Part shown: positions 1-64,000 of the stretch, piece by piece | Position numbering within the stretch: the first letter of the stretch is position 1 | Layout of the letters: every line of letters begins with the position of its first letter | Sequence record: EF437941 | Source of the DNA: Escherichia phage Phi1 | Length of the DNA stretch: 64,000 nucleotides | Reading direction: 5' to 3' (one strand) | Translations under genes and position numbers: made by a program | Notes under the pieces: generated by a model | Seen by the model: only the letters and a program-made list of their open reading frames with translations | The model's database searches: none | Told to the model about the DNA's origin: nothing

Positions 1-21
1 ATCTAAATCGCTCTGTCAAGC

Positions 22-53
22 ACAAAAACAAAAAAGCCACCCCGAAGGATGGC
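22..53 (-). terminator. Rho-independent terminator downstream of hoc
   Basis: Minus-strand GCCATCC-UUCG-GGGUGGC stem-loop followed by a U-tract (plus-strand A-run at 21-35). Confidence 0.5.
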
Positions 54-65
54 TGATAGATTTCA

Positions 66-1280
66 TTAAGCAGGATGCGTTTCACGAATGCGTAGAACTC
101 GCTCTAACGTCTCTCGGTCCAGTTTATGTAACTCTTTGGAATGATACATGAAACCATTGCGAGATTCCATGCAAGTGCAATCACTATATTTTTCTTCCGC
201 TGCCGCGATTGTCTCCAGATCTTTGGCGTACTTGCTGGTTGAATAAACTTCTCGATCACGCCACTCTAACCCAGCCTCATTGAATTTAACAATCTCGTCA
301 AATACCCACCATCCAATGTAGATAAATGAAGTTTTGCGCCACGGGATCGGGTGTACGTAACGAAACATTTTAACAACTTCCATTGAACATTTTCGGCTTG
401 TACTTGCTGCAACTTCTACTGTTTCATCTTCGATCTGTTGATATAGTTTAGCAACACACCAGAATTTGGCTGTGTCATCGTAAGTAACACTCTCTTTGAA
501 CAGATGACCGTCTGGCATGATAGAAAATCCTTCCAGTGCTTCGCCGACCTCACTACCGATTAGAGTCGGTGACGGTTGCCCTTCGCGCTGCAAATACCAG
601 TTATATTTGATCGTCAAATTAGGCATACCGCTAGAATCGCCTACAATGTCCTCTGACACAACATAATTAAGTGATATCTCATTACCTAGTGCCACGGTCT
701 TTGATTCCACCACATCCTGATCTACGTTCATTGTTGCCAGCATGATTTTAGTCGATGCGCTAGCGGCTGAATCTTCCGACTCACCCCACACTTTTACAGT
801 ATACAAGCCGTTTTTATCTGCTGTAAATTCTCGGATTGTAATATCCTGTTTTGTGTCTATAACGTCTTCGCCCTTACTCCAACTATAATGTAGTTCATAG
901 TCGTCTGCTGGAGTCTTCCCACCAGAAAATTTTACTGTTGCATGTAATTCTACGTCTTTTTGTGATGATACGTAAAAATGCTGCGGTTCGGTGATATTTA
1001 CGATTAATTCAGCTTCTTCCATGAGGAAAACTTCAGATTCTACTGATTCCGTCGTATCGGTATCTTGTACCGTTACTTTATAGCTACCCGCATTTTCACT
1101 TGTTGCGTCTGCTACAGTTAGCGTAGCTGTGTTATTTTCATGCGGTTGGTCGTCTTTTGTCCATGTATATGTCAAATTGCTGGGTAATGGTTCGTCACCC
1201 GCTACAGTCGCCGTTAAGGTGAAACCATCTCCAGCAAGAAAACATCTTTTGTTAGATTGTATTGATACTGTGAAAGCCAT
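66..1280 (-). CDS. hoc: Hoc-like outer capsid decoration protein with Ig-like domains
   Basis: Tandem Ig-like beta-rich repeats plus a distinct C-terminal domain; sits next to inh/uvsW as in T4. Confidence 0.7.
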   Translation of the reverse strand: MAFTVSIQSNKRCFLAGDGFTLTATVAGDEPLPSNLTYTWTKDDQPHENNTATLTVADATSENAGSYKVTVQDTDTTESVESEVFLMEEAELIVNITEPQHFYVSSQKDVELHATVKFSGGKTPADDYELHYSWSKGEDVIDTKQDITIREFTADKNGLYTVKVWGESEDSAASASTKIMLATMNVDQDVVESKTVALGNEISLNYVVSEDIVGDSSGMPNLTIKYNWYLQREGQPSPTLIGSEVGEALEGFSIMPDGHLFKESVTYDDTAKFWCVAKLYQQIEDETVEVAASTSRKCSMEVVKMFRYVHPIPWRKTSFIYIGWWVFDEIVKFNEAGLEWRDREVYSTSKYAKDLETIAAAEEKYSDCTCMESRNGFMYHSKELHKLDRETLERVLRIRETHPA

Positions 1281-1375
1281 ATAAAGCCACTCCCATCGAA
1301 AATCCGAATTTAATTAATTGAAATAGTTGATTGTCATCAACCAGATAACCATTGCGAGATTCCAATACATGAGTA

Positions 1376-1540
1376 TTAGAATAGTGATGCAACGAGGCCG
1401 AAATAGTATCGATCTCGTCTGGGTATTTGTTCTGCTATAAAGTCTGCTGTACTAACAACAATCTTTAACAGAAGTGGATGACCAACGGAGCCATAAACCG
1501 GATCTTCTGTTTGATGTAATACATTGATTTTGTTAGACAT
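1376..1540 (-). CDS. Small hypothetical protein
   Basis: Track ORF; likely start at the internal Met (MSNKINV...) preceded by an AAGAGGA RBS. Confidence 0.4.
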   Translation of the reverse strand: MSNKINVLHQTEDPVYGSVGHPLLLKIVVSTADFIAEQIPRRDRYYFGLVASLF

Positions 1541-1620
1541 GTAGTATCCTCTTTTTAATTGCATAACGGAACTACAATTAAAATTATAACAAATATTTCA
1601 CAACTTTTATCACCCAAAAA

Positions 1621-2346
1621 TTACTTGAGTGTGTGGAATTGGCTATGTTTAGTCTCTCGCACCTTGACAGACCCATCGCGTTTGATATAATAGATCAGTG
1701 ACTTGAGGGTGTCGTGTACATACGCGTGCGGGAAACGCTCTGGATACTTCTTCCAATCTGGAGTATTAACGATCCAGTCGAAAATCCACCACGGGCAGGA
1801 GTAGTAACCACGACCGCCACCGATCAAACAAATGGTCGGACGGAAACCAGTAAGATCGCAAAATGAATCAGTGTCATGTGCTGGGGAACGATGTTCTGCT
1901 TCGTCAGAGAAAATGTTTGCTACCGGAGATTTCACTTTAACTTCCGGTGCTTCTTCAACATCTGACTTAACTTCTTCGACCACTTGTTCAACTGCTGGAG
2001 ATTCTTCTTTTGTTTCTTCAATGACGATCTCAGGTTCTTTCATTGCTTCACCCAGAGACGGATCAACTTCGTCAAATACTACTTTATCATCTGCGGTATC
2101 TGCTGCCAGAATAAGATCGTTAATACTGGTTCCTTCTGCCGGAGTTTCTTCTTCCATTTCGGAAGCCAGTTTAGTTAATTCGGTTTCTACGAACTCGATC
2201 ATGTTCTCTAGCGAGAGCGTCTTTTTGACCTTTATATCAAATTGTTTTGCGTAGTCCGCTAATTCTGTTTTAGCTGTTTTCTGTGCTTCTTTGTCGTCGG
2301 ACGCCGCAATAGCGCGGAGTTCTTCGAAATATTCTTTATCAAACAT
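1621..2346 (-). CDS. Acidic protein at the T4 inh position
   Basis: 241 aa with a Glu/Asp-rich centre and Cys/Trp-rich C-terminus; assigned by position between hoc and uvsW only. Confidence 0.4.
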   Translation of the reverse strand: MFDKEYFEELRAIAASDDKEAQKTAKTELADYAKQFDIKVKKTLSLENMIEFVETELTKLASEMEEETPAEGTSINDLILAADTADDKVVFDEVDPSLGEAMKEPEIVIEETKEESPAVEQVVEEVKSDVEEAPEVKVKSPVANIFSDEAEHRSPAHDTDSFCDLTGFRPTICLIGGGRGYYSCPWWIFDWIVNTPDWKKYPERFPHAYVHDTLKSLIYYIKRDGSVKVRETKHSQFHTLK

Positions 2347-2373
2347 GTTATTCTCCTGATTGGGGGGTGTTTG

Positions 2374-2381
2374 TATAAATA
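2374..2381 (+). promoter_or_regulatory. T4-type late promoter box TATAAATA upstream of uvsW
   Basis: Exact TATAAATA about 37 nt upstream of the uvsW ATG. Confidence 0.5.
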
Positions 2382-2417
2382 TTTGTATACTGTATTTATT
2401 GAGTGAGGCTATTCGCT

Positions 2418-3920
2418 ATGCAAGATATTAAAATTCACTTTCTGAACTACTCTCATGTTCAAATTGAATGTAGCGATTCAATTTTATTAGAAATGCGAGA
2501 TTATTTTAGTTTTGAAGTCGAGGGAGCGCGGTTTCAAAAAAGATTTAAGTATGGTGGATGGGATGGGCGTATTCGTCTTTTAGATTACAACGGAAAGCTG
2601 CCAATCGGCCTAACTAAAACCGTGGGAATCTTCGCTAAAAATATGGGCTATAGCGTATGGGTAGATCCTCGCTTATTCGAAAAAGAACAAGTTACAGAAG
2701 AAGAAATTACAAAATGGTGTAATGACTTAGAATTATATTCCGGTGCTAACAGGATCACCCCTCATTGGTATCAATCAAAGGCCGTCTTTGAAGGTATTCA
2801 TCATAAACGCCGTATGTTAGTTTTGCCTACGTCCGCTGGTAAATCTGCGATTGCTTGTATGTTGTCTCGTTGGTACTTAGAGAATTACGAAGGGAAAGTG
2901 TTGATCATCGTTCCTACCACGTCGCTAGTGCTGCAAATGCGTGATGACTTTGTTGATTATCGCCAGTTTCCTTATGAAGCAATTCATACTATCATGAGCG
3001 GTACTAGTAAACACGTAGGTGATCGCCTGATCGTTGTTAGTACGTGGCAATCTGCATGTAAACAACCTCGTGAGTGGTTCCAACAATTCGGGATGGTTAT
3101 TGTTGACGAATGTCACAAAGCCACTGCTAAAAACCTGCTAAACATCGTTACTGATATGGATCATTGCCAATTTAAGATCGGCATGACTGGTTCCCCTCGT
3201 GACGGGAAAGCTAACATGATGCAGTATGTCGGGCTTTTCGGTGATATTTCTAAGATCGTGAGTATTGACCGCCTGATGGAAGAAGGGCAGGTGACAAAAC
3301 TGAAAATTAACTGTCTTTTCCTTCGTTATACCGATGAGGAATGTAGCGCGGTTAAGGGGCGAGAATATGCGGAAGAGATCAAGTATATTACGTCTAACCC
3401 ACGACGAAATAAGTTTGCTTGTAATTTGGCGCTAAAACTCGCTAAGAAGGGAGAAAACGTATTCCTGATGTTCCGCAATACTAAGCACGGAAAACTTATG
3501 TATGATGCGTTACAGAAGGTACACGACAAGGTTTATTATATTGACGGTGGAGTTAAGACAGAAGAACGTGATGAATTTAAGAAAATGGCGGAGGGTGACA
3601 CCGGGATCATTTGTGTTGCGTCTTATGGTGTGTTCTCTACTGGTGTTTCAATTAAGAATTTGCACCATGTTATTTTCGGTCATCCAGTGAAGGAATCAAC
3701 TATCGTTCGTCAGAGTATCGGTCGTGCATTGCGTAAACATGGTTCGAAAGACATTGCAACGGTCTGGGATCTTATAGATCATCTGGCGGTGAAGACAAAG
3801 AGCAAGAATGCTAAGAAACAGTTTAGTCACCTTAATTATGCTCTTAAACATGCCCTTGAAAGAATAAAAATTTACAACACCGACCGATTCGAATATGTCA
3901 CGAAAACCATCGAGATATAA
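2418..3920 (+). CDS. uvsW: UvsW SF2 DNA helicase
   Basis: Strong similarity to T4 UvsW from MQDIKIHF onward, with Walker A (PTSAGKS) and DECH motifs; the track ORF begins at an upstream GTG. Confidence 0.9.
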   Translation: MQDIKIHFLNYSHVQIECSDSILLEMRDYFSFEVEGARFQKRFKYGGWDGRIRLLDYNGKLPIGLTKTVGIFAKNMGYSVWVDPRLFEKEQVTEEEITKWCNDLELYSGANRITPHWYQSKAVFEGIHHKRRMLVLPTSAGKSAIACMLSRWYLENYEGKVLIIVPTTSLVLQMRDDFVDYRQFPYEAIHTIMSGTSKHVGDRLIVVSTWQSACKQPREWFQQFGMVIVDECHKATAKNLLNIVTDMDHCQFKIGMTGSPRDGKANMMQYVGLFGDISKIVSIDRLMEEGQVTKLKINCLFLRYTDEECSAVKGREYAEEIKYITSNPRRNKFACNLALKLAKKGENVFLMFRNTKHGKLMYDALQKVHDKVYYIDGGVKTEERDEFKKMAEGDTGIICVASYGVFSTGVSIKNLHHVIFGHPVKESTIVRQSIGRALRKHGSKDIATVWDLIDHLAVKTKSKNAKKQFSHLNYALKHALERIKIYNTDRFEYVTKTIEI

Positions 3921-3925
3921 TAAAT

Positions 3926-3950
3926 AGGGGCTTTAATGCCCCTCTATTCT
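3926..3950 (+). terminator. Possible weak terminator after uvsW
   Basis: AGGGGCTTTAATGCCCCT hairpin followed by a pyrimidine-rich tract. Confidence 0.3.
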
Positions 3951-3963
3951 ACGGAGATTACAA

Positions 3964-4200
3964 ATGATTAGCTTTAAACGTTTTTTGGTTGAGGCCGCTA
4001 TTGACGGTTTCATGCGTAAGATTTATTCTTGTAATACTATCGAGGGATTAAATGAACTTGAGGCATATTATGAGAAGCGCAAGAAAGAAACAGAATTGAA
4101 ACCTGCTGATGATATTTCGATCCGTGATGCCATCGCTGGACGCCGTAAGCAATTGGAAGCGGACAACGAGCCAGAAGAGGAGCCGGAAGAGGATTTTTAA
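3964..4200 (+). CDS. uvsW.1: UvsW.1-like small protein
   Basis: 78 aa ORF immediately downstream of uvsW, as in T4; acidic C-terminus. Confidence 0.6.
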   Translation: MISFKRFLVEAAIDGFMRKIYSCNTIEGLNELEAYYEKRKKETELKPADDISIRDAIAGRRKQLEADNEPEEEPEEDF

Positions 4201-4204
4201 GATA

Positions 4205-4230
4205 TAAAAAAGCCCCATCAATGATGGGGC
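4205..4230 (-). terminator. Rho-independent terminator (minus strand)
   Basis: GCCCCATCAATGATGGGGC hairpin followed on the minus strand by a U-run. Confidence 0.5.
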
Positions 4231-4263
4231 AAAATAAACCAATTAAAATCGGTTATCAACAAA

Positions 4264-4440
4264 TTACATTAACAGCATTGTTTGCTCTACGAGTTGTTCT
4301 TGTTCTTCGCCGTTCGCATCTTCACTAATCGAACGTTCTGTTACTAGCTGTAAGCAGTAGCCAGTGTGAACAACGCCGTTTTCTGTCTGGACTGATAACG
4401 CATCCTCGACAGGTTGTTTACAACAAATACAGATTTTCAT
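4264..4440 (-). CDS. Small CxxC protein at the T4 uvsY.-2 position
   Basis: 58 aa ORF MKICICCKQP... below the track cutoff, read by hand; lies between uvsW.1 and uvsY. Confidence 0.45.
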   Translation of the reverse strand: MKICICCKQPVEDALSVQTENGVVHTGYCLQLVTERSISEDANGEEQEQLVEQTMLLM

Positions 4441-4461
4441 AAAAATTCCTCCTGCATGTAT

Positions 4462-4869
4462 TTAGCGACCAGATTCCAACATACGCAATTCTATAGCATT
4501 CTTGATCGCAAAGCCACGAGATTTAACGATATCAAGTGCGCGACCAGCAAAATCCATTACCATCTGGTAATATGCAATTTTTGTATCAAGCGGTAAGATC
4601 TCGTCGTCTGCTGCCATGACAACTTTCAATTCTGATTTCTCATATTCAGCACGACACCAGTCATCACTACGGTTAGTGTAAAAGTCAAGACGATTTTTCA
4701 TAGCCTTTTTCTTTTTAGCCTCAAGTGCAATCGTCTCTCTTTTCGCCTCGCTGTAAATCCTTAACCACTTTGAGTATACTACCGGATTATTCAGCGCCTC
4801 CCATTGCAACTTAGTCGCATCGATCTTCATGTCAGCTTCTAATTGTTCTTTCAAATCGTTTAGGTCCAT
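4462..4869 (-). CDS. uvsY: UvsY recombination mediator
   Basis: 135 aa with clear similarity to T4 UvsY (KSRGFAIK motif region). Confidence 0.9.
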   Translation of the reverse strand: MDLNDLKEQLEADMKIDATKLQWEALNNPVVYSKWLRIYSEAKRETIALEAKKKKAMKNRLDFYTNRSDDWCRAEYEKSELKVVMAADDEILPLDTKIAYYQMVMDFAGRALDIVKSRGFAIKNAIELRMLESGR

Positions 4870-4916
4870 AATATCCCCTTATTCACACTAAGACCTATAT
4901 CATATCACACACAAAA

Positions 4917-5315
4917 TCACTTTGCAAGTCTTATGCGTAGTTGTTCAAGATCATCTGGGTTATCTATTACTGAAAAGTAGATTGATACTATGATTGAGTT
5001 ATCGTCGTACTGCGGAGTTACTTCTACTGTCAGGTTTCGGACCCGTGGTTCATAGTTTCGGATCGCCTCATTGATGTTTTTTGATAAGGTATCCACTGTC
5101 AGTGGGTTCATGTTCTCAAACAGTGATTTATTGAGATCGCATCCAAACAGTGGATCAAATGGACGAGACCCCTTGCGAGTAGTCACGATCAGTAGAATAG
5201 AATCTTTAACCGCTTTAATACCTATGTTCTTTTTAACGTCGTTATTCCACGATCTGGATATATTGAGATCCAAATCAGTATACATCTGATTAATAGTTGC
5301 CATGTTATACCTCAA
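4917..5315 (-). CDS. 25: Baseplate wedge protein gp25
   Basis: 132 aa matching T4 gp25 (RKGSRPFDP.FGCDL, SVIDNPDD). Confidence 0.9.
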   Translation of the reverse strand: MRYNMATINQMYTDLDLNISRSWNNDVKKNIGIKAVKDSILLIVTTRKGSRPFDPLFGCDLNKSLFENMNPLTVDTLSKNINEAIRNYEPRVRNLTVEVTPQYDDNSIIVSIYFSVIDNPDDLEQLRIRLAK

Positions 5316-5941
5316 AGAATTTTAAGGAAACTGGATAGACCTGATAATGAATATACACCAGATTCCCCGCATTCGCACTTGATCGGTACTGCCAGCGTGA
5401 TTTGATTTCTTGTTAGCTCGTCGATCACTTCTTCCACTTTATCCGTGGTAAGCATATCCAGCACGCGGTCAAAGTCCTGTGCGTTCAGGTCGTCTATATT
5501 GAATTGTTGATCGCCGATCACGATATATTCGATACATGCAATTACCATCTGCATAATATCAACATCTTCTGTAAACTTAGGTTGACGAAACTTGATTTTT
5601 ACTTGTCCTAAGTCCAGAATATACGGTTCAACTTCTGGTATCTGTGTGCGTGAAACATCAAGAGAATATACTTTCTCTTTATTGCATACACCACACACCC
5701 AAGTAGCATCAATTTTCATCTTATTGAGGCTGTGACACCATAAGAGAAGAAAAAGATATTCTGCTTCGCATTTCTCTAGCTCTAATGCATTGATCCCCGT
5801 ACATTCATGTATGATCTCTATAACAACCTCTGACAGCTTGCCAGTCTCTTTTGCTGCTACCAGTTTTTGAAATTCGCCGAAGGTGAAAGCACGGGCGTGT
5901 ATCAACTTTTCGCCTAATTGGATCTTGAAAAAGTATTGCAT
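5312..5941 (-). CDS. 26: Baseplate hub protein gp26
   Basis: 209 aa at the gp26 position, overlapping the gp25 start. Confidence 0.7.
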   Translation of the reverse strand: MQYFFKIQLGEKLIHARAFTFGEFQKLVAAKETGKLSEVVIEIIHECTGINALELEKCEAEYLFLLLWCHSLNKMKIDATWVCGVCNKEKVYSLDVSRTQIPEVEPYILDLGQVKIKFRQPKFTEDVDIMQMVIACIEYIVIGDQQFNIDDLNAQDFDRVLDMLTTDKVEEVIDELTRNQITLAVPIKCECGESGVYSLSGLSSFLKIL

Positions 5942-5982
5942 AATAAAACACCCTTTATAAACACATAGAATTATTTAGTATT

Positions 5983-5990
5983 TTATAAAT
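5983..5990 (+). promoter_or_regulatory. T4-type late promoter box TATAAATA upstream of gene 51
   Basis: Exact TATAAATA about 22 nt upstream of the gp51 ATG in the 25/26-51 divergent region. Confidence 0.55.
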
Positions 5991-6011
5991 ACCCGAAAGG
6001 GGGATTATACC

Positions 6012-6782
6012 ATGAATATTATCCGAATAAAACTACCGGAAGGTGTGCAGAGATTTAAACCATTCACGGTAAAAGATTATAGAGATTTCCTTCTGGTGTC
6101 AACCGAAATTAAGATGAATCCAGAAGAAGAACAAACGATTCTTGATGAGCTATTAGAAGAAATATATCCAGACGTAGATCCGGCATTTCGTGAATATATT
6201 TTCCTGAATGTCTTTACTAGTTCAATTGGTAAAACTAAAATACCTCTTTGTTTTACTTGCCCGACTTGCAACAAAGAAAGAAAAATGTTGCTTAACTTAC
6301 AGGTTGAAGCACTAAAACCAATCGTTCTAGAGGCCGCAGGGCTTAAAATAACTTTCCGGTATGTTAAACCATCAACCGACTATGCAAAAACGTTTCTGGA
6401 TGCGATAGAGCGTGTATCTGATGGTATTAATGATTATCTATGGACTGAATTGCCGGAAGAAGTTAGAGAACAGGTTATCGATTCAATCTCATTTGCTGAA
6501 TTTGAAGAAGTTGTTAAGCAGATGCACACAATCAAGATCGAACAAAAGATATCTTGTTGTGAAAGTCATGACCTGAAATACATAGGTCTTCTTCCATTAT
6601 TCAAATTGTTGTTGAATCCAGATGAGTTATTCATCTTTTATCGAATAAACCATCTATTGGCAAAATCAAATTATTCTATCAGTGATCTTATGGATATGTT
6701 ACCGGTCGAGAGAAACATTGCACTGACACTGGTCGAGAAAGACGTAAAAGAGGCAAATAATGCAAAGAACGGGGTTTCCTAA
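6012..6782 (+). CDS. 51: Baseplate hub assembly protein gp51
   Basis: 256 aa at the gp51 position upstream of gp27. Confidence 0.7.
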   Translation: MNIIRIKLPEGVQRFKPFTVKDYRDFLLVSTEIKMNPEEEQTILDELLEEIYPDVDPAFREYIFLNVFTSSIGKTKIPLCFTCPTCNKERKMLLNLQVEALKPIVLEAAGLKITFRYVKPSTDYAKTFLDAIERVSDGINDYLWTELPEEVREQVIDSISFAEFEEVVKQMHTIKIEQKISCCESHDLKYIGLLPLFKLLLNPDELFIFYRINHLLAKSNYSISDLMDMLPVERNIALTLVEKDVKEANNAKNGVS

Positions 6783-7869
6783 TGTCTCAATAAAACTTTA
6801 TCAGGATTATGAGGCATTTCTAAATCATCGCTTTATAGAATTGGGTGCTACCTTTGTTACAATGACTCTGCGTGATTCGATTCGTGGGGTGAACGAAGGA
6901 TTGTTGCAATTCTATGATAATAAGGCGATGCATACAAAATTAAACGGGAGAGAGATCATTCAGATTTCGCTATCCACTGCTAATACAGATGAAGTGTTTA
7001 ACCGAATCTATGGTATCTCTCATAGTAATGTAACAATTGACCAAAAATCCGACAACATTTTAACATTCCAGTTAAAGAGCTATCACGAAACACTAAACCT
7101 TAAATTTTCTCGCTCATTGACAAATAACGCTGTTAATAACGTAACTAGCATGATTGATGCCATCTATAAGGAAGTTCCTTTATGGAAACCTACTATAAAG
7201 GGTGATAACGTTGTTATTCCTCGTTGTCCGTGGGTTAGTACCATAAATGACTATATGGATTTTGTGAGGGCATACGGGCAAAGCGTAGAAACAGAGTCTT
7301 TCGTGTATTGCTGGGAAGATTTTGATGGTATAACGATCGCTGGACACGATACAATATTAAAAAATGAGCCAATACCAGCTATAATCTGTGAGCCTAGACT
7401 CATGGGGCAATTTATTGATATGTCGCCTAATCTGATGGTTTTTAATTTCGAGTGGCAGACTAAGAGCAATGCTAAAGTTAAAAATTCATTTAGCAATGTG
7501 ACATACACAACTATTGATTTTGTTACTAAGCAGTATAATAAAATTATTGTTGGTAATGGTGATAATATTGCACACTTTGCTCATGGTGGCGCTTATGGCG
7601 ATTTAACTTATAAGAATGCGTTTTTGGAAGGATCTAAACTTGCCACAATAGAACAATATGATTCATATGCTACCGCCGTGTGTCACGGTAATTTTTCGTT
7701 GCGCCCCGGTATGGTTATTCGATTCTTTGATGAGAAGCAACAAGCACGCAATGATTTTATTGTTGACGAAGTGGTGCATGAAATTAGCCGAGAGCAATCA
7801 TTAACTCACCTGTATATGATCGGTAACAGCGAAGAATTACAGGAAGTCAAATTTGAAGGTAAGATATAA
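6760..7869 (+). CDS. 27: Baseplate hub protein gp27
   Basis: N-terminus and length match T4 gp27. Confidence 0.85.
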   Translation: MQRTGFPNVSIKLYQDYEAFLNHRFIELGATFVTMTLRDSIRGVNEGLLQFYDNKAMHTKLNGREIIQISLSTANTDEVFNRIYGISHSNVTIDQKSDNILTFQLKSYHETLNLKFSRSLTNNAVNNVTSMIDAIYKEVPLWKPTIKGDNVVIPRCPWVSTINDYMDFVRAYGQSVETESFVYCWEDFDGITIAGHDTILKNEPIPAIICEPRLMGQFIDMSPNLMVFNFEWQTKSNAKVKNSFSNVTYTTIDFVTKQYNKIIVGNGDNIAHFAHGGAYGDLTYKNAFLEGSKLATIEQYDSYATAVCHGNFSLRPGMVIRFFDEKQQARNDFIVDEVVHEISREQSLTHLYMIGNSEELQEVKFEGKI

Positions 7870-8387
7870 TGACAGAAACTAAACCTATGTTAAAATTTGT
7901 TGTTCCTGTAAAAAAATTAGAGATAAACGGGAAACATATCAAGATCCCAAAAATGGGGATTAAGCAACATCGATTATTAAAAGATGTTCGTAGCTGTGAT
8001 GAAACATTAAAGATTCTTCTTGATTCAATCTGTCCTGGGTTAAACGCTGCCGAGTCTGAATTGGTTATGCTTAACCTTTGTGCGTTTAATGGTAAGTGTC
8101 TGGAAGAAAAAGATGGTCTTAAGCTGTCTGATGTGTATATTTGTACAGAGACTGAATTTACTTTAAATGGTAAAGTCTTTAAATTTAAAAATCCAATGTA
8201 CACTTCTGACCCCATTATCGATGACGCTGATTTCTTGAGTCATCATTATCACGATCCTAGTGTAGACTTCCATGATTTCCCAGCTTTTATTATGGATTGG
8301 GCTACAGGATTAAGAAAAACTATTGCGCTGGATACACCGGAAGGTACTATCTATGGTGGAATTAACATATTGGATCGCCTATCATGA
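7869..8387 (+). CDS. 28: Baseplate hub distal subunit gp28
   Basis: 172 aa, position and size as T4 gp28. Confidence 0.75.
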   Translation: MTETKPMLKFVVPVKKLEINGKHIKIPKMGIKQHRLLKDVRSCDETLKILLDSICPGLNAAESELVMLNLCAFNGKCLEEKDGLKLSDVYICTETEFTLNGKVFKFKNPMYTSDPIIDDADFLSHHYHDPSVDFHDFPAFIMDWATGLRKTIALDTPEGTIYGGINILDRLS

Positions 8388-10117
8388 ATGACGCATTAAC
8401 ATCATTTCGCGGGATGCGCAAGGAAGCGGAAGAAAACCCGATTGATAAACTTAACAAATTAGATAAACTTGATTCTATTGATAATTTGCAAGCCGCTACC
8501 GAATTGGTGGCGGAGACAGTAGAACAAAAATCTAATGAAGTTGTTGGTGCGGTCGAGGATAACACCGCAGCCAATGAATTGACGGCAGAAAATACACAAT
8601 CTACCGCTGGCAATACCAAAAAAACTTATGAAGAATTGCAAAAACTCAATAATTTCTCTTCTCAGATGAATGAGAAATTACGTGGTTTTGGTGTTATGAT
8701 GGAACGTAGATTTGGTGTTGTCAGTAAAATGGCTAGCGGTATTGGTGCGATTGAAGAAGCACTGAAAAAACCGGAACAACCGCAAACAATGCCATCACCT
8801 CAGCCAGTTTTGCCTACTGTACCGGAACAGCCTAATAATGACAACTATCAAGGTCTTCCAAAGAAAAAACCGGATGTTGATGACCGAAAGAAAAAGAACG
8901 CCGCAGATAAGCGTAATGCCGATTCTATGGAAAATCTTCTTAAAGTTGTTCGTGGAGGATTTAAAGAAACCATAGGTATCTCTAATAAGGTCTTAGGGAT
9001 GTTATTTAAGATCACCTTGACCGCTATGGCAGAAGCCGCAAAATGGGGTGCTATTTTGATGGGTATTGTTTTTGTCATTGATACCCTGATGGTTCATTTC
9101 AGATATTGGAGTGATTTATTCGAAACAAAATTCAATGAATTTATGGATAAGGCCGGAGGATGGGCTGGTCCTATTAGCGATATTTTAACTACTGTTCGTC
9201 AGGTTCGAGATTATTGGTCTAAAGGAGAATATAAAGAATTAATTAAATCGCTGGTTATGGGTATTGGTGATGCATTCTATAAAACCTTTATCCAACTTGA
9301 TCGAATTATCACTACTGGTATTGCTAAAATTCTTCGTATGATCCCTGGTATGGGTGATTATGCCGATAAGTTAGAATACGGTGCTTTAAAGTCTGCTGTC
9401 GCTCAAGGCTATACGCCAAATGAAAGAGAACTCGAATTAATGGATAAGGTCGAGTCTGAACATGAAGAAGACAAATATGGAGAGCGTACTGGTTGGACCG
9501 GAAAAGCCCGTGACATTGGCGAAGCTATTGGGGATTCTATTAAGGATAAAGTTAACGAAGGTCTTGTTAGTCTGGGCTGGAGAGATCAAAAGGATGTTGA
9601 CGCAGAGAAACGACAAGAAGAATTAAAACGCGGGGAATATAAGTCTGTTTCTGCTGAACAACGATCTGCTAGTCGTAAACTTAGAATTAAAAGCGAGGGC
9701 GCGATCAATAATATTAATGAAGTTATGGAGAATTTGAGCGGTGACTATGACAAAGAAAGAATGGGAGAGTTGAAAAAGGATATTGATGTTTACCGTGAGC
9801 AAGTTCAAGATCCTACATTAGTTGAAAGTGATCGTTCTCAGTTAGAGCGTCTTATTGAAAAATTTGATGAGATGTATGCTGATAAAACTAATGGTGTGGT
9901 TCCAACTAATCCTGTTCCTGCAACTGAAACGGAAACAGCAAAACAAGCGGAACGTACTGAACAAATGCAGAAACAAGCTGCAATCCAGCAACAAACGACA
10001 AATCAGACCTCAAACGTAAATAATACACAAATTGTAACAAACAATAGAACTGTTAAACAGGGTGCACCAACAACTAGAATTGATGCCCCCGGTACAATTA
10101 ATATGGGGAACTTTTAA
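8384..10117 (+). CDS. 29: Baseplate hub / tail length determinator gp29
   Basis: 577 aa (T4 gp29 is 590 aa), coiled-coil rich, in synteny. Confidence 0.8.
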   Translation: MNDALTSFRGMRKEAEENPIDKLNKLDKLDSIDNLQAATELVAETVEQKSNEVVGAVEDNTAANELTAENTQSTAGNTKKTYEELQKLNNFSSQMNEKLRGFGVMMERRFGVVSKMASGIGAIEEALKKPEQPQTMPSPQPVLPTVPEQPNNDNYQGLPKKKPDVDDRKKKNAADKRNADSMENLLKVVRGGFKETIGISNKVLGMLFKITLTAMAEAAKWGAILMGIVFVIDTLMVHFRYWSDLFETKFNEFMDKAGGWAGPISDILTTVRQVRDYWSKGEYKELIKSLVMGIGDAFYKTFIQLDRIITTGIAKILRMIPGMGDYADKLEYGALKSAVAQGYTPNERELELMDKVESEHEEDKYGERTGWTGKARDIGEAIGDSIKDKVNEGLVSLGWRDQKDVDAEKRQEELKRGEYKSVSAEQRSASRKLRIKSEGAINNINEVMENLSGDYDKERMGELKKDIDVYREQVQDPTLVESDRSQLERLIEKFDEMYADKTNGVVPTNPVPATETETAKQAERTEQMQKQAAIQQQTTNQTSNVNNTQIVTNNRTVKQGAPTTRIDAPGTINMGNF

Positions 10118-11175
10118 TGAAAATTAGTGTTATCAATGATGCCGTTGATAGCTTTAAAGCGGGGGTTAAAACCTCCGCTGGTTTTACCTCAAAAAATAAA
10201 GGGAAAACATTAACCGCTCAATTCCCCGCTGAACGTGCTAGCGGTAATGATGCTAGCGGTTATTATATCAACGACTTATATAATAATGGTCTGTTATTCA
10301 CTGCATACGATTATACATCTCGTACTACTGGATCGTTGCGTGATTTCAGGAAAAAGAAAAATGTTGCTAGCGGTTTTGGCGGTAGCGTTAATATCGCTGG
10401 TTTTGATTTAAATTTGGGAGGGAGAAATGCTGCATTTGATCGAGAGGCAATTGCTAATATTCTTCTTCCTCGTAGTCAATCTGACGTTGACGCTGCTAGC
10501 CATAAGTTTAATGATGTTGGTGAATCTGTCATTTCTCGCGGCGGTGGTACTTTAGGCGGTGCTCTTTCTAATATGGCATCTACTGCCGTTTTTGGTGGTA
10601 TCGAAAGTATTACTGGTGGATACCTTGCCGATCACGGTGAACAGATTTATAATACTGCGCGAAGCATGTATGCGGGTGCTGACGCACGAACTAAAAACTA
10701 CGTATGGCATTTAACCCCACGTAGTATTGAAGACCTTCGCAATATTCTGATCATATACGAAACGTTTTTAGAATTGTCTTATGGATCTAGTGGTATTTCC
10801 AGCACCGCAAAAGAATTAAAAGCGGAAGTTGATGCGTGGTATAAAAATACACTATTGAGAAAATCCACCCCAGAGGAAGCGAAGAGAAATGATACTCTGT
10901 TTGAAGGGATCACCGATTTTCTATCAAACGCAATTACTGTATCTAACCCGACAATATGGATGATCTCTAACTTCGGTAAGCGTACATCGTTTGAAGGGCG
11001 TAGCGATGCATTTGGCCCCGCTCAGATCTCAAGTGTACGTCTGGACAAGTCGCCTGATGGTAAGTTTAATGGCCTTGCTATTTCTCCTAACTTGCCTAGT
11101 ACATTTGTTCTTGAAGTATCATTTAGAGAGATCTTGACACTTTCCCGTGGTACTATATTTGGGAGTGCGGTATAA
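10117..11175 (+). CDS. 48: Baseplate tail-tube junction protein gp48
   Basis: 352 aa, position and size as T4 gp48. Confidence 0.75.
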   Translation: MKISVINDAVDSFKAGVKTSAGFTSKNKGKTLTAQFPAERASGNDASGYYINDLYNNGLLFTAYDYTSRTTGSLRDFRKKKNVASGFGGSVNIAGFDLNLGGRNAAFDREAIANILLPRSQSDVDAASHKFNDVGESVISRGGGTLGGALSNMASTAVFGGIESITGGYLADHGEQIYNTARSMYAGADARTKNYVWHLTPRSIEDLRNILIIYETFLELSYGSSGISSTAKELKAEVDAWYKNTLLRKSTPEEAKRNDTLFEGITDFLSNAITVSNPTIWMISNFGKRTSFEGRSDAFGPAQISSVRLDKSPDGKFNGLAISPNLPSTFVLEVSFREILTLSRGTIFGSAV

Positions 11176-12107
11176 TGTTTGATTTAAATGATTTTAACGA
11201 ACAAGCCGCTAACCTTGACTTTCAGCGATCCAACTTATTCAGCGTGGCATTTGCCACCACTCCAAGTAATAAGACACAAGCGATCCTAGAAAGTATGGGC
11301 GGGGCGGTATATGATATTATACCAAATGCATTAAATGACTATTTCGGGATTACTCGTGGTGATTATACTGACGCATTAACAAATCTTGCTGTACAGGGTG
11401 TTAGGCGTGCTGTTGATTCATCCGGTGTCAAAAAGTATCTTTTAGGTGCAATGTCATCCCGCGTAGTTCAATCTCTTCTGGGGCAATTTGATGTTGGTAC
11501 ATATGCGCTTGACTGGTTCAATATGGCATATAAGACAAGCGGTCTTCTGGTGTATGCTGTTAAGGTTCCAGAAAACAGATTGAATTATGAAATGGACCGT
11601 AACCACAATGCGCCAAACATTCGAATTACCGGACGTGATTTTGATCCGCTTGTGTTGAGCTTTAGAATGGACTCTAGCGCATCAAACTATAGAGCAATGC
11701 AAGATTGGGTTAACTCAGTAGAAGACCCCGTCACAGGGCTTCGTGCGCTTCCTGTTGACGTTGAAGCGGATATTCAGGTCAACTTACATAACCGAATGGG
11801 AGTCCCTCACACGATCATGATGTTTAATGGTTGTGTTCCTGTTGGTGTGAGTGCACCGGAATTAACCTATGAAAACAACAACGAAATTACAACATTCGAT
11901 GTTGTTTTTGCGTATAGGACTATGCAAACTGGTGCTGTAGGAGAGCAAGCCGCGCGAGAATGGATTGAGGATAAGGCAATAAACGCAATAACAAACACTT
12001 TCGGCAATAATTTACTTGATAGTGGGTTATCTGCTGCTGGTAATGCTTTATCGCGTCTAAATGGCGTTGGTGGGCGTGTGGTGAATACTGTCACCAACTG
12101 GTTCTAA
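11175..12107 (+). CDS. 54: Baseplate tail-tube initiator gp54
   Basis: 310 aa, position and size as T4 gp54. Confidence 0.75.
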   Translation: MFDLNDFNEQAANLDFQRSNLFSVAFATTPSNKTQAILESMGGAVYDIIPNALNDYFGITRGDYTDALTNLAVQGVRRAVDSSGVKKYLLGAMSSRVVQSLLGQFDVGTYALDWFNMAYKTSGLLVYAVKVPENRLNYEMDRNHNAPNIRITGRDFDPLVLSFRMDSSASNYRAMQDWVNSVEDPVTGLRALPVDVEADIQVNLHNRMGVPHTIMMFNGCVPVGVSAPELTYENNNEITTFDVVFAYRTMQTGAVGEQAAREWIEDKAINAITNTFGNNLLDSGLSAAGNALSRLNGVGGRVVNTVTNWF

Positions 12108-12117
12108 TAAGCGAAAG

Positions 12118-12146
12118 GCGGGGATAATCCCCGCCTTTTTATTTTG
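12118..12146 (+). terminator. Rho-independent terminator after gene 54
   Basis: GGCGGGGATAATCCCCGCC hairpin followed by TTTTTATTTT; lies between convergent genes. Confidence 0.7.
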
Positions 12147-12624
12147 CTAAATCATTGCAATATTTTAGTGCCTTAGTTTGAAATTCTGCGCTGTTAAGTT
12201 CTTCATAACGGTCATAATCACCGTTTAATGCTGCCTTTCTTGCTTCTTGCTCTATCTGCATGTCAGACATGATAATACAGCGATCCCGCGCTTTCATCTT
12301 CTCAAGTTGTATAGACTCTTCTTTCTGCTTGCGCAATTCTTCTTGACGCTTCTTTTCTTCTTGTGCTTTCTCTTCCCGCGCTTCTTTGATTGCATCCTTG
12401 AACATCTGCGTTTGTGGTGCTAAACCAACTTTAACGCGATCCACGTCTCGACGTTCCATTTTAGAAATAAAGCATGATTCGATCTGATCATCACTTGCAT
12501 ATGCTGCTTTACATTCACGAAGCAAGAAAACCGGATCTGATTTAGCATTCATCATAGCTTCCATGTTGGCACAACCAGTAAGCATGAATGCAGCCGCAAG
12601 ACCAATCAGTTTAATCATTTTCAT
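12139..12624 (-). CDS. Putative lipoprotein
   Basis: Signal peptide with lipobox (AAAFMLTGC), then a charged coiled-coil-like region. Confidence 0.5.
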   Translation of the reverse strand: MKMIKLIGLAAAFMLTGCANMEAMMNAKSDPVFLLRECKAAYASDDQIESCFISKMERRDVDRVKVGLAPQTQMFKDAIKEAREEKAQEEKKRQEELRKQKEESIQLEKMKARDRCIIMSDMQIEQEARKAALNGDYDRYEELNSAEFQTKALKYCNDLAK

Positions 12625-13445
12625 TTAGTCACCTCACCGAAAATTGTAAATTGTCTACGATTCTCATCGCCGAAAGATTCTACTACGTCGTTTACCTTGA
12701 CGCAAGTCCCGCGCGGTAAAATTACTTCACATTCGCAAGGGTTCCATGCAATTGACCCAACAACAAAACCTTTATGATCTTTTACGTCAATTACCCATGA
12801 TACATTACAAGAATGTTGCATCTTTCCGGTCATGGATTCATATCGATTCTCACAATAAAGGCTAGTGCTATTTGAAAGCCAGCCTCCAAAGATGATCGGT
12901 GTCATGCTGGTCGATACAAAGTTTTTAAAGGTAAACTCCTTATCTTCAATAATACGCTCTATTGTCTGAATGTCAAGATGTTGACCGCGATAAAGAGTAC
13001 CGTTTAACTTTTCGGTTTTATCCATGACACAATCCATCAAATCAACAATCTCTGATATCTCATCGGTCATGTCTTCTTCCCCTAAGAGAGCACCATTTAC
13101 CCATTCGTATTGTTCAGACACATAATCACAGATTGCATTATATTCTGCTGGGGTTATGTTGTTATGTTTGTAATGTTTGAATACATTATCTCCAAAGTCT
13201 TCGGAGTGTACTTCATACATCACATTAATGATTTTCTTGACAAATCCATAATCTTGTGTCTCACGCTCAAGGAAGCGGATAACCTTCACATAATCATCAA
13301 AGTTAATCTGATCGCTGATCATCTCAGTGATCATGTAACCATTAATCCCCTCAATGTCATATGTTTCGATGTAATTATCCATACGTTCCATCATTGATTC
13401 GCGTGATTCTTCTGAAAGACGAAAATCCTGTAATTTCTTGAACAT
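12621..13445 (-). CDS. Alt-like ADP-ribosyltransferase paralog (catalytic domain only)
   Basis: Shares YRG ... FxFKNFVSTS ... IFGGW ... ECE(V/I)LPRG motifs with the C-terminus of the adjacent alt gene. Confidence 0.6.
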   Translation of the reverse strand: MFKKLQDFRLSEESRESMMERMDNYIETYDIEGINGYMITEMISDQINFDDYVKVIRFLERETQDYGFVKKIINVMYEVHSEDFGDNVFKHYKHNNITPAEYNAICDYVSEQYEWVNGALLGEEDMTDEISEIVDLMDCVMDKTEKLNGTLYRGQHLDIQTIERIIEDKEFTFKNFVSTSMTPIIFGGWLSNSTSLYCENRYESMTGKMQHSCNVSWVIDVKDHKGFVVGSIAWNPCECEVILPRGTCVKVNDVVESFGDENRRQFTIFGEVTK

Positions 13446-13463
13446 TTTAAACCTCCCATATAA

Positions 13464-13496
13464 CAGAAAACGGGGCTAGTATAAAACTAGTCCCCG
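13464..13496 (-). terminator. Rho-independent terminator downstream of alt
   Basis: CGGGGCTAGT...ACTAGTCCCCG hairpin followed on the minus strand by UUUUCUG. Confidence 0.5.
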
Positions 13497-13523
13497 TTTG
13501 AGTCAACCATTATTTCTTAAAAA

Positions 13524-15575
13524 TTACATTTTAAATTTATCTGGCATTGCGTCTACAGATACCAGATCAGCGATAAGCTGACGTAGAGTTGCCTTATCTG
13601 CTTTCTTACGTTCGGTTTTAGCTTCGCTAATGAAGCTGGAGAAAGACAGGTCAGAAGCAGGTTTAACAACACCTTCACGGATGAATGCATCACCGTCCGC
13701 GATCATCTCACCAGATTCTTGTAATGCTGCCAGTTCACTTTTGTTCATAATATGTGCCTCAATGTAATAAGTTTCTTGTGAATCCGTAGATGCCGTAGCA
13801 CGAGTTACCGTATCAAAGGATAACACAACACCGCGAGGAAGTAAAATCTCGCATTCTTTGTAAGCAAATGCTTTGTTACCTACTGGCAATACAGGGATGT
13901 TTTCCGCGCCAGCAATGGAGAAAGCAACATTAGCGCCACCTTCACCGCGAGATCCAGCCATAGAATCTACCCCAGCAACGGCACTAGCCACGTTTGCATT
14001 CCAGCCGCCAAAAATGTTAGGTGCAAGGGAAGTGCTCACGTAGTTTTTAAAGTAAAACGCTTTTTGCTTACGTGCAGTTTCCCACATTTGAGACCGGAAG
14101 TCCATACCACGATACAGAATAGTACCCGGATCAAGTTTAACGCCATAGTTAGAGAAGGCATTATCCAGTGCATCGCACATCTTGACCAATTCTTCTGGAT
14201 CTGCGATTCCCTCAAACTCTTCCAGCTTGCGATCAGTTAGGAAGTTGTTCATATTGATGTATGCTGCATCGGCATATTCGCTCAACACAAAACCTTCCGC
14301 GCCCGGCAGATCAAGATCAATATCTGCCATCATTTCACCCATGTTGCTAGCAATTGCTTCAAACATACCGGACGCAACATTACGAAGGGCATCGGTTTTA
14401 ATCTGGGTGATATGACTACGCAGCATTTCAGCTTTTACATCTGCTGGCATAGACTGGTCTACTCGATCCATTGCCAGGGCGGTGATCTTGTTTTCGAATA
14501 CTTCCTCGCTCATGATTTCTTTTAAGCGTTTGATTGATGCTGCGATAACTTCCGCAGACAACGGATCATATTGATCCTGAACTTTTACCAGTTCGCTTAC
14601 TGCGTATTTTGCATCGGCTTCGCTTTCAAAAATAGTACGCATGAAACCATAGCGAGTGATAATATCACTTGTCCAGTCATTCAGAGAACGGGCGGTTGAA
14701 CGTTCTAAGGCTTGACGGTCAATCAGAGTATTAAACTGTTTCTTAGGTTCTGCTTCGGTGATATCTTCTTCCGGTTTAAGATTAATTTTTTCTGGATGAT
14801 TCACATAGTCGCTGTTATAGGTCGCTTGAGTTTTCAGCATTTCTTCTTTAGTCAAACGAGATTTAGCCGCTACGCGTTGTTCCGCTTCCGCGTTTCGTTC
14901 TTCTTCTGACACAAGACTAGCCGCATATGCCTCATCTTTAGTCAGAGATTCACCAGTAGCCTTAGATACCCAGCGATCACCTAAATCACTTTCTACTTTA
15001 GTGAACAAGGATTCATCAAGTTTAATCCCTTTAATCTTATCAATCGCCATCCCGCGACGCTTGACAACAACTAAAGCGATCTTTTTGCTGGTCATTACTT
15101 CCTGCTGGAATACTTCAAACTTCGGTGTACGACGCACCAAACGCTCTATAACGCGCTTAACCAGTTCGGTCTTACCTTTCATGCGGGATACGTTAAAACG
15201 GAACATAACAGCGTCTAATTGCGCTTTACGGGCTGTTTCCATAACCACATCAAACGCACTTGCCATAACTGCAATCGGGTTATCGCCTAGACCATTTTTA
15301 AGCTGTACAATACGACCGCTTTTGTTCATTTCGCACAGTACAACATGTGCGGTCTTGTCACCCATACGAATGATTTTAGGTGTTTTGTTGGTGAAGTTAC
15401 AAAGACGGACAATCACATCTTTATCGCGTGTCTGTACTGCAAAAAGCTGTTTAGGATTCTGCTTCGGCTTTAAGCACTGTACCGGAGCAATACTGCCAAA
15501 GTTTTCTTCCTCTTCCGTCAACAGCCATTTCTCGAAAGATTCAATCATTAGATCGTCGATTTCTAAGTTAAACAT
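13524..15575 (-). CDS. alt: Alt ADP-ribosyltransferase (packaged)
   Basis: 683 aa (T4 Alt is 682 aa) with a C-terminal R-S-E type ART domain; conserved position after gene 54. Confidence 0.8.
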   Translation of the reverse strand: MFNLEIDDLMIESFEKWLLTEEEENFGSIAPVQCLKPKQNPKQLFAVQTRDKDVIVRLCNFTNKTPKIIRMGDKTAHVVLCEMNKSGRIVQLKNGLGDNPIAVMASAFDVVMETARKAQLDAVMFRFNVSRMKGKTELVKRVIERLVRRTPKFEVFQQEVMTSKKIALVVVKRRGMAIDKIKGIKLDESLFTKVESDLGDRWVSKATGESLTKDEAYAASLVSEEERNAEAEQRVAAKSRLTKEEMLKTQATYNSDYVNHPEKINLKPEEDITEAEPKKQFNTLIDRQALERSTARSLNDWTSDIITRYGFMRTIFESEADAKYAVSELVKVQDQYDPLSAEVIAASIKRLKEIMSEEVFENKITALAMDRVDQSMPADVKAEMLRSHITQIKTDALRNVASGMFEAIASNMGEMMADIDLDLPGAEGFVLSEYADAAYINMNNFLTDRKLEEFEGIADPEELVKMCDALDNAFSNYGVKLDPGTILYRGMDFRSQMWETARKQKAFYFKNYVSTSLAPNIFGGWNANVASAVAGVDSMAGSRGEGGANVAFSIAGAENIPVLPVGNKAFAYKECEILLPRGVVLSFDTVTRATASTDSQETYYIEAHIMNKSELAALQESGEMIADGDAFIREGVVKPASDLSFSSFISEAKTERKKADKATLRQLIADLVSVDAMPDKFKM

Positions 15576-15608
15576 TTTATATCCTCTAGTTGATAACCTA
15601 TAAACCTA

Positions 15609-15616
15609 TATTTATG
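15609..15616 (-). promoter_or_regulatory. Possible late promoter variant (CATAAATA) upstream of alt
   Basis: One mismatch from TATAAATA, about 30 nt upstream of the alt ATG. Confidence 0.3.
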
Positions 15617-15621
15617 AAAAA

Positions 15622-15643
15622 GGGGCTTAACGCCCCCCTTTTA
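15622..15643 (-). terminator. Hairpin / putative terminator between the small-gene array and alt
   Basis: GGGGC-TTAAC-GCCCC stem-loop flanked by T/A runs on both strands. Confidence 0.4.
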
Positions 15644-15856
15644 TTATAATGCACCATCGAGCAATTGCTCTAAGGTGTATCCTGAATAGTCTTTTTCAAT
15701 CAGGGTATATTTTCCTACTCGTTTAATACAACCGCGCATTTCAACGTATTCTGCGTAGTTGATGGTACGAGTTGTTCCATCTTCCAGTAATGCAGTACCG
15801 ATTTCGTTAATGCGGTCATAAGTTACGTCGGTAATGATGATTTCGATGTTAGCCAT
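15644..15856 (-). CDS. Small hypothetical early protein
   Basis: 70 aa ORF with GGAG RBS, preceded by an early promoter cassette. Confidence 0.5.
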   Translation of the reverse strand: MANIEIIITDVTYDRINEIGTALLEDGTTRTINYAEYVEMRGCIKRVGKYTLIEKDYSGYTLEQLLDGAL

Positions 15857-15892
15857 TTGATACTCCTTAGTAGTTCGTTTCGGTATGGGTGT

Positions 15893-15922
15893 ATTATGAT
15901 ATACACCCTCTGTTATGTCAAC
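15893..15922 (-). promoter_or_regulatory. Early promoter cassette (TTGACA-N17-CATAAT)
   Basis: Minus-strand GTTGACA, 17-nt spacer, CATAAT, then the conserved leader ACCCATACCGAAACGAA and GGAG RBS. Confidence 0.6.
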
Positions 15923-15928
15923 AACTTT

Positions 15929-16108
15929 TTAGAACATTTTTGAAATTAATTTTGCTTTGATTTCGCAGAGAACACCTAAAGATTTCTCGTCACCCGCTTT
16001 TGCTGCTTCTGATTGCATTTTTGAAATGGCTTCAATGTCAGTGCAATTATAAGCCGCTTGAACTTTAGCGATTGCGATGATTGCCGATTCGATGGTTAAG
16101 TGTTTCAT
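15929..16108 (-). CDS. Small hypothetical early protein (59 aa)
   Basis: ORF below the track cutoff (MKHLTIESAI...), read by hand, with RBS and its own promoter cassette. Confidence 0.45.
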   Translation of the reverse strand: MKHLTIESAIIAIAKVQAAYNCTDIEAISKMQSEAAKAGDEKSLGVLCEIKAKLISKMF

Positions 16109-16140
16109 GTTTGATTCTCCTTTCGTTTCGGTATGTGTGT

Positions 16141-16171
16141 ATTATGGGGGATCACCGATCCCCCTGTCAAC
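16141..16171 (-). promoter_or_regulatory. Early promoter cassette with GATC palindrome in spacer
   Basis: TTGACA, spacer GGGGGATCGGTGATCCCCC (perfect inverted repeat), CATAAT, conserved leader. Confidence 0.6.
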
Positions 16172-16177
16172 AACTTT

Positions 16178-16732
16178 TTAGTTATTTTTTAATTGCTCAT
16201 CTTGCAATAGGGAAATCACATGCTGGCGATGTTCTTCCGATTGAGGGACACCGAAAAAGTTTGTTTTGTAGAAATACTCTAATCGGTCTTCTCGTGTGCT
16301 CTCTTCCATCATGATCGCGGGTAGTCCGAGATTTCGGAAACGTCGCTTTTCTGCTGGCGTAAAATCACTGTAATACAGCATAGAATCATCGTTACCAGCA
16401 ATGCTAAACTCATCATTCATGAAGGAGAATATTGCGTTTAAACGCTGTTTACCGTCCACGATTTCGATCTCATAGCGAGAGCCATCATCAATCTTAGCCA
16501 TTGCGATAGCACCAACCGGAAAATCATTAATCAGGTTTTCGATAAACATACGTTTGTTTTCGGTGTCCCATACCAAAGGACGCTGATAATCTGGGTTCAT
16601 GTTGATATAGCCATCTTCTAACCACGCCTCATAAACAGAGATGACAAAGTTTTTAGTATTGGTATAGTAACGGCGTTTAGGCGTTAAACGGTTCATGTTA
16701 TAGTCTCCTGAATGGATCATCACGTAAATCAA
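16178..16732 (-). CDS. ParB/Srx-fold DUF262-like protein
   Basis: Motifs PDYQRPLVW and IVDGKQRLNAI resemble the DUF262 (GmrSD N-terminal) signature; last gene of a coupled operon. Confidence 0.5.
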   Translation of the reverse strand: MIYVMIHSGDYNMNRLTPKRRYYTNTKNFVISVYEAWLEDGYINMNPDYQRPLVWDTENKRMFIENLINDFPVGAIAMAKIDDGSRYEIEIVDGKQRLNAIFSFMNDEFSIAGNDDSMLYYSDFTPAEKRRFRNLGLPAIMMEESTREDRLEYFYKTNFFGVPQSEEHRQHVISLLQDEQLKNN

Positions 16733-17030
16733 TATCTTTTAAGAACTCATCCCATGAATGGCGGATATTGTTCTTAATTCTCCAGATAAGCGCAGGGATT
16801 GAACGCTCTCCCATCTGGAAGTAAGGATCATATGATCCGTATGCCCAATATGCTACTACAATTCCACAATCAGCGCAATAATATTCTATTTCACTTGCTG
16901 GCGACCAAAGTCCATCAATATGATCGGTGATCCTGCTTTCGATGTTATGGCTATGGCAATCAGGGCAACGGATGCAATGACCTTGTTTATCGTAATTTGA
17001 CGTTAGCGAATACTTAAACAATCTCATCAT
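16698..17030 (-). CDS. Zinc-ribbon protein
   Basis: CxxC...CxxC pairs (CIRCPDC, CADCG); overlaps both neighbours, suggesting translational coupling. Confidence 0.45.
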   Translation of the reverse strand: MMRLFKYSLTSNYDKQGHCIRCPDCHSHNIESRITDHIDGLWSPASEIEYYCADCGIVVAYWAYGSYDPYFQMGERSIPALIWRIKNNIRHSWDEFLKDIDLRDDPFRRL

Positions 17031-17743
17031 AGATCCTTATTGGCTTCAAATACTGCCTTTGCGAATCCTCGCGGGGTAAGTGACCTGATAGTCTTTGTTC
17101 TGGTTCCTTTCCCGCCTAGCTTAGAATGCTGTTTACTGTACCCTTTATTAATATGCAACGGTTTCTTTTCTGGCATTATAAAGCCTTGTCCGGTCCATAA
17201 GCAAGTCTTTTTCGGGTACATATCACGGGCGGCAATATACTCAGGAAACGTAGGATGTTTATCATCTTCCGGCAAATAACCGCCATATTCCCACGGATGG
17301 AACATGTAATCAGGCTTACGCCACATACTAGAGATAACGCTTACAGGATTCTCTATCATGTAGGGAACTCCTAGCCATTCACCCAAATAAGCGGTTATTT
17401 TAGCTGCCCGTACATCATGAACTTGAATCAATGGTCCTTGTTCTCGTTTCTTTCGTTCAAAGTGTGCAGCGCCACTAACAGCTAAATTGGTGCACGGTGG
17501 GAATGCAAATATAATATCCGGTTTCCCCCATTCAAGGTCCATTGCTCTTTCCAGCCAGTTCAAATCAATCCAGGTGTTTACATAAGTAATGTTTGGATGT
17601 TCAAATCTGGTATTATACTTTTTGTATGTACCGTGGTCGGCGTCATCCGCATTAAAGCAGACTACCTTATGACCTGCTTTAGCCCATTCTAGCCCCATTA
17701 TCCCCGATCCGTCAAAGTTGCAGAATATTAATTTTTGTTTCAT
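17027..17743 (-). CDS. Minimal cytosine-C5 methyltransferase-like protein
   Basis: 238 aa with motif I-like FDGSG, motif IV-like FPPC and motif VI-like ENP in canonical order; no obvious target-recognition domain. Confidence 0.4.
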   Translation of the reverse strand: MKQKLIFCNFDGSGIMGLEWAKAGHKVVCFNADDADHGTYKKYNTRFEHPNITYVNTWIDLNWLERAMDLEWGKPDIIFAFPPCTNLAVSGAAHFERKKREQGPLIQVHDVRAAKITAYLGEWLGVPYMIENPVSVISSMWRKPDYMFHPWEYGGYLPEDDKHPTFPEYIAARDMYPKKTCLWTGQGFIMPEKKPLHINKGYSKQHSKLGGKGTRTKTIRSLTPRGFAKAVFEANKDL

Positions 17744-17985
17744 ATACGACCCTTTAACCCAGCACAGATTTTAGTCGGTTCTTTACCGTGCCACATTAAG
17801 TAAAGTCCGTTAATGCGACCTTGTTTTGTGTGTGATTCTTTTCTGATCTTCTTATAGTGTCGTGCTTCCTCAACTGATTGTTTAGAATACCAATCATAAA
17901 GGAAGAGGCACAAAGGCCAACCATTAGCGGCCTTAATGCAGTTATTAAGAAATTCCTTATTGCGTTTAATTAATTTTCTTTTCAC
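17740..17985 (-). CDS. Small basic hypothetical protein
   Basis: 81 aa, Lys/Arg-rich, overlaps neighbours by 4 nt. Confidence 0.45.
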   Translation of the reverse strand: MKRKLIKRNKEFLNNCIKAANGWPLCLFLYDWYSKQSVEEARHYKKIRKESHTKQGRINGLYLMWHGKEPTKICAGLKGRI

Positions 17986-18233
17986 GCTGCCCCCATTGGT
18001 TTGATAGTAACAGAATCTAAAAGACCTTTGTTAGCCAGTTCGCGGCAAGTTTTCAGATCCGTAACTTCCCAGCCAGCCGCAATCAGGTTATCGATGAGGC
18101 TGTTAGCTACTTCCTCGCTCATGAAAGAGCACTGTTTGCCGATGGTGTAGCGCACACGATGTAATTTCAGTTTACGGAAGCCTTTAACGTTCAGGTCTTT
18201 AGCGATTTTCTTTGCGGTTTCGATGTTAGCCAT
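17982..18233 (-). CDS. Small hypothetical protein (first gene of the operon)
   Basis: 83 aa, GGAG RBS, directly downstream of a promoter cassette. Confidence 0.5.
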   Translation of the reverse strand: MANIETAKKIAKDLNVKGFRKLKLHRVRYTIGKQCSFMSEEVANSLIDNLIAAGWEVTDLKTCRELANKGLLDSVTIKPMGAA

Positions 18234-18273
18234 TGTTTGATTCTCCTAAGTGGTATCTCGTTTCGATGGTTGT

Positions 18274-18304
18274 ATTGTAGGGGGAGTTATCCTCCCCTGT
18301 CAAC
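18274..18304 (-). promoter_or_regulatory. Early promoter cassette (TTGACA-N18-TACAAT)
   Basis: Spacer holds the palindrome GGGGAGGATAACTCCCCC; conserved leader and RBS follow. Confidence 0.55.
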
Positions 18305-18317
18305 ACTTTTTATAAAA

Positions 18318-18485
18318 TTATTTGTTAATTTCTGGTGCGTTGCTAGGATAGTAACCTTCTTTAACTCCGAGGTATTTCGCAACCATCCCTACAATCTTCT
18401 GTGCTACTACAATGTCAAATTTCAGATAATCTTCGCCGTGGGTTTCAATGATATATGCTTCACATGCTGCTTTAGTCTCGAACAT
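18318..18485 (-). CDS. Small hypothetical protein (55 aa), paralog of 21593..21760
   Basis: MFETKAACEAYIIETHGEDYLKFDIVVAQK..., roughly 89 percent identical to the second copy. Confidence 0.5.
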   Translation of the reverse strand: MFETKAACEAYIIETHGEDYLKFDIVVAQKIVGMVAKYLGVKEGYYPSNAPEINK

Positions 18486-18518
18486 TTTGATTCTCCTATT
18501 TCGTTTCGGTATGTGTGT

Positions 18519-18548
18519 AGTATAGGGGATCTCCCGACCCCCGTCAAC
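18519..18548 (-). promoter_or_regulatory. Early promoter cassette (TTGACG-N17-TATACT)
   Basis: Conserved architecture with a GATC-containing GC-rich spacer. Confidence 0.5.
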
Positions 18549-18561
18549 AACTTTTTTAAAA

Positions 18562-18843
18562 TTATTCGTGATTAGTTTCGATGTTGTGCATTTTGCACCA
18601 GTTCAACCAATCACCCATATCTTGATAGTTGATGCTTTTATCTGCTGCCATCGTTTTTGTCTTGATACCCATATGTGCGTTATGAGTAAGCATTTTTACA
18701 GTGAACTCAATTTTATCGCCTTTAGCTTTAACATCAACCAGTTTGGTCCACTGGCTACCAGCGCCGCGAATGTTCATACCAACGATGTTTCCGATGTATG
18801 CTTCTTTGTTTTTCAGGATTTCGGTTGCTTTGATGAATTTCAT
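18562..18843 (-). CDS. Small hypothetical early protein
   Basis: 93 aa with RBS and own promoter cassette. Confidence 0.5.
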   Translation of the reverse strand: MKFIKATEILKNKEAYIGNIVGMNIRGAGSQWTKLVDVKAKGDKIEFTVKMLTHNAHMGIKTKTMAADKSINYQDMGDWLNWCKMHNIETNHE

Positions 18844-18876
18844 TTTTGATTCTCCAGTTCGTTTCGGTATGGGTGT

Positions 18877-18906
18877 ATTATGCTATGTTCTTACTTTGGT
18901 GTCAAC
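18877..18906 (-). promoter_or_regulatory. Early promoter cassette (TTGACA-N17-CATAAT)
   Basis: Conserved -35, -10 and leader. Confidence 0.6.
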
Positions 18907-18913
18907 AACTTTT

Positions 18914-19183
18914 TTAGATATTTTCAGAAATAAATTTTAAAACTTGACGTAAATGTTTCTCATCTTTGATAGTCGCCGGAAGTTCTTCTTTTACTTCCTG
19001 TGCAAGATAGATATTTCCGTTCCAAGTGAAAGATCCGTCTTTGTTTACGCGATAGCTGAACATCCACTCGCAATCATTTTCGATTTCATATACACACAGA
19101 AGGGTGTAATCGTTAAAGCTATTGATTTCAAGGTCGAAGCCGTGACGTTTTGCAAAGTTGGTAGTGGTTTTAGTCAGTGCCAT
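18914..19183 (-). CDS. Small hypothetical early protein
   Basis: 89 aa with RBS and own promoter cassette. Confidence 0.5.
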   Translation of the reverse strand: MALTKTTTNFAKRHGFDLEINSFNDYTLLCVYEIENDCEWMFSYRVNKDGSFTWNGNIYLAQEVKEELPATIKDEKHLRQVLKFISENI

Positions 19184-19223
19184 TGTTTGATTCTCCTAAG
19201 TGGTATCTCGTTTCGATGGGTGT

Positions 19224-19253
19224 ATTATGCTATAGGTCGGATCTGGTGTCAAT
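19224..19253 (-). promoter_or_regulatory. Early promoter cassette (TTGACA-N17-CATAAT)
   Basis: Conserved -35, -10 and leader. Confidence 0.6.
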
Positions 19254-19275
19254 TCTTTTTTTAAAATTTTATGCA

Positions 19276-19302
19276 ATAAAAAAGCCGACGCTAAGGTCGG
19301 CT
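19276..19302 (-). terminator. Rho-independent terminator
   Basis: GCCGACCTTAGCGTCGGC hairpin followed on the minus strand by UUUUUUAUU. Confidence 0.65.
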
Positions 19303-19309
19303 AATAAAA

Positions 19310-19618
19310 TCATTTAGACAAATAATCATTCAGTGCAATCCGGTCGGCGTATGCTGGTGTTACGTCAATCGCAATCACTTTAACGCGTGCTTTCTTGCGA
19401 CCTGGGTTTTCACGTAACCAGTGCTCATGACCGTGAACATTTTTATACTGCGATGCTTCTTCGAAGGTACGGATCGGACCTGGGTAATCAGCGTAAAGGA
19501 TCTCTAGATCTTCGGTGATGTAAAAATATACATCATAATTACTGTTCTCTAGTTTAAGCAGAGACTTTCGGAACATTGGGAGATTTTCGCGGGTAAATTC
19601 AAAGATATTATCTTTCAT
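19310..19618 (-). CDS. H-x-H-W family small protein (member 1)
   Basis: HGHEHWL ... VIAIDVTPAYAD motif block shared with five paralogs. Confidence 0.5.
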   Translation of the reverse strand: MKDNIFEFTRENLPMFRKSLLKLENSNYDVYFYITEDLEILYADYPGPIRTFEEASQYKNVHGHEHWLRENPGRKKARVKVIAIDVTPAYADRIALNDYLSK

Positions 19619-19668
19619 AGTATTATCCTCAATAGTTGGATGAGAAGGGGCGTTAACGCCCCCATATA

Positions 19669-19956
19669 TTAAAACAGTCCTTCATGTACACCGTAGTAGA
19701 GTTCGTCGCTGATAATTTCATTAATGCGACGGTGTGCATATTCCTGATTTGCGAAGTTGTCAGCAAGTTCTACTTTAGTTTCGCCGTCATGAGTCCATTT
19801 AGTGATAACTTTACCATCTGCAAATTTGAAGTTGAACTCTTTAGCTACTGCATCGCGTACCAGACGTGCAAACTTATTGTTGCGGATTGCATTGTCGGTT
19901 TCGTGTGAAGCGTGAGCAAATTTGTTAACTTTCAGAGTGATAGTGATGTATGCCAT
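19669..19956 (-). CDS. Small hypothetical protein, paralog of 22995..23306
   Basis: Shares an AKEFN(F/T)K block with the 22995..23306 product. Confidence 0.5.
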   Translation of the reverse strand: MAYITITLKVNKFAHASHETDNAIRNNKFARLVRDAVAKEFNFKFADGKVITKWTHDGETKVELADNFANQEYAHRRINEIISDELYYGVHEGLF

Positions 19957-20002
19957 AATTTGATTCTCCTAGTTAGAAAGTGTATCTCGTTTTGATGGGG
20001 AT

Positions 20003-20032
20003 ATTATGCTATATCCCCGATCCGGTGTCAAC
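20003..20032 (-). promoter_or_regulatory. Early promoter cassette (TTGACA-N17-CATAAT)
   Basis: Conserved architecture; spacer palindrome GGATCGGGGATAT... Confidence 0.55.
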
Positions 20033-20037
20033 ACTTT

Positions 20038-20316
20038 TTATAAAATAATTTTTTGATATTTTTCTATGATGTTCGTGTAAGTCACATCAACCGCTAGCAC
20101 CGTTGCTTCGAATCCACCGTTTAGCCAATGGCTATGATCATGGTCGTGAAAGAAACCTAGACCAGTACGAAGACCTTCTTTATATTCTGCGCGTACATTC
20201 AGTTTGTCGTCGATAAACAGATAAAACCATGAATTTTTACTAGGATTGATGATACAACCTTTCAGATTAGGGAGAATATCACGACTAAGAATAAACTTAT
20301 CACCTACTTTGAACAT
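20038..20316 (-). CDS. H-x-H-W family small protein (member 2)
   Basis: HDHDHSHWL ... VLAVDVT motif; start placed at the internal Met with GAGGA RBS. Confidence 0.5.
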   Translation of the reverse strand: MFKVGDKFILSRDILPNLKGCIINPSKNSWFYLFIDDKLNVRAEYKEGLRTGLGFFHDHDHSHWLNGGFEATVLAVDVTYTNIIEKYQKIIL

Positions 20317-20320
20317 AATA

Positions 20321-20641
20321 TTAGTCCTCACTTATAAGGTCAAACCAATTGTTTTTCGCATAATGCTTAATGCGTGCTTGATCTGCTTCCGCTGGTGATA
20401 GATTCCATGCAACCACTACAACTTCTGACGCATCGTCATCCGTTTCTGATACCCAATGATTGTGATTCATACAGTTATTTGCTATCGAGTGAGCAAATGA
20501 TTTCATCACTGGAGACGTATAATCATAGTAACGGATTTTCAGATTTTCATCAACATACAAATAGATCGTATAAGGTTTATATTCAGTAACCAGTAACAGA
20601 CAGTTACGCAATTCTGGGAAAATCTTTTTAGTTAATTTCAT
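20321..20641 (-). CDS. H-x-H-W family small protein (member 3)
   Basis: NHNHW ... VVVVAW..SPAEAD motif. Confidence 0.45.
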   Translation of the reverse strand: MKLTKKIFPELRNCLLLVTEYKPYTIYLYVDENLKIRYYDYTSPVMKSFAHSIANNCMNHNHWVSETDDDASEVVVVAWNLSPAEADQARIKHYAKNNWFDLISED

Positions 20642-20843
20642 ATTCTAGTTCTCCGTAATACACGGTAATCCATTTTTCTTCATACTTTGTATCTTTCCAA
20701 CACACAATACCGTTTACTGTGCAATCTTTGGAATTGACGAATGATTCATATTGTTCCGCATCTTCCATCATTTCATGAGCGGTCTTTTCATCGAATATAT
20801 CGCAGATCGCTTTATATGCTCGATAATCTTTAAATTTGCTCAT
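20628..20843 (-). CDS. Small hypothetical protein, paralog of 20846..21055
   Basis: MSKFKDYRAY... shares its N-terminus and a cysteine pattern with the adjacent gene. Confidence 0.45.
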   Translation of the reverse strand: MSKFKDYRAYKAICDIFDEKTAHEMMEDAEQYESFVNSKDCTVNGIVCWKDTKYEEKWITVYYGELEYEIN

Positions 20844-20845
20844 AA

Positions 20846-21055
20846 TTAACACCACTCAAGAGTTTTTGAAAACACATCTATCCATTGTTGAGTATATGCG
20901 GTTTCTTTCCATGATACAATACCAGTCGAATAATGGTTTTTGTTTCCAGAAAAGGACGGGCATTTTGATGCATCTTCCATCATCTTTTCGGCGAACTCTG
21001 GTTCGTATACTCGCAAGATCTGTTGATATGCTTTATAATCTTTAAACTTACTCAT
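20846..21055 (-). CDS. Small hypothetical protein, paralog of 20628..20843
   Basis: MSKFKDYKAY...; tandem duplicate. Confidence 0.45.
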   Translation of the reverse strand: MSKFKDYKAYQQILRVYEPEFAEKMMEDASKCPSFSGNKNHYSTGIVSWKETAYTQQWIDVFSKTLEWC

Positions 21056-21336
21056 AACAACACCACCGATACATCGTAATCATTCGCGGCCTTATCGGCT
21101 TCTTCAACCGACATAATACCTTCTGCGACAATTGGCATAGGGTGATCGTGATTCCACCAATGGTCATGTATATCAATTTCAGTTTTGCCGGAAAATGAAT
21201 CATGTTTGACGTTTTTCACTTTATACCCGATGTGACCGTCGTGGTCAATAAAGATATAGTTTCCGAAAATCGGTGTCTGTAAAATCATACCGAAAAATTT
21301 TTCTTTGTTGTTCGGGTCGAGTGTAATCATTTTCAT
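21052..21336 (-). CDS. H-x-H-W family small protein (member 4)
   Basis: IHDHWWNHDHP ... motif. Confidence 0.45.
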   Translation of the reverse strand: MKMITLDPNNKEKFFGMILQTPIFGNYIFIDHDGHIGYKVKNVKHDSFSGKTEIDIHDHWWNHDHPMPIVAEGIMSVEEADKAANDYDVSVVLL

Positions 21337-21348
21337 AATATATTCCTC

Positions 21349-21528
21349 TTAGAAAGGGATGGTCATTTCTTGAGCTTGTACATTCTCATTAGGATTAAAC
21401 TTAATCCAACCGATATTGTCTACCAGCATATGCACATTTTTATCATATCCTACGTGAGTAGTCAACACTAAATGTGATTTACCTTCAACGATGATTTCCA
21501 TGTACTTCTGAACTTCGATAGCTTTCAT
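21349..21528 (-). CDS. Small hypothetical protein (59 aa)
   Basis: ORF below the track cutoff (MKAIEVQKYM...), read by hand, with RBS downstream of a promoter cassette. Confidence 0.4.
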   Translation of the reverse strand: MKAIEVQKYMEIIVEGKSHLVLTTHVGYDKNVHMLVDNIGWIKFNPNENVQAQEMTIPF

Positions 21529-21560
21529 TTTGATTCTCCGTTTGTTGTCTTGATGGGAGT

Positions 21561-21590
21561 ATCTTACTACTCCCTTTAATCATTGTCAAC
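21561..21590 (-). promoter_or_regulatory. Early promoter cassette (TTGACA-N17-TAAGAT)
   Basis: Variant -10 with the palindrome GGGAGTAGTAAGATACTCCC around it. Confidence 0.45.
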
Positions 21591-21592
21591 TA

Positions 21593-21760
21593 TTATTTGT
21601 TAATTTCCGGTGCGTTGCTTGGATAGTAACCTTCTTTAACACCCAGATATTTTGCAACCATTCCGGTGATCTTCTGTGCTACTACGATATCGAATTTCAG
21701 GTAGTCTTCACCGTGGGTTGCTACAAAGTATGCTTCGCATTCTGCTTTAGTCTGGAACAT
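21593..21760 (-). CDS. Small hypothetical protein (55 aa), paralog of 18318..18485
   Basis: MFQTKAECEAYFVATHGEDYLKFDIVVAQK...; the track ORF has an unlikely N-terminal extension across the promoter. Confidence 0.5.
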   Translation of the reverse strand: MFQTKAECEAYFVATHGEDYLKFDIVVAQKITGMVAKYLGVKEGYYPSNAPEINK

Positions 21761-21793
21761 TTTGATTCTCCTATATCTCGTTGGTATGTGTGT

Positions 21794-21823
21794 AGTATAG
21801 GGGATCGGTGATCCCCTGTCAAC
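21794..21823 (-). promoter_or_regulatory. Early promoter cassette (TTGACA-N17-TATACT) with GATC palindrome
   Basis: Spacer AGGGGATCACCGATCCCCT. Confidence 0.55.
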
Positions 21824-21830
21824 AACTTTT

Positions 21831-22139
21831 TTATTCTTCATCTTCATTTTTATCTTTATATGCGTACTTCATAAATTTGTCTGCTACTTTGTCCGCGTTT
21901 TCAGGTTCTACGTCTGACGCTAGGACAACAGCTAGTTCGGTTTTGTCGTTTCCATCATACCAATGATTATGAGTGTCGTTTTCTTCGATATAAAACGAAT
22001 CATTTGGAGTTGTGCGACAATATACGTCTAAATTCCCATCGATATAAAAGATCCAATCCGAATACAAAATGATTGCGTTAGCCAGATTTTTATTGTCTCT
22101 TACAAAAGGTTCCGCGACAAATAGCTTAGTTTGTTCCAT
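21831..22139 (-). CDS. H-x-H-W family small protein (member 5)
   Basis: THNHWY ... LAVVLASDVEPENADK motif; start at the internal Met with GAGGAAA RBS. Confidence 0.5.
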   Translation of the reverse strand: MEQTKLFVAEPFVRDNKNLANAIILYSDWIFYIDGNLDVYCRTTPNDSFYIEENDTHNHWYDGNDKTELAVVLASDVEPENADKVADKFMKYAYKDKNEDEE

Positions 22140-22155
22140 AATATTTTCCTCAAAA

Positions 22156-22347
22156 TTATACAGCTTCGTAAACTTCCCAATGTTCAGCGCCAACACGCTT
22201 AACGAAAAGGTTTTCTTTGATGTTATTCATAAACGTCTGGATGGATTTAATGCGGTTGGAAGGTTTCCAGTCTTCGTTGGCATTGCGATGATACATAATA
22301 ACATTACCAGTTCGCTTATATTCAGCAACCATTTTAAGACCACACAT
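22156..22347 (-). CDS. Small hypothetical protein
   Basis: 63 aa with GAGGATAA RBS. Confidence 0.45.
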   Translation of the reverse strand: MCGLKMVAEYKRTGNVIMYHRNANEDWKPSNRIKSIQTFMNNIKENLFVKRVGAEHWEVYEAV

Positions 22348-22404
22348 AATATTATCCTCAATTTGTGGGAGAGTATTACCCCTCCCAATGATTGTTATGT
22401 TATA

Positions 22405-22725
22405 TCACACAAAATGGCGTGTCAATGCTTCTTTTGCGGTTCCGCTAAGACTTTCGATCTCGCCTGGCATAACATCAACCGCCAGAACTTCTACAACATC
22501 CTCGGACCCTAACCAGTGAGTATGGCCTTTGTAGAACTTGATAACCAGACTACCTTCCTCATCCCATTTAACACTATCGCTAGCCCACCACACATCACCG
22601 TCGATAAAGTTGATGTAAAGCACACTACGCCACATTGAATTAATTACTTTCAATACTGCGCCTTTCATCTCTTCCACGGTATGGTCTTCCATTTTGAAGA
22701 CCTCACCTACCTGAACTTTTGCCAT
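22405..22725 (-). CDS. H-x-H-W family small protein (member 6)
   Basis: KGHTHWLGSEDVVEVLAVDVMPGE motif. Confidence 0.5.
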   Translation of the reverse strand: MAKVQVGEVFKMEDHTVEEMKGAVLKVINSMWRSVLYINFIDGDVWWASDSVKWDEEGSLVIKFYKGHTHWLGSEDVVEVLAVDVMPGEIESLSGTAKEALTRHFV

Positions 22726-22742
22726 TTAGTCACCTCTCTTTA

Positions 22743-22922
22743 TTACATAACAATCACGCCAGCCGTTGAAAGTTGATGTTTCAACTGAGCATTTTCTGCT
22801 ACCGTCAAATCAATGATTTCTTGTGACGCTGCAATCATATATCCATTGGTGATATTGTTTTGCATCAGTTCAATGGTTTCTTCGTTGTAGCGGATTTTAG
22901 CGATGATTTCGTTGAAGTTCAT
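22743..22922 (-). CDS. Small hypothetical protein (59 aa)
   Basis: ORF below the track cutoff (MNFNEIIAKI...), read by hand, with RBS downstream of a promoter cassette. Confidence 0.4.
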   Translation of the reverse strand: MNFNEIIAKIRYNEETIELMQNNITNGYMIAASQEIIDLTVAENAQLKHQLSTAGVIVM

Positions 22923-22956
22923 GATTGATTCTCCTAGTTCGTTTCGGTATGTGTGT

Positions 22957-22987
22957 ATTATAGGGGATCTCCCGATCCCCTGTCAAC
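22957..22987 (-). promoter_or_regulatory. Early promoter cassette (TTGACA-N18-TATAAT) with GATC palindrome
   Basis: Spacer GGGGATCGGGAGATCCCC. Confidence 0.6.
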
Positions 22988-22994
22988 AACTTTT

Positions 22995-23306
22995 TTAAAG
23001 TTTTTCCATGATAACGGTCATAATTACATCTTCTGCGCGAGCGGTCAGATTATCAGCGTCAGCATGTGGGCGGTTGGTTGTTACAGAGATAACACCGTTG
23101 CGCACTGGTTTGATATTGATATCAAGATGATCCGCGAAACGTTCGCCAGTTACAGAATGAATTTTGGTGTTAAATTCTTTTGCCAGTGCCTTGCGAACTT
23201 CACGAATCAGGGTAGCGTTTTTCAGTTGGTTCTCCGCGCTCATGGTCTTCTGGGTGTTCATGGTTCCGTCGAAGTCAATCATTGGCAGCGTTACGATGTA
23301 TTTCAT
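22995..23306 (-). CDS. Small hypothetical protein, paralog of 19669..19956
   Basis: 103 aa with the shared AKEFNTK block. Confidence 0.5.
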   Translation of the reverse strand: MKYIVTLPMIDFDGTMNTQKTMSAENQLKNATLIREVRKALAKEFNTKIHSVTGERFADHLDINIKPVRNGVISVTTNRPHADADNLTARAEDVIMTVIMEKL

Positions 23307-23351
23307 TTTTGATTCTCCGTTTAAGAAAGTGTGTTTCGTTTTGATGTGTGT

Positions 23352-23382
23352 ATTATAAGGGGATCACCGATCCCCTGTCAAC
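23352..23382 (-). promoter_or_regulatory. Early promoter cassette (TTGACA-N18-TATAAT) with GATC palindrome
   Basis: Spacer GGGGATCGGTGATCCCCT. Confidence 0.6.
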
Positions 23383-23393
23383 AACTTTTTGAA

Positions 23394-23870
23394 TTATTTT
23401 TCTTGATGCTCGCGCTCGTACTTTTCGAAATAAAATTCTACTGGCTGATCGTGGATTGAAAGCAAGCCAAAGCGTTTAGCCGCTCGCAATCCCATATTGC
23501 GCTGAATGTACTTCTGGAAGTTCTCGCGTATACACTTACGCCAGGATTCTAAGCCCATACAGCTTTTATAAAGATTGCATTGCACACACGCCGGATTCAT
23601 GTTATCAAGTATATCATGCTCCGGTTTATGCATTCCTACAACCTTATACTTCCACGATCCATCATCATTACGAGCAATTCGTCCATTTTCATCATAGACT
23701 ACCTTTGAGCGTCGTAATACTGGTTTGATGTGGTCTGCGTGCCAGCGATCCCCTAGTTCCTCGCCACAATAGGCACAACGTCCACCATATTTCATTTTCA
23801 GGATCTGGCGTTGCTCTTTCTTTGACAATTTTTTAGGTTTAGGGGCTTTCGCCCCTTCATTATCACACAT
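23394..23870 (-). CDS. HNH endonuclease
   Basis: CAYCG ... HADHIKP ... N ... CVQCN: HNH core with a Cys4 zinc site; start overlaps the ligase stop. Confidence 0.7.
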   Translation of the reverse strand: MCDNEGAKAPKPKKLSKKEQRQILKMKYGGRCAYCGEELGDRWHADHIKPVLRRSKVVYDENGRIARNDDGSWKYKVVGMHKPEHDILDNMNPACVQCNLYKSCMGLESWRKCIRENFQKYIQRNMGLRAAKRFGLLSIHDQPVEFYFEKYEREHQEK

Positions 23871-25365
23871 CGAATACCTCTTTTACTGTATTTGCAGTGG
23901 TCTTGTCGTAGCGAATACGTTTGATGATCGGGAGAAATAAAGAGAACTCCGGTTCATCTTCTTTACGTGATTTGCTTCGAATGTACCCGTTGCATGTCAT
24001 CTCAATGACTTTTCCGACCAGGTTATGCCGTTCAGCCCATAACATTTCTCGGTCAAGATCATTTCGACGATCGAACGGAATTACACGTTCAATACCATCA
24101 TCACATTTTTCGGTTGTGGTGTCAGTCAATCCCGATCCGGTGTTAGTCATCATTCGTCCGCACGCACTACGGACAGTAAAACCGCCCACCTTATTAGGAT
24201 CTTTACTATGCGGATATACATCAACAATTTCCGCGTCGAAGTCAATCACTTCTTTAAATTTAACCTGATCTTTACTGCGACGATCTTCAAATACACCATG
24301 TAAATTTTTAAGGATAATACCTTCTAATCCCATGTTTACATAGCGATGATATACTTCGCGAGCTTCATCGAGATTGTTAACTACGGTATTTTCGATTATC
24401 TGAACACGAGGATCGTTAAGTTCTTCAACAATCTGTTTTAGTTCCTCAAATCGATCTTTATACTGCTTCGTTGCTTTCTCGTTACCGTAGTACACATCAC
24501 GGTCGATAACATCCCAGACAGTGTAAACAATACATTGGGCTTCTTCTTTTGGAATAGTTCCTTTCAGTGATTTGTTGAGGATACCATTTCCGGTCTGACG
24601 ATCTGCAACAACGGATTCTTTCACTGCTTCCGTTACTGGCGTTAATGGCATTTCCTCTTCTTCAAATATCCATGACAGAGTACCATCATAAACGCTCTCA
24701 ACGAAGTTCTGCGCTGGTGTTTGCGAAAGGGTAGGCATATATACCAATTCGCCATCTAGAACAATTCCACGGCCTCGTAAACGCTCTAAAACCGCAAACA
24801 AATCATCAAGCCCTTGATAGGTATTACCTGAGCGGGTATAGATTGCTAATGTTTCCCCGTCAATATCAGCCATCCCACGAGCGCCATCGCTTTTAAGTTG
24901 TGCATACGCCGGATACTTGATATTAGCAATAGTCTTGTCAGAACATGACGATGCAAGGTGGCACGGCTGCTGGGGGATCAGTTTCTTCCATACCTTGTTT
25001 GCAGTGGTAGCGGAACAACCGCATTCCAGGTCACGATTCAGGACCATCATTGCAACTTTAGCATCATCCTCTGACAAGCAAGTCAGAGTATCGGTAACTA
25101 GCTGTAATGCTGCATTACCAGTTACTTGACGCGTGGCAAGTTTATTTTTAAAGACCTGTAATGCACCGGATAAAGACAATACAGACGAATAACGCGATGG
25201 TTTATCGTATTTCTTTACGCCAAACGTAACCTGTTTGCAATATGCCAGATAAAAGCATTCTTTCAGCGTTTCATTGCTCGCGGATTCTTTCAGAATCTTT
25301 TCTTTCAGCGATGTTTTGTCTGTTGCTGCAAGCTGATTAATGATATTAAGAATTGACATTTTCAC
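23863..25365 (-). CDS. 30: ATP-dependent DNA ligase gp30
   Basis: 500 aa matching T4 DNA ligase, including the adenylation motif AQLKSDGAR. Confidence 0.9.
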   Translation of the reverse strand: MKMSILNIINQLAATDKTSLKEKILKESASNETLKECFYLAYCKQVTFGVKKYDKPSRYSSVLSLSGALQVFKNKLATRQVTGNAALQLVTDTLTCLSEDDAKVAMMVLNRDLECGCSATTANKVWKKLIPQQPCHLASSCSDKTIANIKYPAYAQLKSDGARGMADIDGETLAIYTRSGNTYQGLDDLFAVLERLRGRGIVLDGELVYMPTLSQTPAQNFVESVYDGTLSWIFEEEEMPLTPVTEAVKESVVADRQTGNGILNKSLKGTIPKEEAQCIVYTVWDVIDRDVYYGNEKATKQYKDRFEELKQIVEELNDPRVQIIENTVVNNLDEAREVYHRYVNMGLEGIILKNLHGVFEDRRSKDQVKFKEVIDFDAEIVDVYPHSKDPNKVGGFTVRSACGRMMTNTGSGLTDTTTEKCDDGIERVIPFDRRNDLDREMLWAERHNLVGKVIEMTCNGYIRSKSRKEDEPEFSLFLPIIKRIRYDKTTANTVKEVFDV

Positions 25366-25825
25366 CTCGTTTTGTTAAACGTTCACGAATATCATTGAGG
25401 ATACTACAAAATTCCGATTCAGTCAATATAGTCTTTAACGGATCAGTTCCACCTATACTATGACGCAATTTCTTATTTCCGGTAGCGAGTAATGCTTTAC
25501 AAAATTCTGGGTTATTCCGTGCCATCGTAACAAATGCCAGATGTACCAGTCTGTAATAATGCTCACTCATTCGATGAATCGGGCGACCCTGAAAATATAA
25601 CATGTGATTCTCTATCTTTTCGGTCCTTCCGGTTCTTTTTGCTTTGCCACCGTGCATCAAAAAGATTTCTCTTTGTCTCTGAGGGTTCTTAAATCTTAGC
25701 CCCTGTAAAAATCCTTCTGTGCTGTTAATATCGCAACCAAATAGACGGAATGGTCTTTTATTGAAATTACTCAATTCACCCGATGGATAAGGTCCACCCG
25801 CATAGATATCAATTTCAGAAGTCAT
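25346..25825 (-). CDS. NADAR (YbiA-like) domain protein, tentative
   Basis: 159 aa with SNF ... LLATG-like blocks reminiscent of NADAR domains; sits where T4 has the 30.x genes. Confidence 0.35.
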   Translation of the reverse strand: MTSEIDIYAGGPYPSGELSNFNKRPFRLFGCDINSTEGFLQGLRFKNPQRQREIFLMHGGKAKRTGRTEKIENHMLYFQGRPIHRMSEHYYRLVHLAFVTMARNNPEFCKALLATGNKKLRHSIGGTDPLKTILTESEFCSILNDIRERLTKRGENVNS

Positions 25826-26062
25826 TGAAACTAATCTCGCTAATCAGAGAGAACGGATCATAATCGTCACTAGGAATATCGATAGTAATCGAGTGAGGGT
25901 TTACCCATACACCAAACTGGTCTTCTTCGGTGAATACTTCGGTATGGATTTCGTGGATGTTTACATTCATAGTTTTCATAATAAAATTCCTTAATAATCA
26001 ATAACTTACAAAATCATATAGCCAAAATATAGGCGGGATTATTACCCGCCGTTTAAAAATCA

Positions 26063-26386
26063 TTAACCGTAAACTACCACAATATTCTGTTTGTGCGTTA
26101 CAGTCCATTTCAGGTCGATCTCTTCTTCCTTCTTAACGCCGTTAATAACGTCTGGATGAGGAACTTTATTCATCTTTCCATGTGGCAGTAAAACAGTTTT
26201 ACCCAGCAATTCTTTATCTACCGTCTCGCCAATATCAATAATCTTACCTACCAGCGGAATCTCACCCATAGTGCGCTTTTGCTCAATAATGATCCCCATA
26301 GAGCTTTTTACTTCGGTCCCTGCGCTTTCTGCTTTAGCTTCGATAATTACATAATCACCAAGTGCTTTAGGAGTTTTAACGGTCAT
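26063..26386 (-). CDS. 31: gp31 co-chaperonin (GroES analogue)
   Basis: 107 aa GroES-like profile, upstream of cd as in T4. Confidence 0.6.
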   Translation of the reverse strand: MTVKTPKALGDYVIIEAKAESAGTEVKSSMGIIIEQKRTMGEIPLVGKIIDIGETVDKELLGKTVLLPHGKMNKVPHPDVINGVKKEEEIDLKWTVTHKQNIVVVYG

Positions 26387-26427
26387 AATTTTATTACCTC
26401 TTCAAATCAATACAGTTTAATGATGAA

Positions 26428-26748
26428 TTATTTATAAATTTCGACGATCTGCGCTGGAGTCAGCCCGTCTACATTAATCAGACTATCAAGCCCAAAACTA
26501 CGGAAACCTTCAACTGCAATTTCATATACTGGCAAAGATGTTTCTGATTCTTTACGCGGTTTTTCGACATTAGGAACTAACCACTTTTCGTATGTTTCGA
26601 AAGGCATCAGTGCCGGATCTCGCGTGGCGATCATCTCGCGGACAGTACCATCTTTCTTAGTAAACTGCAAAGAGTGAGTACCGACCGAAAACATTTTCTT
26701 TAGTGCTTCACGAAGTGCGATATTATCAATTTGTTCAGTCATTATCAA
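26428..26748 (-). CDS. Hypothetical protein
   Basis: 106 aa ORF between gene 31 and cd. Confidence 0.45.
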   Translation of the reverse strand: MIMTEQIDNIALREALKKMFSVGTHSLQFTKKDGTVREMIATRDPALMPFETYEKWLVPNVEKPRKESETSLPVYEIAVEGFRSFGLDSLINVDGLTPAQIVEIYK

Positions 26749-27241
26749 TACCCTTCAAATCAGTCAATAATTCTTTTGGAATACGAGTGATCGTAATATC
26801 TGCATTGTTCAGAATATCAGCCCAATCACGCCCACCATTTCGATCATATGTGTCGCAATAATATAGATGTTTAATTCCACTGTTTGCAATTGCTTTAGCG
26901 CAATCTGGACATGGTGAAGCAGTACACCACATACTAGCGCCTTCAATCGATACACCGCTACGGGCAGCAAACAAAATAGCATTTAATTCAGCGTGGATCT
27001 CGTTTTTCTGTGACCATGCACTATGCTCTGGTCGTTTTTCTGGGATCATTTTGCCTTCATCATCCAGCCAACCGCTTTTATGTGCATGACAGCTACAATT
27101 TACTTGCCCTGCTGGAGTGCCGTTAAATCCAGTAGAAATAATTCGCCCGTCTTTTTCGATTAGTGCTCCTACCTTCCACGAAACACATTTAGAGTTCTTT
27201 GCGATTAGATAGGCGATCTGCATGTAAGTTTGTGACAACAT
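26735..27241 (-). CDS. cd: dCMP deaminase
   Basis: Zinc-binding HAE ... PCxxC deaminase motifs (HAELNAI, PCPDCAKAI). Confidence 0.85.
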   Translation of the reverse strand: MLSQTYMQIAYLIAKNSKCVSWKVGALIEKDGRIISTGFNGTPAGQVNCSCHAHKSGWLDDEGKMIPEKRPEHSAWSQKNEIHAELNAILFAARSGVSIEGASMWCTASPCPDCAKAIANSGIKHLYYCDTYDRNGGRDWADILNNADITITRIPKELLTDLKGIDND

Positions 27242-27262
27242 AATATAATCCTCACATATTAA

Positions 27263-27466
27263 TTAACCGTATACGCGAAAGTATTCTACTGATCCGTCGC
27301 TATACTGTTTTACATTGAATGTATTCACACCATGATTATTTCTCATGATGACATATACACTGCGACGTTCATCGCTAAACGGCATAACTGGCGCTGGTTC
27401 AATATCAACACTAAAACCACGTTTAGCAAGTGCTTCGCCTAATTGCTTGAGTTTATCGGTAAACAT
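27263..27466 (-). CDS. Small hypothetical protein
   Basis: 67 aa ORF between cd and pseT. Confidence 0.45.
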   Translation of the reverse strand: MFTDKLKQLGEALAKRGFSVDIEPAPVMPFSDERRSVYVIMRNNHGVNTFNVKQYSDGSVEYFRVYG

Positions 27467-28344
27467 TAAAAGTCTCCGTAGTTAACCTGAAAACATTCTA
27501 CACCAATTGAGCGGTACATGTCAACCACTTGATCACGGTCATCTACTGCCAAAACAACATGATAACGCGGTGCAATTTCAGAGAAGAAAATCTCTTTCTT
27601 CACTTCATGATCAGGACGACGATCATTAGTTTCACGTTGAAAGTGATCACTAGGTTCAATACCCTGTTCACGCAACCATTGCAGAGTATCTTCTTCGCAA
27701 ACATCCTCACGTCCTGAGCATGTAATGATACGATAACCATTATCACGATACAGTTTAAGCATTTCGATCACTTGCGGACGCGGTTTATCTTCTTTGACCT
27801 TTGTCCAGTCAAACGGATGACGACCGCCCTTATCCGCTAATGTCCCATCAATATCAAAGATCACTGCCTTTGGCAGCATGGTATTCGGTTTGTATACTTC
27901 TTGACCCATATATTCCTGCATCAGATAAAATTGGTTGCGCAAATGAGAAAGTGGAATTGCTTTCTCTCCGCGATAGAAATTACGTTTCTTTAGTGTCTCA
28001 AATGATTCATTGAACACTTGTTCAGTATACACCGCGTTAAATTCTTTTGCAAGTTCTTTGTAGAATACACGATGTTTTTCTTTCAGGTTAGTATCAGAGA
28101 TAATGATACTTAATCCGCGTGATAGAGTCTCACGAGCAATCATTCTCTGAATAGTCTCTACCAGCTTTTCTTTTTCCTTAGTATACTTGTATTTCAAATG
28201 TGAGTCAACACCAAACAACATAAGACGAAGGTCATCACGATTCACATTACGATAATTACTAAACCGTTTACATGTCTCCATAGCCCATGTAGTTTTACCG
28301 GACCCAGAACAACCAACGGTTAAAATCACTTCACATTTCGGCAT
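27466..28344 (-). CDS. pseT: Polynucleotide kinase / 3-phosphatase
   Basis: N-terminal P-loop kinase (GCSGSGKTTWA) and C-terminal HAD phosphatase motif (VIFDIDGTL); start placed at the internal Met. Confidence 0.85.
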   Translation of the reverse strand: MPKCEVILTVGCSGSGKTTWAMETCKRFSNYRNVNRDDLRLMLFGVDSHLKYKYTKEKEKLVETIQRMIARETLSRGLSIIISDTNLKEKHRVFYKELAKEFNAVYTEQVFNESFETLKKRNFYRGEKAIPLSHLRNQFYLMQEYMGQEVYKPNTMLPKAVIFDIDGTLADKGGRHPFDWTKVKEDKPRPQVIEMLKLYRDNGYRIITCSGREDVCEEDTLQWLREQGIEPSDHFQRETNDRRPDHEVKKEIFFSEIAPRYHVVLAVDDRDQVVDMYRSIGVECFQVNYGDF

Positions 28345-28796
28345 TATTTCTCCTTCGGTTTGCACCGTTCCTCATTAAGTTCTTTTCGATAATAACACAT
28401 GATCAACTTACTTTCAAGTGTATATCTCTTAATATCCGCAAGCCAGACTCTGAATTTTTGGGAGTCCTCCCACGACATAGAAACTCTAGGTTTACCGTCT
28501 ATTGTATCCACTTTCAGGTCAATGTCAACTTTTTCTATTGGTGCTGGTAGTGGAGGATGTAATTTCGGTTCCTGTGAATAATGGTCCATTGTACACGAAG
28601 AAAGCGCAAATACAATAGGCACAGCGAAGACATGGATTATGGCGGTCTGAAAATTCTTATGTGCTTTCTTAAACATCCAGTGTATCACGAAAATTGAAAA
28701 CACCATCAGGATAATAATGCTTGCACCTATCCACAGATAATCAACCAGATTAAAATTGCTTATCTGCTCTTGTGTAGGCAATATTTCTATGCTCAT
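28344..28796 (-). CDS. Putative membrane protein
   Basis: Two predicted transmembrane helices; occupies the T4 alc region but is not called Alc. Confidence 0.45.
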   Translation of the reverse strand: MSIEILPTQEQISNFNLVDYLWIGASIIILMVFSIFVIHWMFKKAHKNFQTAIIHVFAVPIVFALSSCTMDHYSQEPKLHPPLPAPIEKVDIDLKVDTIDGKPRVSMSWEDSQKFRVWLADIKRYTLESKLIMCYYRKELNEERCKPKEK

Positions 28797-29167
28797 TTAG
28801 TAGCCTCCTTTAATTCTTCGGTAAACTCCTTAAATGAATCATTAAGCTGTTTCTCTACCAACTTGGGTTTTTGTGCTACTACGTAGCCTCGTGTAGCGTC
28901 TTTCATTGCTTTGTTTTGTTCTTCTGTAAACTTAGTTCTTATTCCGTACATCTCCTTTTGTAGTGAGTCTACGACCTTCATCTTTTCATCGGTCTTTTTC
29001 TTATACTCTGTAAATTCCTGATTCAGTCGATCTACCTCCTTTTTATTTTCCCACCACATATTGCCACCTACCCCCAGCAACGCAGATATGATAACAATGT
29101 ATATCAGCTTTGACATATTACCCCCAACGACAAAAGGCGGGGAACTAGCCCCGCTTATTATTACCAA
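28793..29167 (-). CDS. Putative membrane-anchored coiled-coil protein
   Basis: N-terminal hydrophobic helix followed by a charged coiled-coil region. Confidence 0.45.
   Translation of the reverse strand: MVIISGASSPPFVVGGNMSKLIYIVIISALLGVGGNMWWENKKEVDRLNQEFTEYKKKTDEKMKVVDSLQKEMYGIRTKFTEEQNKAMKDATRGYVVAQKPKLVEKQLNDSFKEFTEELKEATK
29130..29154 (-). terminator. Possible weak terminator after rnlA
   Basis: GCGGGGCTAGTTCCCCGC hairpin followed by CUUUUGU on the minus strand. Confidence 0.35.
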
Positions 29168-30330
29168 TCAATCTTATCAGCCGGAATCAGTTTCTTATAA
29201 TTCCGTAGATAGTAAGTTTTCATTGAATCCAGAATACGGTCATAATCAAGACCATCAAATGCAATCATCAGACACATGAAAATATATGCTTGTGCATCAC
29301 CATGTTTACGCGATTCGATAGTCGCATTGGACGCATATGTCTTTCTGTCTTCTCCCGCGTGTGCGTTATAAAATTCTGTTGCTGTCGTAAAGGCATTGCG
29401 AAGAATAGACCTGAATGCTTCCTCGAATAGCTCGATTCGTTCCAGTGCTTCCGGTTCTCCTTCATATGCAGCACGCAAATCATCGGTTTCGCTTTCTACG
29501 ACATAGTAGATCAGGTTATTAGGAAACATCGATGTGTTTTTAATGTTATGCACACCAATATACCATTCACTCTTCACCTTGAACATTTGACCGTCTTTAG
29601 TGCGTGCAACAATTCCTTCGATACCTTCTGCGGTCCGAACTTCATCAAGAATATTGCTAAAACGCGCTGAATCAACCTGTAACGCATTTACCAGATGAGG
29701 ACGTAGGATTGAATCGGCGAATAGCATTTGATGCGGCACATACTCTCCTGTGACGTTATGGCGTACATTCAGAAGTGTTAGCGACGGTTCAGAATATTCT
29801 ACAACAATTCGGTTGCTGGGTGCTGTATATTCAAAGTTGAAAGTATAATCAGACCCAATATCAGCAATCTTAGCGCGTAGATCCGCATACTTCTCTGAAT
29901 ACAGAAGACCGTTTGCTCTCTCTGCCTGGCTTGAGTACAAGGCCGCTTTAGACTTCAACTGAACATAGCCGTTATCAATGTATGTGCTTACTAGACTACC
30001 GTCCATTTTGTCCATGACCATTTCCACATCTTCCGGCTTAAAGCGAGCGCGATCATTCTCACCCAAATTAAAAAACTTCTCCATAGGACGAGATGCAATG
30101 CGGACAGGTCGGTCTTTATCATCGATTTCAAACATGATCCCGCGACACTCTAACGCATCTGGTTTATTCCACATTTCCGGTTTGCTCAAGTACAGATAAC
30201 TAAAAATGCGCATACGGGTTTGCATCGCCGTAATTTCATCTTTGTAATAGAACGTATCAGATCCGTCACATAGTGCCATCAGATTTTTGAACAATGCTAA
30301 AACTTTTTTGTTGTTTTCTTTTGTTGACAT
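29161..30330 (-). CDS. rnlA: RNA ligase 1
   Basis: Similarity to T4 Rnl1, including the KxDG nucleotidyltransferase motif (MDKMDGSL). Confidence 0.8.
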   Translation of the reverse strand: MSTKENNKKVLALFKNLMALCDGSDTFYYKDEITAMQTRMRIFSYLYLSKPEMWNKPDALECRGIMFEIDDKDRPVRIASRPMEKFFNLGENDRARFKPEDVEMVMDKMDGSLVSTYIDNGYVQLKSKAALYSSQAERANGLLYSEKYADLRAKIADIGSDYTFNFEYTAPSNRIVVEYSEPSLTLLNVRHNVTGEYVPHQMLFADSILRPHLVNALQVDSARFSNILDEVRTAEGIEGIVARTKDGQMFKVKSEWYIGVHNIKNTSMFPNNLIYYVVESETDDLRAAYEGEPEALERIELFEEAFRSILRNAFTTATEFYNAHAGEDRKTYASNATIESRKHGDAQAYIFMCLMIAFDGLDYDRILDSMKTYYLRNYKKLIPADKIDW

Positions 30331-30727
30331 AATTTGTGTTCCATTCTGGTTTAAATTTGGTGATCAAAACAGGTTCTTCGATATCGGCAGTGCTTATAAT
30401 ATCCTTACCCGTTGGATTCTCAATATATAACTCAAAGCACTGGCGGTAATAGAATGTTACTGTCTTACCTTCCTCTAGCGCCTTATGAATATTCTTACTC
30501 TTGCGAGTATCCGCTGTTGGTGTTTGTCTGTTAATGCTAGTCCGGTAATAATTGATCCGCTTTCTGAGATTGACAGTCTGTCCAATATATACCAGTTCAT
30601 CATCAACCACAATAGCATAAAGAACATTTAAACGGTTCTTCTGAGGCGGTAGAATCACATCACCATCTTTACACTCTAAACATGAATATTTAACGAATCC
30701 ATAGTTTTCTATTAGCTCATTAATCAT
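30266..30727 (-). CDS. denA: Endonuclease II (GIY-YIG)
   Basis: VLYAIVVDDELVYIGQTVNLRKRINYYRT closely matches T4 DenA. Confidence 0.85.
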   Translation of the reverse strand: MINELIENYGFVKYSCLECKDGDVILPPQKNRLNVLYAIVVDDELVYIGQTVNLRKRINYYRTSINRQTPTADTRKSKNIHKALEEGKTVTFYYRQCFELYIENPTGKDIISTADIEEPVLITKFKPEWNTNYVNKRKQQKSFSIVQKSDGTM

Positions 30728-30777
30728 TATCCTTTCCTCACGTCACAACAAAGGCGGGATTTCTCCCGCCCACCTTA

Positions 30778-31176
30778 TTAACTTTCCAGAATATCGCGAG
30801 CTTCGTTACGCTCCTTGATGATTTTCAGGACAAATTCCAGTTTTTCTTTGTTCAGTGTTCCATTTTCCATCGCTTCTTTGACGGTAAACACCCCGCCACC
30901 TTGCCCGTATACAGTGACAGTGATTTCACCTAACATCGTGGTATGAAAACCGCCAATTTTCGGTGATTCGAAAGAAACAATTACCTCGCGGACAGTATTA
31001 CCGTCGTTGATTTCTGAGAGGGTAATGTCGTTTTTGTAGGCGGTTGCTTTAACCATACGGATCAGCATAGTCTGATCTGGGGAGATGGTCATTTTGTCCA
31101 TTGCATGTTGCAATGCAGCGTAACCGAAAACTTTAACGAAGTCCAGAACGTCTTTGCGAGTTTGAAATTTAATCAT
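30778..31176 (-). CDS. Hypothetical protein
   Basis: 132 aa with RBS and own early promoter cassette. Confidence 0.5.
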   Translation of the reverse strand: MIKFQTRKDVLDFVKVFGYAALQHAMDKMTISPDQTMLIRMVKATAYKNDITLSEINDGNTVREVIVSFESPKIGGFHTTMLGEITVTVYGQGGGVFTVKEAMENGTLNKEKLEFVLKIIKERNEARDILES

Positions 31177-31209
31177 CTTGATACTCCTTAGTTGTTTTGG
31201 TATGGGAGT

Positions 31210-31239
31210 ATCTTACTACTCCCGTGATATGCTGTCAAC
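31210..31239 (-). promoter_or_regulatory. Early promoter cassette (TTGACA-N17-TAAGAT)
   Basis: Conserved cassette architecture. Confidence 0.45.
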
Positions 31240-31246
31240 TGCTTTT

Positions 31247-31396
31247 TTATGCAACCGCAAACATCAACATTTGAACATTCTTGGCTGTCTGGCTTTCAAA
31301 GTTCTGACATTCTTTGATAATGTCCTCTACTTTCTCGCCGGAGATCTCCGCGTAAGTTTCGATTGCCATTTTCAGTACCGCGTCAAAGTTGTTCAT
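31247..31396 (-). CDS. Small hypothetical protein (49 aa)
   Basis: ORF below the track cutoff (MNNFDAVLKM...), read by hand, with RBS. Confidence 0.35.
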   Translation of the reverse strand: MNNFDAVLKMAIETYAEISGEKVEDIIKECQNFESQTAKNVQMLMFAVA

Positions 31397-31434
31397 TTGA
31401 TTCTCCTTAAAGTGTATTTCGTTTCGATGGGGGT

Positions 31435-31464
31435 ATATTAATACCCCCGTTATTCAGTGTCAAC
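31435..31464 (-). promoter_or_regulatory. Early promoter cassette (TTGACA-N17-TAATAT)
   Basis: Conserved cassette with the palindrome GGGGGTATTAATATACCCCC. Confidence 0.45.
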
Positions 31465-31682
31465 TACTTTTTAATGACAAGTTCGAATTTTGCTACCTTG
31501 CGTCCGCGTTTATTGAAAGCAACCCACGGACGGTTTTCAATGTAGAACAATTCTTCGCCAATAATGAATACTGGCTGATTGTAAAGTCGACCCATCAGGT
31601 CACGTTGACGAATAGTAGTAGATTCGTATACTTCGCCCACTACAAAGTGTTTGTTGATAGAGTCGGTGCAAATAAATTTCAT
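31464..31682 (-). CDS. Small hypothetical protein
   Basis: 72 aa with RBS and own promoter cassette. Confidence 0.45.
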   Translation of the reverse strand: MKFICTDSINKHFVVGEVYESTTIRQRDLMGRLYNQPVFIIGEELFYIENRPWVAFNKRGRKVAKFELVIKK

Positions 31683-31715
31683 TTTGATTCTCCTTTGTTT
31701 CGTTTCGATGGGAGT

Positions 31716-31745
31716 ATCTTACTACCCCCTTTATTCAGTGTCAAC
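31716..31745 (-). promoter_or_regulatory. Early promoter cassette (TTGACA-N17-TAAGAT)
   Basis: Conserved cassette architecture. Confidence 0.45.
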
Positions 31746-31750
31746 TACTT

Positions 31751-31969
31751 TTACTTGTTATATTCATTCCACCATTGGGTGAGCTTATCAATTATTTTTG
31801 TGTTTCTATCCAACTTCTCCCACCGTTTTCGAGGGTTTATCAACCGGAATAGGTAAGGTGTACTTGTTAAACTAACTCGGTCAAAGTAATATTTGATCAG
31901 TTGACATTCAATGATGAGTTTCATCTTTTTACGATGAAAATATGCAATGACTTGTTCTTCTGTTTCCAT
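31751..31969 (-). CDS. Small hypothetical protein
   Basis: 72 aa with RBS and own promoter cassette. Confidence 0.45.
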   Translation of the reverse strand: METEEQVIAYFHRKKMKLIIECQLIKYYFDRVSLTSTPYLFRLINPRKRWEKLDRNTKIIDKLTQWWNEYNK

Positions 31970-31991
31970 ATGTTCCTCCGTTTCGGATGTG

Positions 31992-32021
31992 TATTATGCT
32001 ATGGCAAGATCCGATTGTCAA
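31992..32021 (-). promoter_or_regulatory. Early promoter cassette (TTGACA-N17-CATAAT)
   Basis: Conserved cassette architecture. Confidence 0.55.
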
Positions 32022-32069
32022 CACCCAACAACAAAAAAAGTCGCCACTATGGGCGACTTTGAACAAACA

Positions 32070-32546
32070 TTAATCATGACCGTGATTTGCAATATCCGCT
32101 CGCGTCTTATCTTTGTGATTTCCTACGTCAAAGACACGATAACCATTTTCACGCAAAACTTTAATCACTTCTGGGTTATCCTCAAAGACTCCGACAACTT
32201 CATCTTTATCAAAGGATTTAATTACCTCTAATTTGATGTGATAGTCTTTACGAGAATCGGTACGGCCTCTCATAAAGATTTTATCAAAACACACTCCGTT
32301 AGAAATTAACCAATCAATTGTTTCCATGTAAGCATGTGAACTTCGTCCGGTGAGGATGTAAATCAAATGCCCGTTGTCGGAAAGAGCATTAATAACACGA
32401 ATTACATCGTAAATGGGGGAATCTCCCCCACATGCCTTGTTATATTCGATCCATGACTCGACTTTATCAAGATTTTCGGTTGGCATCTTTGCTAGTCGAT
32501 GTGTTGGATCTGTGATCGTAAAATCTAAATCGACAAAATATATCAT
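32070..32546 (-). CDS. HAD-superfamily phosphatase-like protein
   Basis: N-terminal DxDxT motif (VDLDFTIT) and ILTGR block typical of HAD hydrolases. Confidence 0.5.
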   Translation of the reverse strand: MIYFVDLDFTITDPTHRLAKMPTENLDKVESWIEYNKACGGDSPIYDVIRVINALSDNGHLIYILTGRSSHAYMETIDWLISNGVCFDKIFMRGRTDSRKDYHIKLEVIKSFDKDEVVGVFEDNPEVIKVLRENGYRVFDVGNHKDKTRADIANHGHD

Positions 32547-33703
32547 AGATATTTCCCGAATCGGTTGTAGTCATCGTCTGTTAAATCGGTATTAACCTGA
32601 GATACCAGATACATGATCTCGACTTCTTGCGCTGCATTCTGTACTTCGTCAGAGTTCAACCATTTACGCATCCACGGTAACGGATGACGACGAACACTAA
32701 ACGGGCTTTTCAGTCCGGCAGCACGCATACGGGAATCTGCCAGGTATTCTACATAGGTTTTCAGAATTTCCGGTGACAGGTTAGGAATTGCCCCCATTGC
32801 GAATAGGTGGTCTACCCATTCTTTTTCTTGCTCGACAACATCCAGAAAGATTTTCGTTGCTTCGCCTTCAAGTTCTTCCGCAATCTGTTTCCACTCATCA
32901 CCATCAGCCCCCGTTTGCCATTGACGAATAATGTATTGTGTGCCTTTTAAGTGAAGTTGTTCATCACGAGCAATAAATTTCATGATCTTCGCGTTACCTT
33001 CCAGTAAGCCACGTTCGGCAAAGCTGAAAGTACATGCAAAGGACACATAAAAACGGATTGCTTCCAGTGCATTAACGCAGTGTGCACACAGATAAATCGA
33101 AGCCATCAGATCTCGTTTTGTATCTTCAAAAAATCTTCTTGCATCATCTAATGCTGTATGATCGTCTCGTTCTTCCCAATAGCGGAGATCTTCTTTTGCA
33201 TTCTCATACTTACGAATCCAATAAAGAACATCATCATAATATTGCCCGATAGATTCCGCTCGCTTCATGATAGCGGGGTTATCGATGATCTGGTCGAACT
33301 CACTAGCCGGATCAATGAAACAGTTACGCATAATGTGTGTATAGCTTCGGCTATGAATCGTTTCGCTGAATGTCCATGTTTGCAACCATGTATCGAGAGT
33401 TGGATCAGATACAATTGGACCAAATGCTGCGGACGGTGCGCGACCTTGAATAGAATCAAGTAATGTCTGATACTTCAAATTTTCGGTAAAGAAACGCTTT
33501 TCAACGTCACCCATATTAAGATATTGAATGCGGTCGGTTGCAAGTGAAATTTCTTCGGGGCGCCAAAAAAATGACAATTGCTTTTCGATCAGTTCTTCAA
33601 ATACTTGATGACGCTGAATATCATAGCGAGCGATACCCAACCCACTACCCAGAAACATTGGTTCGTTCATAATATCAACATGTTCGCGGTTAAATACGCT
33701 CAT
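32543..33703 (-). CDS. nrdB: Ribonucleotide reductase small subunit
   Basis: 386 aa with a di-iron ferritin-like R2 profile; single uninterrupted ORF. Confidence 0.9.
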   Translation of the reverse strand: MSVFNREHVDIMNEPMFLGSGLGIARYDIQRHQVFEELIEKQLSFFWRPEEISLATDRIQYLNMGDVEKRFFTENLKYQTLLDSIQGRAPSAAFGPIVSDPTLDTWLQTWTFSETIHSRSYTHIMRNCFIDPASEFDQIIDNPAIMKRAESIGQYYDDVLYWIRKYENAKEDLRYWEERDDHTALDDARRFFEDTKRDLMASIYLCAHCVNALEAIRFYVSFACTFSFAERGLLEGNAKIMKFIARDEQLHLKGTQYIIRQWQTGADGDEWKQIAEELEGEATKIFLDVVEQEKEWVDHLFAMGAIPNLSPEILKTYVEYLADSRMRAAGLKSPFSVRRHPLPWMRKWLNSDEVQNAAQEVEIMYLVSQVNTDLTDDDYNRFGKYL

Positions 33704-33718
33704 TAATTCACCTCACTA

Positions 33719-33886
33719 TCACTTTTTAACACAAAAGAACTTAGTATTTCTGTTAACTTCGCTATCCCGTTGCAATTCCTGCATGGCTTCAAAACAATTT
33801 TGATGTGATGAAAACTCTACGCTGGTAACAGTTCCTTTATTATATGATCCTACGCTAACGGAAAGCAATAACCATAATGTAGCCAT
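33719..33886 (-). CDS. Small hydrophobic-N-terminus protein (55 aa)
   Basis: MATLWLLLSVSVGSYNKG...; ORF read by hand, overlaps the next gene in a TAATG junction. Confidence 0.35.
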   Translation of the reverse strand: MATLWLLLSVSVGSYNKGTVTSVEFSSHQNCFEAMQELQRDSEVNRNTKFFCVKK

Positions 33887-34059
33887 TAGTTCACCTTTTG
33901 TTTTTCAACGCAATATAGATTCATAAAGCGTTTATTGTCTTCGCGGATAATCTCGCGAGCTTTAACGCAATCCTGCTTTGTTGCAAACTCAATGCTTGAC
34001 ATATTTCCGTAATTATACATTGAATTGCTTATTGCAATCAATAACCATACAGTAGCCAT
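33886..34059 (-). CDS. Small hydrophobic-N-terminus protein (57 aa), paralog of 33719..33886
   Basis: MATVWLLIAISNSMYNYG...; ORF read by hand, tandem paralog. Confidence 0.35.
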   Translation of the reverse strand: MATVWLLIAISNSMYNYGNMSSIEFATKQDCVKAREIIREDNKRFMNLYCVEKQKVN

Positions 34060-34226
34060 TATTCGACAACCTCAAAACATTTATCACCAGGAAGAATAGC
34101 CCATTCTATGCCGTATTCATCCTCAACGTAGTAGCAAGCCCCATCATGTCGAGCATCATATACATCACCGACAACAAAGCTATCAGCTAGTTCAAAATCT
34201 ACAGCAACACATTTTAATTTGGTCAT
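34059..34226 (-). CDS. Small hypothetical protein
   Basis: Start placed at the internal Met (MTKLKCVAVD...) with GAGGA RBS, downstream of a promoter cassette. Confidence 0.4.
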   Translation of the reverse strand: MTKLKCVAVDFELADSFVVGDVYDARHDGACYYVEDEYGIEWAILPGDKCFEVVE

Positions 34227-34257
34227 AATAAAATCCTCACTTGTTTTTGATGGTTGT

Positions 34258-34287
34258 ATTATAGCGGGGATTTCTCCCCGCGTCAAC
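34258..34287 (-). promoter_or_regulatory. Early promoter cassette (TTGACG-N17-TATAAT)
   Basis: Spacer palindrome GCGGGGAGAAATCCCCGC; immediately after the nrdA stop. Confidence 0.5.
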
Positions 34288-34294
34288 ACTTATT

Positions 34295-36538
34295 TTACAG
34301 CTTGCAAGATGAGCACTCGCTAGAGTCTTCCGTACCATCTGCACCGTCGCGAACGTTCGCATAATACAGGGTTTTCAGACCGTAATATTGAGCAAACAAC
34401 ATATCATCTAACACATCAGCAATATCGACTTTACCAGTCTTATAAGTGCTTGGATCGTAGGATGTATTGGAACTAATCGCCTGATCCACAAACTTCTGCA
34501 TGATCGCTGCCAGTGTCAGATAAGGCTTGTTACCTTTCTTGATCAGTGTCCAAAGCAGGTCAATAACATCAGCATTATTCTCTACGTTCGGAATAACCTG
34601 ATTAAATTGCCCTTCTTTCGATCCTTTAACCGATACAATCCCGCGAGGCGGTTCAATACCGTTTGTGCTGTTAGATACCTGAGAAGACGACTCACAAGGC
34701 ATCAGAGCCGAAAGCGTACTATTACGAATGCCATATTTTTTCAGGTCTTCGCGCAGTTCTTCCCAATCCATCTCATACACCGGATCAACCAGTTCATCTA
34801 CTGTCTTTTTGTACCAGTCGATAGGAAGTTCACCGCGACCATAGCGTGTTTCGTGCATCAGTTCGCAAGCACCCTTCTCTTTAGCCAGTCGCACACTAGC
34901 TTTAATCAGAGCATATTGCAAGCGTTCAAACGTTTTATGCGTAAACTCGTTAGCGTCTTCATATGTGAAGAAATTATCTGCTAGATATGATGCAAAGTTA
35001 GTTACACCAACACCCAGAGAGCGACGTTTTTTGGCTGTCAGAGCTTGTTCTACAGGATAATCCTGATAATCTAACAGGTTGTCAAGTGCACGCACCATAA
35101 CCATAGCAATGCGTTCTACTTCTTCCATATTTTCGATATCAAAGTTTCCTAAAACATATGCTGCCAAAGTGCATAGGCTGATCTCTGAATCATCACGACC
35201 CATCGGTTTTGTAGGCAGAGCAATTTCACAACACAGGTTAGATTGTTTAATTGGTGCTACATTACGAATAAACGCCCCGTGATTGTTCATGTTGTCTGTG
35301 AACGTTGGGTAGATTCGACCAGTGTTAAAACGTTCAATTGCCACCGCTAAAAACAGGTCTTCGGCTTTAACACGAGTTTTACGAACACTCGGATCTTTTT
35401 CCAGTTTTTCGTAAAGCTGACGGAAACCTTCCTCATCTCGGAAGTATAGATCCCACAACAAGCCACCTGCAACATCTGGACTAAACAGAGTAATGTAATC
35501 CCGTTTAAGGAATCGCTCTACCATCAGGTTATTAATCTGTACGCCGTAGTCAAGATGGCGAATGCGGTTATCTTCCACCCCCTTATTGTTCTTTAACACA
35601 ATCAGACTTTCAAACTCTAAATGCCACATTGGGTAATAGAGAGTCGCCGCCCCGCCACGAATACCGCCTTGTGAGCATGACTTAACGGCAGTCTGAAAAT
35701 GTTTCCAGAATGGGATAACGCCAGTATGACGAACTTCACCATGCCCGATCTTAGATCCTTCCGCGCGAATCATGCCAGCGTTGATACCGATACCAGCACG
35801 CTTGCTAATATACTTGATGATTGCATTTGCTGTTTCGTTGATGCCCTGCAATGAGTCATCACTTTCAATCACCACACACGAACTAAATTGGCGTGTTGGG
35901 GTACGCACACCTGCCATAATCGGAGTAGGCAGAGAGATTTGCTTATTCGCAACAGCATTATAAAAATCAATCACATGTTCAAGTCGATTTTCTGTCTCTT
36001 CTTGATGCAAGCACATACCGATCAGCATATACGCAAATTGCGGTGTTTCGATGATTTTCTTAGTGCTGCGATCCTGAACAAGATATTTCTCTTTTAACTG
36101 CATCGCACCAGCATAGGTCATTTTAAAATCAAGTTTATGGTCGATGAATTTCTCCAGATATTCCACTTCTTCACGGGAATACTTTTGCAGAATTTCGCGA
36201 TCATATTTTCCGGTTGCAATATTGCGCTCAATATGGCAGTAAAAATCAATCGGTTGGAATTGTCCGTATACTGATTTGCGAAGCGCGAACATTGCAAGGT
36301 TACTTGCTACATATTGATAATCTGGTGTTTCTACAGTAATGTTATCTGCTGCGACCTTAATCAATACTTTCTGGATATCATTGGTAGACATACCTTCTGT
36401 CAGAAGTGGTTCAACCATATCAAACAATTCATATGGATCAACGTTATGACCTTCGGCTGCCGCTTCCAGAATTTTCATTACTTTTTCTTTTTCAAACGGA
36501 ACAGTCAGACCGGAAGACTTAACAACATTTTTAATCAT
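34295..36538 (-). CDS. nrdA: Ribonucleotide reductase large subunit
   Basis: 747 aa class Ia RNR alpha with ATP-cone N-terminus, active-site Cys/Asn/Glu region and a C-terminal CxxC tail. Confidence 0.9.
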   Translation of the reverse strand: MIKNVVKSSGLTVPFEKEKVMKILEAAAEGHNVDPYELFDMVEPLLTEGMSTNDIQKVLIKVAADNITVETPDYQYVASNLAMFALRKSVYGQFQPIDFYCHIERNIATGKYDREILQKYSREEVEYLEKFIDHKLDFKMTYAGAMQLKEKYLVQDRSTKKIIETPQFAYMLIGMCLHQEETENRLEHVIDFYNAVANKQISLPTPIMAGVRTPTRQFSSCVVIESDDSLQGINETANAIIKYISKRAGIGINAGMIRAEGSKIGHGEVRHTGVIPFWKHFQTAVKSCSQGGIRGGAATLYYPMWHLEFESLIVLKNNKGVEDNRIRHLDYGVQINNLMVERFLKRDYITLFSPDVAGGLLWDLYFRDEEGFRQLYEKLEKDPSVRKTRVKAEDLFLAVAIERFNTGRIYPTFTDNMNNHGAFIRNVAPIKQSNLCCEIALPTKPMGRDDSEISLCTLAAYVLGNFDIENMEEVERIAMVMVRALDNLLDYQDYPVEQALTAKKRRSLGVGVTNFASYLADNFFTYEDANEFTHKTFERLQYALIKASVRLAKEKGACELMHETRYGRGELPIDWYKKTVDELVDPVYEMDWEELREDLKKYGIRNSTLSALMPCESSSQVSNSTNGIEPPRGIVSVKGSKEGQFNQVIPNVENNADVIDLLWTLIKKGNKPYLTLAAIMQKFVDQAISSNTSYDPSTYKTGKVDIADVLDDMLFAQYYGLKTLYYANVRDGADGTEDSSECSSCKL

Positions 36539-36585
36539 ATTACCTCACTTCATATTTTAGCAGGAACAAGTTTATCCTCCATATT

Positions 36586-36601
36586 GGGGGCTTTCGCCCC
36601 C
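36586..36601 (-). promoter_or_regulatory. Intercistronic GNRA-type stem-loop (GGGGGC-GAAA-GCCCCC on the mRNA)
   Basis: Perfect 6-bp GC stem with GAAA loop between td and nrdA; the same RNA hairpin recurs at 48441..48456. Confidence 0.4.
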
Positions 36602-36607
36602 TTTTGT

Positions 36608-37828
36608 TTATACTGCCATTTGAGCGGTGATCGCTGGATGGCTTTGATAGTTGTGAATTTTAAAGTCTTTCGGAGTCTTTGTCAATACCTCATCTAAAGA
36701 TTTAAATTCCGGCAACTCAATTGTTGGTTTATCAAACGGAACACGGCTTAACTGTTCCATAACTTGATCAAAATGGTTTTTGTAAATGTGAGTATCTCCA
36801 CCAGAGAAAATCAGTTCTCCTACCTCAAGATCACACATTTTCGCTATGATGTGAGTTAACAGCGCATAGCTGGCGACGTTAAAGGGCAAGCCCAAAAAGC
36901 TGTCTACGCTTCGCTGAAACCACATACAAGACAGTTTACCCTCATTGACATAGAATTGCACGAACGGATGACATACACCTAATACAGCATTATGTGTTCC
37001 TTGTACGTTCCACGAGTCAATAATGATCCGGCGATCCGTTGGATTGTTTTTAATTTGTTCAATCACGTTTTGTAACTGGTCTTCCCAAATCTTCGGGCGA
37101 TAGACATATTCTTCATCGTCTTTAGTGCTCGATGTGTCTACGTCCATACTAACAAAGATCGTGGTATCCGGTGCTAAAATGTCACCGCCCAGATAATCAC
37201 TATCAAGCAGATAATCGAAATAACCACTATCTACCCATTCCTGGAATCCCCACAAGCAATATGCATCATTAACAAAATTAGATTGAGTCTTCCAGTGGTC
37301 TGCTACCAGAATACAATCAAACTCTTCATAAATCATACCACGCCAGATAGCACATAAACGGTCTTCTGTGTCATTGGTTGGCGTAAAGTCTTCTACCCAC
37401 GGGTGTTTAAATGTATGTGTATATTTGCTCTTAACGCGCTTAATTTTGATTTCACCGTGTGGATGAATCGGTTTGCGTCGCCATGACATACCATACATAT
37501 TTCCGACATTATAACCATTGAATCGCAAAGGATTCTTTTCTTTCATATCAAGACAGTTGCCGCGCCAAATGTCGAAGGCTTCTTCGTCAAACTTACCGCG
37601 TGTAATTTCCTGTAAGCGACGGCGGTCGAGTGATCCCTCCATAAACCATAGCAACTCGCCAATTACAGAGGATGTAGCCATCTTTTTAGTGGTCAGTAAG
37701 GGGAAACCCTTGCTTAAATCAATTCGCATCTCTGCGCCGAATTTAGAGAGCGTACCTACCCCCGTTCGATCTTCACGAGGCCAGCCATTATCAAGAACAT
37801 CACGCAATAGTTTCAAATATTCTTTCAT
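36608..37828 (-). CDS. td: Thymidylate synthase with a large in-frame insertion
   Basis: ThyA motifs throughout (DRTGVGT, catalytic VCHPFVQFY, SVDSFLGLPFN, C-terminal ...MAV); 406 aa against ~286 aa in T4 owing to a ~128-aa insert after GMSWRR. Confidence 0.8.
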   Translation of the reverse strand: MKEYLKLLRDVLDNGWPREDRTGVGTLSKFGAEMRIDLSKGFPLLTTKKMATSSVIGELLWFMEGSLDRRRLQEITRGKFDEEAFDIWRGNCLDMKEKNPLRFNGYNVGNMYGMSWRRKPIHPHGEIKIKRVKSKYTHTFKHPWVEDFTPTNDTEDRLCAIWRGMIYEEFDCILVADHWKTQSNFVNDAYCLWGFQEWVDSGYFDYLLDSDYLGGDILAPDTTIFVSMDVDTSSTKDDEEYVYRPKIWEDQLQNVIEQIKNNPTDRRIIIDSWNVQGTHNAVLGVCHPFVQFYVNEGKLSCMWFQRSVDSFLGLPFNVASYALLTHIIAKMCDLEVGELIFSGGDTHIYKNHFDQVMEQLSRVPFDKPTIELPEFKSLDEVLTKTPKDFKIHNYQSHPAITAQMAV

Positions 37829-38096
37829 CCCACATCACCTTTTTCTTATTGATTGCTTTCTTACGCAGTTTTGCTACTGTCTCGTCAATATTGATAAAGA
37901 CAACGCCCGGATCGAATACAGTAGCAGGTCTTGAAATGTCGCTATTTTCCTGTACTGGAAGCCATGATGCGCTCGCTTCATCATAGAGATATTGTAAACC
38001 GTAATAATCTACGGCTACTGCGTAGTTTTCACTGGTAGCCGTCCATAATTGAATAATACCGACTTTCATTATTGTTCCCGTCCGCAATGTAAGCAC
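37800..38096 (-). CDS. Small hypothetical protein
   Basis: Track ORF; the real start may be the internal Met (MKVGIIQLW...). Confidence 0.4.
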   Translation of the reverse strand: MLTLRTGTIMKVGIIQLWTATSENYAVAVDYYGLQYLYDEASASWLPVQENSDISRPATVFDPGVVFINIDETVAKLRKKAINKKKVMWDERIFETIA

Positions 38097-38162
38097 CGAC
38101 TACCAGCAAACATCAAAGATTCACCACAATGTTTGCACTCATAATCTGTAAGAATTTTCATG

Positions 38163-38744
38163 TTACGCCTTCTTACGTTCTAAAATTTGTTCGCTGATCA
38201 GGTAATTATCAAGGAAGTAATTATGTTCTTCTTTGGTTACAAAGTCAAAATATAATTCCTGAATCATTTCCTTAGAGATACCAACATCATATTCAAATGG
38301 ATCGTTGATTCCTGAACGTTGAACATACGTTAACACAATACGGTCCGCAAAGTCAACCGCTTTTTCAATCAGGGAAGGTCCACCAATAACGCTTACCAAA
38401 CCTTGCAATTTCTCTATGACTTCTAATAATTCCTTCAATCCACCATCATTAGTAATCGCGGTATACACATCAGGTTGTTCGCCGTTTTTTGCTTTCGGTG
38501 CTGGCTTACTGGTATCGGTACTAACAACCACATTCACACGACCTTCCAGTGCTTTAGGGAGACTTTCAAAGGTATTACGTCCCATTACTACCGCCGCAAG
38601 TTCAACATCTCCCATAGTGCGCATTTTAAAGTTTTCCATGTCCTTTTTGATTGGACGACCCCACGGTAAACCGCCTTTAAAACCAAAAGCCCAATTTTCA
38701 TCTGACATTTTAGTGTCACCAATCGCAAATACACATTGAATCAT
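38163..38744 (-). CDS. frd: Dihydrofolate reductase
   Basis: DHFR signature GGLPWGRP and overall similarity to T4 Frd. Confidence 0.85.
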   Translation of the reverse strand: MIQCVFAIGDTKMSDENWAFGFKGGLPWGRPIKKDMENFKMRTMGDVELAAVVMGRNTFESLPKALEGRVNVVVSTDTSKPAPKAKNGEQPDVYTAITNDGGLKELLEVIEKLQGLVSVIGGPSLIEKAVDFADRIVLTYVQRSGINDPFEYDVGISKEMIQELYFDFVTKEEHNYFLDNYLISEQILERKKA

Positions 38745-38759
38745 AATATAAATCTCCCA

Positions 38760-39089
38760 TCAAATCAGTTTGAAATAGTTTTCGTTTACATTTTCTTCTG
38801 TGATTGCTGTCTTAAATTCTTGACCGTTATCCGGTGTGATGAAATAACGATCAGAATAATCACGAAAACGTTTTAAGTGAGATACCCCAACATTAACACC
38901 ATTTTCCCAAAAACGAAAGGTAATCATTTTTGGTTCATATCGATAGTCGCTGGTTAACACAGTACCGTCACCGCGACGGGCTTCATAAACCGTAATACAT
39001 TCACGATTAGCGGCTTTAAGGCATTCTTCAATAGTGCCGCACGAGATAATACTTACCTTTTCATCTACGATTTGTTCTACAGTCCACAT
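38760..39089 (-). CDS. Hypothetical protein
   Basis: 109 aa with own promoter cassette and GAGGA RBS. Confidence 0.5.
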   Translation of the reverse strand: MWTVEQIVDEKVSIISCGTIEECLKAANRECITVYEARRGDGTVLTSDYRYEPKMITFRFWENGVNVGVSHLKRFRDYSDRYFITPDNGQEFKTAITEENVNENYFKLI

Positions 39090-39120
39090 AATATAGTCCT
39101 CACTTTGTTTCGATGTTTGT

Positions 39121-39149
39121 ATTATACACTGTTGCGTTACGCTGTCAAC
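39121..39149 (-). promoter_or_regulatory. Early promoter cassette (TTGACA-N16-TATAAT)
   Basis: Conserved -35, -10 and leader. Confidence 0.55.
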
Positions 39150-40519
39150 TCTTTTTCAAAAGATTTTACGATATACATGATAGTGCTCAATTCAGACGGC
39201 GCTACTGTTTCTGTGTAGCCATCCGGCATATCTTCTTTTGATATATAGGAAGTTTTATCTTTCATTGCTTCCTTGATCTTGTTCTCTAAGTCTAAGATCT
39301 TTTGACCGTCTTGTAAAGTCAATTCATAAAAGATCTCGTGATCGAACTTAGAAACACGAGATTGGTTTCTCATTCGTTCTTGTGTTGTTAAATTGGTTAT
39401 TCCAAACTTAACTGCCGTTAACGATTTATGTTTGTTTAGTTTCTGTACATAAAATGTTCCAGGTTTTATAGGTTGATAGCCCATTTTAGAACATTTTCTG
39501 CATCTTGTTCCAGATTGTACAAATTTACTATATGTTGGTGTATACTCATGACCCATTTCACATGTAATTTTTAATCTTGTTTCGACCCCAGAATAGCTAC
39601 CTCCACAAAATCCGTGAAATTTATTATTACCCAACACGGAAATTATATTTTTTATTGCATCGTCTTCGTTCCTGCGACCACTACATACTCCACATCTATA
39701 TCCACCATGAAAAAAATCACTAAACGCAATATTGTACTCGTGTCCATTATTACACGTCATATTAAGTCTCGTCCTTATATTTTCGTATTTTCCACCAACA
39801 AATCCATTGAAAATATGGTCTCCTTTGACCGAATTAATTCTATCTAACGCGGTAGTTTCTGTTAAACGCTTGGTCCCGCAGCATTCTGGGCATCTAGTTC
39901 CTTGAATAAAATGACCATACGTTGGTTGATATATGTGTCCATTATTACACTCTATTATTAACTTTGTTTTATGTGCACCAATGTAAGCACCACCAACAAA
40001 TCCATGAAATTTTTCATCGACCAGTGCGTTGATGATATTTTGTATAGCTTCATCATTCGATTTTTTGTGTTTATTATTGCAAATTGGACATGTATTGACA
40101 CCACCAATTATGCTGGAATAACATCTATGGTATTCGTGACCGTGTTCTTTACATTTTAATATAATTTTAGATGTCGATACATTTTTAAACTCTTCTGTCG
40201 TGAAACCCATAAACTCGCTATCTGTTAATGAAGATTTGATATCATCAATAACTTGTTCGGTTGATTTCTTTGCATTGGGTGCGCATAAACCACACTTGGT
40301 TTTTCTTCCAACTAGTGTTTTAATAGTTTTTGTGTGTGTTGTGTGTCCTTTATCGCACATTATACATACCCTTGTATCACATCCTTTCCAATCATCAACA
40401 AACCCGAGAAATTTGTAATTTATAGAGTGACAATATTCGCGTACTGTATTCTCGTGAATTGTCGGTTGTTTTTGTCTCTTACCAACGCAAATGTCCTTAG
40501 CAAAGTATGTTTTCATCAT
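39137..40519 (-). CDS. Five-fold zinc-finger repeat protein with T5orf172 (GIY-YIG-like) C-terminal domain
   Basis: Five repeats of roughly F.GF.GG.Y...(T/R)L...C..GH.Y...(F)..G..C..C; C-terminus GTFYVQK...AVKFGIT resembles T5orf172; start at the internal Met with GGAGGA RBS. Confidence 0.5.
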   Translation of the reverse strand: MMKTYFAKDICVGKRQKQPTIHENTVREYCHSINYKFLGFVDDWKGCDTRVCIMCDKGHTTHTKTIKTLVGRKTKCGLCAPNAKKSTEQVIDDIKSSLTDSEFMGFTTEEFKNVSTSKIILKCKEHGHEYHRCYSSIIGGVNTCPICNNKHKKSNDEAIQNIINALVDEKFHGFVGGAYIGAHKTKLIIECNNGHIYQPTYGHFIQGTRCPECCGTKRLTETTALDRINSVKGDHIFNGFVGGKYENIRTRLNMTCNNGHEYNIAFSDFFHGGYRCGVCSGRRNEDDAIKNIISVLGNNKFHGFCGGSYSGVETRLKITCEMGHEYTPTYSKFVQSGTRCRKCSKMGYQPIKPGTFYVQKLNKHKSLTAVKFGITNLTTQERMRNQSRVSKFDHEIFYELTLQDGQKILDLENKIKEAMKDKTSYISKEDMPDGYTETVAPSELSTIMYIVKSFEKELTA

Positions 40520-40546
40520 TTTTATCCTCCGTTGTTCGATGTGTGC

Positions 40547-40575
40547 ATGATACATGACCACATAAGCATGTCAAC
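40547..40575 (-). promoter_or_regulatory. Early promoter-like element (TTGACA with weak -10)
   Basis: -35 well conserved; -10 degenerate (TATCAT). Confidence 0.35.
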
Positions 40576-40599
40576 ACCTTTTTCATAAATTTTTAGGCA

Positions 40600-40625
40600 A
40601 TAAAAAAGCCTCCCCGAAGGGAGGC
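40600..40625 (-). terminator. Rho-independent terminator after gene 32
   Basis: GCCTCCC-TTCG-GGGAGGC hairpin followed on the minus strand by UUUUUUAUU. Confidence 0.7.
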
Positions 40626-40636
40626 TGTAAAATTCA

Positions 40637-41605
40637 TTACATCGCTAACAGAGAGTCCAGGTCATCCAGATCAGAAGCGGAGGAAGTACCGCCACCCAGA
40701 TCCAGCGATGCCATCAGGTCATCAGCGGAAGAATCTAACGCCGTGCTAGCTGCGTTAATACCAACTACAGTGCTAGCTGCGGTAATACCAGCGTCGAATG
40801 CATTCATCTGTGCGTCAAAATCATCAAGCTGGCTGTTAATCGCTGCCGCAGCACTGGAAGCCGCAGCACCAGCTACCATAGACACACCCATAGTTTTCTT
40901 AAATTTGGTTTCCAGTTCATCGAACGGTTTAAACTGGCTAGGCGCTACAATCTCACTCAGATCAACCATGTTTTCCATCAGGTATTTCTGATATGCTTCG
41001 TCTTCAATCTTCGGAAGCTGTGATTGCTGCATGACACGAGAATCATCATAGTTGTGGTGTATATCAACCTTCTTAGCTTTCAGGACGAAGTTAGCGCCAG
41101 AGAACACACAAGTTACATCTACCGGAACTTGGCCCATATCGGTATTCACGTTCACCATTGCAACGATCTTATCATAAATTTTCTGACCGAAGCGGAATTT
41201 GAATACCTTACCTTCATTTTCTGGTGCTTGAGGATCTTTCAGTACCAGAATATTTGCGTAGTAGGACGCTTTACGCTTAATCAGTTGCCATTCGGTTTTA
41301 TCGGTATTGTATAGGTCTTTTTCGTTAATATATTTGCACACAGGGCAAGAATCAAAATCACCGTGGGTGCTTGAGCAGTTTTCCCAATACCATTTGCCAT
41401 TAACTTTGAAGGAATGGTTTACCAGTTTCACAATCGGCAGACCGTCTTCTGTCTTAGACGGCAGGAAGCGAATCAGGGCTTCACCGTTACCTGCTGCATC
41501 AGTCTTAATCTTCCACTCTTTCGGATCTTCTTTGGAGAAACCGTTGCCACCTTTCAGTGCGGCCAGTTGAGCTTGCAGTTTGGAGCTATCTTGACGTTTA
41601 AACAT
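40637..41605 (-). CDS. 32: Single-stranded DNA-binding protein gp32
   Basis: Strong match to T4 gp32 (IRFLPSK, zinc site [10 protein letters not shown], acidic Ser/Asp-rich C-terminal tail). Confidence 0.95.
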
Positions 41606-41641
41606 ATTCACTATTCCTTCTTTTGATTAATTTACTAGACT

Positions 41642-41670
41642 ATTATACAGATTTAAATTTACTTGTCAAC
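41642..41670 (-). promoter_or_regulatory. Sigma70-like promoter upstream of gene 32 (TTGACA-N16-TATAAT)
   Basis: Consensus hexamers about 35 nt upstream of the gp32 ATG. Confidence 0.5.
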
Positions 41671-42346
41671 TATTTGTTTCGGCTTTTAATTGAGATATTT
41701 CTTTACACTCTTTAACTACTTTAACAAATAATGCTCTTGCTTTTGCGGCGTCAATAACAAGTAGTTTCTTGTACGCCTTCATTTTAACACTATAAGTTTG
41801 CCAAATCAAGTCTTTGGCTACCTTGTCGTGTTCGTCGATTATATTTAGAAAGCTATCTAACAACATAAACGACTCAAACGATATAATCCGATTTTGCAGT
41901 AGTTTAAATATACCGCTAGTTTCGGTTGCGGGATTGTATGTAATTAGCTCTTTAAGAGTAACCCCGCGTTTCTCGGAGAAGTATACCAGACTTTTAATGT
42001 CATCGTCAAATCTTGTTGCTGCATCGGTTATCTTTCCTATGTATTCCATATAAAAGCCGTATGCGTCAACATCAGTGATTTCACCTACCCATGCATCGGT
42101 ATTAGCTACCAGATTGCTTAGGAATAGGAAGTATAATTCTCTTAGATTGTACTTTTCCGCTAATTTTGCGAAATAATACTTATCTCTGCGTTTATTGAAT
42201 GCGGCATCAGACAACCGCATCCTCCAATTGTATTTTACGCAATCATAACGCCCGTTCATGTGAGCTTTCATCATGCAATATAACATATACACAGATTTAG
42301 CATTAATTCGCATATCTGGATCTGGAGGAAGACGGTTTCTGATCAT
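41666..42346 (-). CDS. 59: Helicase loader gp59
   Basis: Extensive similarity to T4 gp59 (KSVYMLY, NWRMRLSDAAFNKRRDKYYF, SNLVANTDAW). Confidence 0.9.
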   Translation of the reverse strand: MIRNRLPPDPDMRINAKSVYMLYCMMKAHMNGRYDCVKYNWRMRLSDAAFNKRRDKYYFAKLAEKYNLRELYFLFLSNLVANTDAWVGEITDVDAYGFYMEYIGKITDAATRFDDDIKSLVYFSEKRGVTLKELITYNPATETSGIFKLLQNRIISFESFMLLDSFLNIIDEHDKVAKDLIWQTYSVKMKAYKKLLVIDAAKARALFVKVVKECKEISQLKAETNS

Positions 42347-42355
42347 ACATACCCC

Positions 42356-42625
42356 TTAAATATCGAGAGTGTTGGTCGGTTCGTCGATCACTCCCTTCCT
42401 GAGCGTTCTATTTACTATACATTCTTGTGTGATCTTGTCAATAATGGACACCGGAATATACTTCTGATAGTGACCATATTCTATAGAGTTTTCCTCTACA
42501 AACTGAGTTGTCGCTTCAAGATAAGTCAATCCCTCTTCAACAACCAATTTTTCGATTGCAAGACCGTTTGCTGTTTTGTTCGCGGCTTTTACCGCATGTT
42601 CATTAAGCATTGAACACCCGATCAT
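42356..42625 (-). CDS. 33: Late transcription accessory protein gp33
   Basis: YLEATTQFVEENSI block matches T4 gp33; conserved position. Confidence 0.75.
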   Translation of the reverse strand: MIGCSMLNEHAVKAANKTANGLAIEKLVVEEGLTYLEATTQFVEENSIEYGHYQKYIPVSIIDKITQECIVNRTLRKGVIDEPTNTLDI

Positions 42626-42878
42626 AGAGTTCTACCGCTTCGTCGCGTTCTGCTTCGAAGGTTTCGCGCTGTTGCTGGTGATACAGTTTAAACAGAATGC
42701 CCCACATTTTACCATCTACGCCTAATTCTTCTTTAGCACGCTGTTTGATCTCTTTGATCTTATCGCCATATGCTTCTTGAATGGTTTTCTGATCGCTGGC
42801 TTCTTTAATCAGTTGTGCCAGGGTATTTCCGTGCACTGCTTCGTCAAATACTACTTTTTCTTTTTTCTGTTCAGTCAT
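42603..42878 (-). CDS. dsbA: dsDNA-binding protein DsbA
   Basis: 91 aa with VFDEAVHG ... AKEELGVDGKM ... VELYDRVF, similar to T4 DsbA. Confidence 0.75.
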   Translation of the reverse strand: MTEQKKEKVVFDEAVHGNTLAQLIKEASDQKTIQEAYGDKIKEIKQRAKEELGVDGKMWGILFKLYHQQQRETFEAERDEAVELYDRVFNA

Positions 42879-42882
42879 AATA

Positions 42883-43482
42883 TTAACCCTCTTTAGTCAT
42901 TAATTGAAAACCACGTTCAGCTTTTGAGATTTCGCTAGGACTTAAATCGTCACCCACATATTCTAGCATCATTTCTCGGATAATGTCAAGTGCTTTTTCA
43001 TCACCTGATTTTAACTCGAACTCAAGTTCATAATGAGCAGTGTCGCCCAATCCTTCGCCTACTTTGCCATAATAGAAAGTGTCTTTGCACATTTCCACTA
43101 TACCACAACCCATATCTAGAGTCAATGACTTTCGATATGTCATTACTTGCATTATTGTAGTGATATAGTCGGAGTTTACCCCTAGACTATCAATAAAATG
43201 GACGAACTCATCCCAGTTTGAAAATGTCATTTCATCGCGGTTGAATAGTCCAGATTCATTATCACCCATTTTGATCATGATCTCTGATTTTCTACAGTCA
43301 AGTCGTGCATAAATTCCTTTTTGACGTAGAGCATGATCTTCGGTATCATAATAAAATTCGTGTTTTAATATGTTATCTCGATCGACGATATTATAACCGT
43401 CATACATTGCCACCCACAAATCACAGATGGTTTCGACGCCAATTTGTGAGTGTGCATAGTATTTTAACTCAAGTTCTTTCAT
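42883..43482 (-). CDS. CYTH-like (triphosphate tunnel metalloenzyme / class IV adenylate cyclase-like) protein
   Basis: N-terminal E-x-E-x-K (MKELELKYY) and C-terminal acidic HYELEFELK motifs at ~200 aa fit the CYTH pattern; by-eye assignment. Confidence 0.4.
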   Translation of the reverse strand: MKELELKYYAHSQIGVETICDLWVAMYDGYNIVDRDNILKHEFYYDTEDHALRQKGIYARLDCRKSEIMIKMGDNESGLFNRDEMTFSNWDEFVHFIDSLGVNSDYITTIMQVMTYRKSLTLDMGCGIVEMCKDTFYYGKVGEGLGDTAHYELEFELKSGDEKALDIIREMMLEYVGDDLSPSEISKAERGFQLMTKEG

Positions 43483-43492
43483 GTGTCAACCC

Positions 43493-44437
43493 TTAGAACT
43501 CACCAATTTTCTGCAACATTTTAACTAACGCATTTGTTACAAAATAGTTATAAATTTTACCGCGTGGTGCTGGTTTAGATTTTTCCCATGACTCAAGAAT
43601 CTGATTCTGAATATCATCTGGGATGTAATCGAAGTCAATAAGTTCGCGGTTTTCGTCAAAACGTCGTGCTTCTTCTTCTGTCATCAAAGACTTTGGATCT
43701 TCGGCATCGAAAATTTGCTCTAACCATTTGGTTGCAACTGGTTTAGCTCGTTCCCCTTCCAGTCTAGAGATAATGAAATCACTACGACACTTGACAGAAG
43801 CCACACCGTCTTTTGCGTCACCCTTAACACATTTTACCATAAGGTCTTTGTAAGGGCTACCATATTTGCATTTCTTCCATGCTTTCTGTACTGGCGCCCA
43901 CTGTTTCACGTTTTTGTATTTGTGCAACTGCGTGTAGTCACCATCACCTGAGTTGATCAGCACCTGGCGACCTTCTACAGAAAACTTTTTAGTTAATACA
44001 GCGATTATATCATCTGCTTCAACTTTGTCAACCTTAATAACGTGATAAGGCATGTTCTCTTTAAACTCTTCGGTGATCTTATTGATCGCAGCAAAGATCA
44101 TCTCCCAATCACGCGGATCTGCGTCTCGTTTTTCCTTACGGTTGCGTTTATAGTAAGGGGCGATATCACGTCGCCAGTAACCTTTGCTTGAATCAAAAGC
44201 AAGCACCGTAATAGGGTATTGCTCTTTGAATTTTGTCATATTATAACGCATGGTGTCAAGAATAAGATGACGGATCATGCCTTCATTAATAGATCTCCGG
44301 TTAAAGGTATGCGAGATAGTCGCAATCATAAGCTGCGACATATCAATCAAATGCACACCTTCCGGCAGTTTATCTTCTGGATCATCGAAGAAATCATTAA
44401 GTGTAGCGGTAGTTTTTGTAAACGGGTTATACGTCAT
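43493..44437 (-). CDS. rnh: RNase H / flap endonuclease
   Basis: Similarity to T4 RNase H (GDAKDGVASVKCRSDF, PRGKIYNYF). Confidence 0.9.
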   Translation of the reverse strand: MTYNPFTKTTATLNDFFDDPEDKLPEGVHLIDMSQLMIATISHTFNRRSINEGMIRHLILDTMRYNMTKFKEQYPITVLAFDSSKGYWRRDIAPYYKRNRKEKRDADPRDWEMIFAAINKITEEFKENMPYHVIKVDKVEADDIIAVLTKKFSVEGRQVLINSGDGDYTQLHKYKNVKQWAPVQKAWKKCKYGSPYKDLMVKCVKGDAKDGVASVKCRSDFIISRLEGERAKPVATKWLEQIFDAEDPKSLMTEEEARRFDENRELIDFDYIPDDIQNQILESWEKSKPAPRGKIYNYFVTNALVKMLQKIGEF

Positions 44438-44622
44438 ATAGTTCTCTCCACTCTCACAACAACATATTCTCCAAACGAGTTAGATACTTCACGATCATAC
44501 CCGTATTTCTCCATAACTCGCAGAATTGCATTGTTTAATTCGGCGCGGAAATAATTGTAATCCTTATCAGGGATTCTGTCAACTACCCATTTTGCACCGT
44601 CTGACAAATCAACTTTAACCAT
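44434..44622 (-). CDS. Small hypothetical protein
   Basis: 62 aa ORF overlapping the rnh start by 4 nt. Confidence 0.4.
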   Translation of the reverse strand: MVKVDLSDGAKWVVDRIPDKDYNYFRAELNNAILRVMEKYGYDREVSNSFGEYVVVRVERTI

Positions 44623-44658
44623 AATATATCATCCTCTTTGTTTCTATCAAGCCTTATT

Positions 44659-44666
44659 TATAAATA
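44659..44666 (+). promoter_or_regulatory. T4-type late promoter box TATAAATA upstream of gene 34
   Basis: Exact TATAAATA about 30 nt upstream of the gp34 ATG. Confidence 0.65.
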
Positions 44667-44694
44667 TGATCATACTATAAAAGGAGACCCAATA

Positions 44695-47600
44695 ATGGCA
44701 GATTTTTCTCAACATTTCAAGGCCACATTTGGCTTTGACGCTGGTAATGAAAAGGTCGTCAATGTAGCATTGGCTGATAAGAATGTCAACACCGATGCGG
44801 TCAACGTTGAATTTTTCAATTACCATAATGGTATTACTCAGTATGACACAACTCGCGGTTATGATCAATACGGAACTACAATCTATCAAAACCGTCCGTA
44901 TTATGCAAAAGAAGATATCACAAAGCCAGCAGGTGATTTTGACCCGACTAAATGGCAAGCACTGCGCACGGACCCACGTTGGGATTATATTGCAGCAACT
45001 TCCGGTGATACTCCTTTACAGTCTGGTGATTATATCGCAGCAGATGGTCAATTTGCAAACTTGACTTTCTCTATGCCAACTAAACCAGCAGAGGGAGACA
45101 CTATAACAGTAAAAGATATCGGTGGCAAGTGTGGTGTTAACGAATTATCGTTCTTGAGTTCAGGACATGAGTTTTACCATAACGGTAATGTGTATAACCG
45201 AAAATGGTATTGTACTACCCCGTATGCAATGAACTATTTCATCTTTGTTCGTAATCGTTGGCATGTTTATCAGACAGGAACAGAGCCACGCGGTGTGTAC
45301 GCACAGCCAGCGATTGATGCTATTCAAATGCAGAATGGTGATCAGGTATTTCGTCGTAGTTCATTGGGTAATATTACCTTAGTGCTTCCTAAGTTTGCCA
45401 ACAATGGCGACATGATCCAGACTACAGACCTTGACGGATTAACCGCAACCAACCACGTTACGGTTAAAGTTCATGAGCACGCAGAAGAACAATCAATTGG
45501 CACGTCCGGTCTAAAAGAGATTATCGGTAAGCGTAGCGGTCATGGTGTATTCATCTTTGACAAGACGGAAAACTTATGGCGTTTGTGGGATGGTGATCAG
45601 TCTGTTCGTCTTAAACCGATCATCGATGACACTCGCTTGCAACCTAATAGCTATGTTGCTGTATTTGGTGATCGTGATGTTACTCTGACGCTGCCGACCA
45701 ATGTCGAGCCGGGTGATCGTATTCAAGTTTCTATGCAGTATATGCACGGAAACCAGAATTGCCGTATTATCACCGCCACAGAGGATACAAAAATCCTTAT
45801 GTCGAAAAACATGGTTCAGTTGCCGAAGCGTAGCGAGTACCCATTCAATGGGACCGATACATGGAAGGAAGTGTCTGAATTGTCGTTCAATGCGGCTAGT
45901 GATTATGTACCTTATCTGGAGTTCTCTTATTCAGAAGGTGATGATGGTAAGAAACATTGGCTGGTAGCACACTCTCATCCGATCGTCGAACGAGTAGACC
46001 CTACTCGTAAAGAGCGTGTGGGTGTAATTGCACTGGCTACCCAAACTGAAACGAATAAAAACCATGAAGAGAATCCTAGCGACGAAGTTGCAGTAACACC
46101 AAAAATGCTGGCTAATAAAACCGCCAACGAAACTCGACGCGGTATTGCTCGCATTGCGACTCAAGCGGAAACGCATCAAGATACTGGTTCTAACTTCCTG
46201 GATGATGTTATCGTTACGCCTAAAAAGTTAAATGACTGTGTTGCTACCGAAGCCCGTCGTGGTGTGATGGAAATTGCAACCCAGCACGAAACCAATGAAG
46301 GTTTAGACGATACCCGCGCTATTACTCCTAAGAAATTAGAAGAACGTCGCGCTTCCGAAGATCTCGCTGGTATTGCTGAAATTGTTCAGGTTGGCGGTAG
46401 TGCTGCCGCTCGACGCGGCGAAGCTGGTACAGGGATCTATAACATCAATGACCATGCTAAAATTGTTACGCCAAAAAACATCAACGAAGTCAAGGCGACC
46501 GAAACTTCCCGTGGTGTTGGCTATCTGGCAACTGACGCGGAAGTGCAAGGGGCTACAGAATCAACCCCGCAAGATGCTTTACTAATCACGACTCGCACGC
46601 TAACGAAACGTACTGCTACCGAATCGCGCACTGGTATCGCTGAAATTGCAACTCAGGAAGAAACAAACTTAGGTCAAAGTGATAACCATATCATCACGCC
46701 TAAAAAGCTGCATACTCGCCGTGCAACGGAAACTTTACACGGTTTAGCAGAAATTGCAACTCAGCCGGAATTTGACGCAGGTCTTGACGATGCTCGCATT
46801 TCTACCCCATTGAAGATTAAAACCTTCTTTGAGAATGCACAGCGTTTGAAAGTAGATCCGACTCAGGGGCTTAACCTTACTGGTGATTTGTGGCAAGGTA
46901 TCATGATCCGCGGTCTGGACGCAACCGAAGACACAAAAGGTGTCGCTAAAGTTGCTACTACTCAGCTTACGGATGCTGGTCAAGATGATACTACAATCAT
47001 CACGCCTAAAAAGCTGCAAGGCAAAAAGGCCACAGAAGGTAAAGAAGGTATTATCCGAGTTGGTACTCAAGCCGAAACCGTGGCTGGTACACTGGCTAAT
47101 GTAGCAATTTCTCCGAAGAACTTCAAATATGTTGTTCAGACAGAGGATACATGGAAAGCAACCGAAGCGCGTCGTGGATTCTTGAAAGTTGCTACTCAGG
47201 AAAACTGTTTTGTTGGTGATAATCTGCAAGGTTCTACTCAAGAACTAGGAAACTACCAGCATGACGGAATTGCTGTTACCCCGAAAGGATTAAACTACGC
47301 ACTTGCTAATTTCTTACCTAAGATGGCAACCGCTCAGAATAGTTTGAAATTAGGTAACGTAGAGGCCGCTAAATGGGCGCGTAGAGACATTGACCAGACC
47401 ATAGAGAGCAATTACACGTTTAATAAAAACGTTAACGTGAAGGGCGATTTAGAGTGCTTAAAATCAGGTTCCTTTGAAACTCTGTATGTGACTAAGAACT
47501 CTACTGATGATCCGAGTAATGGTCATCTGGTGTTGGGTGAGCGTGGAGTTGACGGTCACACCGGAATTACTCTGCATGGCACAACCGCATCGGAAGGCAT

Positions 47601-48435
47601 GAAAAACTCCTGGTCTATTATCGTTGGTGGTACTGGAACGGCGCAAGCAGTTAATAGTGGCGCTATCGCTTTCGGTCAAATCAATGATGGTGGAGTCGTC
47701 GAGCATTACGCCTTTGCTATGGAACACACTGGCGACGCGACAGCATATAGAAACTTTATGGCAGGTCGTAACCTGTATGCAAAACAAGGCGGTTTATACA
47801 TTGTTGACCTGTCTAATCCGGCAATGACTCGTTCCTCAGATGGTATGCTGAATATCGGTCACGGTGGAAGTGTTAACATCAAGGCAGGTTATCAGAATCT
47901 GACTACAGAGATCGCCGGACAGAAATATCAGATCGTACACACAGGAAACGCTGACGAAGTTCTTAACCGTCAGTTTGTTAAGAATGCTGGCGATACAATG
48001 GTCGGTAAGCTGACTATGGATAATGCGCCTATTGTTTCTGTTAAGCATGAAGCTAGCGCGGCAACCGCCCCGGCAATCGGTAACATCGGTTTCTGGAATA
48101 TGCGAGTTACTACCCAGAACATCAAAGAAACTTATCCAGAGAAGAAAAACGGTACTCTGATGCAATGGGGTACTGACGCGGACGGGCTTACCCAGCTTTG
48201 GTCCCCTGATGGTACTCATAAACATTATATCCGTTCCGGTACTGGTGGTCAATGGACCGCATGGGGTGAAATTTACACCAAACAGAACAAACCTACCGCC
48301 CAGGAAATCGGGGCAGTAGTTGCAGAAGGTGGTTTAATGAACTCTATGACGGTGCGTGACTGGATCAAGGTTGGTAATGTTAAAATCATCGCCAATAATC
48401 TGACTCGTACCGTAGACTTTATCTGGGAAGACTAA
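44695..48435 (+). CDS. 34: Long tail fibre proximal subunit gp34
   Basis: Extensive similarity to T4 gp34 (ALADKNV, GVIALATQ, ETRRGIARIAT repeats); start at MADFSQ with AAGGAG RBS. Confidence 0.9.
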   Translation: MADFSQHFKATFGFDAGNEKVVNVALADKNVNTDAVNVEFFNYHNGITQYDTTRGYDQYGTTIYQNRPYYAKEDITKPAGDFDPTKWQALRTDPRWDYIAATSGDTPLQSGDYIAADGQFANLTFSMPTKPAEGDTITVKDIGGKCGVNELSFLSSGHEFYHNGNVYNRKWYCTTPYAMNYFIFVRNRWHVYQTGTEPRGVYAQPAIDAIQMQNGDQVFRRSSLGNITLVLPKFANNGDMIQTTDLDGLTATNHVTVKVHEHAEEQSIGTSGLKEIIGKRSGHGVFIFDKTENLWRLWDGDQSVRLKPIIDDTRLQPNSYVAVFGDRDVTLTLPTNVEPGDRIQVSMQYMHGNQNCRIITATEDTKILMSKNMVQLPKRSEYPFNGTDTWKEVSELSFNAASDYVPYLEFSYSEGDDGKKHWLVAHSHPIVERVDPTRKERVGVIALATQTETNKNHEENPSDEVAVTPKMLANKTANETRRGIARIATQAETHQDTGSNFLDDVIVTPKKLNDCVATEARRGVMEIATQHETNEGLDDTRAITPKKLEERRASEDLAGIAEIVQVGGSAAARRGEAGTGIYNINDHAKIVTPKNINEVKATETSRGVGYLATDAEVQGATESTPQDALLITTRTLTKRTATESRTGIAEIATQEETNLGQSDNHIITPKKLHTRRATETLHGLAEIATQPEFDAGLDDARISTPLKIKTFFENAQRLKVDPTQGLNLTGDLWQGIMIRGLDATEDTKGVAKVATTQLTDAGQDDTTIITPKKLQGKKATEGKEGIIRVGTQAETVAGTLANVAISPKNFKYVVQTEDTWKATEARRGFLKVATQENCFVGDNLQGSTQELGNYQHDGIAVTPKGLNYALANFLPKMATAQNSLKLGNVEAAKWARRDIDQTIESNYTFNKNVNVKGDLECLKSGSFETLYVTKNSTDDPSNGHLVLGERGVDGHTGITLHGTTASEGMKNSWSIIVGGTGTAQAVNSGAIAFGQINDGGVVEHYAFAMEHTGDATAYRNFMAGRNLYAKQGGLYIVDLSNPAMTRSSDGMLNIGHGGSVNIKAGYQNLTTEIAGQKYQIVHTGNADEVLNRQFVKNAGDTMVGKLTMDNAPIVSVKHEASAATAPAIGNIGFWNMRVTTQNIKETYPEKKNGTLMQWGTDADGLTQLWSPDGTHKHYIRSGTGGQWTAWGEIYTKQNKPTAQEIGAVVAEGGLMNSMTVRDWIKVGNVKIIANNLTRTVDFIWED

Positions 48436-48440
48436 TTAAA

Positions 48441-48456
48441 GGGGGCGAAAGCCCCC
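48441..48456 (+). promoter_or_regulatory. Intercistronic GNRA-type stem-loop (GGGGGC-GAAA-GCCCCC)
   Basis: Same hairpin as in the td-nrdA junction, between genes 34 and 35; no U-tract. Confidence 0.4.
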
Positions 48457-48469
48457 ATATGGGGTTATT

Positions 48470-49609
48470 ATGACACAAGAGATAGAATTACGCAACACTG
48501 GAATTAGGTTTGCGCATTTCGACGAAGACTCTGCGACATTTACCAGCATTTCAGAAAATAACTCTGTGATGTATAAGCTGGAAGTGCGCGGATCTAATGC
48601 GGATTCTACCAAACCAGCAAGAATTAGATTTAATGGAGTGGAGATTGTTGGCACTGGCTATGAAAATGGCCTAAATTTTAAAGTTCTTACTCCAACTGGA
48701 CAATTACACGAAGAAAAGGTATTCTATGGTCGCGGTGCTGTTTTGGCAATGCGTGATTATCTTTCTTTGCTGAAAGGTGACTATATCATTGCGATGGCAA
48801 CGCATGGAGAATTGTTTGCAGATCCGATAAGTGATGATGTATTTTCTAAGCTGGGATCTGTATCATTCCCGAATCACATTTTGTTACAGCAAATGCCTCG
48901 TGTATCATATGCAGCAATTTATTCTACTAAAATGGGTAAAATTGTGTGCGAAGGTATGCAAGCGACCCACGGGGAAGGACAAGATTCATCTATACAAATT
49001 GAGAAAGTCTATGATACTATAGATGATCTTGCTATAACAGGAACACCACAACGATTTTTAGATTATCCGGTTGAGTATGTGAGCGAAGATGCCGAACATT
49101 TCGAGCTAATACAATGGCCTCACGATGAGATCAGCGCCCCACTTGAGGATTTTAACATAAAGGCAGGTGACAAACTATCAATATCCTTTGAATTGTTCCG
49201 TGATAGTGCCGCAGCCGCAGCCAACGTAACAGCGCGTTTCTATCACAACTACTTCACCGATGGACAATATCAAACTGGTGTTCGATACAATGCCAGCAAA
49301 AAAGACCAATGGGAAAAGTTTGAAGCCGTCTATACCGTACCGGAAGGAGTTGATAGTGTAGTAACTGGTTGTATCAGATATCCAACCAACTCCAATGAAG
49401 GTATTGTTAAAATTAGAAACATACTAATAACGCCGATCAGTGGAGTCGTCAAAACTACTGGTCCTACTTCATTTGGTGTTAATGGTGTTAGAACAACTCA
49501 TATTCAGGATAACGGTGATTTTACTAACCCTGTAATGAGTCTTCTTAAACTACCCAGAGATAATAAACACATCACATCCAACAACTTTAAAGAGTTTGAT
49601 GTTGATTAA
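48470..49609 (+). CDS. 35: Long tail fibre hinge protein gp35
   Basis: 379 aa (T4 gp35 is 372 aa); conserved position. Confidence 0.8.
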   Translation: MTQEIELRNTGIRFAHFDEDSATFTSISENNSVMYKLEVRGSNADSTKPARIRFNGVEIVGTGYENGLNFKVLTPTGQLHEEKVFYGRGAVLAMRDYLSLLKGDYIIAMATHGELFADPISDDVFSKLGSVSFPNHILLQQMPRVSYAAIYSTKMGKIVCEGMQATHGEGQDSSIQIEKVYDTIDDLAITGTPQRFLDYPVEYVSEDAEHFELIQWPHDEISAPLEDFNIKAGDKLSISFELFRDSAAAAANVTARFYHNYFTDGQYQTGVRYNASKKDQWEKFEAVYTVPEGVDSVVTGCIRYPTNSNEGIVKIRNILITPISGVVKTTGPTSFGVNGVRTTHIQDNGDFTNPVMSLLKLPRDNKHITSNNFKEFDVD

Positions 49610-49630
49610 CATTTTTTACAAGCCGATCCA

Positions 49631-49660
49631 TGTGGTCGGCTTTATTTTTATACAGTTGGT
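49631..49660 (+). terminator. Rho-independent terminator after gene 35
   Basis: AGCCGATCCATGTGGTCGGCT hairpin followed by TTTATTTTTA. Confidence 0.7.
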
Positions 49661-49770
49661 TAAAATGTAACCAAAACGAAGAAAGATCTTTAGAATAATA
49701 GAAAATTTGTTTCGGTTAAAAATTAGTCAGTGCCTACGGCACGTCGCGAAGCGATATTTTGTTAACATTC

Positions 49771-49778
49771 TATAAATA
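49771..49778 (+). promoter_or_regulatory. T4-type late promoter box TATAAATA upstream of gene 36
   Basis: Exact TATAAATA about 34 nt upstream of the gp36 ATG. Confidence 0.65.
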
Positions 49779-49811
49779 CTCGGAACTATAACTAATTTTT
49801 GAGGTTACTTT

Positions 49812-51302
49812 ATGGCAGATTTGAAATATGGATCTACTGTAGGTGGATCTCCCATTTGGACGCAAGGAAACTTGACGATCCAGCCAGCGGGGGATCAGCT
49901 TTTCTACAAAGGTCATAAAATCTATACCGCTTTTGATAGACCTTCGGCTACCGATTTTGATGCTGTTAGTGCATCCGAAGGTGGCACATTTCAAAAGCAA
50001 GTTCATTTCGAGGAAGGTTTAAGCGTAGGTAGCGCATCGGCTGGAGAAACTAAAAAGAATGGTATCTTTAAAGGTCAGAGTGACGCTGCTAATTTTGACG
50101 GTGTAAGCTGGGGTTTGCATTCATGGAAGTCAATCGGCTTTGTTAATGCCCGTGATGGCGTTATAATGGCGTATATTGACACCACAACGGGCGAATTTAA
50201 GTCTAAAGGGACTATCGAAGGGACAACCATTAAAGACACAGGTCAACGCGTCTATAGCCCTGTTAATAAACCAACGAATAATGATTTAGATTTGGTGTCT
50301 CGTCGCGGTGATACCCTCACAGGAACATATAATTTAAACACCGTCACTGTTAAACTATCGGTTGATTCGAAATTAATTGCAAGGGAACGTGATTTAATTA
50401 ATTTTGATGCGACTAAGATCTATTATGGTAACGTTCTTGATACGTTGGTATTCCGAAGTAAAGATGAGCCTACCATTTTTGTTAATGGCAAAGAAGGTCG
50501 TTTTTATCACACCAACAATAAACCAACTAAAGCCGATGTTGGACTAGGCAATGTCACCAATGATGCACAGGTTAAACGTGCTGGTGATATTATGGAAGGT
50601 AACTTGCAAGCGCCTAGAATGTTGGCGACAAACGATCCTGCTGGTCCGAATGAATTGGTTCGTTTGAGCTACTTTGAGAGAAAATCAATGGTAGCAAATC
50701 CAACCATCATTGGAAACGTTGATTGGAACACTCTTATTAATCGCGGTATCTATCGTGTGGAAAATGCTGGGTCGGGTACTAATAAACCGTCTGATAGCTA
50801 TTATAACGGCGTTTTGATGGTATATCGCCCAGAAGATGCGGTCGGTACTCGTCGAATTGTTCAGGTGTATTATCCTGAATCTATTGACCATCCGATGTGC
50901 TGGCGTTCTTGTTCTAATGAATCATGGACTGCATGGAACTATGTAGATCACCGTAAATTAGCCGATATTCGCTATGTTAACGTAACTGGCGATACCATGA
51001 CAGGACCGTTAACTGTTCCGGCGGCAAACGGTGTTAGAACAGCTAAAACTAACTATAATGGGGATAATTGCTATGCAGCCTTAAGTGGTGCTGATGGCAC
51101 TGCTATGATTCACCGTATCAGTGATATTAAAGGGACCGAAAAGCTGGGGATCACCCACGACTCAAAGGTCGTGTTTTTCCGTTCTAGAAACAATACTCAA
51201 ACCGTGGACCGCTATCAGCTTTATCATGAAGGTAATAAACCTACTCCGGCTGATGTTGGCGCAGTTCCACTTAATGCGGTGATTGATTTTGGTACTTTCT
51301 AA
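49812..51302 (+). CDS. 36: Long tail fibre distal connector gp36 (expanded)
   Basis: N-terminus MADLKYGSTVGGSPIWTQGN matches T4 gp36, but 496 aa against ~221 aa in T4. Confidence 0.8.
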   Translation: MADLKYGSTVGGSPIWTQGNLTIQPAGDQLFYKGHKIYTAFDRPSATDFDAVSASEGGTFQKQVHFEEGLSVGSASAGETKKNGIFKGQSDAANFDGVSWGLHSWKSIGFVNARDGVIMAYIDTTTGEFKSKGTIEGTTIKDTGQRVYSPVNKPTNNDLDLVSRRGDTLTGTYNLNTVTVKLSVDSKLIARERDLINFDATKIYYGNVLDTLVFRSKDEPTIFVNGKEGRFYHTNNKPTKADVGLGNVTNDAQVKRAGDIMEGNLQAPRMLATNDPAGPNELVRLSYFERKSMVANPTIIGNVDWNTLINRGIYRVENAGSGTNKPSDSYYNGVLMVYRPEDAVGTRRIVQVYYPESIDHPMCWRSCSNESWTAWNYVDHRKLADIRYVNVTGDTMTGPLTVPAANGVRTAKTNYNGDNCYAALSGADGTAMIHRISDIKGTEKLGITHDSKVVFFRSRNNTQTVDRYQLYHEGNKPTPADVGAVPLNAVIDFGTF

Positions 51303-51306
51303 TTTT

Positions 51307-51331
51307 AGCGGGGATTATCTCCCCGCTTTTC
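51307..51331 (+). terminator. Rho-independent terminator after gene 36
   Basis: AGCGGGGATTATCTCCCCGCT hairpin followed by TTTTCT. Confidence 0.55.
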
Positions 51332-51372
51332 TAAATAATATTATTCTAATAACCGTTTAAGGATTTTATAAA

Positions 51373-54315
51373 ATGGCAGATTTAAGCAGAATCCAATTTA
51401 AACGCACTAGCACTAAAGGTCGTAAACCTGATGCTAGTACGATGAATCCGGGGGAATTGGCAATCAACCTTGCGGATCAATATCTTCTTACTAAAAATGA
51501 TTCCGGTGCTATTATCAATTTAAGTTGTCCTCCGGTTTATGACCGCGATGTTACAATGGCGGGTAAGGTTAAAGGTAATAATTATATCTTAAGTAAAACC
51601 GCCAACTATCTGGAAGATCAGACAGCGCGAGATCTTAATTACTTTGGTGCTTTCCGAACTAATGGACAAGATGGTCTTTTAGATCTAACTCTTAATGTTC
51701 CTCATTCTGCTGGCGTTAATCATGGTCGAGGATTTACTTTCCGTTATGCGACTGGCGGATCTCGTGTTGAAACCTATGGGTATAATGCACAGGGACAAAA
51801 AGCATTTAGCTATAAAATGTATCATGAAGGTGATAAACCTACCCCATCGGAATTGAACGTTTATAGCAAACAAGAAGTTGACCGTATGTTTGTTAAAACC
51901 GTTAAACTTGCTACAGTTCCTGTTGATATCGTTGACGGTTATTTTAAATTAGCAACTGCAATGATTCCGCAAAACGGTCGTAGTGTATTTTTCCGTATTC
52001 ATGGTGGTAACGGATATAACGTTACTGCATACGATCAAGTTGATATTGTAGAAATTGTTATTCGCAGTGGAAATAATCGTCCTAAAGGTGTTAACGTTAT
52101 TGCATACCGCCGAAATACAAACAAAGCATTTGATGTTTTGGCTGTTAATACTTCGGGTGATAACTATGATATCTACGTGAAATATCAGCGTTACACTGAT
52201 AACGTTATTGTTGAATTTGGTAAAAGTGTTGATGTTGATCTGGTGGTTCATGACGTTCCAGACTTTGTTGTTGATCGTCCTGTTGGCGATAATGTTATTG
52301 GCGGTCGCGCGGTAACTCTTTTCAACACCGAAAACAAACGAGGTGTGTTGAGTTTTGACGATAACACACAAAATAGTTATGATATTGTTCACTTGAGTAA
52401 TGATAGGGGTACTGGACGGAAATATATTCGTAAATTCCGTAGCAACTATAACGAAATGATCTGGCATGAGACGGTTCAAGGTTCTACTTATCGACTCGCC
52501 ACGGGTAGTACAGATGCCCAGGAGATTCTATCCGTTGAATCTAGTAGCTCTATTGCTGGGACTCATAAAGGTAATATTCTTTCTGGTCGAATGATGTTGG
52601 GTGGTGGTAGTAATGTTATTACCTTGCGGCGTCCTGCTGGTCAATCCAACCATATTACGTTTCAAGATAATCGGACTGGATCTATTACCCGTCAAGGGTG
52701 GATCGGTTATGGTAATGCTGATACTAACGTTTTTGAATGGTATAGTGATGTGGGTGGTAGTTCTATTCGTCACCACATCGACGGACAGATCGAATTTCAG
52801 ACAGGTAACACAAAACGAGTTTATACTAACGCTCAATTCATCTCAATGAATAGCGACGCCTACCGAATGCTCTACGGTAATTACGGTGCATTCTGGCGTA
52901 ATGACGGCGTTAAAGTTTATCTTCTTTCTACTGCCGAAAATGATAAATTGGGCGGGTGGAATGCCTATCGTCCATTCATTTATGATTTAACTTCCGGTAA
53001 CGTTCAATTAGGCGGTGATGGTAACGAAGATGCATTAACGTTAGAACGTGCTTCTCGTGCCGCTCGATTTAGTAATGACGTTTACATTAAGAAAGGGCAT
53101 TTGACTTTCGACGCTGGGCGATTAAATTCCCGCGATTATTTCCGGTTTAACCATTGGGGTGATAGCAATAACGCGCGTGATAACATCTTACAGCTTGACG
53201 ATAGCATGGGTGCACACTTCACCACTGAACGTACTTTAGCAACTGGTGCAATTAAAACTAAATTCTTCGGTAATTTGGAATCTGCTGGTCAAATTAAATG
53301 GGGTAAAGGGACCGCCACATCTACGTTTACTCTACGTGTATGGGGTAGCGATAGCCGTAAACAAATATTTGAATGCGGCGATGAAAGCGGGTGGCATTGG
53401 TATACCCAACGCGCGGGCGGTCCGGATACTTCTGCAATTGAGTTTGCCATCAACGGTACTCTTAGGCCGCAAGCAATTACCACTGGCGGTAATATTATTT
53501 TGGGCGGTTCTGATATTGATTTTCGTCGCACTGGTAATAAGCATATCTGGTTTAGAGATCCGAACGGTTTAGAGTTAGGCTTGATGTACTGCGATGATGC
53601 TGGTGTTATTCGCTTCCGTGGTCAGAAACAAGCTCAGGCGTGGAAATTTGCAGATAAAATGATCCAGTTGGAATCTGGCACTGTATCCGGTGGCGGTAAT
53701 GGCCTGATTCGTGGTGAAGTTGCTGGCGGTAGTTGGGCTAGCTGGCGTGACCGTCCTGCTGGTCTTATGGTTGGGTGTCCTCAATCCGTTGACTCGGCAC
53801 ATAACGTATGGAAAGCGACGCATTGGGGTAAATATCACATTGCAGCAATGGGTGTACATGTTCCTAGTGGTACTATTACCAATGCTTTAGCTCGCCTAAA
53901 CGTTCATGACGCCAACTTTGACTTTAGCGCCTCCGGTGATATGACGATAGGTCGTAACGGTTCGTTTAACGATGTTTACATTCGTTCTGATGCTCGCCTT
54001 AAAATCAATAAGGAAGAGTATAAAGAGAATGCCACAGATAAAGTTAATCGCTTGACGGTATACACCTATGACAAGGTTAAATCTTTAACCGACCGTACTG
54101 TCATTGCTCATGAAGTTGGTATTATTGCTCAGGATCTTGAAAAAGAATTGCCGGAAGCCGTAACAACTTCTAAGATCGGCGACCCAGATAATCCAGAAGA
54201 GATCTTAACAATTTCTAACTCTGCTGTCAACGCTCTTTTAATTAAGGCGTTTCAGGAAATGAGCGAAGAATTGAAAGCCGTTAAAGCTGAACTAGCGGAA
54301 CTTAAAAAGAATTAA
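51373..54315 (+). CDS. 37: Long tail fibre distal subunit gp37 with C-terminal intramolecular-chaperone-like domain
   Basis: N-terminus IQFKRTS...PGELAINL matches T4 gp37; C-terminal ~110 aa (SDARLKINKEEYKE...AVKAELAELKKN) resembles self-cleaving intramolecular chaperone domains of other tail fibres. Confidence 0.85.
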   Translation: MADLSRIQFKRTSTKGRKPDASTMNPGELAINLADQYLLTKNDSGAIINLSCPPVYDRDVTMAGKVKGNNYILSKTANYLEDQTARDLNYFGAFRTNGQDGLLDLTLNVPHSAGVNHGRGFTFRYATGGSRVETYGYNAQGQKAFSYKMYHEGDKPTPSELNVYSKQEVDRMFVKTVKLATVPVDIVDGYFKLATAMIPQNGRSVFFRIHGGNGYNVTAYDQVDIVEIVIRSGNNRPKGVNVIAYRRNTNKAFDVLAVNTSGDNYDIYVKYQRYTDNVIVEFGKSVDVDLVVHDVPDFVVDRPVGDNVIGGRAVTLFNTENKRGVLSFDDNTQNSYDIVHLSNDRGTGRKYIRKFRSNYNEMIWHETVQGSTYRLATGSTDAQEILSVESSSSIAGTHKGNILSGRMMLGGGSNVITLRRPAGQSNHITFQDNRTGSITRQGWIGYGNADTNVFEWYSDVGGSSIRHHIDGQIEFQTGNTKRVYTNAQFISMNSDAYRMLYGNYGAFWRNDGVKVYLLSTAENDKLGGWNAYRPFIYDLTSGNVQLGGDGNEDALTLERASRAARFSNDVYIKKGHLTFDAGRLNSRDYFRFNHWGDSNNARDNILQLDDSMGAHFTTERTLATGAIKTKFFGNLESAGQIKWGKGTATSTFTLRVWGSDSRKQIFECGDESGWHWYTQRAGGPDTSAIEFAINGTLRPQAITTGGNIILGGSDIDFRRTGNKHIWFRDPNGLELGLMYCDDAGVIRFRGQKQAQAWKFADKMIQLESGTVSGGGNGLIRGEVAGGSWASWRDRPAGLMVGCPQSVDSAHNVWKATHWGKYHIAAMGVHVPSGTITNALARLNVHDANFDFSASGDMTIGRNGSFNDVYIRSDARLKINKEEYKENATDKVNRLTVYTYDKVKSLTDRTVIAHEVGIIAQDLEKELPEAVTTSKIGDPDNPEEILTISNSAVNALLIKAFQEMSEELKAVKAELAELKKN

Positions 54316-54356
54316 GGAAAACTCCCAGGGAAGGGAACTACTAAGGAGAAACGGCT

Positions 54357-54596
54357 ATGGTCTATAATATCGTCATTGGTGCTTTGTCTAATTTCGGAAT
54401 GAAATTATTGTCAAAGTTAATTAGTGAAAAGATGCTCACTAAAATTTTCTTCTATTGCGCTCGTCGTCTTGCGGCTTATACCAATACGCCAATTGATGAT
54501 CGTTTTGTGGAAGAACTTTATAAGGAGTTTAATAAAAATCAGTCAGAAGATAGTAACGAGCAAGATAAACCTAGTGATAGTCAACTACCTAAATAA
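54357..54596 (+). CDS. Small membrane-associated protein at the gp38 position
   Basis: 79 aa with hydrophobic N-terminal helix and acidic C-terminus; no resemblance to gp38. Confidence 0.4.
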   Translation: MVYNIVIGALSNFGMKLLSKLISEKMLTKIFFYCARRLAAYTNTPIDDRFVEELYKEFNKNQSEDSNEQDKPSDSQLPK

Positions 54597-54629
54597 GAGT
54601 ACACTGTCATAGTTATCTTAGGGCGTTAT

Positions 54630-55286
54630 ATGCAAGTTTCTGAAAAAGGGAAAGACTTTGCTATCTCAAATGTCCTGCGCGCTATTTTCACAACTAAAAG
54701 CACGGAGTTGCTCGTACTTCGTGTTTTTGCTGCCGTCGTGTTGTCCATATTGGCATTTGTCGTTTATAGTAAAAACGAGTTATTTGCGCTTTATAAAGAG
54801 ACTCGTTATGAGACTTATGCTCACATTCTCCAGGTAGAGAAAGACCGCAATTTTGATAATGCAGCACAGGAGCAGTTACAGATAGTTCATGTGTCGGCTG
54901 ATGCCGATTTTTCTGCTGTTTTTAGTTTTCGTCCGAAAAACCTAAACTATTTTGTTGATTTGGTGGCATATGAAGGAAAGCTACCGCACACAATCGATGA
55001 AAAAAATTTAGGCGGATTCCCTATCAATAAAACGAGTGAAGAATATCGTAGGCATCTTTTAGGTAAATCCTATTTTACCGATAAAGATTTCCAGTATATT
55101 CCATCAAGAGAAAAGAAATTAGAGAATATCGATATAGGTTTCATGTATTCTTGTCCTATATTCAATCTCGATAATGTCTATTCTGGTAGTATCGCCATTT
55201 CATGGAAGAATAAACCGGATATTGACATTGAGAATTTAGATACTCTTTGCAATCAATCTGCCAGAATCCTCGGAAGGATTAGATAA
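54630..55286 (+). CDS. t: Holin
   Basis: 218 aa closely matching T4 holin T (QLQIVH.S.DADFSAV.SFRPKNLNYFVD..AYEGKLP, MYSCP.FNLDN). Confidence 0.9.
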   Translation: MQVSEKGKDFAISNVLRAIFTTKSTELLVLRVFAAVVLSILAFVVYSKNELFALYKETRYETYAHILQVEKDRNFDNAAQEQLQIVHVSADADFSAVFSFRPKNLNYFVDLVAYEGKLPHTIDEKNLGGFPINKTSEEYRRHLLGKSYFTDKDFQYIPSREKKLENIDIGFMYSCPIFNLDNVYSGSIAISWKNKPDIDIENLDTLCNQSARILGRIR

Positions 55287-55291
55287 CTTAA

Positions 55292-55325
55292 AGGGGAAGC
55301 CTTTCGGCCTCCCCTTCTTTTTATT
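55292..55325 (+). terminator. Rho-independent terminator after t
   Basis: AGGGGAAGCC-TTTC-GGCCTCCCCT hairpin followed by TCTTTTTATT. Confidence 0.65.
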
Positions 55326-55569
55326 GACGCATAGAAGCCCCTGAATCACATTTTGACGCTGTATGATGAAAACAGGTAGCGTACCAGTCATCGGCTTGTT
55401 TGTCTTCGTCAGAAAACGCGTAATTTCGTTGTATGCCGTTTTCTACTTTGACCAGTGCAATGGCTGTTTCTGGAAGATCGATCAATCGTACAAAATCACC
55501 ATCTTCCCACTCTACACGAGCAATATCATAACCCATCTCAAAATAAACAATCGCTTGTTCTAATTTCAT
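55321..55569 (-). CDS. Small hypothetical protein
   Basis: 82 aa ORF; no recognisable similarity to AsiA. Confidence 0.4.
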   Translation of the reverse strand: MKLEQAIVYFEMGYDIARVEWEDGDFVRLIDLPETAIALVKVENGIQRNYAFSDEDKQADDWYATCFHHTASKCDSGASMRQ

Positions 55570-55889
55570 TCTGGAAACTTCCCGTAAACATTCTCTGCTA
55601 ATTTACGTGCATCTTTTACAATATCTTTCATGTAATGACTATAATTTTTAGCTAGATCAATGATGCAATCAACAAAGAAGTAATAGCGTCGCAGTGCTAC
55701 CAGCTCAACATCTTCAAGATGACCATTTTCTCCAATCGCTGAAATATGTTTAAATTCCTTTCGGATCGCGTCCATCGCGACATTAACTTCTTTTATAATA
55801 TCTTTCGTATTATATGCACCTCGACTAATCAAAATTTTGGTTAGGTCTTCTGCTTTTTCGTGAAAGTTGTCAATTTCAAACTCGATCAT
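55566..55889 (-). CDS. Hypothetical protein, paralog of 56004..56336
   Basis: Shared C-terminal block ...(K/R)(L/I).(A/T)EN(V/I)(Y/F)GKF. Confidence 0.45.
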   Translation of the reverse strand: MIEFEIDNFHEKAEDLTKILISRGAYNTKDIIKEVNVAMDAIRKEFKHISAIGENGHLEDVELVALRRYYFFVDCIIDLAKNYSHYMKDIVKDARKLAENVYGKFPE

Positions 55890-56003
55890 AATAACCTCTC
55901 ATAATTTCACGCTGTTGTGTCAACATTTTTTCGTGGTTTGCTAATTCTATACATTGTAATAGCATAACCAGTGCAATTTTCAATGATTCATCATCTTTCA
56001 TAA

Positions 56004-56336
56004 TCAAAATTTACCGAAAATATTCTCTGTCATAATTCTTGCTTCGTCGATTATTTTCGTCATGTTCATGGTGTAGTTATGATCATTTAGTGCTTTAATG
56101 ACAACGAGCAAGGAATCTAAAAACACTCGATACCGGGTATATTCTACGCTATTTGTGAATACCGATGTTTTCTCTACTTTATCGATCAGATAGCCTAAAA
56201 CCGATAGCGCCTCGTTTACTTCCCTTGTTACTTTATCGGCGCTAAACAACACCGGATAAAGACGCGGTGTGATTAACCGCGCTGCCTCTTTCAATTCTGT
56301 CGCTTTCCATGATTCATATTTGTCATAATTAAACAT
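56004..56336 (-). CDS. Hypothetical protein, paralog of 55566..55889
   Basis: 110 aa with the same C-terminal block. Confidence 0.45.
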   Translation of the reverse strand: MFNYDKYESWKATELKEAARLITPRLYPVLFSADKVTREVNEALSVLGYLIDKVEKTSVFTNSVEYTRYRVFLDSLLVVIKALNDHNYTMNMTKIIDEARIMTENIFGKF

Positions 56337-56348
56337 TATACAATACCC

Positions 56349-56693
56349 TTACAGATGAAAACCTGTTACGATCACCGCATCGATCATACCGCTAGGAATA
56401 AACGGTTCGCCCTCTTTTATTTCAACTTTGAATTGATGCCATTTCGCTAATACTTCTTCCGGTACACCCAGCGATTCGGCGTCTGCTTTAGTTTCATCCA
56501 TAATCCAACTAGGCTGCATGAGAGCATAGTTTACATAGTCCATTTCTGTGGTCATGTCATCAATGTTAATATATTTGCAATTGACGCGTTTCAGAATTTC
56601 AAATTCTTTATTGTCAACCTGTACCATGTATAATTCAGTAGTTTCTGGAATCAGTTCCCACACAATCAGTACATTTTTCATAGTTCGCCTCAC
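56349..56693 (-). CDS. Hypothetical protein
   Basis: 114 aa ORF overlapping the upstream gene by 4 nt. Confidence 0.45.
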   Translation of the reverse strand: MRRTMKNVLIVWELIPETTELYMVQVDNKEFEILKRVNCKYINIDDMTTEMDYVNYALMQPSWIMDETKADAESLGVPEEVLAKWHQFKVEIKEGEPFIPSGMIDAVIVTGFHL

Positions 56694-57058
56694 TTAACAA
56701 AGATTTTCTTTAATGCTTTCAGGATCGTTGCTTCCGGCGCTTCTTCCGGTGGAGGAAGCAATTCTACCACTTCCTCTTCCAACTCGATATAGTCTACCAG
56801 ATATTCTACATAGAATGCAAGTGCTTCCATGAAATTAGATGCTACATCCGATTCGCCACACGCGCCCACATGCATTGTATAAACATCACTGCGATCAAGT
56901 TTGTGGATGCTTCCCAGATAGTTTCGGTTATACCAGACTTCCCACACTTTCAACTTTCCTGTTTTGGTTGCTGTTTTATAATCCGTTTCATAATGATGCA
57001 ATTGACGTTGCAAATCATTGATAATAACACATTTTTCGTAATTGTTTTGAATTTCCAT
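56690..57058 (-). CDS. Hypothetical protein
   Basis: 122 aa ORF. Confidence 0.45.
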   Translation of the reverse strand: MEIQNNYEKCVIINDLQRQLHHYETDYKTATKTGKLKVWEVWYNRNYLGSIHKLDRSDVYTMHVGACGESDVASNFMEALAFYVEYLVDYIELEEEVVELLPPPEEAPEATILKALKKIFVK

Positions 57059-57068
57059 GATGTAATCC

Positions 57069-57260
57069 TCACTTATCGTTAAGAAGTTCTAAAACTTTCT
57101 GCCGTACTTTGTCAATATTAGTTGATTCAAAAACTGTACGGTATCCCCAACTTTGACCGTATGATCGCGAGCAATCCCCATATCCCCATTGTTCAACCTG
57201 ATAGTATTCAAGGAATGGGTGCTGCCGAACTATGATACCATCGCGATTAAAAATTACCAT
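57069..57260 (-). CDS. Small hypothetical protein
   Basis: 63 aa with GAGGA RBS immediately after the triple repeat. Confidence 0.45.
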   Translation of the reverse strand: MVIFNRDGIIVRQHPFLEYYQVEQWGYGDCSRSYGQSWGYRTVFESTNIDKVRQKVLELLNDK

Positions 57261-57274
57261 AATATAATCCTCAC

Positions 57275-57355
57275 GTCAACAACTTATTTTCGGTTGTACT
57301 TGTCAACAACTTATTTTCGGTTGTACTTGTCAACAACTTATTTTCGGTTGTACTT
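57275..57355. repeat. Perfect 3 x 27-bp direct tandem repeat
   Basis: GTCAACAACTTATTTTCGGTTGTACTT three times; on the minus strand each unit is AAGTACAACCGAAAATAAGTTGTTGAC. Confidence 0.9.
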
Positions 57356-57619
57356 CTGCCACTTTCGGTAATACTGCTTGTAATATTGTTTAATGTTTGG
57401 TGGTTCGTCACTATACATGTTATCAACCATCATGTCAATAAGACCTTCCGGTGTTTGATAGTTACCCGCTCGAATGAGTTCCTTAATCAAAAGATCTTGT
57501 GTCGCTTTATACTTGACAATAACAACTGTCTTTTCTGCCTTTCCAATTCCGATCCGGTCGTTAGCTCTCATAGCATCCCACCAATCTTTTTTAAACTTCA
57601 TGTTGTTAAATTTCATCAT
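57338..57619 (-). CDS. Basic hypothetical protein whose 3-prime end lies in the tandem repeat
   Basis: 93 aa; the C-terminal KYNRK and stop codon are encoded by the first repeat unit encountered on the minus strand. Confidence 0.45.
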   Translation of the reverse strand: MMKFNNMKFKKDWWDAMRANDRIGIGKAEKTVVIVKYKATQDLLIKELIRAGNYQTPEGLIDMMVDNMYSDEPPNIKQYYKQYYRKWQKYNRK

Positions 57620-58420
57620 TTAACCCTTCTTATATTCGCAAACATATTGAGTACCATAATCATAGCTAATGCGACCTTTCTCGATTACTTCAAAGCGGAT
57701 TTCATCGTTTTCCCCTACCCACATTTTGTACTCGTTGAAGTATCCTGCTACATCCGGTTTGCTCATACCAACAACCATATTTTTATATTGTTTGCTGTGT
57801 GTCAGATTTGATTTAAACACTTCGCGCTCATCAACATATACGAAAGAAGACAATTCACCTTCGGTCATGGTCATTTTCAGCTTGCCGCCCTTGTTGCCAT
57901 AAGTAGAGTTGCCATACAATGGATCTTTGCGGCTGTCTGTTTCAATACCATCAATGATTTTCCATGTAAATTTTGCAATGCACTGATAAGTGATAGATCC
58001 AGAGATTTTCTCTTCTTTCTTCTGTTCTTCCACCACTTTTGCTTCGTGTTTCGGTTGTTCTTCTTCAACCTTCACAGAAGTCTCTGAATCGCTTTCTGAC
58101 GCGGTTTCTTCTTTAGGTAATACATTCATCAAGTTTTGGATTTGAGCGTTGTATACAGCCTCCAGTGGCTGAATCTGCCCGATATTGATCATTGTATCAC
58201 GAACAGTTTTATTCCAGTTGCGTTGCTCTTGTTTAAGAGACGGATCAATCTTAACAGCCTTAACATATACCTCATGAAGTTTAGAATCAAGTGCTGAGAT
58301 TGACTCATTAGCACAAATAAACTTCTCTGATTTGGTAGTAGCTTTAGCGCAATCAAAGGACGCAGCATTAGCACCGAAAGTAGTAGCAGAAAGAACGATA
58401 GCAGCGATAATGTTTTTCAT
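57620..58420 (-). CDS. Secreted DUF1311/LprI-like protein
   Basis: Signal peptide (MKNIIAAIVLSATTFGANA), then FDCAKA...E.FIC...LD..L...Y...EQR.W pattern, an acidic linker and a C-terminal domain. Confidence 0.45.
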   Translation of the reverse strand: MKNIIAAIVLSATTFGANAASFDCAKATTKSEKFICANESISALDSKLHEVYVKAVKIDPSLKQEQRNWNKTVRDTMINIGQIQPLEAVYNAQIQNLMNVLPKEETASESDSETSVKVEEEQPKHEAKVVEEQKKEEKISGSITYQCIAKFTWKIIDGIETDSRKDPLYGNSTYGNKGGKLKMTMTEGELSSFVYVDEREVFKSNLTHSKQYKNMVVGMSKPDVAGYFNEYKMWVGENDEIRFEVIEKGRISYDYGTQYVCEYKKG

Positions 58421-58456
58421 AATATATATTCCTCAGTGTTTTGTCTTGATGAGAGT

Positions 58457-58486
58457 ATCTTACTACTCCCTTAATCCGGTGTCAAC
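58457..58486 (-). promoter_or_regulatory. Early promoter cassette (TTGACA-N17-TAAGAT)
   Basis: Conserved cassette upstream of the secreted-protein gene. Confidence 0.45.
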
Positions 58487-58492
58487 CACTTT

Positions 58493-58648
58493 TTAAATTT
58501 CTTCTACAGTAAAGTCTTCAATGTTGTTGTGCTCGGCGAACGTTGCTAGACCAGCATCCCATGCATCATCCTCAGAGAAGAATACACCGTAACGTTCATA
58601 TCCTTTAGCGCCTTCAAATTTAACCATTAATTTGTGAGTATGTTTCAT
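58493..58648 (-). CDS. Small hypothetical protein (51 aa)
   Basis: Start at the internal Met (MKHTHKLMV...) with GGAG RBS; the track ORF runs through the promoter. Confidence 0.4.
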   Translation of the reverse strand: MKHTHKLMVKFEGAKGYERYGVFFSEDDAWDAGLATFAEHNNIEDFTVEEI

Positions 58649-58679
58649 TTTGATTCTCCTTCGTTGTCTTGATGAGTTT

Positions 58680-58709
58680 AGTATAGGGGATCGCCGATCC
58701 CCTGTCAAC
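58680..58709 (-). promoter_or_regulatory. Early promoter cassette (TTGACA-N17-TATACT) with GATC palindrome
   Basis: Spacer AGGGGATCGGCGATCCCCT. Confidence 0.55.
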
Positions 58710-58719
58710 TATTTTTAAA

Positions 58720-58980
58720 CTATTTTCGCCATTCACCGGAAACGATGAAGTTTGTAAAGTGATTGTGGTCCGTGATAATGTCATTAAGTACCATATGCGG
58801 ATATGCTTTAGTGTAATCACGTTTACGATCAGTCATCCAGCCAACGAAAGTCGGTGCAAAGTACGGCACACCGTCAGACGATGCCATATTAAACCCTTTA
58901 TCAGCCATAAATGCAGCCGCCCTAAGATTTTTAATTGAAGTAGTGCGACTAATTTCAAAAACTTTATCGGTAAAATTCAT
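58720..58980 (-). CDS. Hypothetical protein
   Basis: Start placed at the internal Met (MNFTDKV...). Confidence 0.4.
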   Translation of the reverse strand: MNFTDKVFEISRTTSIKNLRAAAFMADKGFNMASSDGVPYFAPTFVGWMTDRKRDYTKAYPHMVLNDIITDHNHFTNFIVSGEWRK

Positions 58981-58981
58981 T

Positions 58982-59194
58982 TTAATAAGCCCCCACTCGT
59001 GCATTAATGCGCATTTTCTGCATAGCCATGATCTGGTTTACTGCTTCTTCTTTGCGTTTTTGCGTGATAACGTGACCAGATTCCGCAAACTCTCCCGCAA
59101 CTTCTTCTACGATCTCGCGAACTTGAGAACGTCCAAAGATGCGGTTTCCTTCGTAGCTCATAAATTCAGTCACTACTTGCTCAATAGATTTCAT
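58982..59194 (-). CDS. Small hypothetical protein
   Basis: 70 aa with GGAG RBS downstream of a promoter cassette. Confidence 0.45.
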   Translation of the reverse strand: MKSIEQVVTEFMSYEGNRIFGRSQVREIVEEVAGEFAESGHVITQKRKEEAVNQIMAMQKMRINARVGAY

Positions 59195-59227
59195 GTGATT
59201 CTCCTTCTTTCGTTTCGGTGTGGGAGT

Positions 59228-59257
59228 ATGTTAATACTCCCATTTCTTTACGTCAAC
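59228..59257 (-). promoter_or_regulatory. Early promoter cassette (TTGACG-N17-TAACAT)
   Basis: Conserved cassette with the palindrome GGGAGTATTAACATACTCCC. Confidence 0.4.
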
Positions 59258-59259
59258 AA

Positions 59260-59490
59260 CTATTTTAAATTATTTTCGACCTTCATCCATTCCGCGTATT
59301 CTTGCGCGGCTACTTTCGGATTTAGTCCGTCTTCGTACATTGCTTCAAGTAATTCTTCGTCGGTGGGCTTATACCCTAGATAAGCCTCCACCTGATTTTT
59401 CCAAATTTTATACCAGTTCATATTATCACCAATCAAGAGCGCGTGTCTCTGCGTCTTCCCATGCTTGATCCATAACAGCCTTGAAAACAT
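59260..59490 (-). CDS. Small hypothetical protein (start uncertain)
   Basis: Track ORF; overlaps the upstream gene, so the real start is probably the internal Met (MNWYKIW...). Confidence 0.35.
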   Translation of the reverse strand: MFSRLLWIKHGKTQRHALLIGDNMNWYKIWKNQVEAYLGYKPTDEELLEAMYEDGLNPKVAAQEYAEWMKVENNLK

Positions 59491-59697
59491 ATTCTAGAGT
59501 ATCATCTTTAGAGAATCCGAAGACCTTAGACGGGATATCTTCAATTGCTACTCCCACAACTTCTGCATTACGCGCTTGGCAGTAATGCAACTCTAAGTTA
59601 TCGAGATAGCGACCGCCTAATTTCTCCATATCATCCCAGCATTTCCAGTAACCTACTTTATCTGCAATTGCTAACACTTTGCTGTTTTTGTTGCTCA
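59426..59697 (-). CDS. Hypothetical protein (90 aa)
   Basis: Start at the internal Met (MSNKNSKV...) with GGAGAATCAAAG RBS. Confidence 0.45.
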
Positions 59698-59729
59698 TCT
59701 TTGATTCTCCTTTTGTCTGGTATGTGTGT

Positions 59730-59759
59730 ATTATGTAGTGTTGGATTCTGTAAGTCAAC
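59730..59759 (-). promoter_or_regulatory. Early promoter cassette (TTGACT-N17-CATAAT)
   Basis: Conserved cassette architecture. Confidence 0.5.
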
Positions 59760-59770
59760 AACTTTTTAAA

Positions 59771-59797
59771 ATAAAAAGCCGACCACAAGGATCGGCT
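59771..59797 (-). terminator. Rho-independent terminator
   Basis: GCCGATCCTTGTGGTCGGC hairpin followed on the minus strand by UUUUUAUUUU. Confidence 0.6.
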
Positions 59798-59807
59798 TAA
59801 TAATCAG

Positions 59808-60200
59808 TTACTTACTAAATTTCTTTTTGGCTTCGTCTACTGCATGAGATGCCAGTACCGCTGCCGCATGTGCACTTTTATCTGTGTTGCAGAGAACACC
59901 CAGATAAACATCACGCCAAAGTTTAATCATCTCGTAGATCATATCAATATCATTTTCTTGTTTGTTGGTGATGCTATTCGTCGTTATCTGGTAAGGTAAC
60001 GGCTTAATCTGTACTGGTTCCGCCATCGGGCTAAACGGTTTCTGATCAGTCATCGGATTAATTGGTGGCGATGTTTTCCATACGTCATTATTCCACGGTT
60101 TAACGGTTGTACCGTATATTTTATAAGGATTTTTGTCTGGATCAACCATCCATGTATGATGGATACCTAAACCATTTGAAGTGATGCGTCGTTCAGTCAT
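59808..60200 (-). CDS. Hypothetical protein
   Basis: 130 aa ORF. Confidence 0.45.
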   Translation of the reverse strand: MTERRITSNGLGIHHTWMVDPDKNPYKIYGTTVKPWNNDVWKTSPPINPMTDQKPFSPMAEPVQIKPLPYQITTNSITNKQENDIDMIYEMIKLWRDVYLGVLCNTDKSAHAAAVLASHAVDEAKKKFSK

Positions 60201-60203
60201 AAT

Positions 60204-60407
60204 TTATTTCCTCTCTGAAAATTCTTTCATCAAGCTGTCGATCTTTGCTCTGTGTTCTGGCGTGTTTGTCATCTCTGCTAATTTGCTCAGAGATTCACTG
60301 GTGATCCGGTTGGATTCTTCCAGTGTTTCAACGACAATTGGCACAATCTTTTTATTGTTGTACAGAAATGCAATATAACCGCCTTCTGGATATTCTTTCA
60401 TAATCAA
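60204..60407 (-). CDS. Small hypothetical protein
   Basis: 67 aa ORF overlapping the gene 52 start by 4 nt. Confidence 0.45.
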   Translation of the reverse strand: MIMKEYPEGGYIAFLYNNKKIVPIVVETLEESNRITSESLSKLAEMTNTPEHRAKIDSLMKEFSERK

Positions 60408-61765
60408 CCCTTCTTAAGTTCTTTAAGATCTTTCTTATATTCCTTCATTGCGGTCGTCTTTGTCCAATACTCATATTCACTATGATGTTTCTCGGCATCT
60501 TTGACCAGTCGATCATACTCTTCTTGGGTAACGCTGTACAATGGCATAGAAACTAGCTTATCGGCGTATGGACGTAGTTTTTCATGTCCATTGATGGATT
60601 GCATTACCTCGGCCTTTTTCTTTCCCTGTAGCTCGATTTCGCCCTTAATTACGCGATCGATAAATTCGGCTTTAGCCATTGCATAATTGTATGCTTCCAG
60701 CGTTTCCGCTTGCATCAATTCAATGCGTTTATCGACATACCCTAATCGGATTTCGACGAATCGACGGATCAGATCGCTCGCTTTCTCGAATACTTCTACT
60801 AAACCACGTTCGTTAACTACCACGATATTCTGGGCTACTAACTGTGTTAGTTTAAAATCCTTCATGATTTTCTCATGTCGAGCGGATTCATCTTCGCTTT
60901 TGAAATAATCGCGTTTCAGTGTTACTTCAAATCTGAATCCGTCCTTAGAGCAACGGTCATTATACGATACAATCAGATCTTTTTCTTCCAGTGCATCCAG
61001 TACCGCTACATATTCTTCACGGTCGAACTTATAAGGAACTTCTGATATTGTTAGTGTAGTCTTGCCGTTTAGTTCATATGTACCCTCAAGGATCACCCCA
61101 TCGCGATCATCTCGCGGGATAACTTTACCCGTGAATTTCGGGAATTGAACACTAGGTTCTTTATCCAGTTTTCCGGCAAGTGCTAGCTCTGTGCATTCAA
61201 TGAGGCTTTCCAGTGAATGTGGTAAAATGTCAGTTTTATACCCTGTAGCAATACCACTAATACCATTAGCCAATACCATTGGCACAACTGGCAAGTAGAA
61301 CGCTGGCGGGATGTGTTCCAGATCTTCGTGCTTAGGTGCGCAATTCATATCTTTATAGATTTTAAAGAAGTTTTCATGCACACGAGCAAAAATATAACGT
61401 GCTGCACCTGCTTTCTGGACTAAACGCGATCCGAAGTTACCTTGACCGTCAAGCAGTGGAGTATTATTGCTCCATGTATTCGCCATGAGTGATCCGGCTT
61501 CTACGGCATTAGTTTCGCCGTGGTGATACCCCAACTCAGCGACACCAGATCCAATATCTGCCATCTTACGGAATTTCTTACGGTCGCCTTTACTCTTTTG
61601 CAAAGCACATTCCATAACAAAGCGTTGCACTGGTTTAAGCCCATCCACTAATTGAGGAATCCCGCGTTCCTCGGCAGAATAGATCGCATATTCCTTAGCT
61701 TCATTATGTACAATGCTTTCAAGGCTGCGGTAAGTAACTGATTTATTCATCTTCACCTCATACAC
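60404..61765 (-). CDS. 52: DNA topoisomerase II medium subunit gp52
   Basis: 453 aa (T4 gp52 is 442 aa) with a GyrA-like N-terminus (ERGIPQLVDGLKPVQR) and active-site region. Confidence 0.85.
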   Translation of the reverse strand: MYEVKMNKSVTYRSLESIVHNEAKEYAIYSAEERGIPQLVDGLKPVQRFVMECALQKSKGDRKKFRKMADIGSGVAELGYHHGETNAVEAGSLMANTWSNNTPLLDGQGNFGSRLVQKAGAARYIFARVHENFFKIYKDMNCAPKHEDLEHIPPAFYLPVVPMVLANGISGIATGYKTDILPHSLESLIECTELALAGKLDKEPSVQFPKFTGKVIPRDDRDGVILEGTYELNGKTTLTISEVPYKFDREEYVAVLDALEEKDLIVSYNDRCSKDGFRFEVTLKRDYFKSEDESARHEKIMKDFKLTQLVAQNIVVVNERGLVEVFEKASDLIRRFVEIRLGYVDKRIELMQAETLEAYNYAMAKAEFIDRVIKGEIELQGKKKAEVMQSINGHEKLRPYADKLVSMPLYSVTQEEYDRLVKDAEKHHSEYEYWTKTTAMKEYKKDLKELKKG

Positions 61766-62120
61766 GCTTACAAATCACACTCTTTACTTTATCAGATTTA
61801 TCAGCCCAATCCAATAGCCATTTTAACGGAAGGATTGAAACAATAAACGGGGCAGCAATCAAAGCAAACATGATACACCGGATAATCAGGAAAGTGCAAG
61901 TAACAAAGCTAGCGATAGCGATCCCGACAAAACAAAATACCATAGAAAACAGAGTAATGATATAGAAAGGCCAGAATACCCACTCCCGCATCTTAACGCC
62001 TTTATATTCTCTGAATTGCTTAAAATCTACAAACAACTCTCGGATAGACGCGTACAGGACCGAAAAATCATCTTTCATTGCTCGGAATGAGCAATCTTCT
62101 ATTTTAGAATGACCTAGCAT
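61758..62120 (-). CDS. Integral membrane protein
   Basis: 120 aa with predicted multi-pass hydrophobic helices. Confidence 0.45.
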   Translation of the reverse strand: MLGHSKIEDCSFRAMKDDFSVLYASIRELFVDFKQFREYKGVKMREWVFWPFYIITLFSMVFCFVGIAIASFVTCTFLIIRCIMFALIAAPFIVSILPLKWLLDWADKSDKVKSVICKRV

Positions 62121-62122
62121 TA

Positions 62123-62416
62123 TTAACCGCCTTTCATCATTGATACTGGAATTGTTTTCTGATTTGTGTATAATTGGCCTACTTCAATTTTTTCTTGAAT
62201 CACCACGACGTTACAATATCCACTGTCTTTAAGTTTTCTGATAATAACTCGCTTTTGTTCGTCGGTGATAGGATTGACTGTTCTCACCAATTCACCGCAA
62301 ATAATAGCACCATCTTTACAATTACCAGTAACTTTCATGCTACGACCGTGAACAACAACCACATCACCGTAAATCACATTTTCGTCGTCGTATTTGGTAA
62401 TAACCGTGACCGTCAT
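62123..62416 (-). CDS. Hypothetical protein
   Basis: 97 aa ORF. Confidence 0.4.
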   Translation of the reverse strand: MTVTVITKYDDENVIYGDVVVVHGRSMKVTGNCKDGAIICGELVRTVNPITDEQKRVIIRKLKDSGYCNVVVIQEKIEVGQLYTNQKTIPVSMMKGG

Positions 62417-62431
62417 AATGTATTCCCTCTA

Positions 62432-62449
62432 AGAAAGGCCGCGCAAAGC
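62432..62449 (-). terminator. Possible weak terminator
   Basis: AGGCCGC-TTTG-CGCGGCCT hairpin followed by UUUCUU on the minus strand. Confidence 0.3.
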
Positions 62450-62461
62450 GGCCTATGTTGA

Positions 62462-62788
62462 TTATTGTTCTACAGTATAACCGTTGTTTTCAAGCCATGC
62501 AATAACAATCTTCTCACCAATTTCATCGAGCATTTCATCAGATCCGTATTCTTTGATGAAAATCGATGGATCATTATTGCTTACTACGTGCTGGATCACA
62601 ACATGTTCAGGAATTGCGTCTAGCAGTTCGCTATGGTCATACTCATTAACGATATCTTCAACACTAACATTATTAACCAAATCAACATCATCCATAGTCA
62701 CAGTAACGCGACCGGACGGACGAAGTGAATATTGGCTACTTTCAACTTCAACATGTGCACTTTCGCAAGTAACTTTCATATCAACCAT
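62462..62788 (-). CDS. Acidic hypothetical protein
   Basis: 108 aa, Asp/Glu-rich. Confidence 0.4.
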   Translation of the reverse strand: MVDMKVTCESAHVEVESSQYSLRPSGRVTVTMDDVDLVNNVSVEDIVNEYDHSELLDAIPEHVVIQHVVSNNDPSIFIKEYGSDEMLDEIGEKIVIAWLENNGYTVEQ

Positions 62789-62802
62789 AATTAATTCCTC
62801 TG

Positions 62803-63804
62803 TTAGTAATGGCTAAAACCTTCGGTCACATCTTCAACCACATAGTAACGATGACAGCGCATTTTGGCATTCGCATAATCTTTCGGGATACTTACAACGT
62901 GACGCGGATCAACTTTGCATTTAATGATTCGGCCTCGCCCACCGCCATAGTGTGGAATATAGTGTTTCGCTGCAACATGGAGGCCATTAGAGCAAGTGCG
63001 ATCATCATCTGGGTCCACGTCTTTACGCTTCATTTTAACCGTGCGCCCTGGGCTATTATCAAACGTATGAGTAAAGAAATCTTTATAATCTACATCAACA
63101 CGTTTCCATGCATAGAAACAACCATCTTCCCCGATCTCAATGTCGTTGTGTTCTAAGAAGTCAAACAGACGATCTACCGCCTTACGGCTAGGGTTTTTCT
63201 TGCACTTCTCAAAGAAGTTCAGATAGTGCGTATATGGCTTATTCTCTTTAATAGACTCAACAACTCGACGAGTCAGATTATTATCAAGAACAATATTATG
63301 ATAATACACAATACCATTTTCGATACGGAAAGCGCCGTGATAATATACTTCAACCGCTTTCTTAATGTCAATCAGCGTAATTGCTTTAATAAAATCATTC
63401 TGCTTAACTGCTTCCAGTGCTTCCTTAAAGTTAACATGTGATGGATCAGCAGTATAAACAATGTCACCGCATGTAATAGTAATAAACTTAGTTGAGGCTA
63501 TGGCTACGATTTTTGAGGTAGTAGTCACGGGCTTTTTTGCGCGTTCACCGCCTTTTCCTTTACTGGTTTTACGGCGTGCTTTACGTTTTTCTAGTGCCTT
63601 GCGACCTTCCGCTACTGCGTCTTTCTGAATCAGTAATACACGGGAGGCAGTACGACGAGATACCCCAAATGCTGCCGCAAGTGCTTCGCGGGTAGTAAAC
63701 TTACCTTCGCCCCACTGTTTAGCCAGTTTGATTTGTTTCGCAGAATCCAGGCATTGAACGTTACGGTCAGAGACGGTGATTTTTGCTTTAGTCATAGTAT
63801 TCAT
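62803..63804 (-). CDS. HTH-containing protein with uncharacterised C-terminal domain
   Basis: N-terminal helix-turn-helix (TTREALAAAFGVSRRTASRVLL), basic linker, ~230-aa C-terminal domain of unknown family. Confidence 0.45.
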   Translation of the reverse strand: MNTMTKAKITVSDRNVQCLDSAKQIKLAKQWGEGKFTTREALAAAFGVSRRTASRVLLIQKDAVAEGRKALEKRKARRKTSKGKGGERAKKPVTTTSKIVAIASTKFITITCGDIVYTADPSHVNFKEALEAVKQNDFIKAITLIDIKKAVEVYYHGAFRIENGIVYYHNIVLDNNLTRRVVESIKENKPYTHYLNFFEKCKKNPSRKAVDRLFDFLEHNDIEIGEDGCFYAWKRVDVDYKDFFTHTFDNSPGRTVKMKRKDVDPDDDRTCSNGLHVAAKHYIPHYGGGRGRIIKCKVDPRHVVSIPKDYANAKMRCHRYYVVEDVTEGFSHY

Positions 63805-63857
63805 TCCTCTATTAGTTGGGCGACTATCGCCGCCCTATTCACATCATTATACCAGAA

Positions 63858-63989
63858 TTATTTTGCTTCTACAACCTTGCGGATTGTGCGGTCTGATACA
63901 TTATAGATTCGTGCCAGTTCGCCTTTAGTCAAGCCGCGAGCGTATTGTTTACGGATGGTTTCTTTCTGGATAGCGGTCAGTTTAGTCAT
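63858..63989 (-). CDS. Small standalone HTH protein (43 aa)
   Basis: ORF read by hand (MTKLTAIQKETIRKQYARGLTKGELARIYNVSDRTIRKVVEAK) with GAGGTGAT RBS; resembles the N-terminus of the adjacent 333-aa protein. Confidence 0.4.
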   Translation of the reverse strand: MTKLTAIQKETIRKQYARGLTKGELARIYNVSDRTIRKVVEAK

Positions 63990-64000
63990 AATATCACCTC

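Follow-up and report, generated by a model that had tools for sequence, protein, structure and literature searches.

Promoter-early stem-loop (PeSL) cassettes have been described in the hyperplastic regions of the coliphages RB49 and phi1, where their promoter and terminator activities were demonstrated experimentally and a role in gene shuffling was assigned to them (Arbiol et al. 2010, PMC2839356). Phage genes of the ParB fold have been encountered beside DNA-modifying enzymes in two further settings: the ParB-dependent 5-methylpyrimidine (5mYOX) dioxygenases (PMC13229309), phage thymine dioxygenases which are activated on double-stranded DNA, and the phage DNA cytosine C5-carboxymethyltransferase CmoX (PDB 8yf3, 333 aa), a C5-methyltransferase homologue whose gene is found together with cmoA and amide ligase genes and frequently has ParBc neighbors (PMC12783734). 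The same fold also constitutes the N-terminal DUF262 domain (PF03235) of the restriction enzymes GmrSD, BrxU and SspE.

The window analysed here comprises 64,000 nucleotides of Escherichia phage Phi1 (EF437941), and the region under study is sequence of a Krischvirus, the genus of RB49-like coliphages. A first-pass annotation had proposed that five minus-strand genes of this region could form a DNA-modification or anti-restriction module, a reading that is not supported by the present analysis. With somewhat better than an even chance, the locus is a PeSL-bounded accessory cassette of independent passenger genes, among them an orphan C5-methyltransferase and a nuclease-less ParB-fold protein; the operon looks like a lineage-specific accessory-gene bundle and not like a new modification system.

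Organization of the Operon and Its PeSL Cassettes

The five genes, extending from 18233 to 16178, constitute a real early operon, which is translationally coupled and flanked by two sigma-70 promoter/stem-loop cassettes (Table 1), and every gene listed in the first-pass annotation was recovered as an open reading frame. Overlaps of 4 to 35 nt had been reported between them. Three 4-nt overlaps were found, namely GTGA between p83 and p81 (17982-17985) and ATGA both between p81 and the 238-aa gene (17740-17743) and between the 238-aa and 110-aa genes (17027-17030), while the 35-nt overlap needs a TTG start at 16732. This start, which had given a last product of 184 aa, is disfavoured, and the last gene most likely begins at ATG 16696 to encode 172 aa. 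This ATG lies 1 nt past the TAA of the 110-aa gene with AGGAG 8 nt upstream, and it is used in all annotated relatives, the homologues starting with MNRL or MxNRL. The first gene, p83, is preceded by the Shine-Dalgarno sequence AGGAG at 18247-18243.

Table 1. Genes and flanking cassettes of the phi1 operon, with the corresponding RB49 genes in parentheses
Feature	Coordinates	Strand	Evidence
Upstream PeSL cassette	18274..18320	-	AT-rich tract, -35, spacer stem-loop, -10
p83 (RB49 ORF190c), 83 aa	17982..18233	-	ORF; phrog_14908, E 1e-58
p81 (RB49p189.1), 81 aa, GTG start	17740..17985	-	ORF; phrog_7065, E 4e-38
Compact C5-cytosine methyltransferase-like protein (RB49 ORF189c), 238 aa	17027..17743	-	Motifs, fold, PHROG 757
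Zinc-ribbon protein (RB49 ORF188c), 110 aa	16698..17030	-	CxxC pairs; phrog_2993, E 7e-34
Stand-alone DUF262 / ParB-Srx NTPase-domain protein (RB49 ORF187c), 172 aa	16178..16696	-	Pfam PF03235, motifs
Downstream PeSL cassette	16141..16177	-	Promoter scan 11/12; fold -15.2 kcal/mol, z -2.8

The operon is driven by the upstream cassette, in which a -35 box TTGACA (18303-18298) and a -10 box TACAAT (18279-18274) are separated by an 18-nt spacer and together give 11/12 matches in the promoter scan, the spacer itself being a G/C stem-loop (18297-18280; fold -18.3 kcal/mol, z -4.3). No site of comparable strength was detected by the scan inside the operon, and the next 11/12 site (16170-16141) is located directly past the last stop codon, in agreement with the earlier proposal of co-expression from a single early promoter. 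This second site belongs to the downstream cassette, with the -35 box TTGACA (16170-16165), the -10 box CATAAT (16146-16141) and the stem-loop GGGGGATC/GATCCCCC (16164-16146). This downstream cassette is likely both to terminate or attenuate the operon and to drive transcription of the gene that follows (59 aa, 16108..15929). Both cassettes possess the hallmarks of the PeSL described for RB49 and phi1, with a consensus sigma-70 promoter, an AT-rich upstream tract, a G/C stem-loop and an intergenic position flanking variable genes in a hyperplastic region of the same genus, and no difference from them was noted. The host sigma-70 RNA polymerase would initiate at the upstream PeSL promoter straight after infection to give one mRNA carrying the five coupled genes, which would be attenuated at the next PeSL stem-loop, and the passenger genes may have been assembled by PeSL- or microhomology-mediated recombination.

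The Compact C5-Methyltransferase-Like Protein

The C5-methyltransferase-like motifs previously noticed in the 238-aa product are present, and the protein resembles C5-methyltransferases in its fold as well as in its catalytic motifs. It displays motif I FDGSG (10-14), FPPC (81-84, with motif IV PPC at 82-84), motif VI ENP (131-133), a conserved insert (141-215) and RSLTPRG (220-226). The catalytic cysteine C84, contained in P83-C84 of motif IV, does not vary among 35 close and 57 distant members of the family, and E131 and P133 of motif VI (E131-N132-P133) are invariant in the family alignment. Although motif I is present, the position of motif II is occupied by Asn31 in the subfamily of the protein, whereas Asp is found there in >90% of the wider family and Glu or Asp in classical C5 enzymes.

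The match to Pfam PF00145 (15.0 bits, cut-off 22) covers only residues 10-100, and no methyltransferase of the PDB was retrieved at E<0.7 by two family profiles, the sole, non-significant match aligning motifs I-IV with M.HaeIII. A fold comparison was needed for this reason, and it revealed a class I SAM-methyltransferase closest to the C5-methyltransferases. PHROG 757, a phage 'DNA methyltransferase' family of ~230 aa, is matched over the full length (E 9e-91, residues 1-237, profile positions 12-220 of 247), and the homologues in the RefSeq records of RB49, JSE and GEC-3S are already annotated as methyltransferases. This family comprises >7,300 homologues, nearly all of ~230 aa, and is represented in 1,523 phage records and in 1,951 clusters at 50% identity, nearly all of 210-260 aa. 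No measured activity or specificity was found for any ~230-aa member in the literature searched.

Compared with the orphan phage and Dcm-type C5 DNA methyltransferases (PF00145; M.HhaI, M.HaeIII and the catalytic domain of DNMT3A/B), the protein shares the class I fold with C5 topology, motif I FxGxG, the PC of motif IV with its invariant Cys, the ENV-like motif VI with its invariant Glu and an RxLTxR-like motif IX, but it falls ~90 residues short of even the smallest bacterial C5 enzymes of the classical kind. The view that it is too short for a target-recognition domain was borne out: no variable domain of this kind lies between motifs VIII and IX, and its place is taken by the insert of only ~70 residues, a small recognition region also being a feature of DNMT3. 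In contrast with the variable region of classical C5 enzymes, this insert is uniform across the family and better conserved than the N-terminal, SAM-binding half (majority fraction 0.54 versus 0.34), which implies one conserved target. As a member of PHROG 757, the protein would act on its own as a SAM-dependent cytosine-C5 methyltransferase, in which the catalytic Cys and Glu are both intact and a small recognition insert, conserved throughout the family, takes the place of a variable target-recognition domain. Its role may be that of an orphan anti-restriction methylase which modifies a fixed, sparsely distributed target in phage DNA.

The DUF262, Zinc-Ribbon and Small Proteins

The DUF262-like motifs recognized earlier in the last product, PDYQRPLVW and DGKQR, are present together with NFFGVPQSEEH, and the protein scores well above the Pfam cut-off for PF03235 (DUF262/GmrSD_N; 73.1 bits, cut-off 33.2; profile positions 5-106 of 199). 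Y37-Q38-R39, D81-G-K-Q-R85 and NFxGVPQSEEH are invariant in 10 homologues, the ParB/sulfiredoxin fold was confirmed, and BrxU, SspE and the defence proteins NsnA and PD-T4-2_A are among the top matches by structure and by profile. The 172-aa product has a genuine NTPase domain of the DUF262/ParB-Srx type but no nuclease. It shares the fold and the QR, DGxQR and F..N..G NTPase motifs with the DUF262 domain of GmrSD, BrxU and SspE; unlike these enzymes, however, it comprises only 172 aa and lacks a DUF1524/HNH domain, neither this C-terminal domain, nor a separate GmrD, nor any other nuclease family being found in the five products, and it therefore cannot alone be a type IV restriction enzyme. 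The literature searched contained no direct activity report on phage DUF262-only proteins; this putative NTP-binding protein may have an accessory or anti-defence role.

The 110-aa protein carries two CxxC pairs (29, 32 and 53, 56) and resembles Pfam Zn_Ribbon_TF at an E value of 9e-4, which is under the cut-off. Its homologues in a set of 5.8 billion proteins were confined to the Krischvirus cluster, while distant relatives in Nonagvirus, Gorganvirus and Felixounavirus were recovered by tblastn against phage genomes. A gene of ~108 aa upstream of DUF262 in Matisse and GAP161 was considered as a homologue and rejected, as both the Cys motifs and a phmmer match were absent. As for the small genes, p83 matched no Pfam family and gave a weak PADLOC match (E 3e-5) to the C-terminal part of DRT RT_UG35, and p81 is a basic ORFan, which is dispensable: in phage JSE a precise deletion has removed it and joined its GTG start directly to codon 2 of the methyltransferase gene.

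Linkage of the Genes Within and Outside Krischvirus

A true modification module is conceivable, though unlikely; in it the DUF262 protein, perhaps jointly with the zinc-ribbon protein, would activate or direct a methyltransferase devoid of a conventional target-recognition domain. The genes are adjacent, co-transcribed and translationally coupled, the recognition region of the methyltransferase is only small, and the dioxygenases and CmoX provide precedents; as in the dioxygenase systems, a ParB-fold gene is paired with an adjoining gene for an enzyme, here a predicted one, of post-replicative DNA base modification. The three larger genes are moreover co-present or co-absent throughout Krischvirus (55 records each), which fits both a functional unit and simple linkage.

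On the other hand, the dioxygenase pairing is kept across many contigs and its function has been shown, whereas the pairing in phi1 is confined to one genus and involves PF03235 in place of the PF02195 of the published ParB partners. Searches with phmmer and profile HMMs detected the DUF262, zinc-ribbon and small genes within 4 kb of the methyltransferase at none of 79 non-Krischvirus loci, indicating that the methyltransferase family works without them; conversely, the methyltransferase was near the DUF262 gene at 0/6 loci and near the zinc-ribbon gene at 0/3, so that the pairing is not kept across unrelated genomes. In four phage groups besides Krischvirus, small DUF262 homologues are found with no methyltransferase. 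Neither a methyltransferase nor a zinc-ribbon gene adjoins the homologues of Slopekvirus, Pseudotevenvirus, Salmonella phage F1055 and metagenomic contigs, and the zinc-ribbon relatives outside the genus likewise lack methyltransferase and DUF262 neighbors. Even within the genus the block is remodelled or absent, since in kaaroe an unrelated 59-aa gene separates the zinc-ribbon gene from the DUF262 gene, and MIZ4/5 lack the block entirely. Apparent insertions in ELT3 and PTE-Eco09, suggested by multi-piece BLAST matches, were dismissed as artefacts of repeated PeSLs, and the operon is intact in both. The independent distribution of the larger genes outside Krischvirus, this remodelling and the prior description of the cassette count against the module, as do the published nucleosides considered below.

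Clustering of the flanking ORFs of the 79 loci revealed no common partner of the methyltransferase, whose neighbors track the phage lineage. A SNF2-type helicase adjoins the gene in one lineage group.

DNA Modification and the Remaining Alternatives

Krischvirus DNA is normally unmodified (PMC6563267), and in the near-identical phage TB34, which shares the operon, nucleoside analysis detected no modification and BrxU did not cut the DNA (PMC13390438). This chemistry argues against dense genome methylation, as well as against the module: methylation of virion DNA, if any, would have to be sparse, or the substrate would be something else. Modified cytosines have been reported for the Krischvirus SAP, though with no known pathway to account for them. 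The contrast between SAP and TB34 was found not to map to the operon genes, as all five coding sequences are identical and only a 79-bp tandem duplication of the downstream PeSL in SAP differs. A Dcm-like CCWGG specificity, considered on the basis of CC[W/S]GG differences between genomes, was also rejected: Sanger-sequenced RB49 agrees with SAP at 7/8 sites and the TB34 sequence also contains homopolymer frameshifts, for which reasons the differences look like nanopore consensus artefacts (PMC6591954).

It is quite unlikely that the 238-aa protein, instead of being an m5C methylase of the phage genome, acts on another substrate (host DNA, tRNA or RNA in the manner of Dnmt2, or nucleotides) or employs another cofactor such as carboxy-SAM, as CmoX does. 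Carboxy-SAM is made by E. coli, and Dnmt2 is known to act on tRNA and RNA. The combination of PPC and ENP, however, is the architecture which characterizes enzymes of the DNA/Dnmt2 type, neither cmoA nor a ligase nor any further hypermodification gene lies near the 238-aa gene, the partner genes of CmoX being absent from the window, and the SPPC motif and cofactor-binding Arg of CmoX could not be mapped onto the protein.

It is very unlikely that the DUF262-only protein is a nuclease-less, GmrS-like decoy, poisoning or titrating GmrSD/BrxU/SspE-type enzymes while the methyltransferase separately counters type II enzymes in a two-pronged anti-restriction locus: its resemblance to BrxU, SspE, NsnA and PD-T4-2_A, its position as an early gene in a hyperplastic region where accessory genes abound, its dispensability in MIZ4/5 and the requirement of some type IV systems for a separate GmrS-like subunit (PMC12373910) are all consistent with this, but unmodified Krischvirus DNA makes type IV enzymes no obvious threat, and the same small DUF262 protein is encoded both by phages that modify their cytosines and by phages that do not.

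The operon, read as an accessory bundle in a region known for PeSL-mediated shuffling, is thus ordinary, and the database annotations agree. Beyond it, the compact C5-methyltransferase-like family (about 1,500 phages, about 2,000 clusters at 50% identity) is large, and its would-be recognition region is conserved where variability would be customary. There is a slim chance that PHROG-757 enzymes are minimal C5-cytosine modifiers which owe their activity or targeting to proteins acting in trans, those of Krischvirus being the co-transcribed DUF262 and zinc-ribbon products, or which use an unusual substrate or cofactor; were this true, the operon would represent the first example of a split system of a ParB-fold activator plus a C5-methyltransferase without a target-recognition domain, and a lead on the unexplained modified cytosines of SAP. 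A clean comparison of the effect of the cassette is offered by the natural operon-plus (MIZ2/3/6) and operon-minus (MIZ4/5) Krischviruses, all of which have E. coli B as the host in their records.

Architecture and boundaries of the operon

The operon is best read as an early, translationally coupled bundle of accessory genes bounded by promoter-early stem-loop (PeSL) cassettes, each gene of which would be independently mobile, and the comparative evidence says no to a module. An ORF check of the window bore out the five minus-strand genes at the positions given by the first-pass annotation, and the first three junctions are start/stop overlaps of 4 nt (GTGA, ATGA and ATGA in order). The 35-nt overlap that the annotation gave the last gene would need translation to begin at TTG 16732. 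ATG 16696 is preferable: it has AGGAG 8 nt upstream and the TAA of the preceding gene 1 nt before it, is used in all annotated relatives and agrees with the N-termini of homologues; the DUF262 product is thus 172 aa.

Coordinates of the operon genes and of the PeSL duplication in phage SAP
Feature	Position	Strand	Description
p83 gene (83 aa)	18233..17982	minus	ORF
p81 gene (81 aa)	17985..17740	minus	ORF, GTG start
238-aa protein gene	17743..17027	minus	ORF
110-aa protein gene	17030..16698	minus	ORF
DUF262 protein gene (172 aa)	start ATG 16696, end 16178	minus	ORF
SAP PeSL duplication	window 16141-16180; SAP OZ034687.1 (L002) 1610-1760		79 bp tandem

The single early promoter proposed ahead of the operon was recovered by a promoter scan at 18303-18274, where 11/12 positions match the sigma-70 consensus and the spacer harbors a stem-loop (-18.3 kcal/mol, z -4.3). 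A promoter of equal strength is next found at 16170-16141, directly past the last stop codon, with a stem-loop of -15.2 kcal/mol. The five genes thus make up a single transcription unit, with one such cassette at each end. The "early promoter cassette" is an already described element, which was termed the PeSL by Arbiol et al. in 2010, occurs about 50 times per genome and displayed both promoter and terminator activity by experiment; the same authors argued that accessory genes of hyperplastic regions are shuffled via inter-PeSL recombination (PMC2839356). Four near-consensus (11/12) sigma-70 promoters lie within 3 kb (15893-15921, 16141-16170, 18274-18303 and 18877-18905), all on the minus strand and each in an intergenic gap, which shows the dense PeSL array that typifies this hyperplastic region.

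Products of the operon genes

The C5-methyltransferase-like, zinc-ribbon and DUF262 domain calls of the first-pass annotation were right. The 238-aa protein is a further member of a very large phage family, annotated already and biochemically uncharacterised. It matches PHROG 757 ("DNA methyltransferase") end to end (E 9e-91), its residues 10-100 match Pfam PF00145 below threshold (15 bits vs a cut-off of 22), and the NCBIfam search gave no match. The family numbers over 7,300 homologues, almost all of about 230 aa, as well as 1,951 clusters at 50% identity and 1,523 phage records; the records cover many unrelated phage types with mainly Escherichia, Klebsiella, Salmonella and Shigella hosts. 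C84 (PPC motif) and E131 (ENP motif) are among the residues that never vary across 57 diverse members; FDGSG and a motif IX-like RSLTPRG stretch are conserved in the close subfamily. In contrast with canonical C5-methyltransferases, the protein lacks a normal target-recognition domain and the acidic residue of motif II, which is replaced by Asn in its subfamily. About 70 residues at the target-recognition position exceed the SAM-binding half in conservation, which suggests one fixed target family-wide rather than many specificities. The family profiles matched no solved methyltransferase structure by sequence, and a literature search found no report of activity or specificity for the family. 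That such a protein acts on a non-canonical substrate or with a non-canonical cofactor is improbable.

The 110-aa protein, a four-cysteine zinc ribbon, belongs to PHROG 2993 and has distant relatives in Nonagvirus, Gorganvirus and Felixounavirus. Small DUF262-type proteins are found elsewhere in Slopekvirus, Pseudotevenvirus, a 145-kb Klebsiella phage group, Salmonella phage F1055 and metagenomic contigs. No function could be assigned to p83 and p81; in PADLOC, p83 weakly resembled the defence-associated reverse transcriptase model RT_UG35 at its residues 722-785 (E 3e-5), and it has no other family assignment.

Distribution and variation of the genes

The operon region shares 96-99% identity with 55 Krischvirus records, including RB49, JSE, GEC-3S, ECD7, TB34 and SAP, and its RB49 counterparts (ORF190c, 189.1, 189c, 188c and 187c) adjoin the alt ADP-ribosyltransferase gene. 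The three larger genes are co-present in one set of 55 records, which at such nucleotide identity would be expected from linkage alone. The block itself is plastic. JSE has lost exactly p81, leaving the methyltransferase gene with a GTG start; the first codons of the two genes are near-identical (17967-17985 in p81, 17725-17743 in the methyltransferase gene; GTGAAAAGAAAATTAAT against ATGAAACAAAAATTAAT; MKRKLI against MKQKLI), and the loss is attributable to recombination at this short shared repeat. In kaaroe, a 59-aa gene separates the zinc-ribbon and DUF262 genes. MIZ4 and MIZ5 miss the entire cassette plus the flanking 59-aa and 55-aa genes (window ~15929-18485; MIZ4 OR167180.1, stretch L094 192-1105), and the sister isolates MIZ2/3/6 (listed host E. 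coli B) keep it, which provides a natural absence/presence pair usable for function tests.

Outside Krischvirus, phmmer and profile HMM searches of 4 kb on each side of 79 methyltransferase-gene loci revealed DUF262, zinc-ribbon, p81 or p83 genes at none (0/79). The flanks vary with phage lineage and have no partner gene in common. Likewise, in other phages the DUF262 gene (six loci) and the zinc-ribbon gene (three loci) stand without the two remaining larger genes. Klebsiella phage VLCpiM5b carries methyltransferase and DUF262 homologues about 94 kb apart.

DNA chemistry and alternative readings

Krischvirus cytosine has been described as ordinary (PMC6563267). In a 2026 study, modified nucleosides were not found in digested DNA of TB34, and BrxU, which cuts 5mC-containing DNA, left TB34 DNA uncut (PMC13390438); the TB34 operon is 97.4% identical to that of the window. 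These results make dense methylation of the virion DNA unlikely; methylation at sparse, specific sites would probably have gone undetected in the nucleoside assay.

The new modification or anti-restriction system envisaged earlier is supported neither by gene linkage nor by the available chemistry. A lineage-specific partnership of the ParB-fold (DUF262) protein with the methyltransferase may be regarded as unlikely and is kept as a rival because ParB-fold proteins do partner phage DNA-modifying enzymes: some thymine dioxygenases require a cognate ParB on double-stranded DNA (PMC13229309), and ParBc genes are common beside CmoX, a C5-methyltransferase homologue (PMC12783734). The likeness of these systems to the operon lies in a ParB-fold protein beside a DNA-modifying-type enzyme. 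That the DUF262 protein is an anti-defence decoy is also improbable.

Sequence differences between SAP and TB34

Phage SAP, 99.96% identical to TB34, was reported to contain 5hmC and glucosyl-5hmC without a recognisable pathway (PMC13390438). Both phages carry the same sequence in all five operon genes, and the sole difference in the region is the tandem PeSL duplication of SAP just downstream of the DUF262 stop, a change that an SNP-based comparison, such as that of the published study, could overlook.

In the TB34 record OX001802.1 (stretch L097, 25137-27713 and 31897-33629), uvsW, inh and gene 29 are each broken into several CDSs, where A/T runs are one base shorter than in SAP and RB49; these splits probably reflect faults of assembly, not genuine frameshifts. 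Over 45 kb, all eight substitutions between the two phages (1-36510 in stretches L097 of TB34 and L098 of SAP) are central-base flips, CCSGG in SAP and CCWGG in TB34, which hit 8/17 CCSGG sites and 0/67 other CCGG sites. They look like nanopore consensus artefacts, because RB49 agrees with SAP at 7/8 sites and TB34 carries homopolymer frameshifts; they may instead mark a real hot spot tied to cytosine methylation. Three flips of this type also separate the window from TB34, at 7707, 10090 and 14304.

What the first reader, a model, noticed from the sequence alone, without database searches (positions are those of the whole stretch)
19310..22725. Six-member paralog family of ~100-aa proteins with a conserved H-x-H-W motif
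ORFs at 19310, 20038, 20321, 21052, 21831 and 22405 share a common architecture: an N-terminal hydrophobic block, a histidine cluster (HGHEHW, HDHDHSHW, NHNHW, HDHWWNHDH, THNHW, GHTHW) and a downstream (L/V)A(V/I)DV.P..AD block. Six diverged copies inside 3.4 kb of an early region point to repeated duplication and diversification, a pattern typical of host-interaction or anti-defence genes. The histidine cluster suggests metal binding. I cannot assign a known family.
Basis: seen in the sequence. Interest (0 to 1): 0.55.

Follow-up and report, generated by a model that had tools for sequence, protein, structure and literature searches.

The report
Orphan six-copy phage early protein family
Six neighbouring genes of an RB49-like (Krischvirus) coliphage really do encode one old family of small soluble proteins built around an invariant His-x-His-Trp motif, but the family matches no known protein family or fold, is dispensable in the laboratory, and its function is still unknown.

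Summary
The window is a Krischvirus (98.7% identical to phage GEC-3S). Six minus-strand genes (A 19310-19618, B 20038-20316, C 20321-20641, D 21052-21336, E 21831-22139, F 22405-22725) are homologous, shown by BLASTP, HMM, PHROG cross-hits and hhalign (79-96% probability). H-x-H-W lies at one aligned position. They are real genes: each has a Shine-Dalgarno site, dN/dS is 0-0.3, and they sit behind sigma70-type early promoters (PeSL cassettes) in the alt-to-ligase hyperplastic region.

The duplications are ancient (20-32% identity), not recent. Variation between phages comes from allele replacement, frameshifts and a repeat-mediated deletion; phage FL04 lacks A-D.

Metal binding is neither shown nor excluded. 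Only one His and the Trp are invariant, and there are no conserved Cys.

My best guess is accessory early host- or defence-interaction proteins that share one conserved site flanked by variable loops. This is moderately interesting.

The parts
19310..19618 (-). Family member A (102 aa; ortholog RB49p197; phrog_9345). HEHW is at 19418-19429.
   Evidence: ORF. SD GAGGA lies before the ATG. HMM E 5e-27. AF2 pLDDT 86, pTM 0.81. dN/dS 0.1-0.4. The gene is frameshifted in JSE and kvi.
20038..20316 (-). Family member B (92 aa from the ATG at 20316; the ORF extends to a GTG at 20331; ortholog RB49p199; phrog_17255). HSHW is at 20125-20136.
   Evidence: hhalign of the B subfamily against the F subfamily gives 79%, E 1.6e-5.
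20321..20641 (-). Family member C (106 aa; ortholog RB49p200; phrog_9345). HNHW is at 20453-20464.
   Evidence: (A-C BLASTP 7e-14).
21052..21336 (-). Family member D (94 aa; slot of RB49p203; phrog_15972). HDHW is at 21157-21168.
   Evidence: hhalign of the A/C subfamily against the D subfamily gives 93.9%, E 1.6e-7. There are two allele classes, 55-58% identical.
21831..22139 (-). Family member E (102 aa from the ATG at 22139; the ORF extends to a GTG at 22196; slot of RB49p206; phrog_15965). It is acidic, with pI 4.3. HNHW is at 21960-21971.
   Evidence: AF2 pLDDT 85, pTM 0.80. It is retained in FL04, and the two members on the distant metagenomic contig L002 are most similar to E.
22405..22725 (-). 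Family member F (106 aa; ortholog RB49p208; phrog_16486). HTHW is at 22513-22524.
   Evidence: hhalign of the A/C subfamily against the F subfamily gives 95.7%, E 9e-9.
22925..23012 (-). PeSL cassette with a perfect TTGACA-N18-TATAAT promoter (22986-22957). It is predicted to drive the unit 59-aa gene, F, 63-aa gene, E.
   Evidence: Repeat families D2 and D3; promoter scan 12/12; annotated as a promoter in GEC-3S. PeSLs are described as strong sigma70-like early promoters plus terminators in PMC2839356.
21561..21589 (-). Sigma70-like promoter (TTGACA-N17-TAAGAT). It is predicted to drive the unit 59-aa gene, D, 69-aa gene, 71-aa gene, C, B, whose genes are tightly packed or overlapping.
   Evidence: Promoter scan; GEC-3S promoter annotation; intergenic gaps of -14 to +12 nt.
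19982..20046 (-). PeSL cassette with promoter 20031-20003. It is predicted to drive the 95-aa gene (19669-19956) and then A.
19283..19302 (-). Intrinsic-terminator-like stem-loop immediately downstream of A.
   Evidence: Terminator scan; annotated as a terminator in GEC-3S.
21539..21838 (.). Upstream copy of a 300-nt direct repeat (a 55-aa gene plus a PeSL). Recombination with the copy at 18264-18563 deletes members A-D.
   Evidence: Repeat D1, 78% identity. The FL04 junction maps exactly onto the two copies.
18264..18563 (.). Downstream copy of the same 300-nt direct repeat.

Best explanation
The six genes are ancient paralogs of a Krischvirus-restricted, soluble, roughly 95-106-aa alpha/beta domain. 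Its predicted topology is b1-b2-b3-b4, a variable loop, a short helix that begins with H-x-H-W, b5, and a C-terminal helix.

Shown here:
- They are real protein-coding genes under purifying selection.
- They sit in three predicted transcription units behind sigma70-type early promoters (PeSL cassettes), in the hyperplastic region between alt and DNA ligase gp30.
- They are accessory. Individual copies are lost, frameshifted or swapped in natural isolates that still plaque on E. coli K-12.

Inferred:
- They act in the cytoplasm in the first minutes of infection as small binders or modulators of host or host-defence components.
- All copies share one functional site formed by the invariant His-Trp, supported by the near-invariant first His and the conserved acidic positions (Asp35, Asp/Asn85 and Asp92 in A numbering).
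- The two hypervariable loops flanking the motif, and the divergent surfaces (net charge about 0 to -13), give each paralog and each allele a different target specificity.
- A natural tandem fusion of two domains hints that the unit works as a dimer.
For: Identity of the phage and its region.

Homology of the six.

The genes are real:
- An SD site precedes every ATG.
- dN/dS is 0-0.3 in every ortholog comparison with measurable dS, except A versus the frameshifted kvi copy (0.40) and E versus JK32 (0.55), while dS reaches saturation for the D and E alleles.

Early expression is predicted from perfect or near-perfect TTGACA/TATAAT promoters in PeSL repeats. The same sites are annotated as promoters in GEC-3S. 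The PeSL function is described in PMC2839356.

The proteins are soluble: maximum KD(19) is 1.11 or less.

Confident and concordant AF2 models exist for A and E: pLDDT 86 and 85, pTM 0.81 and 0.80, same order of secondary-structure elements. BFVD models of other members match, with TM up to 0.79.

The genes are accessory:
- FL04, isolated on MG1655, lacks A-D through recombination between the 300-nt repeats.
- A is frameshifted in JSE and kvi.
- B and C are replaced by other family members in JSE and KMB43.

Conserved site with variable flanks:
- Within orthogroups the motif is 87-100% identical, whereas the flanking loops are the least conserved segments in most orthogroups (53-85% and 59-93%).
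- Between paralogs the motif is 77% identical and the loops 7-10%.
- The conserved polar positions are listed.

Tandem fusion: P0087.

Long-term retention: the family is present in the same alt-ligase interval of a relative that is only about 75% identical in baseplate DNA.
Against: - No experiment or homology ties any member to a host target or a defence system.
- All neighbours are also ORFans.
- Loops are usually the most variable parts of any protein, so the variable-flank pattern is weak evidence.
- The gene-wide dN/dS values give no sign of the arms-race positive selection typical of many anti-defence genes.
- I could not read model coordinates. The proximity of the His residues and the conserved Asp residues, and whether the Trp is exposed or buried, are therefore untested.
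- In the RB49-type E allele the first His is Ser, and one member (P0097) has lost it entirely. The 'site' may therefore reduce to His-Trp.
- Early timing is predicted from promoters, not measured.
Confidence: 0.45

Rival explanations
1. The proteins are small metalloproteins or metallo-enzymes. The two His residues of H-x-H-W, together with conserved carboxylates (or His pairs contributed by two subunits of a dimer), coordinate a divalent metal. The proteins then either hydrolyse or bind a small molecule, for example a nucleotide immune signal, or bind and sequester Zn or Ni. This is compatible with an anti-defence role and so is not exclusive of the main explanation.
For: - H-x-H is conserved in 18 of 19 diverse members, alongside Asp35 (16/19), Asp/Asn85 and Asp92 (13/18).
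- His-rich expansions occur around the motif in A (HGHEHW), B (HDHDHSHW) and D (HDHWWNHDH).
- The tandem fusion P0087 suggests dimers, which could pair two H-x-H motifs.
Against: - There is no match to any metal-dependent family: Pfam, NCBIfam and PDB are negative, and Cupin_2 scores E 0.19 in one member only.
- Only one His is strictly invariant. The natural alleles SNHW and P0097 lack the first His.
- The extra His residues are not conserved even between paralogs.
- No Cys is conserved.
- No three- or four-ligand set is invariant; member A has Thr at position 35.
Confidence: 0.25
2. The H-x-H-W motif is purely structural, with the Trp packed in the core and the His residues capping the short helix. 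On this view the six paralogs are a generic scaffold whose members have unrelated functions or binding partners, and there is no shared active site.
For: - The motif sits at the N-terminus of a short helix in both models.
- Every other strongly conserved position is hydrophobic core: Leu16, Ile20, Tyr33, Ile34, Phe52, Val81, Ala83, Val86.
- Net charge and surfaces differ greatly between paralogs.
Against: - Two consecutive polar His residues held almost invariant over 20-30% overall identity is unusual for a purely structural role.
- pLDDT dips at the motif in model A (block 61-70 averages 67). That fits an exposed, ligand-dependent element better than a core element.
Confidence: 0.2
3. The ORFs are functionless filler, or selfish passengers. 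They would be kept only because PeSL-mediated recombination shuffles and propagates cassettes in the hyperplastic region.
For: - The region is the classic PeSL shuffling region of RB49/phi1.
- Copies are lost, frameshifted or swapped in nature without loss of viability.
Against: - dN/dS is 0-0.3, even for alleles whose synonymous sites are saturated.
- All six slots are retained in five of the nine surveyed Krischvirus phages.
- Members persist in a distant relative in the same interval.
- Core residues are conserved, and the AF2 folds are confident.
Confidence: 0.05
4. The proteins are membrane or superinfection-exclusion proteins, as the first reader's 'N-terminal hydrophobic block' might suggest. 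Alternatively they are diverged members of a characterised housekeeping domain such as HIT, JAMM/MPN, cupin or KOW/SH3.
For: - Hydrophobic YxYI-type stretches occur near residues 20-35.
- One nr record labels a B-type protein 'KOW2-KOW3 domains of Spt5'.
- There are weak hits to PROCT (18.7 bits, cut-off 23.6) and to Spindlin (E 0.4 or worse).
Against: - No segment reaches transmembrane-like hydropathy; the maximum KD(19) is 1.11.
- The hydrophobic stretch is beta-strands b2/b3 in both models.
- No Pfam family recurs among 19 diverse members.
Confidence: 0.03

Closest known systems
PHROGs 9345, 17255, 15972, 15965 and 16486 (all 'unknown function'), and the RB49 hypothetical proteins RB49p197, p199, p200, p203, p206 and p208
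   Same: These are the same proteins. Each window gene matches its phrog at 1e-49 to 1e-72. Orthologs are annotated as hypothetical proteins in about 55 Krischvirus genomes.
   Different: The databases treat them as five unrelated families. Here they are shown to be one superfamily with an invariant His-Trp. No name, function or structure is attached to any of them.
PeSL-flanked ORFan cassettes of the RB49/phi1 hyperplastic regions (Arbiol et al. 2010, PMC2839356; Comeau et al. 2014, PMC4122927)
   Same: Same genome region (RB49 ORFs 191-211), the same promoter/stem-loop cassettes, and the same mode of variation, namely insertion, deletion and replacement by recombination between cassettes.
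   Different: Those papers deal with the shuffling mechanism and with ORFs 192 and 210. They do not contain the words 'paralog' or 'family', and 'duplicat' occurs only for duplicate cultures; none of the passages I read describes these six ORFs or their relationship.
Small early host-takeover and counter-defence proteins of T4-type phages (for example Arn, Dmd, IPI*, Srd, Srh, MotB). This is an analogy from general knowledge, not a tested relationship.
   Same: Similar size (60-160 aa), early sigma70-type promoters, location in dispensable regions, and non-essentiality in laboratory hosts.
   Different: There is no sequence or fold similarity. T4 ORFs from dexA.2 to soc score 2.2 bits or less against the family HMM. 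The exhaustive profile search found nothing outside about 17 small clusters, and every one that could be traced comes from Krischvirus or a close relative. No target is known.
H-x-H metal or catalytic motifs of known superfamilies: HIT (HxHxHxx), JAMM/MPN (HxHx7Sx2D), metallo-beta-lactamase (HxHxDH), cupin (HxH...E)
   Same: Two histidines spaced by one residue. A and B even read HxHxHW.

Membership tests
One paralogous family (the claim of the finding) | Statistically significant sequence similarity linking all six, with the motif in the same alignment columns | tested here: met
   BLASTP network. HMM finds only these six. phrog_9345 hits all six. hhalign gives 79-96% probability, E 1.6e-5 to 9e-9.
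One paralogous family (the claim of the finding) | Shared predicted fold | tested here: met
   AF2 models of A and E have the same order of secondary-structure elements. BFVD models of C-, D- and E-type members match model A with probability 0.99-1.0.
PeSL-driven early cassette genes of T4-type hyperplastic regions | Location in a hyperplastic region, downstream of PeSL repeats that carry sigma70-like promoters and stem-loops | tested here: met
   The genes lie between alt and gp30. There are eight PeSL-like repeats. The promoters match 10-12 of 12 consensus positions. Transcription timing itself was not measured.
HIT (histidine triad) superfamily | H-phi-H-phi-H-phi-phi motif and the HIT alpha+beta fold | tested here: not met
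JAMM/MPN metalloproteases | E...HxHx7Sx2D motif and the MPN fold | tested here: not met
   The only hint is a PROCT hit at 18.7 bits, below the 23.6 cut-off, in B alone. The S-x-x-D element is absent. MPND appears in Foldseek only at E 1.8, TM 0.25.
Metallo-beta-lactamase fold | HxHxDH motif and the alpha-beta/beta-alpha sandwich of about 200 aa or more | tested here: not met
KOW / SH3-like / Tudor barrels | Five-stranded SH3-like barrel, with a profile match to KOW or Tudor | tested here: inconclusive
Membrane / superinfection-exclusion proteins | At least one transmembrane or signal segment | tested here: not met
   Maximum KD(19) is 0.46-1.11.
Metal-binding protein (generic) | An invariant set of three or more ligands brought together in space; measured metal content | not testable with these tools
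   The candidate ligands are only partly conserved.
Anti-defence protein (generic) | Homology to a known inhibitor, or a measured rescue of phage from a defence system | tested here: inconclusive
   There is no homology to anything named in PHROGs, Pfam, NCBIfam or PDB. No phenotype data turned up in the literature searches. The functional test cannot be done here.

The most novel reading that the evidence does not exclude
The family is a previously unrecognised fold of small His/Asp-site proteins. On this reading they bind or hydrolyse small-molecule immune signals (or metals) as dimers, and the six paralogs and their swapped alleles form a panel of specificities, giving cytosine-unmodified Krischvirus phages a modular counter-defence toolkit that is shuffled by PeSL recombination.
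Probability: 0.1. Interest if true: 0.7.

Novelty: new member of a known kind. Interest (0 to 1): 0.35.

Why it matters
Hyperplastic regions of T4-type phages are thought to hold the adaptive, host-specific genes, yet almost none of their ORFans has a function.

This result merges five 'unknown' PHROGs into a single superfamily. It gives the family a sharply defined motif, two confident structure models, and a natural deletion mutant (FL04, which lacks A-D). That makes a tractable entry point: six genes, one testable site (His66/Trp67), and ready-made comparators among sequenced phages.

If the family proves to be a counter-defence or host-takeover module, it would help explain how RB49-like phages, said to lack T4-type cytosine modification (my own recollection, not checked here), cope with host immunity. 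It would also add a new fold to that repertoire.

If it does not, it remains an ordinary example of an ORFan family in a phage accessory region.

Tried and rejected

2. The weak Pfam T4_Y03C hit of P0088 (E 0.1). T4 ORFs from dexA.2 to soc score 2.2 bits or less against the family HMM, so I dropped the lead.

4. Extra copies elsewhere. There are none in the rest of the window or in the first 100 kb of GEC-3S.

5. A wider phyletic range.
   - The exhaustive profile search gave only 19 clusters. Two are spurious repeat proteins (P0096, P0098).
   - tblastn of divergent members hits Krischvirus only.
   - IMG/VR scans with P0095 and P0092 found nothing, and the E-subfamily profile found only two Krischvirus-like contigs.
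   - The whole-family alignment was too divergent for pattern search.

6. A fixed partner gene. In the distant contig L002 the neighbouring ORFans are the same families but in a different order, so there is no conserved pairing.

7. Positive selection. The gene-wide dN/dS values are all well below 1. Site models were not run.

8. Modelling the tandem fusion P0087 as a proxy for a dimer. I abandoned this because MAFFT split every single-domain sequence across the two halves, and the tool returns no coordinates.

9. The by-eye similarity of the 95-aa and 103-aa neighbours. BLASTP gives E 2.6, so it is rejected.

10. Literature. No paper mentions these ORFs or an HxHW motif in this context.

Full report
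**What the window is.** The 4.4 kb around the finding is 98.7% identical to Enterobacteria phage GEC-3S and 90-95% identical to about 55 other Krischvirus (RB49-like, T4-type) coliphages. In GEC-3S and RB49 the region lies between alt (RNA polymerase ADP-ribosyltransferase) and gene 30 (DNA ligase), and every gene in it apart from a DNA methyltransferase and an HNH endonuclease is annotated 'hypothetical protein'. This interval (RB49 ORFs 191-211) is the hyperplastic region where Arbiol et al. described PeSLs. PeSLs are repeated cassettes made of a strong sigma70-like early promoter plus a terminator stem-loop, and they mediate modular shuffling (PMC2839356).

**Check of the observation.** All six ORFs exist on the minus strand.
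- H-x-H-W is encoded at 19418-19429, 20125-20136, 20453-20464, 21157-21168, 21960-21971 and 22513-22524. It occupies the same alignment columns in all six.
- Pairwise BLASTP links all six into one network: A-C 7e-14, A-F 7e-6, A-B 2e-5, D-E 3e-5, B-C 5e-5, B-F 2e-4, C-E 1e-3.
- An HMM built from the six retrieves exactly these six among 606 six-frame ORFs of the window. H.HW occurs only seven times in those ORFs, and six of the seven are these genes.
- Independent profiles agree. phrog_9345 hits all six. hhalign between subfamily alignments gives 93.9% (A/C vs D), 95.7% (A/C vs F), 85% (E vs D) and 79% (B vs F).
B and E most likely start at the internal ATGs 20316 and 22139, which have GAGGA Shine-Dalgarno sites and match the GEC-3S annotation. 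The downstream 'LAxDV..P..AD' block is only partly conserved. The 'hydrophobic block' is core beta-strand, not membrane; maximum KD(19) is 1.11 or less.

**They are real, early, accessory genes.**
- Every copy has a Shine-Dalgarno sequence 5-9 nt before its ATG.
- Against nine other Krischvirus loci, dN/dS is 0-0.3 wherever dS is measurable, except 0.40 (A versus the frameshifted kvi copy) and 0.55 (E versus JK32). This includes allele pairs whose synonymous sites are saturated.
- The six lie in three predicted transcription units behind TTGACA-N17/18-TATAAT-type promoters, which are part of PeSL repeats and are annotated as promoters in GEC-3S:
  - P(22986-22957): 59-aa gene, F, 63-aa gene, E.
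  - P(21589-21561): 59-aa gene, D, 69-aa gene, 71-aa gene, C, B.
  - P(20031-20003): 95-aa gene, A, then a terminator at 19302-19283.
- Early timing is therefore a prediction, not a measurement.

**Distribution.**
- An exhaustive profile search of 1.84 billion representative proteins returned only 19 clusters at E < 1e-3. Two of these are spurious repeat proteins. The rest are 80-128-aa proteins plus one 203-aa tandem fusion.
- Word-indexed searches and tblastn find only Krischvirus genomes, metagenomic fragments of them, or whole-phage contigs mislabelled E. coli.
- There are no further copies elsewhere in the window or in the other 100 kb of the GEC-3S genome.
- A 20-kb metagenomic contig from a more distant T4-like phage, about 75% identical to Krischvirus in baseplate DNA, carries two E-like members in the same ligase-alt interval.
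- A 2.1-kb contig carries an F-like gene, the tandem fusion, a D-like gene and a C-like gene side by side.

**How the family varies.**
- The paralogs are 20-32% identical and share no nucleotide similarity, so the duplications are old.
- The six 'slots' are conserved in GEC-3S, RB49 (RB49p197, 199, 200, 203, 206, 208), JK32, G2248 and ELT4.
- Slot D has two allele classes only 55-58% identical. Slot E alleles are 66-93% identical. The flanking ligase is 98% identical with dS 0.12-0.14.
- In JSE and KMB43, slots B and C hold two other C-like family members that are 46-54% identical to C.
- A is frameshifted in JSE and kvi.
- Phage FL04, isolated on K-12 MG1655, retains only E and F. Its junction maps exactly onto the two copies of a 300-nt direct repeat (18264-18563 and 21539-21838; a duplicated 55-aa gene plus PeSL). 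Homologous recombination there therefore removed A-D and six other ORFs.
- Variation thus comes from cassette exchange and loss, as in the PeSL model, not from recent duplication or detectable gene-wide positive selection.

**Structure and the motif.**
- AlphaFold2 gives confident, concordant models for A (pLDDT 86, pTM 0.81) and E (pLDDT 85, pTM 0.80).
- The topology is four beta-strands, a long loop, a short helix whose N-terminus is the H-x-H-W, a fifth strand ('VLAxDV') and a C-terminal helix ('xEAD...').
- Pfam, NCBIfam and PDB sequence profiles are negative, and no weak Pfam hit recurs among 19 diverse members.
- Across 19 diverse members only His66 and Trp67 (A numbering) are invariant. 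His64 is present in 18 of 19. Other conserved polar positions are Asp35 (16/19), Asp/Asn85 and Asp92 (13/18). Every other conserved position is hydrophobic.
- The RB49-type E allele reads SNHW.
- Within orthogroups the motif is 87-100% identical, while the two loops flanking it are the least conserved segments in most orthogroups. Between paralogs those loops are 7-10% identical and carry indels.
- The proteins have pI 4.3-6.9 and net charge from about 0 to -13, so acidity is not a family trait.

**Interpretation.**
- What is shown: one ancient, lineage-restricted family of soluble small proteins. They are under purifying selection, sit behind early-type promoters in a shuffling-prone accessory region, and are individually dispensable on a laboratory host.
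- What is inferred: they act early in the cytoplasm on host or host-defence components. They would use a common site centred on His-Trp, with the first His and the conserved carboxylates. Flanking variable loops and divergent surfaces would set the specificity. The natural tandem fusion hints at dimers. I give this about 0.45.
- Metal binding or catalysis at the His/Asp positions is a compatible but unproven refinement (about 0.25). Against it are the lack of an invariant ligand set, the natural first-His-less alleles, the absence of Cys, and the absence of any match to metal-dependent families.
- A purely structural role for the motif is the main alternative (about 0.2).
- 'Junk' ORFs are contradicted by selection and retention. 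Membrane proteins are contradicted by hydropathy. Membership of a known housekeeping domain is contradicted by the negative family and fold searches.

**Novelty and score.**
- The genes are already in databases as hypothetical proteins and as five separate unknown-function PHROGs. The two PeSL papers do not mention a paralog family, and no paper found in the searches discusses these ORFs.
- What appears new is the unification into one superfamily with an invariant His-Trp, an apparently unmatched fold, and a natural four-gene deletion.
- It remains one more ORFan family in a region known to be full of them, with no function. A specialist would not be surprised.
- I rate interest at 0.35 and class it as a new member of a known kind (accessory ORFan families of T4-type hyperplastic regions).

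Noticed in passing
window 18264-18563 and 21539-21838: A 300-nt direct repeat (78% nt identity) holds two copies of a 55-aa gene (18318-18485 and 21593-21760, 89% aa identity) plus a PeSL. Phage FL04 is the exact recombinant between the two copies and lacks the roughly 3 kb in between.
   Followed up: yes
window 20628-20843 and 20846-21055 (minus strand): Two adjacent small genes (71 and 69 aa) between D and C are themselves paralogs (46% aa identity, E 2e-20). They have no Pfam match. The 71-aa slot also shows deep allelic divergence between phages (44-62% identity).
   Followed up: partly
window ~18266-18329, 18487-18574, 18845-18924, 19203-19267, 19982-20046, 21762-21841, 22925-23012, 23344-23407: Eight PeSL-like repeats (promoter plus GC-rich stem-loop plus TTGACAACAACTTTTTT-type tail on the plus strand) punctuate the region. 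Several have perfect sigma70 hexamers.
   Followed up: partly
window 16698-17030 and 17027-17743 (minus strand): A Dcm-like DNA methyltransferase (238 aa) is translationally coupled to a 110-aa protein with two CxxC pairs (weak Zn_Ribbon_TF hit, below cut-off). This may be relevant to restriction evasion in a phage said to have unmodified cytosines (from memory, not checked here).
   Followed up: no
window 23394-23870 and 23863-25365 (minus strand): An HNH endonuclease gene overlaps the 3' end of the DNA ligase (gp30) gene by 8 nt. It is conserved at 98-99% identity in all surveyed Krischvirus phages.
   Followed up: no
L014 823-1434 (metagenome contig SRR8048117_15661): A natural 203-aa protein (P0087) consists of two family domains in tandem, each with its own HNHW. 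It is flanked by three single-domain members. This hints that the domain functions as a dimer.
   Followed up: partly
L007 8874-9262 (phage JSE) and L012 6082-6539 (phage kvi): Member A is split by a frameshift in two sequenced isolates. This could be natural pseudogenisation or a sequencing error, and I did not resolve which.
   Followed up: no
L002 7200-10900 (metagenome contig k119_4708): A distant Krischvirus relative has the same ORFan families (homologs of the 93-, 83-, 95-, 69-, 89- and 59-aa window genes) in the ligase-alt interval, but in a different order. This is direct evidence of cassette shuffling over longer evolutionary distance.
   Followed up: partly

Follow-up and report, generated by a model that had tools for sequence, protein, structure and literature searches.

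Gene 30.3 of the Krischvirus phage Phi1 as a probable orthologue of the T4 anti-DarT NADAR AdfN

The question raised by this locus is whether the small protein encoded next to the DNA ligase gene of Escherichia phage Phi1 (record EF437941) is a NADAR enzyme and, if so, which ADP-ribose linkage it would act on and against what. In an earlier sequence-only reading of the window, namely, the whole stretch of 64,000 nucleotides that was analysed, the product was described as showing NADAR-like blocks, with an assignment that was called weak.

Gene 30.3 and its neighbours in the Phi1 window

The features around the gene are as follows.

25346..25825, minus strand: gene 30.3 (putative adfN orthologue), 159-aa single-domain phage NADAR, with key residues E37, R44 and H122 and C-terminal helix 136–155
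23863..25359 or 25365, minus strand: gene 30, ATP-dependent DNA ligase of 498 or 500 aa (Pfam DNA_ligase_A_M, E = 4.7e-22; RB49 and GEC-3S annotation)
25815..25979, minus strand: gene 31.-1, a 54-aa ORF named from the RB49 annotation (gp31.-1)
26032..26050, minus strand: GC-rich hairpin with a T run behind it, resembling a terminator, from a consensus scan, between gene 31 and gene 31.-1, with a terminator annotated at the corresponding site of GEC-3S

Gene 30.3 runs from ATG to stop over 159 codons on the minus strand, which the earlier reading had not given, and its product is 100% identical to the protein entered as gp30.3 for phage RB49 (AJ550428), as seen from tblastn and the RB49 annotation. 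The RB49 gene has carried the name 30.3 since that entry, for two decades. The window is that of an RB49-like Krischvirus, with 97.6–98.0% identity over 4.5 kb to MIZ4, GEC-3S and RB49 by megablast, and the genes around 30.3 follow the wider T4 order (31, cd, pseT, rnlA).

The location beside DNA ligase that had been claimed before is borne out, with the ligase ORF directly downstream of 30.3. The ligase has two in-frame candidate starts, a GTG at 25365 and an ATG at 25359; with the latter, which is the one annotated in RB49, the two genes share 14 nt. Directly upstream, gene 31.-1, for which no Pfam match was obtained, overlaps the start of 30.3 by 11 nt. The overlap between 30.3 and the ligase gene suggests co-transcription of the two genes and makes translational coupling probable. 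The hairpin at 26032..26050, a predicted terminator, would form the upstream edge of a block composed of 31.-1, 30.3, 30 and an HNH ORF.

The HNH ORF just mentioned (23394..23870, minus strand, 158 aa; Pfam HNH, E = 5e-6) shares 8 nt with the 3' end of the ligase gene and resembles a free-standing endonuclease of the homing type that was inserted behind gene 30. After it there is a perfect sigma-70 consensus promoter at 23381..23352 (TTGACA, 18 nt spacer, TATAAT). Inside 30.3, the mechanical ORF listing also gives a 52-aa antisense ORF (25534..25692, plus strand), which was taken as a chance ORF.

The 159-aa ORF itself is not a chance one, because it is found widely: tblastn gave gp30.3 homologues in 1508 phage records, with at least 80% of the query covered in 1500 of them, and an exhaustive HMMER scan for the gp30.3 family gave 973 cluster representatives at E ≤ 1e-3. 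By tblastn, 58 Krischvirus records keep the protein at 95–100% identity.

It is also observed that, outside the T4-like phages, many gp30.3-family domains are fused to other domains (metagenomic relatives P0019–P0120), the partners being NT5C 5'-nucleotidase, thymidine kinase, ASCH, histidine phosphatase, metallophosphoesterase, ATP-grasp (D-Ala-D-Ala-ligase-like) and DUF6939. Some metagenomic relatives carry tandem copies, with the second copy having lost the catalytic Glu in P0069 and P0117. In Klebsiella phage Roth16 (PQ657790.1, 66941..67387) the region that matches as a 30.3 homologue is annotated as 'anti-CBASS protein acb1', which is probably a misannotated phage NADAR.

Membership of the NADAR superfamily

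In the Pfam scan, the 159-aa protein scores 132.5 bits (cut-off 36; E = 1.2e-38) with PF08010 Phage_30_3 ('Bacteriophage protein GP30.3'), over profile positions 2–138 of 138, and in PHROGs it matches phrog_652 (E = 2.5e-45), to which no function is assigned there. The same scan places it below the gathering score of the generic NADAR profile PF08719 (15.5 bits against 35.1, E = 0.021), and the NCBIfam NADAR anti-phage model gives 13.8 bits against a cut-off of 240. The generic model fails because the gp30.3 clade has a separate sister profile in Pfam, PF08010. The search with a NADAR profile that the sequence-only reading had put forward as a check is thus answered in two parts: the generic profile does not pick up the protein, whereas its sister profile does so strongly. 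When 109 family members were scanned singly, PF08010 was found in all 109, and Pfam NADAR was found at E ≤ 1e-3 in 14 of them, with the best value being 1.2e-6. Moreover, an hhalign comparison of a 12-sequence family alignment with E. coli YbiA gave a probability of 90.7% and E = 1.3e-6, aligning residues 5–151 with 17–156.

The fold points in the same direction. The AlphaFold2 model of the 159-aa protein is very confident (pLDDT 94.2, pTM 0.89), and in a Foldseek search against the PDB only YbiA (2b3w, E = 2.5e-6) and the ADP-ribose-bound Phytophthora NADAR (8bau, E = 1e-3) were matched with probability 1.00, the remaining PDB matches being noise (E > 3). The five-helix core with two small flanking beta-hairpins that characterises the YbiA fold is present. 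What was found is therefore a NADAR fold, and not what had been named beforehand as a refutation, a protein that lacks a NADAR match and clearly belongs to some other fold.

Sequence searches of the PDB were less telling. The family profile built from 12 homologues returned YbiA alone, at a non-significant E = 0.12. The single-sequence search had as its top match DltA (D-alanine carrier-protein ligase, 7vhv, E = 3.8e-4), and a weak DltA match was present in NCBIfam too. DltA was rejected because the match is a local low-similarity stretch that is unreproduced by the family profile and contradicted by the fold search.

From the fold search, the profile–profile comparison and the bridging members, we conclude that the gp30.3 protein belongs to the NADAR superfamily. 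The blocks that had been noticed before are real, with LSNF, SxEGxLQxxK/R, GxxAK and LxHSxG being near-invariant motifs of the gp30.3 family, and the assignment that had been put down as weak is now well-founded.

Active-site residues and the proposed role

The gp30.3 proteins have been named as the 'phage NADAR' family (Schuller et al., PMC11125620), and the mechanism in T4 was demonstrated in 2024–25. In vitro, ADP-ribose on guanine is hydrolysed by T4 gp30.3, whereas that on thymine is not (PMC11125620, Toxins 2024). In a paper from 2026, the T4 phage NADAR appears in the list of G-ADPr-removing enzymes but not in that of C-ADPr-removing ones (PMC12945103). Johannesman et al. (Nat Commun 2025, PMC11825919) renamed T4 30.3 adfN (anti-DarT factor NADAR) and showed that it is needed for T4 resistance to DarTG1, that ectopic AdfN is sufficient to rescue RB69, that E36A and K43A weaken AdfN and that the purified protein strips ADP-ribose from DarT1-modified DNA. 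In RB69, a natural 15-residue C-terminal truncation leads to loss of a helix required for full activity (PMC11825919). T4 AdfN does not bind DarT1, is unable to serve as an antitoxin in uninfected cells and is fully active only during T-even infection (PMC11825919). The G-ADPr DNA glycohydrolase activity and DarTG1 rescue have been demonstrated only for T4 AdfN and the NADARs of Bas32 and Bas60, and Bas46 and Bas47 are described as relatives of RB69, not Krischviruses (PMC11825919). In the literature we found no challenge by DarTG or DarTG1 of RB49, of an RB49-like phage or of any Krischvirus.

By BLASTP, the Phi1 protein aligns with T4 gp30.3 (from NC_000866) at 38% identity (E = 2e-30), residues 3–150 against 2–152, up to the last residue of T4. 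E37 aligns with the catalytic E36 of T4, which corresponds to E43 of PnNADAR and E88 of EcC7, and the position is Glu in 162 of the 168 family domains. H122 lies in LRHSIG, beside the predicted strand 119–121; the position is His in 161 of the 168, and in the hhalign comparison it aligns with the Glu of 'LVE' in YbiA. It is noted that the last-strand residue differs by clade, being His in phage NADARs, Glu in the YbiA type and Asp in the DarG1 type (PMC11125620, PMC11543638). In the AlphaFold2 model the predicted C-terminal helix 136–155 is present, and then a 9-residue low-confidence tail. The position of the phosphate-binding Lys (K43 in T4, K50 in PnNADAR, K95 in EcC7) is occupied by R44; of the 168 family domains, 151 have Lys in this column, 11 have Arg and 4 have something else.

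We propose, with a probability of about 0.8, that the ORF is the Krischvirus orthologue of T4 gp30.3/AdfN, a stand-alone NADAR that would remove DarT1-made guanine ADP-ribose from phage DNA. For Phi1 the proposal is based on homology, fold, the conserved residues and the C-terminal helix, with the activity and the counter-defence role being carried over from T4. According to the proposal, expression of 30.3 from the block of 31.-1, 30.3 and ligase would come ahead of DNA replication or coincide with it. The protein would bind the ADP-ribose that DarT1-type host toxins put on guanine N2 in phage DNA, with E37 and H122 positioning the distal ribose and R44 coordinating the diphosphate, and would hydrolyse the N-glycosidic bond of the guanine-linked ADP-ribose. 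Replicable DNA would be restored in this way and the phage would escape DarTG1 abortive infection. Points that weigh against the proposal are the sub-threshold score with the generic NADAR profile, the E = 0.12 for YbiA in the profile search of PDB sequences, the Arg at position 44, the lack of a DarTG1 challenge of an RB49-like phage in the literature found and an identity of only 38% to T4 AdfN. Moreover, since T4 AdfN is fully active only during T-even infection, a Krischvirus protein could rely on its phage background in another way. Judging by the T4 gene order, the adfA region (gene 61.2 homologue) probably lies outside the window.

The residue R44 gives rise to a different expectation, which we consider unlikely, that the protein is a genuine phage NADAR attenuated or re-tuned by the Arg, being active in vitro and protecting poorly against DarT1 in vivo, or preferring another ADP-ribosylated substrate, for instance G-ADPr in RNA or what a different toxin makes. 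R44 replaces the Lys that prevails in the family, and the corresponding K95R variant of the E. coli C7 NADAR keeps G-ADPr hydrolysis in vitro and loses cell rescue from DarT1 (PMC11543638); in addition, NADAR families vary in in vivo efficacy and base range (PMC11125620, PMC12945103). Against this expectation stands the distribution of Arg within the family. The 11 Arg-bearing domains are just 30–60% identical to each other and keep the Glu and the His, except in two tandem proteins, where the second domain is degenerate. Because these domains are scattered and most have a closer relative bearing Lys, the Lys-to-Arg change arose several times, and the sequences suggest that at R44 it may be regarded as a tolerated, functional variant. 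Moreover, the other active-site motifs are intact in the R44 protein, which is highly conserved across the 58 Krischvirus records. There is only a small chance, on our estimate, that the RB49-type AdfN is naturally re-tuned in substrate, toxin target or phage-context dependence, or that RB49-like phages are sensitive to DarTG1 despite an intact adfN.

Two further genes of the window are of interest as context. The sequence-only reading had placed 30.3 in the same genome as two ADP-ribosyltransferases, and both of them match Pfam PF03496.

12621..13445, minus strand: 274-aa ADP-ribosyltransferase, the second ART (PF03496 ADPrib_exo_Tox, E = 4.3e-16; 'ADP-ribosyltransferase' in GEC-3S)
13524..15575, minus strand: 683-aa Alt-like ADP-ribosyltransferase (PF03496, E = 2.3e-09; alt in GEC-3S)

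From gene context, Iyer et al. (PMC9503650) proposed that such proteins process soluble ADP-ribose derivatives (immune signals, NAD breakdown products) or reverse or edit the ADP-ribosylation made by the phage's own ARTs, here Alt and the second ART. The presence of the two ART genes on the same strand as 30.3, 10–13 kb from it, and the inability of T4 AdfN to act as an antitoxin in uninfected cells are in line with this being the main role. The gene-context proposal, however, predates the experiments in which T4 AdfN acts on ADP-ribosylated DNA and, during T-even infection, is both required and enough for resistance to DarTG1. The ART genes are neither adjacent to 30.3 nor in its gene block, and the target of Alt-type ARTs is protein arginine, whose linkage to ADP-ribose does not figure among the NADAR substrates in the literature found. 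We therefore regard this role as improbable. A functional link of the ARTs with 30.3 finds no support in the gene organisation, since the distance between them is occupied, in the GEC-3S annotation, by about 25 small ORFs and several predicted promoters and terminators. Directly downstream of the 274-aa ART ORF, and overlapping it by 4 nt, is a 161-aa ORF (12139..12624, minus strand) with no Pfam match, which could be a partner or modulator of the second ART.

Coming back to the probable AdfN orthologue, the reading adds little to the function itself, since the counter-DarTG1 role of T4 AdfN is established biochemically and genetically. The gain is in annotation: RB49-like records, including the GEC-3S RefSeq, say 'hypothetical protein' and can be relabelled as AdfN-like NADAR. 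Besides, the Arg that occurs naturally in place of the phosphate-binding Lys poses a small, testable question on in vivo efficacy.

Comparison with known NADARs

Among the characterised proteins, E. coli YbiA (2b3w) and Phytophthora PnNADAR (8bau) share the fold, but they have a last-strand Glu where the phage protein has His, and the sequence identity in the structural alignments is only 18–22%. YbiA is tied to riboflavin intermediates and swarming, and the YbiA-type and general NADARs also remove C-ADPr, an activity not credited to the T4 phage NADAR in the 2026 list (PMC12945103). The shared fold could be read as that of a YbiA-type N-glycosidase of riboflavin-pathway intermediates, with a metabolic rather than a defensive role. 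This we consider very improbable, as the Glu that distinguishes YbiA is replaced by the His that is the signature of the phage clade, the identity to YbiA is as low as just given, and riboflavin genes are absent nearby in the GEC-3S annotation.

The DarG1 NADARs (E. coli C7 and Geobacter/Trichlorobacter lovleyi; PDB 8bat) have a last-strand Asp and an electropositive channel formed by N-terminal extensions, and their genes lie beside DarT1. By contrast, the phage protein has His in place of Asp and no extension, its 159 aa making up the core domain only, and, with 31.-1 and the DNA ligase gene as its neighbours, it is an orphan that has no toxin gene beside it. In our analysis the gp30.3 protein would work like DarG1 but is no member of DarG1.

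The closest known system is T4 gp30.3/AdfN. Here the phage is a Krischvirus and the function of 30.3 is read from sequence and model. Genes 30.1 and 30.2 of T4 are absent, and therefore 30.3 abuts the ligase gene. The T4 internal out-of-frame ORF 30.3' (L001, 7403..7630) is not conserved, there being no same-strand ORF of at least 40 aa inside the RB49-type 30.3. The replacement of K43 by R44 is the sole departure among the mapped features, and the low-confidence C-terminal tail of 9 residues is found here in addition. Otherwise the two proteins have in common PF08010, alignment from end to end, a size corresponding to the core NADAR domain only and the same three PDB structural matches, as well as the neighbourhood (ligase, gene 31, cd, pseT), the catalytic Glu, the clade-specific His and the C-terminal helix.
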